32,000 nt of DNA from Candidatus Thorarchaeota archaeon. GTDB lineage: Archaea; Asgardarchaeota; Heimdallarchaeia; Hodarchaeales; Hodarchaeaceae. Position 1 is the stretch's first letter. Every line of letters starts with the position of its first letter. Made by a program: the position numbers and the translations under genes. Of this stretch, positions 1 through 32,000 are shown one piece after another. The notes under the pieces are model-generated. The model was given only the letters and a program-made list of their open reading frames with translations, was not told the origin of the DNA and did no database searches. Where the stretch lies: NCBI GenBank assembly GCA_048882505.1, contig JBHLRO010000020.1:32533-64532 (forward strand), written 5' to 3'.

Positions 1-1
1 C

Positions 2-592
2 TTTTAAATACGTTAAGCGCATATCCTGTTTTGCATCATAATGACATCCCACTCCACAATATCCACAACCGATGCAATTAACGGAATTGTTCCAAGTTCC
101 GGAGCCCTTAATACCCAATTTCTTAGTCCCATCGAGAATGATTCTGTTTTGTGGGTTGTGGTCGTCATCTGGGATTTTATGAACGCTCAATCGTTTCTCT
201 ACAGCCTTGAAATGGGTCTCCATCTTTTCAGGGGTATAGTCTTCCAACCCGAATTCGTCCGCCCACTGATTTAACACGAAAAAGGGGGTACGTAAACAGG
301 TCATCCAATTGACTGTCGTCGAACCACCCAGACATCGCCCTTGAAAGATTCGGACCGAGCCATCATCAGTGCTCTGGCCGGCTTGAATTTGATATAATTT
401 TCTTAGAGACTCCCGCTCATTTTGTGTAAAATCCTCTCGAGTTACTTTGGGTCCTCTTTCGAGCATTATGATGGAATACTTATCAGCAAGTTTGGCTGCA
501 GAGATAGCACCGCCTGCGCCAGACCCAATGATGCATATATCAGCTTCTAGAGACGATTCATCGTTCTGAATGGTGGTGGGATCATAAATCAT
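2..592 (-). CDS. GMC-family flavoprotein oxidoreductase, long-chain fatty alcohol oxidase-like; N-terminal 197 aa only, runs off the left edge (absent from the ORF track)
   Basis: Manual translation from ATG at 592: MIYDPTTIQNDESSLEADICIIGSGAGGAISAAKLADKYSIIMLERG... has the FAD-binding GxGxxG motif, the GMC signature GRCLGGSTTVNWM and the Cys cluster CIGCGYCGVGC. No stop before the window edge. AAGGA lies upstream of the ATG. Confidence 0.92.
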   Translation of the reverse strand, partial: MIYDPTTIQNDESSLEADICIIGSGAGGAISAAKLADKYSIIMLERGPKVTREDFTQNERESLRKLYQIQAGQSTDDGSVRIFQGRCLGGSTTVNWMTCLRTPFFVLNQWADEFGLEDYTPEKMETHFKAVEKRLSVHKIPDDDHNPQNRIILDGTKKLGIKGSGTWNNSVNCIGCGYCGVGCHYDAKQDMRLTYLK

Positions 593-620
593 GTCAGTAA
601 TTCCTTTTAAATTGTAATAG

Positions 621-1085
621 TTACCTAGATTTCCACGCTTCTTTCCCATGGAGGAGGGTGGGGGTCTCATGCTCGCGTCCAATAGTTTTTCCTGGAAAAT
701 CCGCAAATGCACTCTCATGCGAATAATATCCCCAGGCACAAATGCTTTTTAACCCAGTAAAGGCAGATCTGATCATAGGAAGGCGACTGCATGCAAAATT
801 AATGACATACTTCGTCTTTTGGTCGATCTCCATGTTTGTAAAGTTTTTCAGCCGTCCAATGAAGAGGAGTCCCATAATTTTCATATTAAAAATTCTAAAA
901 ATTAATTTATACTCGTTTCTCAACCATTCAGGTGAATTGTATAAGTAATCATCAATTTCTGGAAGAAATCCACTCCCCAATTGGTCAATCGGAACCCCGA
1001 GAATTGTTTCAGCGGCCTGTTCCAAAATGATACCTTCATGGTGAGAAAGATATTGGAAATCACCGCGTTCCCGTATATTTTCCAT
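621..1085 (-). CDS. Helical partner protein of the GMC oxidoreductase (gluconate 2-dehydrogenase subunit-3-like)
   Basis: Ends 28 bp upstream of the GMC gene on the same strand. Motifs EIDDYL, FTNME..QK and SRLPMIRSAFTGLKSICAWGYYS resemble that family. Start ATG 1085 (GAGG upstream) preferred over 1118. Confidence 0.7.
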   Translation of the reverse strand: MENIRERGDFQYLSHHEGIILEQAAETILGVPIDQLGSGFLPEIDDYLYNSPEWLRNEYKLIFRIFNMKIMGLLFIGRLKNFTNMEIDQKTKYVINFACSRLPMIRSAFTGLKSICAWGYYSHESAFADFPGKTIGREHETPTLLHGKEAWKSR

Positions 1086-1540
1086 GTTCAAGCCTCGTAG
1101 GACTGAATAACATGCCATTCCTTATATCTATTTCTGACCTTCAGAGTCAAGCGTGTTCTTAACTCGGCCGATAGCTTTGACAAGCTACCATTCATCGTAT
1201 GTGGACTTTCGTCAGACTGGATGAGGATTCTGGGCCACCGAAGGATATATGAAGGAGCGAGGGGAGAGCCGCTCCATTTAATATCTGTATACTACATTTC
1301 TCGTTGACTAGATCGATATAAGAAAGTCATCAATACGAGTAGAGGAAAGATTAATCTCTTGTGGGAAGCTTTTTATCTTTCAAGAATATGGTAGAAACGA
1401 ACTAATGTGAGAATGACGGTATTTATCATGAGCCAAAGGCCACCGAAGCCCAAAGAAGGTAAATTTTTCGCTTTTCAGAGGCCTGAAGTGGCATCCCACA
1501 TTATTAATACAAGGCTGCGGACATTACCATCTGCAGCCAG

Positions 1541-2767
1541 TTAATGGAACTCAGTTACAGTAATAATCTTTTTTTGTGGGGGGACGAGAAACCGACATCC
1601 GTCCTTTGTGATCACCACATTCTCTTCCAACGAGACGGTTCCATAGTGTTGAGTTTTCACATTAAGTTCGAGGGTAAACACGTTTCCTTCCTTGACCACC
1701 CCTTTCGGAGTATCGCCATATCTTTCCCATAGGGGGCCCAGAATCAGTCCCCCATCATGGACGTGTCGTCCCACCTGATGCCCGAGCGCATGTGCATATT
1801 CCTCATATCCTTGCGATTTGACAAATTCGCGAGCAATTTGATCTACAGCATAACCCGTCATCCCAGGTTTAATGGCGTCCGCGGCTTTAAGAATAGCCTG
1901 TCTCACGGTTTCAAAAGCATGCAAGAGTTCCTTAGGAATCTCAGCTTCAGTACCGAAAAACCACATTCTCTGGATATCCGAGCAATACCCCTGAAACTTC
2001 ACGCCAAAATCATTGTGTAAGGTATGTCCGTGTTTGGTAAACGAATCCGCAGAAGGGCCAATATGTCCAAATTCCTTATCGGGTCCGGCATCAATCGCTG
2101 GGCAGCTTTCTTTTTGCCAGGCTTCCTTAACCCCAAACTTTTGCATTCCTTGACGGAACAACTGCTGGATATCAACCTCTGACATCCCCGGACTAAGCTG
2201 AGACGAGACCTGTCGATTGATTTCTTCAGTGATTTCACATGCTCGGGTGATCAGATCCAGTTCGGTTTGGGTTTTTCGACCTTGGATCGCCCGAACAATC
2301 GGTTCTGCGGAGGTGAAGCAGTCGGTTTTGTCTGCCAAGATCTCGGACAGTTTTAGGTAAAGCCCGTGGGATAAGCCATCTGCTGAAATTTCATCAACTG
2401 CATAATTGAGAGCGATCTTCTTGGGATTGATTGCCCCAATAAGGTCAGTAAGAGAGCCGGAAATACCCTCTTTGTAGGGGATAACTTTGTTCCAGATGCC
2501 TTTTTGTTGTTCATGAGGAGCGTCAAAATTGCCAACAATCGCTGTTTTTGAAAATGTTTCACCCTTCGTATAAAAAACGAATGCGGATATCCAGACCACG
2601 TCATTGCCCACGATAAGATCCATGACAGGATCAGGATTAACAGAGGTTTCACGTACAAAGACCAACCAACAATCTATGGCGTTCTCCTTCAAGATGAAAG
2701 GTAACAGAGCATGTTTTTCCCGGATAATCTGCATGCGGGTTTCAATTGGTATTTCTGCGTTTGACAT
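1541..2767 (-). CDS. M24 family Xaa-Pro aminopeptidase/dipeptidase
   Basis: Metal-ligand pattern DFG...YCSDIQR, HALGHQVGRHVHDG, TLELNV, SLEENVV, plus an N-terminal creatinase-like domain. Confidence 0.95.
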   Translation of the reverse strand: MSNAEIPIETRMQIIREKHALLPFILKENAIDCWLVFVRETSVNPDPVMDLIVGNDVVWISAFVFYTKGETFSKTAIVGNFDAPHEQQKGIWNKVIPYKEGISGSLTDLIGAINPKKIALNYAVDEISADGLSHGLYLKLSEILADKTDCFTSAEPIVRAIQGRKTQTELDLITRACEITEEINRQVSSQLSPGMSEVDIQQLFRQGMQKFGVKEAWQKESCPAIDAGPDKEFGHIGPSADSFTKHGHTLHNDFGVKFQGYCSDIQRMWFFGTEAEIPKELLHAFETVRQAILKAADAIKPGMTGYAVDQIAREFVKSQGYEEYAHALGHQVGRHVHDGGLILGPLWERYGDTPKGVVKEGNVFTLELNVKTQHYGTVSLEENVVITKDGCRFLVPPQKKIITVTEFH

Positions 2768-2955
2768 AGGGATACCTCGCCAGTTGAAGTCGGAAGAGAT
2801 AAAGTGATTGAAAAAGTCTCTCCCCTGGTGAAGTTTTAAAAACTTGATATCATCCCTTTGATCGAACTTCCCCCTGTTTCAGCTCGGATGATTCGTCTAA
2901 TCAAGGACGGCCAACTAACCCGAGGCTGGCCTTCAGAAAAACTCTAGGAGTTCAA

Positions 2956-2969
2956 GCATTATATAATGC
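2956..2969. promoter_or_regulatory. Perfect 14-bp palindrome GCATTATATAATGC in a divergent intergenic region
   Basis: Seen directly between the divergent M24 and MBL genes; it contains a TATA-like core on both strands. Function is inferred. Confidence 0.4.
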
Positions 2970-3083
2970 AAGAATAATTTACGTACCCTGGGTACATGCT
3001 TTTTACAGTTTAACCAATGTTTAATGTGTAATTGACTGCAGGAAGAAATTTGTTTATTAGACAGCGAGGGCCTTCATTTTCGC

Positions 3084-3860
3084 ATGAGTTTTGTTAAAGA
3101 AAATCTGAAAGTTATTGCAATAATTGGAACGATTGTAGTGGCCTCGGGAGTGGTGATCACCGCCATAGTTCTCAATCCCCCTAATGCTCCAACGGGTAGA
3201 ATCACAGTCACCTTGTTGTATAATGCGGGAGTAATGATCGAAGTAGAAGCCACCAGGATCTATATTGATCCTTATGATTTACCATCCAGTTATTCAAATT
3301 ATCCAGCGGATTTTATTCTTATCACCCACGATCATGGGGATCATTATGATCCTTCTTCGATTGATATCATTAAAACCGAGACCACAAAATTGTTTGTGCC
3401 GGCCATTATGAGCCAAGAGGCAGCCCAATATGCGGTGGAGTCAGTTCAACCAGAAGATACGGTTGTTTGCGACGATTTTAATGTGAGCTGTTTCTATATG
3501 TACACGATGCCAGGATCTGCCGAATCGAGTCATCCTCAAGAGAGTAATTACGTCAGTTATATTATTGAGCTGGACGGCTTTACTATGTTCCACGCTGGGG
3601 ATTCCTGGAATATCGATGAGTATTCACAATTGAATGGGAAGATGGATCTCGCTTTTCTACCGCTCGGACCGGGATGTCAGACTATGACCGAAATCGATGT
3701 AGTAAGGGCAGTAGAGACGATTGAACCCAGCTACTTCATCCCGATCCATTTCACTGCGGATGCGAAGCAGCTCTTCGTGGATCTCTATAGGGCAAACGTC
3801 GAGGCCTGCGGGTGTCAATTGATTAATCTCGATTATTACGGGGCCTATGGATTTAATTGA
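3084..3860 (+). CDS. Membrane-anchored metallo-beta-lactamase-fold hydrolase
   Basis: THDHGDH (HxHxDH), FHAGDS and PIHF motifs. N-terminal hydrophobic helix IAIIGTIVVASGVVITAIVL followed by a Pro-rich linker. Confidence 0.92.
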   Translation: MSFVKENLKVIAIIGTIVVASGVVITAIVLNPPNAPTGRITVTLLYNAGVMIEVEATRIYIDPYDLPSSYSNYPADFILITHDHGDHYDPSSIDIIKTETTKLFVPAIMSQEAAQYAVESVQPEDTVVCDDFNVSCFYMYTMPGSAESSHPQESNYVSYIIELDGFTMFHAGDSWNIDEYSQLNGKMDLAFLPLGPGCQTMTEIDVVRAVETIEPSYFIPIHFTADAKQLFVDLYRANVEACGCQLINLDYYGAYGFN

Positions 3861-4057
3861 TGCCCGAGAATTAGGTCGGGATATGAAAGATTCTGGACAT
3901 TAGCAACGGAATTGTATCAAGACTATCCGAAGTATAAACAACGAACTAACACCAGGTTCCTTCCGATCATTGTTCCTATCCAGGTTCGGGAGTCATCCAA
4001 AAAATATCGGCATCCTACTTTATCTCGGAAACCATACCTGAAAACTAAGGAGCCTAG

Positions 4058-4504
4058 CTAACTGGCCTTGCAGACCATATGAAAATGTGTTTTCGATTCA
4101 CCAACCAACTGGAATCCTAACGCGGCGTAGAGCTTTTGAGCTCTGTGGTTTGTTCGGAGCACCTGGAGTTCAACATTTTTCCGAGAGTCTCGTCCCCGCA
4201 AAATCAGATCTAAAATGAGGCGCCTGCCTATCCCTTGACTTTGATATTCGGGAACTATTTCAATAACCTCCAAAAAAATCCTTTGCGAATCTTCAGAAAC
4301 GGAAAGACAACCTATATCTTTATCGTCATCTTGAATAATCGAGAGCTTGGAGGGATCGAAATTTCGTTGATGATAAGCATATTGGAATTCTTCATCCCAG
4401 CCCCAGGTAGCTTCAATATATTCTTTCAAAGTTTTTTTCTTGAGAAGATAAAGAAAAGCGAAATCAGTGGGCAATGCGGGCCGTAATTTTATCATAAACT
4501 CCAA
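4058..4504 (-). CDS. GNAT family N-acetyltransferase
   Basis: Motif A PEYQSQGIGRRLI and motif B NHRAQKLYAALGF. Confidence 0.93.
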   Translation of the reverse strand: MEFMIKLRPALPTDFAFLYLLKKKTLKEYIEATWGWDEEFQYAYHQRNFDPSKLSIIQDDDKDIGCLSVSEDSQRIFLEVIEIVPEYQSQGIGRRLILDLILRGRDSRKNVELQVLRTNHRAQKLYAALGFQLVGESKTHFHMVCKAS

Positions 4505-4630
4505 CTTACCATTTCTTTTCTATGCTGAGCAAACATAAAGTGAGGATAAAATTGGGGAGGATTCAAATATCATTTTTTATAACAGATGATCAAAACACCC
4601 CCACACAAAGAGATTCTAGCAGGTGATGAT

Positions 4631-5170
4631 ATGGGAGAGTATCAGGACAAAATCAAAAAGCATTTCTGGATGATGGTATGTGATAAGATTGGTGAGGTCG
4701 GCGATGTGGAGACTTATAGGGAAACGTATGAACCAATATTTCAGATAAGACCAGATAAGGCAATGAAACTAGTTGAGGCTCAGTTTTGGTCGAAATTCTA
4801 TAATTCGATAAAGGAAATACAAGACCCCGATGAATTGAGATCCCAATTGGAACCAGCAGTCCAAATTGAAGGGCGGCGGGTCAAAGACCATATCTGGAGT
4901 TTATTAAGTTTCTCTCTAAGTAAAAAGGATGATAAAGATACCTTCAGAGAAGTTTTAGAACCATTGATCAAAATAAACTACAAAGAAGCGGTCATTTTGG
5001 TTGAAGATCACTTATGGAAAACACTTTATAGCGTAACAAAAAAATTAAAGGATCCAAAAGAATTAGGGGCGCAATTAGAACCAATCCTTAAAATTGATAT
5101 TAAACGTGCTGCAAACGCGATAAAAGAAGAGAATCCAGAAAAGTATAAGTTCCTACAGATCTACAAGTAG
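4631..5170 (+). CDS. Hypothetical all-alpha protein built of four 36-40-aa repeats
   Basis: W-x11-D-x8-EP-x3-I occurs four times (Trp codons at 4667, 4787, 4895, 5015). AGGTGA at 4621-4626 favours ATG 4631 over 4586. Confidence 0.8.
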   Translation: MGEYQDKIKKHFWMMVCDKIGEVGDVETYRETYEPIFQIRPDKAMKLVEAQFWSKFYNSIKEIQDPDELRSQLEPAVQIEGRRVKDHIWSLLSFSLSKKDDKDTFREVLEPLIKINYKEAVILVEDHLWKTLYSVTKKLKDPKELGAQLEPILKIDIKRAANAIKEENPEKYKFLQIYK

Positions 5171-5432
5171 GCTAAGGAAACATTAAGAAGGGAGACTAGG
5201 GCTGGCCTGCTGTTAGTTTTAATGGGAAGCAGGAATGCGTAAACTGGACGGAATGCCAGGACGCAATCTATGGCATGTGATCGGAAAATTGTCTCATTTT
5301 AGATCTTCACACCGTATAAAATGTCTGTAAACCCGTTAAGGTATGTCCTGTATTGATTTTGAAGTCGGAGGAACGGGGACCTGTTCGGTATTGAAAAAAT
5401 TTAATAAAAATAAACACCGTGATTTAAAATAG

Positions 5433-6020
5433 ATGAGACTTACCGTGTCTCAGCCCGCCTTTTCCCCTCAGATTTGGAAAAAATTGGGAAAATTTGAACG
5501 AACTAGTTTCGTTCTTACAATCATTTTCCTATTCAATGGAATACTATTTTTTGTAATAATGATTACCACGGGATTTCCAATAATTCAACACGAGATCGGT
5601 ACCACCGAAACGTTCGCCTACTCTGTAGGATTAGAAGAAGAACATTATTATCGATTTTTTCTAAAAACAAATTCAAAAAGAGACATACGTGTATGGTGTA
5701 CGTTATTAACCGAAGATAACATTGAAGTCATCTCGGAATACCTCAGTAACTATCCCTCACTGTCCTCCCCATTCACTAGTCGCCGCCACGATAAAAGTCT
5801 GTCATTTTTTGTTCCTCAATCAGGCAATTTTACCATGAGAATACACATTGCCAGCGAAACAGATAACCCTGCCTGGATTATTTTAGAAGAGGCCCCTGTT
5901 GTTCTCTTGGGTTTTCCAGATGATCATGTATCCATATTAAGTTTTATAGGGTCATTCGTTATGTTCCTCCTCTTCATTCTAGGGATTTTATCTAATAGAA
6001 AGAAGTTGAATCAGGTTTAG
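5433..6020 (+). CDS. Hypothetical membrane protein: two TM helices flanking a beta-rich soluble domain
   Basis: Hydrophobic segments SFVLTIIFLFNGILFFVIMI and SILSFIGSFVMFLLFILGIL with a basic tail; alternating beta-strand pattern between them. Confidence 0.75.
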   Translation: MRLTVSQPAFSPQIWKKLGKFERTSFVLTIIFLFNGILFFVIMITTGFPIIQHEIGTTETFAYSVGLEEEHYYRFFLKTNSKRDIRVWCTLLTEDNIEVISEYLSNYPSLSSPFTSRRHDKSLSFFVPQSGNFTMRIHIASETDNPAWIILEEAPVVLLGFPDDHVSILSFIGSFVMFLLFILGILSNRKKLNQV

Positions 6021-6153
6021 TGGTTATGCGGGGAAATGATATCTAAAGGTGAAGGGATTTTCATACCGTCTTTGGTTGAAAAGAAGAAACCAATCATGAA
6101 ACAAAGTTTGGAGGAGGAAGATTTTACAAGTATTCTAACGTGAAAACGCCTAT

Positions 6154-7167
6154 TCACTCTATACTGATCACTATGCGTCCTTTTGCATGCCCAGTTTCGT
6201 AGTGTCGATGGGCCTCTGCAGTTTGGCTAAGCGAATACACCGTATCAATGACTGGCATAACTTTGCCAGCCTCAATCCAGTCTCGCAGTAACTCCAAAGC
6301 CTCTGCACTCTCATCAGCCATACATGATTTTAATTTCTTTTTCCGAAATGGGTTGGTCATCAAATTTAAAAGCGTTCTTGGGCTAGTCATCGGATTATTA
6401 GTAACGTAGACTCCCTCATCCGTGAGAATATTCTTGCACTTCGAGAGGGTATTTGCCCCTATAGCATCGAAAATGATATCATATTGCTGGCCATTCTTGG
6501 AATAATCCTCTTGGGTATAATCTATCGCAAAATCGGCGCCAATCGACTTTACCATGTCGAGATTCGTGGGCCCACATACCGCGGTGACTTCAGCGCCATA
6601 GACATGCTTGGCGATTTGGACTCCAAAGGTGCCGATGCCGCCCGAAGCACCAATTATCAGAACTTTTTGGCCTTTCTCAGGTCGAGCTACGTCGCGAAAT
6701 GCTGCAAGGGCAGGAGAAGCTCCACCAGGTACCGCCGAGGCCTCGTGAAAACTCAAATTTACAGGTTTTTGTGCCAACTTATCCGCAGGGACAGTCAAAT
6801 ATTCCGCACAAGCGGCCTCATAATATCCATAGACCGTGTCGCCCACTTGCCAATCTTCGACGTCTTTCCCGAGCTTTTCGATTTTACCCGCAAACCCACA
6901 CCCTAAAATTCTCTGTTTGGGCCTTCTGAGACCTCCATAAGAAAATCGTAACAGTAAGCCTATCAGCTGCCTCGCCCCGCCGAAGATCGCTTGTGGTGCT
7001 TTTCCCCCACGAGTACTGACATCTATCGTGTTGATTGATGATCCATAATTTCGGATTAAAACCTCGTTATTATTGGGTTGGGGTGTTTCTAATTCGGCGA
7101 GTTCCAGAATCTCGGGCGGGCCATATTTGGGACATATAGCTGCTTTCATTTTACCTGCATCTTCCAT
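6154..7167 (-). CDS. MDR superfamily NAD(P)-dependent oxidoreductase (zinc-free quinone oxidoreductase/ADH-like)
   Basis: MKAAICPKYGPPEIL start, GASGGIG nucleotide-binding motif, GHAKGRIVI end; catalytic Zn Cys ligands not evident. Start placed at ATG 7167 (or 7149), not 7509. Confidence 0.93.
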   Translation of the reverse strand: MEDAGKMKAAICPKYGPPEILELAELETPQPNNNEVLIRNYGSSINTIDVSTRGGKAPQAIFGGARQLIGLLLRFSYGGLRRPKQRILGCGFAGKIEKLGKDVEDWQVGDTVYGYYEAACAEYLTVPADKLAQKPVNLSFHEASAVPGGASPALAAFRDVARPEKGQKVLIIGASGGIGTFGVQIAKHVYGAEVTAVCGPTNLDMVKSIGADFAIDYTQEDYSKNGQQYDIIFDAIGANTLSKCKNILTDEGVYVTNNPMTSPRTLLNLMTNPFRKKKLKSCMADESAEALELLRDWIEAGKVMPVIDTVYSLSQTAEAHRHYETGHAKGRIVISIE

Positions 7168-7399
7168 TTGTCTCACTATTTCACCATAAACGTGGTCTGT
7201 TGGTATCAGAGCAGTATTAGCACCTCCGTTTTTAACGTACGCTAGGTAAAAAATTGGAATAAAAATCCAAAGAGATTCTTTTGTGGAAAGATTTGAGGTA
7301 CTAGCATCCACTTGCCTTATGGAGGGCCGATAAAACCCGATTTGACAATCCAGCAAAAAACTTGGAGAAAAAAGAAAGACTGACGCATCTGTTGAATGG

Positions 7400-7909
7400 T
7401 CAGCCATCGTGGGCATCGAGTATTGTTCCTTCAGCTTCCCAGGATCCAGTGCCCAAATTGAGAACAAACGTTGCTTTGAGATGCATCCCCTCATACATGC
7501 CGTTGCCATGACAGTTAAGTTGTCCCGAAATCGAGAGATAATTCCGGATTTTCAGAACCAAAATACCCTCAAACCAATCCGATGCTGTTCCAATTGTGAA
7601 GGTCCCCCAGCCATTGCCATTTACATAATGGCCCGCAGCGTCAATTTCTGCGTTCAAATTGCCTAGATATCTGGTGGATCCTTCTAGGTCACCCCATGCC
7701 ATACCGTTGTGATCTGCCTTTCGAGCATGCAAAATACCTTCAGAAATCCATTTTTTTTCATCAGGATGTCCTCCAGGAATATATACCAAACTAAATGAGA
7801 ACGATATGGGTGTTTGGCTCGCTTTGGCTTGAACATGGGCAACTGACATAAAAAGGGAACTCCAAAAGACTAGCAGCCCAACTAATGCCGCCTTTTGCTG
7901 TAATTTCAT
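7400..7909 (-). CDS. Secreted hypothetical all-beta protein
   Basis: Signal peptide MKLQQKAALVGLLVFWSSLFMSVAHVQA; GAGGTGA at 7918-7924 supports ATG 7909. Mature part is Gly-rich with amphipathic beta-strands. Confidence 0.8.
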   Translation of the reverse strand: MKLQQKAALVGLLVFWSSLFMSVAHVQAKASQTPISFSFSLVYIPGGHPDEKKWISEGILHARKADHNGMAWGDLEGSTRYLGNLNAEIDAAGHYVNGNGWGTFTIGTASDWFEGILVLKIRNYLSISGQLNCHGNGMYEGMHLKATFVLNLGTGSWEAEGTILDAHDG

Positions 7910-8388
7910 AGGTCTAATCACCTCGTACTAACTCACGGTTTCACCCCTTATGACGAATTAGAGGGTGTGAACCCCTCTCCTGACTTTACCACGAATTCTA
8001 ATAGAGTTTTTTCCCTCTTTTACATCTTTATACAGAAGAAAGTGATTTTTTCTATACTATCGTGGCCGTCCATGCTTTTTTGGCTCGAACGACATGTGAG
8101 AGAGACTCCCGATTTATACTTAGAGTGTAGCAGATCACGGAAAAAGGGACAGCCCTTGTGTCAGATCTCGCATTATGCGATTCTGGATGGTCTTGAGAAA
8201 TTCTTATGGTTTATTATCAGGTACTCCCTTTATGGGGGCTGTTCTAATAAGGTTAGATATAAAAAGTTAAGTACCGGAATGGTTTCCTCGATGGGTTACG
8301 GAAAACTGCAGCCAGCGACTTTAACCGAATTTTATGTCGAATAGCTGAAAAGAAGGGACTTTTTCTGATCAAAAAAATTCCAACTTCA

Positions 8389-11300
8389 GTGATCATCCTC
8401 TTAATTGGATCCTCCGTTTTTATCAATTTAATTCTGCTTAATAATCCGTTCGGTGAAAATAGTCTCGTATCTACGGGTACTGAAGGTGAAATGACGACTC
8501 CCCTTCTAGCTCCCATACCCCCTGCCAATAATCCGAGTTCCGGATTGAATCCGTCCGACTCACCTATTACATATGAAGAATCAGGAAGTCGATTCGATAA
8601 TAAACCACTCCAACCTACAAAAAGCCCAACAACAACAGTATTGGAGGATGGAAGTATTATCCAATCGTTAAAGTCCATTTCCGAGGAATCGGGACTTTCT
8701 ATTTCGACAGAAGATGGAGTTAAGTTGATTAAAGTCACGGATGGCAAGCTGCGGGTGACAGTTGGATTCCATCTGTTTTATGAATTCAGCCAAAGCAGTT
8801 ATGACTCCCATTTAGCCAATACGAACGCAGAATTCATACGAGAATTAAAAGAGCTGAATGGGATCGTTGTAGAAGTTCCGATTTCGTCTTTAGCCATGTT
8901 TCAAGAGTATTGGCAAAACTTAGCTCCCGTTAGATATACCGAGGTCGCTCAAATAACCTCGATTTCTGCCATTAGCACAGATCCCGATTGGAGTCTCCAG
9001 TATGGGCCCCAGATTATCCAAGCGGATTTGGCCTGGGACATTCAGATAGGGGATCCCGCTTCGATTTTGGTTGCAGTCATTGACACTGGCATTGATTATA
9101 ACCATCCCGACCTAGTAGATCAGTACGTCGCTGGGGGATATGACTATGTCAATGACGACACCGACCCTATGGATGATCACTCACATGGGACCCATTGTGC
9201 CGGCATTATTACTGCAACCATCAATAATAGTGTGGGCATCGCAGGAGTCGCCAATGTTTCCATTATGGGGTATAAAGTTTTCAACTCTCTAGGGTATGGG
9301 TATGATTATGACGCGGCCAGTGCCATCATTAACGCGACAGATGCTGGGGCAACCGTGCTCTCAAACAGCTATGGGTTCCCCACCACCAGTACTGCCCTAG
9401 AGGATGCCGTAGCGTATGCGGCAGCCAATGATGTGGTTGTCGTCGTGTCAGCTGGAAATAGCGGCGCACCAGTCTCATCCTATCCTGCATTATATCCTGA
9501 AACAATTGCAGTTAGTGCTACCGACGATACCGACACACCAGCCTCATTCACCAGTTACGGGCCTGCCGTTGATGTGGCCGCTCCAGGAGTCACGATTTGG
9601 TCTACCGTGCCCGTTTCAATGGGAAGTTATGGTTATAAAAGTGGAACATCCATGGCCGGTCCCCATGTGGCTGCAGTGAGTGCCTTGATCCGTGCCGAAT
9701 TTCCTGGCTATTCTGCAGATCAGGTACGCCAGCATCTACGCAATACAGCTGACGATCTAGGGCCGGTCGGGTGGGATGATTATTATGGGTATGGCCGGAT
9801 TAATGCCTATAAGGCAGTGCAGCCTCCTCCCGACCATGAACTTGTCACCTACCTGCTAGGAGCTCCAATGAACCAACTCCCAGGTGAGTCTATCAACTTA
9901 ACCGTGATTGTTTTTAACTTTGGACAGAATTTGGAGAGCAATGTTGAACTCCAGCTGTGGATAGATAACGCTTCAGTCAAGACTCAAACTTTCACATCAT
10001 TAACGTTTGGAGACAACGGAACTTTCAAACATACGTGGACGCCAATCGCTGAGGGAGTTCACAACATCACAGCCTACACACTCCCCGTGTTAGGTGAGAC
10101 CTTTCTGGCCAATAATCGCGTCACCAAAATGGTCGACGTAAGCTTTCCGATTATTACGTACAACCTAGGTGATTACATTCATCTAGATGAGGTCGGTGTG
10201 GGGCTTTACGCCAATTTCACGTATGAATATGATATTGACCCGACCCATGTTCGTGTCGGTCTGGGAGACGGATACAGTTGGCTTTCTGTTAATACCTTGA
10301 ACCGTTTAATTGAAGGGGGGACTAAATCCAGCTGGGACGGAACAAACTATATGGGCCAAATTGAAACGGATATCGGCCCAAATAGCACCATTGATTGGTT
10401 TTCAACGACTGGCAGTGTTAATGGAACCGCATTTTACGACTGGAATGGCATGATGTTGGAAGCCTGGAATGTCACGATCGCCTGGGGAGATACTTACGCC
10501 TATTATCACAAAGAAACAGGCATCTGGCTTTACTATAAGGAATGGACGGGCCTGGAAGTCCATATGGTGAATACCAGCATGATTGTATGGCAGCCGCCAG
10601 AACATGATCTCCAAACATCGTTGGAAACACCGGGATTACTACCTCCGGGAAATACCACTATCATCAATGCATCGGTATACAATGGCGGCGCGAGTAATGA
10701 AACAGATATTGAACTCCAGCTGTGGATTAATAACAACATGGTTGCTAATCAAATCTATCCCTCTCTTCTTTCGGGAACTGAGGAAACGTTTTCGTACCCC
10801 TGGACCCCTATGGCTGAAGGGTCATACAACATAACAACCTATGCGTTACCCGTGGTGAATGAATCCCGCGTATTTAATAATCGGCAAACTCGTATAATGC
10901 AAGTCCAAATCCCTGGTCAGTATCTGATTTTGCAGGATGCTTATCCGTGGAACTATAATTGGACAGTTATCCTCGAATCAAATGGTATTGCTTTTAATGT
11001 ACTTGAGTCCCAATTCTTTGGGTCAACCAATCTATCCTTCTATCAACGAGTCATTATCCCTTCAGACCAGCCGCAAAGCTATTATGATGCATTATCTCTA
11101 CATTTGGGGTGGCTTGAGGCCTATTCGCAGGCTGGGGGCATTGTAGAGATACATGCGGCCGATCGGGGTTCTAATTCTGGTACATGGAGCGGTACCCTCC
11201 CCTTAGGCATTATTTATCATTATTCCATCCAGAATATCATAGATGTGGAAGATCCCAGTAACCCGATTTTCTTTTCTCCCAATATAATCACCGATGACGA

Positions 11301-14187
11301 ACTGGATTACTGGGGCGTATCTGCACATGGCTATTTATCGAATACTGGCGGAGCCAATGTCATTCTCTCGGGCGCAGGATTACCCATTCTTATTGAAACC
11401 ACGCATGGACAGGGCTATTACCTGATTAGTTGTCAAACATTAGAACGGGCGTACAACTGGGGATATAGTATGATCTTGGAGAACATTTTGCTCTATAATC
11501 CCACACCTGCGCATGAGCTTGGTACGGTGTTAACGACTCCCTCTCTACTTCCAAACGGGACGTCTATGCTAATAAATTTCTCAGTAATTAATCGAGGAAT
11601 TAATGATGAATTCAATGTGGAGCTCCAATTGTGGATCAACAAGACCCAAGTGGTCAATCAAATTTATCCCACTTTAGCCAGCGGGGCATCTGAAACATTA
11701 AATTATCTCTGGACTCCCTCTAAGATCGGGATATATAATGTCACGGCCTATGCCGCTCCGGTTACAAATGAAAATCTCGTTCTTAACAATTACGTGGAAG
11801 AGCTGGTGACGGTCAAGGTTCTAGTCAATTATCAGATGTTTGAAATTCACTATAAATGGTTCGATGCCTATACCAACGGCTATAATTTGAATCTCACTGG
11901 AGATGATGTATCCGAAGCTGTAAATATCCCGTTTACGTTTTTTTATTACGACGCTAACTTTACTACCATCTATATCAGTTCAAATGGCTGGCTATCTTTT
12001 GTTGATTCTACCCCTTGGGATAATATAAATCCGTCATTCCCCAATAGCGCCTACCCCTACGTAATTGCTCCCTTTTGGGAGGATTTAGAGGCCAAAAACA
12101 ACACGTACGTCTGGAATACATCAACCTTTCTTGTTATTGAATATCACAATTATACCTATTTGGGAGGAACGGAAGTAGGGACCTTCGAAGTAGTTCTTTT
12201 TGCGAATGGAACGATTTACTTCCAGTTTCAATCCATTAATTTGGATTCTGGGGCAACGGTTGGCCTTAATTATGGCTATGAACCGACCTATTACACAACC
12301 TATCCTACCGCGCTTACTGGGGTTTTTGAGCTGGCCTTACTCTTTACGGGCGGCACTTATGAACGTCATGATTTAAATGCAACAGTGGAAGCGCCCAGTG
12401 CAATCATATATAATGAAACAATGGTTATCCAAATCAACGTCACTGTAATCAATGTAGGATCTTATAACGAGACGGATGTGGAGCTTCAACTGTGGATCGA
12501 AGATAACATGGTTCTAAATCAAGTTTTTCCGAGTCTTCTAGTTCAGACAGAACAATCCATAACGTACACCTGGACCCCAAGTGTACGGGGCACCTACAAC
12601 ATCACTGTGTATGTCATCCCCGTCACGAATGAATCCTTTACTAAGAACAATCAGCTCACCCAACTAGTTATCATTGGTGACCCAAGTATCGATTTCGCAT
12701 TAGGTGATTATATCTTGTGGAATTTTGACCTTGGAGGTGGAATCTATCCCTGGGCAAACTTTACGTACGATCATATGATTGATCCAGTCCATGTTTATGT
12801 GAATGCTTCCATATTACTAGCAAATGCTACTGAATGGTTTTCGGTGAATATCGTCACCCGCTTGATTGAAGATGGATCGATCTGGGTCGGGAGTTACTAT
12901 ATGGGTCAGATTGAAACGGATATTAACATTAGTGATCCGATTAACTGGCTAGATTCGACTGGGATTGTAGAGGGCACCGTCTGGTATGAATGGAATGGCG
13001 CCCAGGTCGAAGCCTGGCGGATTAACCTTGATGATCTTTTGCCAGGTACCTACTGTTATTATCATAAAGCAACGGGTGTCTGGTTATATATGTGGGATCC
13101 CCAGCTACCCTCTGAAATATTCATTGTAGATACATCCTTGATCGTTCCTCTTCCCCCCACGGTGTTGGTGACGTACCCCAATGGTGGCGAACTAGTGAAG
13201 GGTACCATAACAATTACCTGGATTGCTAACGATCCCGATAATGGAAGCTTAACCTTCAGTGTCTATTACTGGAATGGAACTGCGTGGATTGCATTGGCTA
13301 GCAGTATAACCACGACATTCTTCAACTGGAATACCAGCTCTCTTATAGACGGCGACTTCTACAAAATTCGAGTGATCGTGCACGATGGCAAGTTCCAGAG
13401 TGAGGATGACTCGAATACTCCATTCATGATTGACAATGCCGCTGACCCTCCGACCATCCAGCTTACTTATCCCAATGGTGGGGAAACCCTGAGTGGAACC
13501 GTCACAATCACCTGGAGTGCCAGTGATCCGAATGGGGATGAATTGGTCTATATCCTCTACTATTGGAATGGGAATCGCTGGGTTCTAATAAAAACGGGGA
13601 TAACGACCAGTAGCTACGACTGGGATACGACCTCAAGGCCCAATGGAACCTTCTATCGGATAAAAGTGATGACATCGGATAGTCTGTTCACAGTGGAAGA
13701 CGAGTCAGATGCGCCATTCAGACTAGAAAACCCCCATGCCCCTCTTATTGCCGTAACATCACCAAACGGCGGCGAAACCGTGAGTGGGACCGTTACAATC
13801 ACGTGGACTGCCAGTGACCAAGATGCGAACCCCCTGACATTTGAGCTGTATTATTGGGATGGAGCCACCTGGAAGGAAATAACATCTGGGATATCCACAA
13901 CCACCTACGTCTGGGACACTACTAATGTGCTGGATGGTGATTTCTATCAAATCAAGGTCATTGTGAGCGATGGGGCCTTGGAAAACGAAGACATCTCAGA
14001 TGGAAGTTTCACCATAGATAATGATGGACAAGTAATCACGAATCCTTCGACTCCGACAACTCCTTCAACTTCGGCATCTCCTTCATCAACTACTACAACC
14101 ACCTCGACATCAGGGTTTGAGCCGTTTCTTATACTAATCGCTCTTCTGTCTCTTGAAATGATTTCAATTGCCAGGAGAAAAGAGTGA
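8389..14187 (+). CDS. Large cell-surface S8 (subtilisin-like) serine protease with CARDB, NIDO-like and Ig-like domains and a C-terminal membrane anchor
   Basis: Catalytic triad VIDTGID / HSHGTHCAG / GTSMAGPHV, I9-like propeptide, four CARDB-like repeats (ELQLW...WTP...NIT), three PNGGE..SGTVTITW Ig repeats, Ser/Thr linker and SGFE-TM-RRKE tail. Confidence 0.96.
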   Translation: MIILLIGSSVFINLILLNNPFGENSLVSTGTEGEMTTPLLAPIPPANNPSSGLNPSDSPITYEESGSRFDNKPLQPTKSPTTTVLEDGSIIQSLKSISEESGLSISTEDGVKLIKVTDGKLRVTVGFHLFYEFSQSSYDSHLANTNAEFIRELKELNGIVVEVPISSLAMFQEYWQNLAPVRYTEVAQITSISAISTDPDWSLQYGPQIIQADLAWDIQIGDPASILVAVIDTGIDYNHPDLVDQYVAGGYDYVNDDTDPMDDHSHGTHCAGIITATINNSVGIAGVANVSIMGYKVFNSLGYGYDYDAASAIINATDAGATVLSNSYGFPTTSTALEDAVAYAAANDVVVVVSAGNSGAPVSSYPALYPETIAVSATDDTDTPASFTSYGPAVDVAAPGVTIWSTVPVSMGSYGYKSGTSMAGPHVAAVSALIRAEFPGYSADQVRQHLRNTADDLGPVGWDDYYGYGRINAYKAVQPPPDHELVTYLLGAPMNQLPGESINLTVIVFNFGQNLESNVELQLWIDNASVKTQTFTSLTFGDNGTFKHTWTPIAEGVHNITAYTLPVLGETFLANNRVTKMVDVSFPIITYNLGDYIHLDEVGVGLYANFTYEYDIDPTHVRVGLGDGYSWLSVNTLNRLIEGGTKSSWDGTNYMGQIETDIGPNSTIDWFSTTGSVNGTAFYDWNGMMLEAWNVTIAWGDTYAYYHKETGIWLYYKEWTGLEVHMVNTSMIVWQPPEHDLQTSLETPGLLPPGNTTIINASVYNGGASNETDIELQLWINNNMVANQIYPSLLSGTEETFSYPWTPMAEGSYNITTYALPVVNESRVFNNRQTRIMQVQIPGQYLILQDAYPWNYNWTVILESNGIAFNVLESQFFGSTNLSFYQRVIIPSDQPQSYYDALSLHLGWLEAYSQAGGIVEIHAADRGSNSGTWSGTLPLGIIYHYSIQNIIDVEDPSNPIFFSPNIITDDELDYWGVSAHGYLSNTGGANVILSGAGLPILIETTHGQGYYLISCQTLERAYNWGYSMILENILLYNPTPAHELGTVLTTPSLLPNGTSMLINFSVINRGINDEFNVELQLWINKTQVVNQIYPTLASGASETLNYLWTPSKIGIYNVTAYAAPVTNENLVLNNYVEELVTVKVLVNYQMFEIHYKWFDAYTNGYNLNLTGDDVSEAVNIPFTFFYYDANFTTIYISSNGWLSFVDSTPWDNINPSFPNSAYPYVIAPFWEDLEAKNNTYVWNTSTFLVIEYHNYTYLGGTEVGTFEVVLFANGTIYFQFQSINLDSGATVGLNYGYEPTYYTTYPTALTGVFELALLFTGGTYERHDLNATVEAPSAIIYNETMVIQINVTVINVGSYNETDVELQLWIEDNMVLNQVFPSLLVQTEQSITYTWTPSVRGTYNITVYVIPVTNESFTKNNQLTQLVIIGDPSIDFALGDYILWNFDLGGGIYPWANFTYDHMIDPVHVYVNASILLANATEWFSVNIVTRLIEDGSIWVGSYYMGQIETDINISDPINWLDSTGIVEGTVWYEWNGAQVEAWRINLDDLLPGTYCYYHKATGVWLYMWDPQLPSEIFIVDTSLIVPLPPTVLVTYPNGGELVKGTITITWIANDPDNGSLTFSVYYWNGTAWIALASSITTTFFNWNTSSLIDGDFYKIRVIVHDGKFQSEDDSNTPFMIDNAADPPTIQLTYPNGGETLSGTVTITWSASDPNGDELVYILYYWNGNRWVLIKTGITTSSYDWDTTSRPNGTFYRIKVMTSDSLFTVEDESDAPFRLENPHAPLIAVTSPNGGETVSGTVTITWTASDQDANPLTFELYYWDGATWKEITSGISTTTYVWDTTNVLDGDFYQIKVIVSDGALENEDISDGSFTIDNDGQVITNPSTPTTPSTSASPSSTTTTTSTSGFEPFLILIALLSLEMISIARRKE
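9835..12675 (+). repeat. Four dispersed ~105-aa CARDB-like repeats inside the S8 protease (approx. 9835-10140, 10603-10905, 11512-11814, 12367-12675)
   Basis: Each unit begins H(E/D)L and contains VELQLWI/IELQLWI, WTP, (H/Y)N(I/V)T and NN; DNA similarity is still visible around GA(A/G)CT.CA..TGTGGAT. Confidence 0.88.
13153..14022 (+). repeat. Three tandem ~95-aa Ig-like repeats inside the S8 protease
   Basis: P-NGGE-x2-(S/K)GT(I/V)TITW-x-A-x-D, YYW(N/D)G-x2-W, W(N/D)T(S/T) and Y-x-I-(R/K)-V recur three times. Confidence 0.9.
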
Positions 14188-14571
14188 ATATCTCTTCTGC
14201 CGCTAAACACGAATTCAGGAGATAAAATCGGGGGACATGCATGGTAGAGGAGGATAATATCTAAAGGAATAGGGAAAATGTCAGACGTTAGTACTCGATA
14301 TTCCATCTAATCATGCCACCTGGGCCGTTAGCAATTTCACATTAGGGACAGCTCGAAGCTGTTTTTCATGGTGTGTTTGTCATACATGCGAGGGGACGTT
14401 TATGCCATCTGAAGGCCGAATGTGGATGGCTTTTGATCCTGGCATTAGAGTATACTTGATAGTACCTAAGTCCTAGCGGTCTAATCGTAGATCAGAGGGC
14501 AAAATAAAAAGGGACTATTTACGGAATGATCAGATGATTTGTTTTCTTGAAAAAGGAAGAGTTGGTAGTTT

Positions 14572-14958
14572 ATGGGTGATTTAAACAAAGACGATGATTA
14601 TATTCACAGATTAGGCAAACTGGTGCCTGTTTATGTGGTTGCATTCGTTGCTAGCATTGAGGGATTCTTAACAGTCCTGACTGATGTATTATTTCAAATC
14701 GCAGGACTAGGTCTGGTAAGCCTCATCGCAGTTGCTGCAGTATACATTATGGAGTTCAGAAACCAAAACTTGACCATACAAAATCAAAAAATCGTATTAG
14801 TTATCTCTACACTCATCTATCTAGGTTTACTTTGGCAAAAAACCTTACTTCCCCTTGACATTCAATTTAATGCGTTGGTTGCCATAGCTATAATGGGTTA
14901 CACTCTTTTGGTTCCTATGGCAATGAGGGAAGGCACTGTAAAAGAAAACACTGGATAA
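14572..14958 (+). CDS. Small 4-TM hypothetical membrane protein
   Basis: Four hydrophobic segments after DDDYIHRLGKLVP; clean ORF in an otherwise empty interval. Confidence 0.75.
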   Translation: MGDLNKDDDYIHRLGKLVPVYVVAFVASIEGFLTVLTDVLFQIAGLGLVSLIAVAAVYIMEFRNQNLTIQNQKIVLVISTLIYLGLLWQKTLLPLDIQFNALVAIAIMGYTLLVPMAMREGTVKENTG

Positions 14959-15208
14959 AATCGGGCCGCTTAGGTATACTGCGGGGGTACACAATCCGCT
15001 CCCCCAGATTTTTTGAGTTACGTGCCTCTAATCTAACCATAACTAACGAATTTGCTCACGAAATTATCTTCGTGGATTATGGCAATAACTATGAACCTGT
15101 GTTTCGTGAGAAGAATAACGAAAAAGTATATTAGGGGAGGAAGTATGTAAACCTGGAAATTTTCCGCAGTTATATTCATTAGGAAAAGGGTACCGAGGTT
15201 TCCAAATC

Positions 15209-16888
15209 ATGGTAAAAAAAGCGTTCATCTTGACATTAGGGCTGATTTTTTGTTTTTTCTTGGTAACTGACGCTTCTGGGGACGAGCTTGAAGTTGATTC
15301 CCAGATATGGACTTGGACAACAACCAGCGTTATTTCAGATACGAGTGACTGGAGTTCTCAATGGGCAGATATTAAGGCTGATCTTCAAGGAAATCTCCAT
15401 GTGGTTTGGAATGATGCTGATGCACCGTTTCCTACCGTTACCCAGGATGTGGTATATCAAAGATGGGATGTGAACACAGGATCTTGGGGTGAAATCGAGT
15501 TGATTTCGCCATTAGAAAATTCTAGTTCCATAACCCCACGCTTGGATATAGATTCTGATGGCAATGTCCATGTGGTCTGGAGTGAATCGTTTACCTTCTT
15601 CAAAGATCAATATGATAGGGACACATGCTATTCTATTAGAAATGCATCTACAGGTGCCTGGACGGGGGTAAGAATGGTTTCGGGAGAAAGTACGGACACA
15701 TCCTCACCTCCCGTAATTGATGTAAACGATAATGGAATTGTAGGCATCGCGTGGGCAGACCCGACTGATTATGATGGAGCCGGATCAGATTATGATATCT
15801 TTATGAAGTATTACAATGTGACTGCAAACCGATGGAGCAGCTTAGAGGTGGTTTCGGAATCCGCCTATAAATCTACATCGCCTGATATCTCGGTAAATCC
15901 CGATGGTGATATTCAAATTGTGTGGATGGAAGAGAATGTGGGTACATCCTCCGATATAGCCTATAGATACTTTGATAGTGAAAGTCAATCTTGGAGTGCG
16001 CAGATCGATCTAACCACTGAAGTAACCGCTAGTGAGGCGGAGTTTCCCTCCATCATCACGGAATCCCAATATACTCATGTGGTGTGGAACGACGGATACG
16101 ATGATCTCTTGAATTCTGGGGCCGATCGCGATTTGTATTACAAACGGTTGGACAAATCCTTGGGCACCTGGACTGATCTGGTACTCCTGACTTCCGAATG
16201 CAGTGGCCATTCAGATGATCCGCAGCTGGCCTTAGATGCCTTCGGAAACCTTTACGTGGTATGGGATGACAGTACCAATATTGGGGGGACAACGGGGAAT
16301 GACGTCGATATCCTGCTGAAATTTTGGAACAAATCGACCGATAGTTGGAATCCCATCAATGTAGTATCAACGGAAAGTGGCAGGAATAGTGATCAAGCGA
16401 AGGTTTGTGTAGATCTCTTCAATTTTGTCCATGTGGTCTGGACGGACCTCAGTGATTTTGGGGGAGCCGACCTCGATGAAGATATTTTTTACAAAAAGTT
16501 TACAGGTTTACCTTATCCACCAGTCTTGTCTTCGATCAGTCCAAATCCTGACACTGATGGCACCGTAAAATTACAATGGAGTCCCTCATTTGGGGGCCAC
16601 GAATATTCCATCTATCGCGATTCAGAGGAGATAAGCTCAGTATCGGGGACAACACCCCTCCACACGACCGTTGAAACTAGTTATACTGACGCGATTAATA
16701 CGAGCGGTCTTTATTATTATACGATTACAGCCAATAATCCAGTTGGGGAGAGTCCATTATCTAATGTTGAATCAGTGATCATAGATCTGCCTACAACGTC
16801 AGGACCCACTGGCGTGAGTTTTACAATAGTTTTCATGAGTCTTGTTGGAATTGCAGCTGTATTCGAAACCAAACGGAAGCATCCCTAA
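15209..16888 (+). CDS. Cell-surface protein: signal peptide, 7-bladed beta-propeller (BNR/sialidase-like repeats), FN3 domain and C-terminal TM anchor
   Basis: Seven repeats of about W-x-x-x-x-(L/V)-(I/V/T)-S...P-x-I-x-x-D-x-x-G-x-x-H-V-V-W-x-D...D-I-x-Y; FN3-like PPVL...LQWS...YSIYR...YYYTITA.N..GES; tail FTIVFMSLVGIAAVF-ETKRK. Confidence 0.9.
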   Translation: MVKKAFILTLGLIFCFFLVTDASGDELEVDSQIWTWTTTSVISDTSDWSSQWADIKADLQGNLHVVWNDADAPFPTVTQDVVYQRWDVNTGSWGEIELISPLENSSSITPRLDIDSDGNVHVVWSESFTFFKDQYDRDTCYSIRNASTGAWTGVRMVSGESTDTSSPPVIDVNDNGIVGIAWADPTDYDGAGSDYDIFMKYYNVTANRWSSLEVVSESAYKSTSPDISVNPDGDIQIVWMEENVGTSSDIAYRYFDSESQSWSAQIDLTTEVTASEAEFPSIITESQYTHVVWNDGYDDLLNSGADRDLYYKRLDKSLGTWTDLVLLTSECSGHSDDPQLALDAFGNLYVVWDDSTNIGGTTGNDVDILLKFWNKSTDSWNPINVVSTESGRNSDQAKVCVDLFNFVHVVWTDLSDFGGADLDEDIFYKKFTGLPYPPVLSSISPNPDTDGTVKLQWSPSFGGHEYSIYRDSEEISSVSGTTPLHTTVETSYTDAINTSGLYYYTITANNPVGESPLSNVESVIIDLPTTSGPTGVSFTIVFMSLVGIAAVFETKRKHP

Positions 16889-16942
16889 GAGATGCTTTTG
16901 TAAATAACGCTACTATTACTGGGGATTATCGAGGCTTCGGAC

Positions 16943-17338
16943 ATGAAACTTGAACCCATGATTTATACCACTAATATCGAAAATTCTATACTGTTTTACC
17001 GGAACGTTTTGGGGTTTGAAATCGATGAATTCTATCCAGATAGGCAAAAACCGTCCTGGGTAGCCATTCGCATTGGAAATGATCGATTGGGTATTGGGAA
17101 GACCTTTACTGATATTAATCACAAGTTCCATCCAAGAGGAGTGGATGGTTCTGGAGTCCAATTTTATATTCGGGTCACAAATGTGGATCAGATCTATGAA
17201 AAACTACAAAACAAAGTAGAAATAATTGATGACATTGAGAACAAACCATGGGGAGACCGAGAATTTACATTCAAAGATCCGAACGGATATTTGATTTCCT
17301 TCTATTCAAAACAAAAACAGGAATCTAGGGATTTATGA
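16943..17338 (+). CDS. VOC family (glyoxalase/bleomycin resistance-like) protein
   Basis: SILFYRNVLGF, FYIRVTNVDQIY and KPWGDREFTFKDPNGYLISF motifs. Confidence 0.93.
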   Translation: MKLEPMIYTTNIENSILFYRNVLGFEIDEFYPDRQKPSWVAIRIGNDRLGIGKTFTDINHKFHPRGVDGSGVQFYIRVTNVDQIYEKLQNKVEIIDDIENKPWGDREFTFKDPNGYLISFYSKQKQESRDL

Positions 17339-17412
17339 TTGAGAAGTAATAGAATTCCAATCACCTAACGACTCGAACACATTTAGGATGTAATCGAAAA
17401 ATCTAGCTCAGA

Positions 17413-17916
17413 ATGGTGACAGAATCTATGAACAAGAGGCAAGTCAGCCGGTTCCTGACTAATAATCATGAAAAATTGAGAAAAACGATAAGTAGATTAG
17501 AAAGGCATCAAACTACTGAAGATATTATTTTAGGCAAATGGACACCAAAAGATATCATCGCGCATATTTCCGCCTGGAATTTTGAACTTAAAAAAGCCAT
17601 TGATGACCTGCTAAATGATGAAAAACCTTGGTTCATCAATGAAGAGGAGCTTACCGAATCAGTATTCAATGAAAGGGCAATTAAGCAAAGAAAAAACTGG
17701 CAGTTAGATCAAGTCCTAGAAGATTGGCAGATTTCATTTGACCAATTAATTCAACGGATACAAGAACTTGCAGATTCTGAATGGAACTATCAAACTCCGT
17801 TTGAATGGACCAAAGATATGCCAGTCACTGTAGACTCGTTGTTTGAGTATAAATATCGAGGGGAGGGACACGAAGGGGGTCATGCGAAGCAGATTGAGGA
17901 GTTTTATCAGCGCTAG
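17413..17916 (+). CDS. DinB superfamily four-helix bundle protein (ClbS/DfsB-like)
   Basis: GKWTPKDIIAHISAWN motif and C-terminal HEGGH putative metal ligands. Confidence 0.88.
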   Translation: MVTESMNKRQVSRFLTNNHEKLRKTISRLERHQTTEDIILGKWTPKDIIAHISAWNFELKKAIDDLLNDEKPWFINEEELTESVFNERAIKQRKNWQLDQVLEDWQISFDQLIQRIQELADSEWNYQTPFEWTKDMPVTVDSLFEYKYRGEGHEGGHAKQIEEFYQR

Positions 17917-18302
17917 ACGGTGAATCTTGGCAATATTAACATATCCTCACCCATATACCTATCAAACCTAGAATTAATTAAGTGGCGTGGCCAATCACAA
18001 GGATTAAGAAAATGGACGCAAGTAGGTGTAACTCGCATTCCTATCCCCTCGCTATTTATCAGCGTCAATGATTGTTACATTACGATAAAACTGGCACATG
18101 AAGAGAGAACTGAACATGATGAGCTGGCAGAAATTCACGGTTTGGTAACTCTTGGTATCTTGATAAGAGTCCGTTTAGATGACGCCAAGAATCCTTCGAT
18201 TTTAGATCCTACGGCTAACGGTTCATCGAGAAGAGTACGTGGAGAAGAAGCAGAATTACTGTCAGTTGTAAATAGTCAACAAGATGATTTTATAAACTCA
18301 GG

Positions 18303-18935
18303 ATGAATACTACGATTATGCACAAGCCATCAATTACTGCAGTTAACAAGGAACTGTCGCCCGAACAACGTGAAGAATTGCTTACTGTATTGAAAGCCCG
18401 TTTTGAAGACAACATGAACCGCCATGAAGATCTTGAATGGGCTAAAATACACGCCAAATTGGAAACTAATACTGAAAAGCTGTGGTCACTCAATGAAATG
18501 GAAAGAACGGGCGGTGAACCAGATGTTGTTGGTCATGATAAAAAGACAGGTGAATACGTTTTTTATGATTGTTCAGCGGAAAGTCCAAACGGGCGCAGAT
18601 ACGTTTGTTACGATCGTGAAGGCCAGGAGGCGAGAAAAAAACGGAAAAACGCGAAAGGCGGGAAAGGCGGAAAAACTGGGGGGCCAGAAGGTAACGCGAT
18701 TGATATGGCCGCTGCTATGGGCATTGAGCTTTTAACGGAAGAACAATATCGAGAGCTGCAGAAACTTGGAAATTTTGATACAAAGACGTCGAGCTGGGTG
18801 AAAACACCTTCTGATATCAGAAAACTTGGCGGCGCCATCTTTGCTGATCGCCGTTACGATCATGTCTTCGTGTATCATAACAGTGCGCCCTCTTTCTATG
18901 GCGCTAGGGGATTCCGTGGCTCTCTAAGGGTCTAA
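18303..18935 (+). CDS. DUF4256 family protein
   Basis: Recognised motifs LWSLNEMERTGGEPDVVG, DCSAESP, AIDMAAAMGIELLTEEQYRELQ, KTSSW, GFRGSLRV. Exact start uncertain (18303 or a nearby downstream ATG). Confidence 0.9.
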   Translation: MNTTIMHKPSITAVNKELSPEQREELLTVLKARFEDNMNRHEDLEWAKIHAKLETNTEKLWSLNEMERTGGEPDVVGHDKKTGEYVFYDCSAESPNGRRYVCYDREGQEARKKRKNAKGGKGGKTGGPEGNAIDMAAAMGIELLTEEQYRELQKLGNFDTKTSSWVKTPSDIRKLGGAIFADRRYDHVFVYHNSAPSFYGARGFRGSLRV

Positions 18936-19099
18936 ATTTTTTGAAGGTCGTCAATTATCTTTCGCGACATTGAAGGTTGAAAAAGAAAATAACAATGTCC
19001 CAAGAAAAGGATTCGCGGGATTTTCCATGTTCATGTGTGATTATTCGTCTTTCGAATCTATTCGTGTCTATCTGGAAAAAAGAACCTTAGGCGTCAAAG

Positions 19100-20053
19100 C
19101 TACGGTACACCAAGCAAACCTACTGCATTTTTGTAGTAAATTTTTTCTAACGCCAATTTAGACAAATTTAATCCCTTTATTTGCGTCCACTCTGGGTTAT
19201 CTTTGTCCTTAAACGGCAGTGGCGCCTGATGAGATGTTTCCCAAAATACCCGTTGCGCCCAATACCGACTCCCCCAATAATACTGGCGGCGGTGTCGACT
19301 AAGAAGGAATTTCAGATTGAATTCGAAGGTTCCAAGATCAGAGCCAAATAACACACGATTATGGTATTTTTCAACCCATTCTTTAGACCTGATGACATCT
19401 TTTCCGAGTTCACGTATTATCCACCGAGTAGAGGCAGTATCTACAAACAATCGGGGGTGATGATCCAAGAGCTCACCTAATCTAGTAAGATTTTCAGGGG
19501 AACATCCTAAATGGGCAGAAATCACTGTAAGCTTAGGAAAATTGCCAAGTAGCGCAGAAAAATCTGAAAATCGATCTTCTTTCGATCCATATTTCTGTGT
19601 TTTTCCGTATCTTGTCATGTACGAAATGTCAGGATCTGCCACATGCACTAAAACAGTCATATCATAATCTGCGATTTGTGAATAAACCAAATCTAGTCGA
19701 GGATCGTTGATTCGAAATGGATCTTTATTCCTGGAAAATTTTTGAAAGAGGGGGCCAAAAAAGACCTTCAAAACGCGAATACCTCTGGTGTGAGCCTGAT
19801 CAATCTGGGTTAGTAGTTTATGGATCTGAAATTTTAAAAAATCATATGGACTGAGAGTTGCACAAAAAACAATATTCTCAGCCATACCTTTCGATTCTAA
19901 TTTGCCTTTTAGCTCTCCATCGCCTATTCCTAATATTTGTTCAATCCCAAATCTTTGAATATATTCCAAGAATTCCAAAAGATATCTGTGACCCCATAAA
20001 TGGACATGCGAATCAAAAATTTTGTACGTAGGCTTATCTTCAAGATGGATCAA
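19100..20053 (-). CDS. Amidohydrolase family protein (amidohydrolase_2-like TIM barrel), paralog A
   Basis: DSHVH, HVADPD, AHLGC and FGSDL metal-binding motifs; TTG start. Confidence 0.9.
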   Translation of the reverse strand: MIHLEDKPTYKIFDSHVHLWGHRYLLEFLEYIQRFGIEQILGIGDGELKGKLESKGMAENIVFCATLSPYDFLKFQIHKLLTQIDQAHTRGIRVLKVFFGPLFQKFSRNKDPFRINDPRLDLVYSQIADYDMTVLVHVADPDISYMTRYGKTQKYGSKEDRFSDFSALLGNFPKLTVISAHLGCSPENLTRLGELLDHHPRLFVDTASTRWIIRELGKDVIRSKEWVEKYHNRVLFGSDLGTFEFNLKFLLSRHRRQYYWGSRYWAQRVFWETSHQAPLPFKDKDNPEWTQIKGLNLSKLALEKIYYKNAVGLLGVP

Positions 20054-20219
20054 TGGATTAGTAACAGAGAAGATCTGCTCTACCGTCCTTCATATGTTTG
20101 AATCAATGAAATCATATTGCGAGATTTGTCTCCAAACAACTCTTAATAGATCCTTCGGGATACAAATATCATTGTATCCTGATAGAATTCTGAACGCGAA
20201 TAAGGGAAAAATGAGGCAA

Positions 20220-20390
20220 ATGACTCAAACCCGAGGTAATATAGTACAAGCTTTTCTCAAAATGAACCCAGAAGATACAGGAATGGCCACGGTTCATATC
20301 TTTCGTTTCGAAGGTGGCAAGATCATAGAACAATGGGGTACCCACCAAAGTCTTCCTGAGAATGTGGTTCATGAATACAGGGAGTTTTAA
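20220..20390 (+). pseudogene. Internally deleted remnant of a SnoaL/NTF2-like ester cyclase gene
   Basis: MTQTRGNIVQAFL joined directly to KMNPEDTGMATVHIFRFEGGKIIEQW, a typical SnoaL-like C-terminal motif; only 56 aa against about 110-120 for the fold. Confidence 0.6.
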
Positions 20391-20535
20391 TGTCTAAAGT
20401 CTTAGTTAATCGATCACTGGATTTCAGCTGGAGGTTTCCAACTTAGACTCCAAATCTAATTATCCGCAATCTTATGTCCAAAATCAACTTTGATTGTATA
20501 CTACAGGATTTTCCTCCTCGGGAAAAAGCAAGACA

Positions 20536-21042
20536 TTATGATAATAGCGTTTTCAACTGTCCATGAGGGCGTGGTTCATGCCAATAACTGAATATCCATT
20601 CTATTACTGCGGTTACACCGGGTTGATATTTATAATCATTCAAGTTTATATCTGTAACAAACTGGATTCGCTCATCAGCATCCATGAATAATACATGGGG
20701 AGGTGGCGGCGCTTGATAAGGCGGACTCGGCTCCGTTTGAGGTTTAACTCTAATTTCGTCAAGGTTTATGATTCTTAGATTAAATATGTCGGGAGAAGGA
20801 AAGATCGGTACTTCGACTGTAAATCTGTTTGTATTTTCTAACCAACCGATTAGGGTCAGATAAGATTTCCTTCGTTCAATTTGGTTATGAACTGTGAAAT
20901 TGAGGCCGTCTGGGGTGGGGGGGATTGAATGGTTACCCTCATTATCCCACCAAAATTCCCGGTTCATTTTCCAAATATTCCCATACTTGGTGTCTTTTCC
21001 AAAAATTTTAACAGTCATGAAAATGTATCCTTTTAAGGTCAT
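20536..21042 (-). CDS. Hypothetical protein with a Pro-rich segment
   Basis: 168-aa ORF filling the gap, with protein-like composition and PSPPYQAPPPPH; no family recognised. The start may be a downstream ATG. Confidence 0.65.
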   Translation of the reverse strand: MTLKGYIFMTVKIFGKDTKYGNIWKMNREFWWDNEGNHSIPPTPDGLNFTVHNQIERRKSYLTLIGWLENTNRFTVEVPIFPSPDIFNLRIINLDEIRVKPQTEPSPPYQAPPPPHVLFMDADERIQFVTDINLNDYKYQPGVTAVIEWIFSYWHEPRPHGQLKTLLS

Positions 21043-21108
21043 AAGAAGAAACAGAAGGGGGAAGAGGAAAAACAGTGATTTTTCGTGAATTCCATAATGA
21101 CGGGCCCC

Positions 21109-21825
21109 TTAGGGAGTCTTCTTTTCGGTTCTTGACTCGATAAGCCCAAAGATGATTACAACGAAGATCGAGAGTCCTAAATATAGAATGGCTGAGAACT
21201 CGGTGGAATCGTTAAATACAAACAAAGCGCTCTGAAAATTAAATAGAAAATGAAAGGGGATCAACAATAGATTCATGCTAGATACATATCTAACGACAGC
21301 AAAACTTAATCCTGTGAAGATCATTATTACGACGACGATGACTCCTGACCTAATATGAAAGATTCCAAATATCACACTTGACCCGATTAAAGCGACATAT
21401 TTTGACCAAGATTCAAGGATATGATATACAACTCCCCGGAAGTATAATTCTTCGGTGATGGCAACCAGAATATAAAAGACGAAATAGTATGTCATAGTAA
21501 AAGAAATCTCATTTATAACTTGTACCCCTTCTACAAGGTATTTAACAAGAAATACAACGATTAAGAGGGAAAAAACTGACAATACATGCAAGGAAAACCG
21601 TGATTTCTTGTAAGCTAGTCCCAGATCTTCTTGGTTTAAATTCAAATACCAAATTAAAATCAATGTGGCGATAAGCTGACCTGTGGTTAGAAAAAAACCG
21701 GTATATAGACTCTCAATACTTAATGCCGTGACTGTGACCAAAGCTATTATCATACATAAGACAGCGAGCGACAAAGTCAGGATCAGCTGATAATTTTGGG
21801 TCTTTAGATTTACCAGATATATCAA
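21109..21825 (-). CDS. CPBP family (Abi/CAAX-like) intramembrane metalloprotease
   Basis: EELYFRG, FGIFH and HFLFN motifs; multi-TM. Confidence 0.92.
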   Translation of the reverse strand: MIYLVNLKTQNYQLILTLSLAVLCMIIALVTVTALSIESLYTGFFLTTGQLIATLILIWYLNLNQEDLGLAYKKSRFSLHVLSVFSLLIVVFLVKYLVEGVQVINEISFTMTYYFVFYILVAITEELYFRGVVYHILESWSKYVALIGSSVIFGIFHIRSGVIVVVIMIFTGLSFAVVRYVSSMNLLLIPFHFLFNFQSALFVFNDSTEFSAILYLGLSIFVVIIFGLIESRTEKKTP

Positions 21826-22133
21826 TTCCTTAATTGGTGGACTTATAAGCCAGATGTCAGAAGTTTATAAACTATTCCGAGGTTTTATTTGAAATCGCAA
21901 GATCCATGGCTTTCATAGCTGCCGTTTTGTGATGAGGTTTACCATTGGAATGTTAAGCTGGAATTTTTGAAAATGGCAATTTTAGCTGATCAAACGCTAT
22001 TGGTATTCTAAAGCCACAAAAAGACTCTTTTCATTATTCACAAGATTCAGCGGGAAAAAGAGGGAAAAATCATCGAAATCCTATAAATCCAAATCCTGAA
22101 GTTACTGCTTCTATTACCCGCATCAACAACTAT

Positions 22134-22184
22134 AAATATTCCATACAGAATATTTTATACGGAATATTTCATTCAGAATAAGTG
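22134..22184. promoter_or_regulatory. Candidate PadR operator: AATATT-centred palindromic boxes with 14-bp periodicity
   Basis: AATATT at 22135, 22149 and 22163; direct repeats ATACAGAATATTTT / ATACGGAATATTTC / ATTCAGAATA; inverted repeat AAATATTCC (22134-22142) with GGAATATTT (22161-22169). Lies just upstream of the padR start. Confidence 0.6.
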
Positions 22185-22192
22185 ACCGAAAC

Positions 22193-22867
22193 ATGTCAAA
22201 AATAAATCACAGAGAAAAGGACTTGGATTATGCAATCTTAGGATTACTGAACCATGAAAATATGACTGGATATAACTTAAAGAAGTTTTTAGGCATTCAA
22301 TTAGGACTTTTTTGGGATGAACCGAGTTATGGAAAAGTCTATCGTGTACTCGGGCGATTAGAAAGCCAAGGACTGATTAAAGGAAGGCCAGTAGAAAGTG
22401 AAAAGAAAAAAAGAACGATTGTAACAATCTATGAGATTACAGAGCATGGACGGCGTAAATTGTCTGACTGGATACAAATCCCAATAGAGGAAGAGATTTC
22501 CCTTGATCATTACACAATCAGCGGGCCCAATGGAAGTAATATTAGTTTTGAGAGTGGAAACTTGTTAAAATATTTGTCTTATTTCTTATTAAAGTTCTAT
22601 TTCGGTGCAAGTTCAACGTGGAATACAAATCTACGGCAACTTGCCAATTTTGAGGAAAAAATTGTGGCCAGGATAAAACAGGTCCTCGAAGTCGTTGTTC
22701 ACCAGCTAGAACAATTATCAACCGATTCTCAGGGAAAAAACGAACACCTATACTATCTCTTGACAGCGGAATTTGGTTTACAAATGTGTAAGGCCTTTTC
22801 TGAATGGAAAATGTCTGCCCAACAGCATCTAGTAGATATACAAAAACGAGGTACTCAAAATGAATGA
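22193..22867 (+). CDS. PadR family transcriptional regulator with C-terminal helical dimerisation domain
   Basis: YAILGLL...MTGYNLKK...FW..SYGKVY..L..LE..GLI...YEITEHGRRKL..W winged-helix pattern. Confidence 0.93.
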   Translation: MSKINHREKDLDYAILGLLNHENMTGYNLKKFLGIQLGLFWDEPSYGKVYRVLGRLESQGLIKGRPVESEKKKRTIVTIYEITEHGRRKLSDWIQIPIEEEISLDHYTISGPNGSNISFESGNLLKYLSYFLLKFYFGASSTWNTNLRQLANFEEKIVARIKQVLEVVVHQLEQLSTDSQGKNEHLYYLLTAEFGLQMCKAFSEWKMSAQQHLVDIQKRGTQNE

Positions 22868-23249
22868 AAACCAGGCTTTTTTCAGTTTTTTGGATAATGA
22901 AAAATTCATCAGCTTGACCACGTACTATAAAAGCGGTCGAGGTGTTGCTACTCCTGTGGAGTTCGTAATACGAGATAGTAAATTGTTGGTAAATACTAGA
23001 AAGGACTCATATAAAGTTAAACGAATCAGAAATGAGAATAAGGCGGAAATCGCACCCTGTACCATGAGAGGGAAGGAAAAAGACCCGAAAAAATCAGTCT
23101 ATGTGAGGATTTTACCCGAAGGAGAAGATGAGGATGCAAAGATAGCCTTCGAAGAGAAATACTCAGGCTTCTTTTACAAATTGGTTAGCAAGCTCACCTT
23201 TTGGAGACAACAAGAAGAACGTGTTTACCTAGAGATTGTTCCAAGGTAG
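22860..23249 (+). CDS. PPOX-class (split-barrel) putative F420-dependent oxidoreductase
   Basis: ISLTTYYKSGRGVATPV and KVKRIRN...APCTMRG motifs; 8-bp overlap with padR indicates an operon. Confidence 0.88.
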   Translation: MNENQAFFSFLDNEKFISLTTYYKSGRGVATPVEFVIRDSKLLVNTRKDSYKVKRIRNENKAEIAPCTMRGKEKDPKKSVYVRILPEGEDEDAKIAFEEKYSGFFYKLVSKLTFWRQQEERVYLEIVPR

Positions 23250-23267
23250 TAAGGAAATCTGATCTCA

Positions 23268-24113
23268 GTGACCATGGATAAACCTGATTTTATAAATAAG
23301 TATGATATTGTCTTATTTTTCTTACTGGCCTATTCCATAACGTGGATAATCCTCGGACCGTTAGCCCTCAAGGGATTAGGCATAATATCCTTCGAGGTTC
23401 CGTTCTGGTTACATGATTTAGGCCCACTCGGCCCGACATTAGCAGCTATGGTGGTTTTAATATTGGTTTCTGATGAAAATGCATTGAACGATCTTTTTGA
23501 TCGGATTACAATGTGGCCAGGTGAGAAGGTATGGTGGTTGGTCGCATTTTCCCCAATTTTCATTTTTATTGGGTCTTTTCTGTTAATGTTGATGATAGGA
23601 TATCAAATGCCACCTGTTAATCACATACTGGACTCAGAACTTATAAAGGGCAACAATTACGTAATAACAATCATTTTTCCAGCTCTGATGTTTGGAATCT
23701 TTGAAGAAATCGGCTGGAGAGGCTATGCCCTCCCGAGGTTACAAGAGAAATTTAACGCCTTGACTTCCACACTAATCTTGGGAGTATTATGGGCAGGATG
23801 GCACATTCCTGCATTCTTTTATCGCTATTCCTTCTCAGATCCTTTTAAAATCTTTGGATTCTGGTTCGGTATTCTAATGGGAGCCGTGTTGTTAACGTTT
23901 CTTTATAACGGATCGAGAGGTAGTGTCCTGCTGCCTATGGTTTGGCATGTTTTATTTGACATTTTCAATATCCTGGGTCAATATTTCTTCGAGGAAGTCA
24001 ACTATGTCCAAAGCTTTGTTGTAATATCTTTTGCTGTCATAATCATATTCGTGTGGAAAGCGGAGGCTCTTTCTCCGAGAGGAAAGCATTCATTAGCTAT
24101 TTCGCATGGATAA
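23268..24113 (+). CDS. CPBP family (Abi/CAAX-like) intramembrane metalloprotease
   Basis: EEIGWRGYALPRL, WAGWH and WHVLFD motifs; multi-TM; 18 bp after the PPOX gene. Confidence 0.94.
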   Translation: MTMDKPDFINKYDIVLFFLLAYSITWIILGPLALKGLGIISFEVPFWLHDLGPLGPTLAAMVVLILVSDENALNDLFDRITMWPGEKVWWLVAFSPIFIFIGSFLLMLMIGYQMPPVNHILDSELIKGNNYVITIIFPALMFGIFEEIGWRGYALPRLQEKFNALTSTLILGVLWAGWHIPAFFYRYSFSDPFKIFGFWFGILMGAVLLTFLYNGSRGSVLLPMVWHVLFDIFNILGQYFFEEVNYVQSFVVISFAVIIIFVWKAEALSPRGKHSLAISHG

Positions 24114-24235
24114 GTCTCACAAAATGGCCTTCACGCAAGATTGGCATTTGACCTAAATTTTGAAAATCACGGAACTTTTTCTGAAACAGTCAAAGTAGAC
24201 TTTAATACAGTAGTTCGTCATTTCTTCATGCAAAT

Positions 24236-24469
24236 ATGGCTGACAATCATCATATTGATATCACAATCTCCAAAGTAGAGAATGAAGTGCCATTCAAACT
24301 GGAGATGAGTGAAACAAGTTGTTCATTAACTGCGGACCTGGGTAAACTGGAATTCGTATCTTTTACAGATGACCTACTTACCTTTAGTTTTGCAAATGGA
24401 CAAATATGCATCGATATGACACTTGAGGACATCAAACAGCATATTAGCGAAAAAACGAAAAAGGAATAA
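24236..24469 (+). CDS. Small acidic hypothetical protein
   Basis: 77-aa ORF 6 bp upstream of the next gene on the same strand. Confidence 0.6.
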   Translation: MADNHHIDITISKVENEVPFKLEMSETSCSLTADLGKLEFVSFTDDLLTFSFANGQICIDMTLEDIKQHISEKTKKE

Positions 24470-24475
24470 CAGAAA

Positions 24476-24862
24476 ATGGAATTGAATTGGAATCTTCTCT
24501 TTGTTCTGGCAATTATTGTACATGGAATTGGCCATTCTCTCGGGCTAATGCACACCACCAATCTGGTAACATTATCAGGGATGCCAACAAACGAATCGTG
24601 GTTATTAGCAGGACAACTCAAGTTGGATAAGATGGTTATCCAGTTAGTTTCTGTCCTGTGGTTTGTAGCTATCGCCGGGTTTTTGTTGGTAGCAGGAGCT
24701 TTTTGGTTTGATTTAAGTTTGTGGAAAGGTGCCGCTTTGGCAATGGTTGTTCTTTCGGTCATGTTGTTCGGGATCTGGTTTACTTCATTTCCTTTGAACA
24801 CACAAATCGGAGCGGCAATAGGGAATCTGGTAGTATTAGCAGGCCTTCTTATGACCAACTAG
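24476..24862 (+). CDS. Small 4-TM membrane protein
   Basis: HGIGH motif in TM1, four hydrophobic helices, SWLL motif in the loop. Confidence 0.8.
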   Translation: MELNWNLLFVLAIIVHGIGHSLGLMHTTNLVTLSGMPTNESWLLAGQLKLDKMVIQLVSVLWFVAIAGFLLVAGAFWFDLSLWKGAALAMVVLSVMLFGIWFTSFPLNTQIGAAIGNLVVLAGLLMTN

Positions 24863-25141
24863 TGAGATAAATAGGATAAACGGTGCAAAAAAAGGTGTGT
24901 GATAAACATGTAAGATCCTTAGCGGCCTATCTATTTTTAAATTTGAACAAAAATTCCTATCATTGAAATGCGAATTATCAAAAGAGAAAGAGAGACAGAA
25001 GAACGTCTGAGATCAGTTTTTTTGGAAGATGGCCTCCCTAATCCTTTAAAACTAATGAATCGTGATTCACGGTCAAGCTCCTCTTTCATTGAGAAAGCTG
25101 AGACCGAATCATGATGTGGATTCTTAAACATCAGAAGAATA

Positions 25142-26335
25142 GTGCGATTTATACCAAAAAAGGATGGCCAGATAGTGAAAAGGGAAAATTTAAGTAAAAT
25201 AGCGGTCATAGGAGCAGGCCACATGGGCCATGGCATTGCCGAAGTAGCTCTGCTCTCAGATTATATGGTTTCCCTTGTTGACATTAATGAAAGAATCCTT
25301 TCCGAAGGAAAATCGTTAATTGAATGGTCCCTTAAAAAATTTGTAACAAAAGCACAAATAACCGAAGAAAGGTATAACCAACTTATCAACAAGCTTGAAA
25401 CCATCATTGACATTAAAAAGGCTGCTGAAAATGCCATTCTTTGCATTGAAGCAGTACCGGAAAAGTTAGAACTAAAAAAAGAAATTTTTAGAACTTTGGA
25501 TCGCTTTTCTCCTAAACATGCAATTCTAGCATCAAATACATCGACATTAAGCATCACGGAACTTGGGAATGTCACTCAACGACCTGATAGGGTGGTGGGA
25601 TTACATTTTCCGCCCCCTCCGGTTCTGGCGAAAGTAATCGAGATCGTGAGAGGAAACGAAACCTCTGAAAGTACAATGGAATTTGCTATTAATTTCGCGA
25701 AGAAGACTAGAAAATCCTATATCATTTCCAAAGACAGTCCTGGGTTCATATGTAATCGTATCATGGCTCCTTCAGTACTCTTACTTCAATTAATACTTGA
25801 TAAAGGGGATTATTCCCCAGCAAAAATCGATGCAGCTGCTTTGAACTGGGGTATGATTATGGGACCATATGAGCTCCTTGATTATATTGGACTCGATGTT
25901 GTGTACGATAGTTCGAAATCCTTTGCAGAACACCTTTCCAGGGAATATGCTCCTACTCGAACTATATCGCAATTAGTGAGGGAAAGTAAACTGGGGAGAA
26001 AAACAGGTGAGGGAATCTATGAGTGGCGTCCAGGAGGTAAACGACCGATCATCGATCAGTCAGACCCCGCAGATTTTGATCTTATGGATTTGATACGTGT
26101 TCAGATTAATGAAGCGGTAAAAGTCTTGGAAGAAGAGATTGCTACGGTTCAAGATATCGACAAAGGGATGAAACTCCATTATCATAATCCATGGGGACCG
26201 TTTGAATTAGTAGAACAGATGGATTTGGGGGAATTAGCGGAATTCCTGGATAATTTGGCTGAAAAGTATGGAAAAAAGGTTTTTCGAGCTCATAGGTGGA
26301 TTCGCGATAAGACACTTCTTGAACGAACTAGATAG
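25142..26335 (+). CDS. 3-hydroxyacyl-CoA dehydrogenase (NAD-binding domain plus duplicated C-terminal domain)
   Basis: GAGHMGHGIA, EAVPEKLELKKEIF, ASNTST, PGFICNRI, MGPYELLDYIGLD; second C-terminal domain DIDKGM...PWGPFEL. Start is possibly GTG 25175. Confidence 0.95.
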   Translation: MRFIPKKDGQIVKRENLSKIAVIGAGHMGHGIAEVALLSDYMVSLVDINERILSEGKSLIEWSLKKFVTKAQITEERYNQLINKLETIIDIKKAAENAILCIEAVPEKLELKKEIFRTLDRFSPKHAILASNTSTLSITELGNVTQRPDRVVGLHFPPPPVLAKVIEIVRGNETSESTMEFAINFAKKTRKSYIISKDSPGFICNRIMAPSVLLLQLILDKGDYSPAKIDAAALNWGMIMGPYELLDYIGLDVVYDSSKSFAEHLSREYAPTRTISQLVRESKLGRKTGEGIYEWRPGGKRPIIDQSDPADFDLMDLIRVQINEAVKVLEEEIATVQDIDKGMKLHYHNPWGPFELVEQMDLGELAEFLDNLAEKYGKKVFRAHRWIRDKTLLERTR

Positions 26336-26508
26336 TGCTAGTTCGCTGATATTTGATGTAGGTACTTCGACTGTCACCAATTTGATATTGCTATTAAAAA
26401 CAACTGATCAATGGAAGATTCATCCTGTTCATCACGATTCTGAGTTAATTCGTTGTCTCAGAAAAAATTATCACGCGCTGAGTCCAGATTTCTGAACGTG
26501 AAGGTGAT

Positions 26509-27366
26509 TTATTCAAATTTATATTCATCCACACCGATAATCGGCCTATAACCAATTTTTTGGTACATTCTGTTTGAAACAGGATTCGATAAGTCAGTAA
26601 AAAGGAAACAATATTGTTTTCCCGCGTCCAAGACACTTTGACTGACCTTTGCTACTACTTCTGTTCCATATCCTTTGTTACGCTGATCAGGTGGTGTATA
26701 GACACCTCCAATTCTCCTTCCATTGGGAGTTTCTCCCCATTTACCTGCCATAGAGACGATTTTCTCTTTTATTCGTAAGACATAAATTAATTCGTGCTTT
26801 ATTGCGCCATTGATCCCTTTTTGTGCTTGGGAAACAGCCTGAGGGGATGCTTCCGAAGCGGCCTCTAACATAAAAGCACGGATCCACCGTAAGATGAGGT
26901 TAAGATCCTCAATGGTCGCAGGTTCTGCGGAATTCGAGCCAAATGTCTCTGGATTAACGGTATCTAAGCAATAAATTTGCTGATTCATTTTTAACGTCGC
27001 TGTTTTCTGGTTTTTAATTGCATATAATTGTACAAACTTCTCTACTCCCTTTGTGAATCCTAATACTCCAGGAATATCCATTTTATTCTCATTTAAGGTA
27101 TTTACAAGTAAAGAAATCGAATCCAAATCTTCAGTGTACGATATAATTTGATTATAGGGCGGAGTGCGAATTGAGACTAATTTCATTGTTTCTTCATCTG
27201 AAATTGAGAGCAAAACTGGCGTTTCCCCGTAATAAGTAATATTTTGCTTTAGTCTATTCAAGATACCAAAAATGAGATTGTTTTCCGCTTCATACTTGAT
27301 TAAAAATGGATAGCAGAGTTGGATAAATTCGCTGAGATTAGCATGAAATTTTACTTCTTGCCTCAA
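26509..27366 (-). CDS. GNAT family acetyltransferase with C-terminal FR47-like domain
   Basis: IGGVYTPPDQRNKGYG and FLFTDLSNPVSNRMYQKIGY motifs; TTG start. Confidence 0.93.
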   Translation of the reverse strand: MRQEVKFHANLSEFIQLCYPFLIKYEAENNLIFGILNRLKQNITYYGETPVLLSISDEETMKLVSIRTPPYNQIISYTEDLDSISLLVNTLNENKMDIPGVLGFTKGVEKFVQLYAIKNQKTATLKMNQQIYCLDTVNPETFGSNSAEPATIEDLNLILRWIRAFMLEAASEASPQAVSQAQKGINGAIKHELIYVLRIKEKIVSMAGKWGETPNGRRIGGVYTPPDQRNKGYGTEVVAKVSQSVLDAGKQYCFLFTDLSNPVSNRMYQKIGYRPIIGVDEYKFE

Positions 27367-27867
27367 TCATGACCCTACTCGAATTTCGTGAGATATGTCC
27401 TAAAATACTTTTACTTAGGTTCTGAATTTCTAGTACCAACATAATTCCTAGGATATCTGGAGACCGCGTACAATGTTACAGTTTTTTGTTAACTGGATAA
27501 TTTATGCAGATAAATCGAATTTATGTTACTTAGATCATTTAATAGAAAATGCTCTTATCTTTTTATTGTCGGGATCTGGATTCAAACCCAGTCCATTGGT
27601 TTCTTTTCCTGAATTCCGAATACTTTAACTATAATGGTTCCAGAAACAACTAGCCCGCAATAACTCCTGAATGTGACAATATTCGGTCAGAACTGTCAAT
27701 TTTGAAGAACTTAGTTCTTTATTAAATTCGGTTGTTGAATATTTCATGCACGGGAAATCTATTGAAAATGAACAGAGTCAATCCCAATAATATTTGGTGT
27801 GTGAAGGAACGGCTCATTTCTGATTTAATAGCAATTTCCGAGCAAAATAAGATTCGAGAGGCCAAAA

Positions 27868-28443
27868 ATGACAGTATATAAAATTGCATTAATAGGAGAC
27901 GGTGGAGTGGGTAAAACGTCCATCCGTGAACGTTTTTTGGGAGGAGGATTTTCTACACAATATAATTTAACGGTTGGCGCGGATTTTGCCATGTTCGACG
28001 ATGTCCTTCGGGGAATTCCGATCCGTTATCAGATTTGGGACTTGGCAGGCCAAAACCGATTCGATTCCGTAAGAGAAGTTTATTACCAGGGCTGTGTGGG
28101 CGGACTATTAGTTTATGACGTGACTCGTCCTGAATCGTTTTACAATTCGCCAAAGTGGATTAATGAACTCTGGATAAACAATGGCCGAGGTAGAGTCCCT
28201 CTTGTCGTTGTTGCAAACAAGATCGATATGCGTGCCATTTCAGATTCTACAATCTCCGCACAAGATGGCTGGCTATTCTCGGAAAATCTGAGTAAACTCA
28301 CTGAACCTCAGGGCTTTACCTGTCCGTACATTGAAACATCCGCAAAAACTGGCGTCAACATTCCGCAAGCGTTCGCACTACTTGGCGAGAATGTAATGAA
28401 CTTCATAGGTATTCGAAAACCATCACTCCTCATTTCCCATTGA
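27868..28443 (+). CDS. Ras-superfamily small GTPase, Rab-like
   Basis: G1 GDGGVGKT, G2 T in YNLTVGADF, G3 WDLAGQ, G4 NKID, G5 ETSAK; RabF-like segments VGADF, RYQIW, RFDSVR, YYQGC, LVYDVT; no C-terminal Cys prenylation motif. Confidence 0.96.
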   Translation: MTVYKIALIGDGGVGKTSIRERFLGGGFSTQYNLTVGADFAMFDDVLRGIPIRYQIWDLAGQNRFDSVREVYYQGCVGGLLVYDVTRPESFYNSPKWINELWINNGRGRVPLVVVANKIDMRAISDSTISAQDGWLFSENLSKLTEPQGFTCPYIETSAKTGVNIPQAFALLGENVMNFIGIRKPSLLISH

Positions 28444-29072
28444 TGTTGTTGGGCGAATTATTCGCCAAAATCATTACGAAAGAATCCGTAGTGTAGATCA
28501 TATCCTATGGAGGCACGATAAAAAAGGGAAAAAGGATAAGGGGGAAAAAACGGACGTTAAATACGATATTATCCATTTTCCAAAGTGATTTGGTCATCTA
28601 ATTTTACTATGGCATCACTAAGTGTTAAGAAATCAGCAATTGATGCGCCATTGGCCCCACAGAGGTAGTTATTGTCTCCGATACGAATTGTTACCACGCA
28701 GAGGAGGAGTGAACAAAGATTGGAATATGGCTTCCTAGACACGAATTAGCCAAGGGAATTATATTTACTTATAGAAACAATGGAGCCGCGAGGATCCGAT
28801 ATTCCCAGGCGAAATCAGGTTTTAAATGAATCGATTTGCCACATGGGATGGAAAACCGCTAGAAGAAAAGGATAGGGAAGGCGGAATCAATCACTAAATT
28901 GCAAAAATGTAAAAACACAGAGTAATCGGATGTTTCTAGGTCTATTTACTCGCAAAACTCCTCGATAATCCGAAAACCGTGGATTTCTTAGACTTGAAAT
29001 CGGAATACCCTCTATTTTTCGAGTAATTGATCATAAAAAATATCTAAAATAAGTCATTTAGCCGCCTAACCA

Positions 29073-30020
29073 ATGTTTTCGTTACAAAATCCTCTAAATG
29101 GACTAGATGCATGGATCACTCCGGTTGTTGATACCCATCTGCACTTTTGGAACGAGAAATTGATACCTTTTTTCTTCAAATGGGCTAATGTCTTTTTTAA
29201 TGACTATTCTGTTGTTTCTATGATGCTTCCAGAGATGATCGCCAAAATTCCCGAAGAGTATCGAGAAAAAACTACAATTGCTCAATTTTTATCAACCAAA
29301 AATCTAGGAGAGTATAATACCTCAGAATTAATCAAGCAAATTGACCAGGCGTATTCGGATGGTGTGGAAGTCTTTAAATTATGGTTAGCGCCAAGATTTT
29401 TAGATTTTAATGAGCTAAACGGGCCATTCAACTTATTAGATGACAGACTTGAAGCGGTATTCTCACGTTTCGAAGATTATAGATATACAATTAGTGCCCA
29501 TATCGCAGATCCAGACCTATGGTATTTATTTCAATATCAGAACCGTAAAAAGTATGGACAGAAGATAGAGCACATTAGGCGTTTTTTAACAATTCAAAAA
29601 GGGTATCCCAAGATCAAATTCTTTGCTACCCATTTCGGCTGTTGGCCGGAAAACTTGAAGGAATTAGGAAAAATCCTAGACAATCATCCCACCTTGTATA
29701 TTAATACGGCATCGACACGATGGATGATAAGGGAGTTGGGGAAAAACAATGGGCAAACAATTGAATTTATCACAAAATATCAAGATAGGATCATCTTTGG
29801 AACCGATCTGCATGTGATAGAGGAACCGATGAATCCTGAGTACTTTGCCACTCGGTTTTGGTCGCATAGAATATTCTGGGAGACTTCAGTAGAGACAAAG
29901 TTACCTTTTGATGACCCAGATGCCCCGTTTGGGATACATTTTACAGGTCTAAATTTGTCTCCTGAAATATTACAGAAGATTTATGGCAGGAATTTTTTGA
30001 GATTAATGAAACGGGGATGA
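29073..30020 (+). CDS. Amidohydrolase family protein, paralog B
   Basis: DTHLH, HIADPD, THFGC and FGTDL motifs; collinear similarity to 19100-20053. Confidence 0.9.
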   Translation: MFSLQNPLNGLDAWITPVVDTHLHFWNEKLIPFFFKWANVFFNDYSVVSMMLPEMIAKIPEEYREKTTIAQFLSTKNLGEYNTSELIKQIDQAYSDGVEVFKLWLAPRFLDFNELNGPFNLLDDRLEAVFSRFEDYRYTISAHIADPDLWYLFQYQNRKKYGQKIEHIRRFLTIQKGYPKIKFFATHFGCWPENLKELGKILDNHPTLYINTASTRWMIRELGKNNGQTIEFITKYQDRIIFGTDLHVIEEPMNPEYFATRFWSHRIFWETSVETKLPFDDPDAPFGIHFTGLNLSPEILQKIYGRNFLRLMKRG

Positions 30021-30230
30021 CCGATTCTTCCAATTTTCTTTCTAGAGAGAACCTGAATCGGTCAAATCCTATCTATGGGCGACATTCGATACATAGTACT
30101 ATTATCTTCCAACAATAATCACAGAATGCAAATGACGCATTGGTTGCATTTAGAAACGGAGGATAATCTAGAAAAAATGTTCTCCTTTTAACCAAAAAGT
30201 GGGGCCTATGAGCTTATATCGAAGTAGGAT

Positions 30231-30365
30231 CTAGGGAAGAGTGACAGGGCAAGTATGACTTCCTCGGGATCCCCACTCCTCTATTGGTTGGCCTCGCTTC
30301 GGAGTGGGTCAAGATCTAGACGGAAGTGACACTATCCCTGGTCTCACCCAACTCTGCCACCCTAG
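30231..30365 (+). ncRNA. Candidate structured non-coding RNA (rod-like nested hairpin); class not recognised
   Basis: Six nested perfect helices totalling 34 Watson-Crick pairs in an intergenic region between convergent genes, followed by a terminator-like hairpin. The + strand is favoured by G-U wobbles and the T tract. Confidence 0.5.
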
Positions 30366-30384
30366 GGGCATCGTATTGGCAGTT

Positions 30385-30419
30385 GGTGGGGAGCTTTGGC
30401 TCTCCACCTCTTTTTTTTT
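30385..30419 (+). terminator. Intrinsic-terminator-like hairpin with T9 tract
   Basis: GGTGGGGAGC-TTTG-GCTCTCCACC (10 bp, one G-U) followed by TC and T9. Confidence 0.75.
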
Positions 30420-30434
30420 CAGTAAAAGAATGCA

Positions 30435-31952
30435 TTAAACAAGATGTGAATAGGTCCGTGCAAGGGATAGATTCCATTTTGCAGGGGAAGGTGGCTCAAA
30501 CGTGTAATGAAGGGTTATATCGGGGAAAGTATCGCGAATTGTACGCATTCGAGTCACGAACTCCTTGACCCAAATACTTGGCATATCAATATGACCGTAA
30601 TAAGTGGTAGAAGTCTTACTTTCCATAAGAAATATATCAATCCGTGGTAGGGCCAAACATTGCTGAAGGAAAGGGAAGGCTTCAGAACCCCGAGGGACGT
30701 CGATATACAGCGATGTTGTGAGGTCGAGACCAATATTGAAGAACTGGACGACACGGTGGAGCAGTTGGTGCTCCCAATATTCTGCCATGAGCTTTACAAC
30801 AGTCTTATGGTGAAGTTGGAGCTGTGTACACATATCTTTAATACGTATTGTATTTCCGACAGTGGTTAGGAAAGCTAGTAATTTCAAATCAGCGGGGGTT
30901 AAAGGACGAAAAGGGTCAAACATAGGAACCAAAGATATGTCCAAGGTAGGGGGAGAGACACGAGGGGCAGTATGTAGGTCACTGTAAAAAAATTCTACTG
31001 GAAGTTCCCAATAGGGATGCCCTCCAGTCAAGGAGGTTAAATTCCATGAATGAGTTCGCCAGGTGAGAGGTTCCATTATTGCACTTGGGGTAGGATCCTG
31101 CCTAATAAAGGCTTGGAGTTGAGCAAAGAGAGCCGAAGTTGCTGTTGGAAGTTGGAGAAGGGAAAGACTTTCGGGACCAAAATTGACTGTCGATAGGCGA
31201 TAGGAATCCAGCTCAGCTGGGAAGGAACGGACATGAGATATTAAATAGGTTTCATATCCTAGTTTACTCATATCTGGAAAAAACATGTCAATTGCGAGTT
31301 GAAAGAATTGAAAATGCTCTAACTTGTTCCGAATCGTCTCTGGTGTCATATGTGGAAGATAAGTGACGAATTCTTTTATGGTTGGTCCTCGGAAGAAATT
31401 CGCACATCGATCAAATACCATTTGAAACCCTTTCAATAGGGTTACGTCATATTCCGAGAGAGGAAGAGCGAACTGGTAAAGGCGTGGGAATAGAAAGGCG
31501 AATAAGGTCTCACGATCTCCAGGAAGGGTGCCTGTAGAAAGATGGTGAAGATAGGTTTTAACCAGGTTTTCCTGAGGATAAGCTAGCTCGTAAGTGATGA
31601 GCCGGAGCGGAAATGCGATCCAGCCCTCCTTCCATTGAAAACAGATAGCACCTAATCTATCCCAATAGGCGGGGAAGCACTCAACGAATTCATATACTTT
31701 GTATTTCTCGTAAAAGGGGTGAGTATGTGTATCTCGAAACAAACGCGTCAGGGCCGCTGTCTTAGAAATCTTGGGGATCCGCTCTTGTTGCACTACATCG
31801 TAAATATCAACCCAAAATTGACAGAAATCCAGAACAAATGAATCTACGACAATATTAGAGGTCGATTCCGAAAGATGGCGAAGTTGACGAAGTAGGGAAT
31901 TCATATCCTGCAAAAAATCACCCTTTTGCGACCTCAATGTATGCCTTGACAT
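30435..31952 (-). CDS. Hypothetical protein with two tandem Lrp/AsnC-like (wHTH plus effector) modules
   Basis: Module 1: LSEYDVTLLKGF...TIKEFVTYLPHMTPETIRNKL...DMSKLGY...WNLT. Module 2: LTPADLKLLAFL...IKDMCTQLQLHHKTVVKLM...FNIGL...WNLS. The start may be ATG 31904. Confidence 0.75.
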   Translation of the reverse strand: MSRHTLRSQKGDFLQDMNSLLRQLRHLSESTSNIVVDSFVLDFCQFWVDIYDVVQQERIPKISKTAALTRLFRDTHTHPFYEKYKVYEFVECFPAYWDRLGAICFQWKEGWIAFPLRLITYELAYPQENLVKTYLHHLSTGTLPGDRETLFAFLFPRLYQFALPLSEYDVTLLKGFQMVFDRCANFFRGPTIKEFVTYLPHMTPETIRNKLEHFQFFQLAIDMFFPDMSKLGYETYLISHVRSFPAELDSYRLSTVNFGPESLSLLQLPTATSALFAQLQAFIRQDPTPSAIMEPLTWRTHSWNLTSLTGGHPYWELPVEFFYSDLHTAPRVSPPTLDISLVPMFDPFRPLTPADLKLLAFLTTVGNTIRIKDMCTQLQLHHKTVVKLMAEYWEHQLLHRVVQFFNIGLDLTTSLYIDVPRGSEAFPFLQQCLALPRIDIFLMESKTSTTYYGHIDMPSIWVKEFVTRMRTIRDTFPDITLHYTFEPPSPAKWNLSLARTYSHLV

Positions 31953-32000
31953 CGGGATTCCCTATTACCTTATGGTATCCCCAATACTTACTGAAATCAC

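Follow-up and report, generated by a model that had tools for sequence, protein, structure and literature searches.

A predicted family of structured small RNAs adjoining an Lrp/AsnC-like gene in one genus of Hodarchaeales

Does a GC-rich, rod-forming segment between two convergent genes of a Hodarchaeales genome encode an RNA of its own, or does it belong to a neighbouring transcript, a DNA site or a mobile hairpin? The segment occupies positions 30186-30419 of a stretch of 32,000 nucleotides, the whole of which was analysed and is called the window herein, and forms a GC island (GC 0.49-0.56 versus 0.35-0.40 in its surroundings). An earlier note, made from the letters of the window, had described it as an orphan structured RNA, and had left three options: a free-standing small RNA of 170-200 nt, a long 3' element of the upstream amidohydrolase transcript, or a non-autonomous hairpin element. 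The Asgard origin that had been guessed earlier proved correct. No other archaea are placed nearer to eukaryotes than Hodarchaeales, and, as far as the literature searched shows, small regulatory RNAs are yet to be defined in Asgard archaea.

We report herein that the segment is no orphan, as it has two paralogs in its own genome and homologs in four other genomes. It is probably a stand-alone gene, transcribed independently from the + strand, for a structured non-coding RNA of ~177 nt (~30243-30419), and the RNAs predicted from the compared sequences most likely make up a new, narrowly distributed family of archaeal small RNA. The conserved block with which the unit opens lies 167 nt past the stop codon of an amidohydrolase-like gene of the same strand, a gene that is itself outside the RNA unit. 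No sense-direction gene follows on the 3' side, as had been claimed; the open reading frame found there, which codes for a protein of 505 amino acids (aa), converges with the element. The features of the locus and its paralogs are collected in Table 1.

Table 1. Features of the RNA unit, its neighbours and related loci. Plain numbers are positions in the window; C13, C14 and C20 are contigs of the same genome (G000).
Feature	Position	Strand	Remarks
Amidohydrolase-like gene	29073-30020	+	Pfam Amidohydro_2, E 1.8e-5, slightly short of the curated cut-off
Upstream conserved box TTAACCAAAAAGTGGGG	30188-30204	+	From alignments; ~-55 to -39 from the predicted start
TATA-box-like element, GAGC + TTATAT	30210-30219	+	Family consensus GAGsTTAwAk
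TAGGGAA	30232-30238	+	Conserved in G000, G016 and G020 members, between the TATA-like box and the predicted start
Predicted transcription start	30243	+	G of GTGAC, between T and G; inferred, ~+/-5 nt
Hairpin A ("rod")	30243-30343	+	101 nt; closing stem GAC-AGGG...CCCU-G-GUC, four inner helices, 21-nt apical loop at 30280-30300
Hairpin B	30354-30382	+	Stem CUGCCA/UGGCAG; loop carries conserved GGGGCAUCGU (30365-30374)
Terminator-like hairpin GGUGGGGAGC-UUUG-GCUCUCCACC	30385-30408	+	10 bp; followed by UC and U9 (30411-30419)
505-aa gene	30435-31952	-	Tandem Lrp/AsnC-like (HTH and RAM-type modules), convergent with the RNA
"b" copy of the unit	C20:64729 to ~64940 (window equivalent 32197-32408)	+	Just beyond the end of the window
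Full-length paralog of the unit	C14:87379-87609	-	65% identical to the window copy
VKOR (vitamin K epoxide reductase family) genes	C20:65320-65832; C14:83941-84411		The only two in the genome; 45% identical to each other
Paralogs of the 505-aa gene	C14:65.7-75.5 kb; C13:12698-14125

Family members and their distribution

The copies in the same genome were found by BLAST, an exact pattern and nhmmer over the whole 4.3 Mb. One of the two paralogs is full length. The other, the b copy, lies on the far side of the 505-aa gene. Its similarity to the window copy is limited to the first 60-70 nt; the promoter-like block and the closing helix are common to both, while the body is different. The b copy is 83-90% conserved in G016, a sister species (GenBank JBHLSH01, "Ca. 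Heimdallarchaeota archaeon TM2S.58"). Both copies on C20 have orthologs at the same positions in G016. The divergence of a and b predates the split of the two species, and both copies have stayed in place.

A BLAST search of 40 relatives, a strict pattern and two models (R1 and R2, run on 83 genomes of the class) recovered the element in only two genomes. This narrow distribution was an artefact, because the queries were over-specific. Synteny with the ortholog of the 505-aa gene uncovered three diverged members, in genomes G020, G003 and G018, which are confirmed by nhmmer and a third model, R3 (E 1e-9 to 9e-9). In each of them, a conserved unit of ~240 nt stands right after the stop codon of the 505-aa ortholog, collinear with the + strand of the window. 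Its 5' block reads TTAC-CCAAAAAGTCAC...GGAGGTTAAAG, versus TTAA-CCAAAAAGTGGGG...TGAGCTTATAT in the window, and is followed by a hairpin, a hairpin with a GGGG loop, and a terminal hairpin with a U-run.

R3, a sequence model of the block built on all eight members, was run on the 83 genomes of the class and recovered these eight and no others (E 7e-13 to 9e-9; next-best match E 0.0095), and the upstream box was matched by R1 and R3 in family members only. The eight are spread over five genomes of one Hodarchaeales genus: three in the genome studied here (G000), two in G016, and one each in G020, G003 and G018. These five are exactly the genomes with a close ortholog of the 505-aa gene; they are kin, and therefore do not amount to five independent observations. 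Pattern scans of viral and metagenome contig collections gave no further members. Loose-pattern matches in other genomes, three-mismatch pattern matches and borderline nhmmer matches in the own genome, and all 14 metagenome loci were coding or chance matches and were discarded.

The earlier note could not match the element to known RNA families, and this is borne out by the searches. Rfam 15 gave no match at the gathering threshold over the whole window; at E <= 10, the segment 29800-30800 matched only algC and flavi_FSE (E 5-8), both off the rod, and nothing was matched on the element at the loci of four paralogs or orthologs. No tRNA was found in the region by ARAGORN.

The promoter-like block and the hairpins

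In all eight members the similarity begins at a common box, CCAAAAAGT, at about -50, the core of which, CC(N)AAAA, is kept in every one. A TATA-like box stands ten bases beyond this distal box, with GAG and T.A.A invariant throughout the family; boxes of the TTATAA, TTTATA and TATATA types are enriched 5' of genes in this genome. Two TATA-like boxes had been pointed out earlier, of which TTATAT (30214-30219) is conserved family-wide, whereas TTTTAA is not: it overlaps the TTAACC of the block, which is CTTACC, TTTCCC or GTGCCC in other members. The sequence 5' of the TATA-like box bears no likeness to the classical archaeal BRE, and the 5' block has neither a conserved nor an aptamer-like fold.

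In archaea, 26-27 nt usually separate the middle of the TATA box from the start of transcription, and the start was predicted by applying this spacing to the TATA-like box. The rule leads to the step between T and G before GAC in four of the five copies of G000 and G016 (one base later in the b copy of G016), and in G020, G003 and G018 the start that it gives follows TG and precedes G. For the six full-length members, the start thus predicted coincides with the first base of hairpin A or misses it by no more than a few bases. By analogy, a distal box at about -50 with a TATA-like box at about -27 is the same layout as that of eukaryotic promoters of the snRNA type (PSE plus TATA).

The upstream regions of tRNA, SRP RNA and RNase P genes present a generic TATA picture. 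The SRP RNA gene (C2:280250-280290) is preceded by CCAAAAAGG and directly then TGTTAAAC, and the RNase P RNA gene (C2:75965-76006) by TCAAAAGGG and directly then AAAATAG; from these sequences, the motif CCAAAAAG recurs 5' of stable-RNA genes, with a spacing unlike that of the present family. A further motif, GGGAAAAAAC(N)GA-like, is repeated in several intergenic regions of the window between 18625 and 28562 (repeat families D4, D6 and D12), and could be a motif common to promoters or leaders in the organism.

As to the fold, all 14 motifs that had been listed (12 helix arms and both TATA-like hexamers) lie where they had been placed, and the 21-nt loop and, 3' of the rod, the 10-bp hairpin with its T9 run were confirmed as well. 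RNAfold gives 30225-30420 of the + strand a minimum free energy of -80.1 kcal/mol, as a nested rod with two 3' hairpins. A comparison with dinucleotide-shuffled controls, which had been proposed as a check, yielded z = -3.20 for this segment (2 of 200 shuffles were equally good) and z = -3.77 for the predicted transcript, 30243-30419. The complementary strand of the rod region folds about equally well (z = -4.48), and folding alone can therefore not pick the strand. Neither the C14 paralog (z = -1.35) nor the G020 unit (z = -0.28) beats its shuffles.

Comparison with relatives trimmed the rod at its base. Substitutions in the 89%-identical ortholog of G016 disrupt the two outermost helices that had been proposed (CTAGGG/CCCTAG and AGAGT/ACTCT), and these helices lie 5' of the predicted transcription start. 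For example, CCCTAG, the supposed partner of the arm with TAGGGAA, reads CCCCGG in G016; TAGGGAA, part of that outer helix, is probably promoter DNA rather than RNA. The four inner helices, on the other hand, are retained.

Hairpin A is long and GC-rich in the window and shorter in G020, G003 and G018, its predicted pairs numbering ~40 in the window, 21 in these three and ~4 in the b copies, which retain the closing helix around a loop of 7 nt. Among the window, G016 and C14 copies, pairing in the closing helix is 100%, and two of the pairs are compensated; in G020, G003 and G018, six of the 21 predicted pairs are compensated and the apical AGGGGUUCAU is invariant. Laid on the window, G016a and C14 sequences, the whole structure is 86.5% paired with five compensated pairs, versus 37-54% and zero to three with slid partners; coming from eight sequences of five related genomes, and inflated by their kinship, this covariation carries little statistical weight. 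In the loop of hairpin B, GGGG..UC is invariant despite four different stems (CUGCCA/UGGCAG, CCCUACCC/GGGUAGGG, CGCGUUG/CAAUGCG and CUCGUC/GAUGAG). The stem of the last hairpin differs likewise (GGUGGGGAGC versus GGAUGAGGAG) and is followed by U5-U9 in the six full-length members, where the U-run is also the 3' limit of similarity. The T-runs are T9, T7 (in four members), T5 and T8, with just T4 in G016b. The two b copies end in a T-run, and neither hairpin B nor the terminator hairpin was found in them.

Between G000 and G016, identity amounts to 92% in the 5' block, 87% in the rod and 90% in the 3' part, compared with 65-79% in the flanking intergenic DNA and 88-90% in the two flanking genes. 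Substitutions affect 9 of 114 paired versus 13 of 68 unpaired positions of the window fold (Fisher p = 0.034). A small protein was considered and rejected; no reading frame stays open between the orthologs.

What is generally looked for in a stand-alone archaeal small RNA is thus present: a TATA-like box ~26 nt 5' of the RNA start and an oligo-T end, both read from sequence alone, and, within a small sample, a conserved structure with compensatory changes and no conserved open reading frame. Of the three options raised earlier, the comparative evidence favours the free-standing RNA of 170-200 nt over the other two, because the promoter-like block is present in 8/8 members, the stems covary, the units end in T-runs and their orientation flips between genomes. 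A 3' element of the amidohydrolase transcript is unlikely, given that the gap between that gene and the unit (30021-30185, 165 nt) is just 71% identical to its ortholog and that the units of other genomes are not placed behind an amidohydrolase gene.

Strand and alternative readings

It is unlikely that the segment acts as DNA, with the Lrp-like regulator using the block as its operator and the GC-rich palindromes terminating transcription or insulating the convergent genes from each other. Such action would suit a block that is kept as sequence without a conserved fold, a neighbour whose predicted model has an Lrp/AsnC DNA-binding fold, and a terminator-like hairpin situated between convergent genes. 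It fails, however, on the stems that change with pairing kept, on the asymmetry of G.U pairs between the strands and on the conserved hairpin loop, and it leaves ~170 nt of constrained sequence 3' of the block unexplained. Moreover, the contexts of the b and C14 copies are divergent or tandem, and such contexts have no need of a bidirectional terminator.

For an RNA, the strand has to be decided. The unit of G020, G003 and G018 has the same sense as the 505-aa ortholog and lies 21-77 nt past its stop codon, whereas in the window and in G016 the unit and the gene converge. The orientation therefore flips between genomes in such a way that no single neighbouring mRNA carries the unit everywhere; in the window, where the unit converges on its neighbour, it needs a promoter of its own. 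In five of the six members, the 3' module folds more stably than its complement does, with 13 G.U pairs versus 3. Of the seven rod pairs that changed between the window and G016, one is kept on the + strand and three on the - strand, and the energies of the whole unit do not separate the strands. Because of the stability of the 3' module, the run of similarity from the promoter-like block to the U-run, and the flip in orientation, the + strand is likely the functional one.

If the - strand were functional, the unit would be a long structured 3' untranslated region (UTR) of the 505-aa Lrp-like mRNA, or the source of an RNA derived from that 3' end, which would terminate at a T5 within the conserved block (CCCCACUUUUUGG). 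We regard this as improbable. Its attractions are that the window unit starts 15 nt past the stop codon of the 505-aa gene on the - strand, that the T5 is held by the invariant block on that strand, that the - strand has the fold of z = -4.48, and that 3/7 of the changed rod pairs in G016 keep pairing solely there. Against it, unit and gene have the opposite relative orientation in G020, G003 and G018, so that a role as 3' UTR demands opposite RNA strands in the two groups, and the preference of the 3' module (5/6 members; 13 G.U versus 3) is for the + strand. In addition, the similarity would begin at an A-run, with the promoter outside the conserved unit, and neither the C14 copy nor the b copies are found 3' of any paralog of the 505-aa gene.

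That the unit is a cis-acting leader, attenuator- or riboswitch-like, for downstream genes is very doubtful. The suggestion comes from the VKOR genes, of which the genome has exactly two, each 3' of an RNA copy and on the same strand (390 nt from the b copy and ~3 kb from the C14 copy), and it would make this link a functional one. The window copy, however, has no sense-strand gene 3' of it; the VKOR gene that follows the b copy is equipped with a conserved TTTATATATAA box and leader of its own; no such element precedes the VKOR genes of other species of the genus; the RNA unit and VKOR are on different contigs in G020 and G003, and no VKOR was found in G018; and the 5' block is without a conserved aptamer-like fold. 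Assignment to the riboswitches or attenuating leaders as a class was also rejected, the next gene being convergent and the 5' block lacking a conserved fold. The leader of the C20 VKOR gene, which follows the conserved TTTATATATAA box, is ~170 nt long and contains a GGTACCTCGGAGGGTACC hairpin. We take the pairing of VKOR and RNA to stem from an old joint duplication, and not from a leader function of the RNA, because the C20 VKOR gene has its own TATA box and leader and VKOR genes elsewhere in the genus occur without the element. In a duplex test against the mRNA starts of VKOR, the 505-aa gene and a 348-aa gene, the GC-rich VKOR of C14 scored well with every RNA.

Least credible is a mobile or repeat-derived hairpin (MITE-like or attC-like), or a decaying remnant without function: a GC-rich imperfect palindrome in AT-rich intergenic DNA, in more than one copy and with two copies bracketing one gene in direct orientation, might suggest it, but there are just three copies in 4.3 Mb, without terminal inverted repeats, target duplications or attC core sites, the a and b copies each sit at the same place in G016 after a divergence older than the species split, conservation exceeds the intergenic background, and the scans of viral and metagenome contigs were without further members. 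The non-autonomous hairpin element of the earlier note is accordingly rejected on its three copies per genome and conserved synteny.

A possible mode of action and a candidate protein partner

For the stand-alone RNA on the + strand, we infer transcription, an exact start and a function as follows. Transcription would begin ~26 nt 3' of the TATA-like box GAGC-TTATAT, and the second conserved box, CCAAAAAGT at about -50, would lie at a site fit for an archaeal activator or repressor. The nascent transcript would fold from its first bases into the long hairpin, or rod, and then into a second hairpin that displays the G-rich loop GGGGCAUCGU, and would end with a hairpin and U9. Our best guess is a regulatory RNA for which this exposed loop is the point of contact, be it with C-rich RNA through base pairing or with a protein. 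Being G-rich, the loops of the family resemble, rather than complement, the Shine-Dalgarno sequence.

The constant neighbour of the unit in the five genomes is the ortholog of the 505-aa protein, which is 44-47% identical in G020, G003 and G018. No match to this protein was found in Pfam or NCBIfam. Its AlphaFold2 model (pLDDT 90.7, pTM 0.87) consists of repeated HTH and beta-alpha-beta-beta modules, and the best structural matches to the model in Foldseek are the fused Lrp-like NirDL (E 2e-5) and then the Lrp/AsnC regulators LrpC, ST1022 and NMB0573. The homologs carry the label Hodarchaeales, and further orthologs (P0002-P0009) exist. Proteins of this tandem Lrp/AsnC-like family, ~480-500 aa long and without a Pfam match, are often encoded in clusters, with six in the present genome and up to 11 matches in G020. 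The closest solved fold being that of the siroheme decarboxylase NirDL, both regulators and enzymes are conceivable in the family.

From the gene neighbourhood, expression of the RNA may be controlled by the adjacent Lrp-like protein, or the RNA may work with it; the C14 copy has no Lrp-like neighbour within ~12 kb. A more specific proposal, which we put forward as a long shot, is that RNA and protein form a dedicated module of a Hodarchaeales subclade, in which the protein would bind the G-rich loops as a ribonucleoprotein or drive the two-box promoter. If true, no regulatory RNA circuit would have been defined before it in the archaeal lineage nearest to eukaryotes. On present evidence, the family is another lineage-restricted small RNA, of a kind that is common in prokaryotes. 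It nonetheless provides a concrete gene model, with promoter boxes, a predicted start, three hairpins, a loop motif and a candidate protein partner.

Among known archaeal RNAs, the closest likeness is to the trans-encoded small RNAs of intergenic regions, such as sRNA154 and sRNA162 of Methanosarcina mazei and SHOxi of Haloferax volcanii. Like these, the family is intergenic, structured, 100-250 nt long and lineage-restricted, with its own (predicted) TATA-type promoter and an oligo-U end. Unlike them, it has a second box at about -50 and a constant Lrp-like neighbour, and belongs to an uncultured lineage of Hodarchaeales in which it is known from sequence; it has no sequence or Rfam relationship to the M. 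mazei and H. volcanii examples.

In bacteria, small RNAs that occur as paralogs or next to a regulator gene include Qrr1-5 with LuxO, OxyS with OxyR, and GcvB with GcvA. The present family resembles this type in that the promoter region and one part of the RNA are retained among its paralogs, the remainder being divergent, and in that a gene for a (predicted) regulator-like protein directly adjoins the RNA gene; it differs in its archaeal transcription machinery. The RsaE/RoxS-type RNAs of Firmicutes act through C-rich loops, and share with the family short, conserved, homopolymer-like loop motifs on variable stems, but the loops here are G-rich (GGGGyrUC and AGGGGUUCAU) and there is no homology. 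Bacterial 6S RNA, a rod-like RNA that mimics an open promoter, is comparable to the window RNA in size and in being a long, mostly double-stranded rod. However, the large central bubble is absent, the rod is one hairpin with two more behind it, its length is not conserved in the family, and Rfam gives no 6S match.

Several other classes were considered and rejected. Inspection of the full-length members revealed no ANA box 3' of hairpin A, hairpin B or the last hairpin, as in box H/ACA RNAs, nor was a tandem G.A/A.G motif seen on inspection or any H/ACA family of Rfam matched. With regard to box C/D RNAs, the GUGAC or AUGAC at the start is not a C box, no CUGA precedes the U-run, and Rfam gave no match. 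The K-turn, attC and origin-recognition-box readings were ruled out by inspection. A Y RNA of a Ro ribonucleoprotein was dismissed since the TROVE domain (PF05731) was not found in the own genome (94.6% complete), while control genomes respond.

Elsewhere in the window, a gene for a small GTPase of the Ras/Roc family, typical of Asgard genomes, is present on the + strand at 27868-28443 (Pfam Ras, E 8e-38). Diverged tandem repeats with periods of ~291-294 nt (13171-13820) and ~765-909 nt (9941-12504) occur within a long coding sequence, and are likely to code for repeat domains in a very large protein of the surface type.
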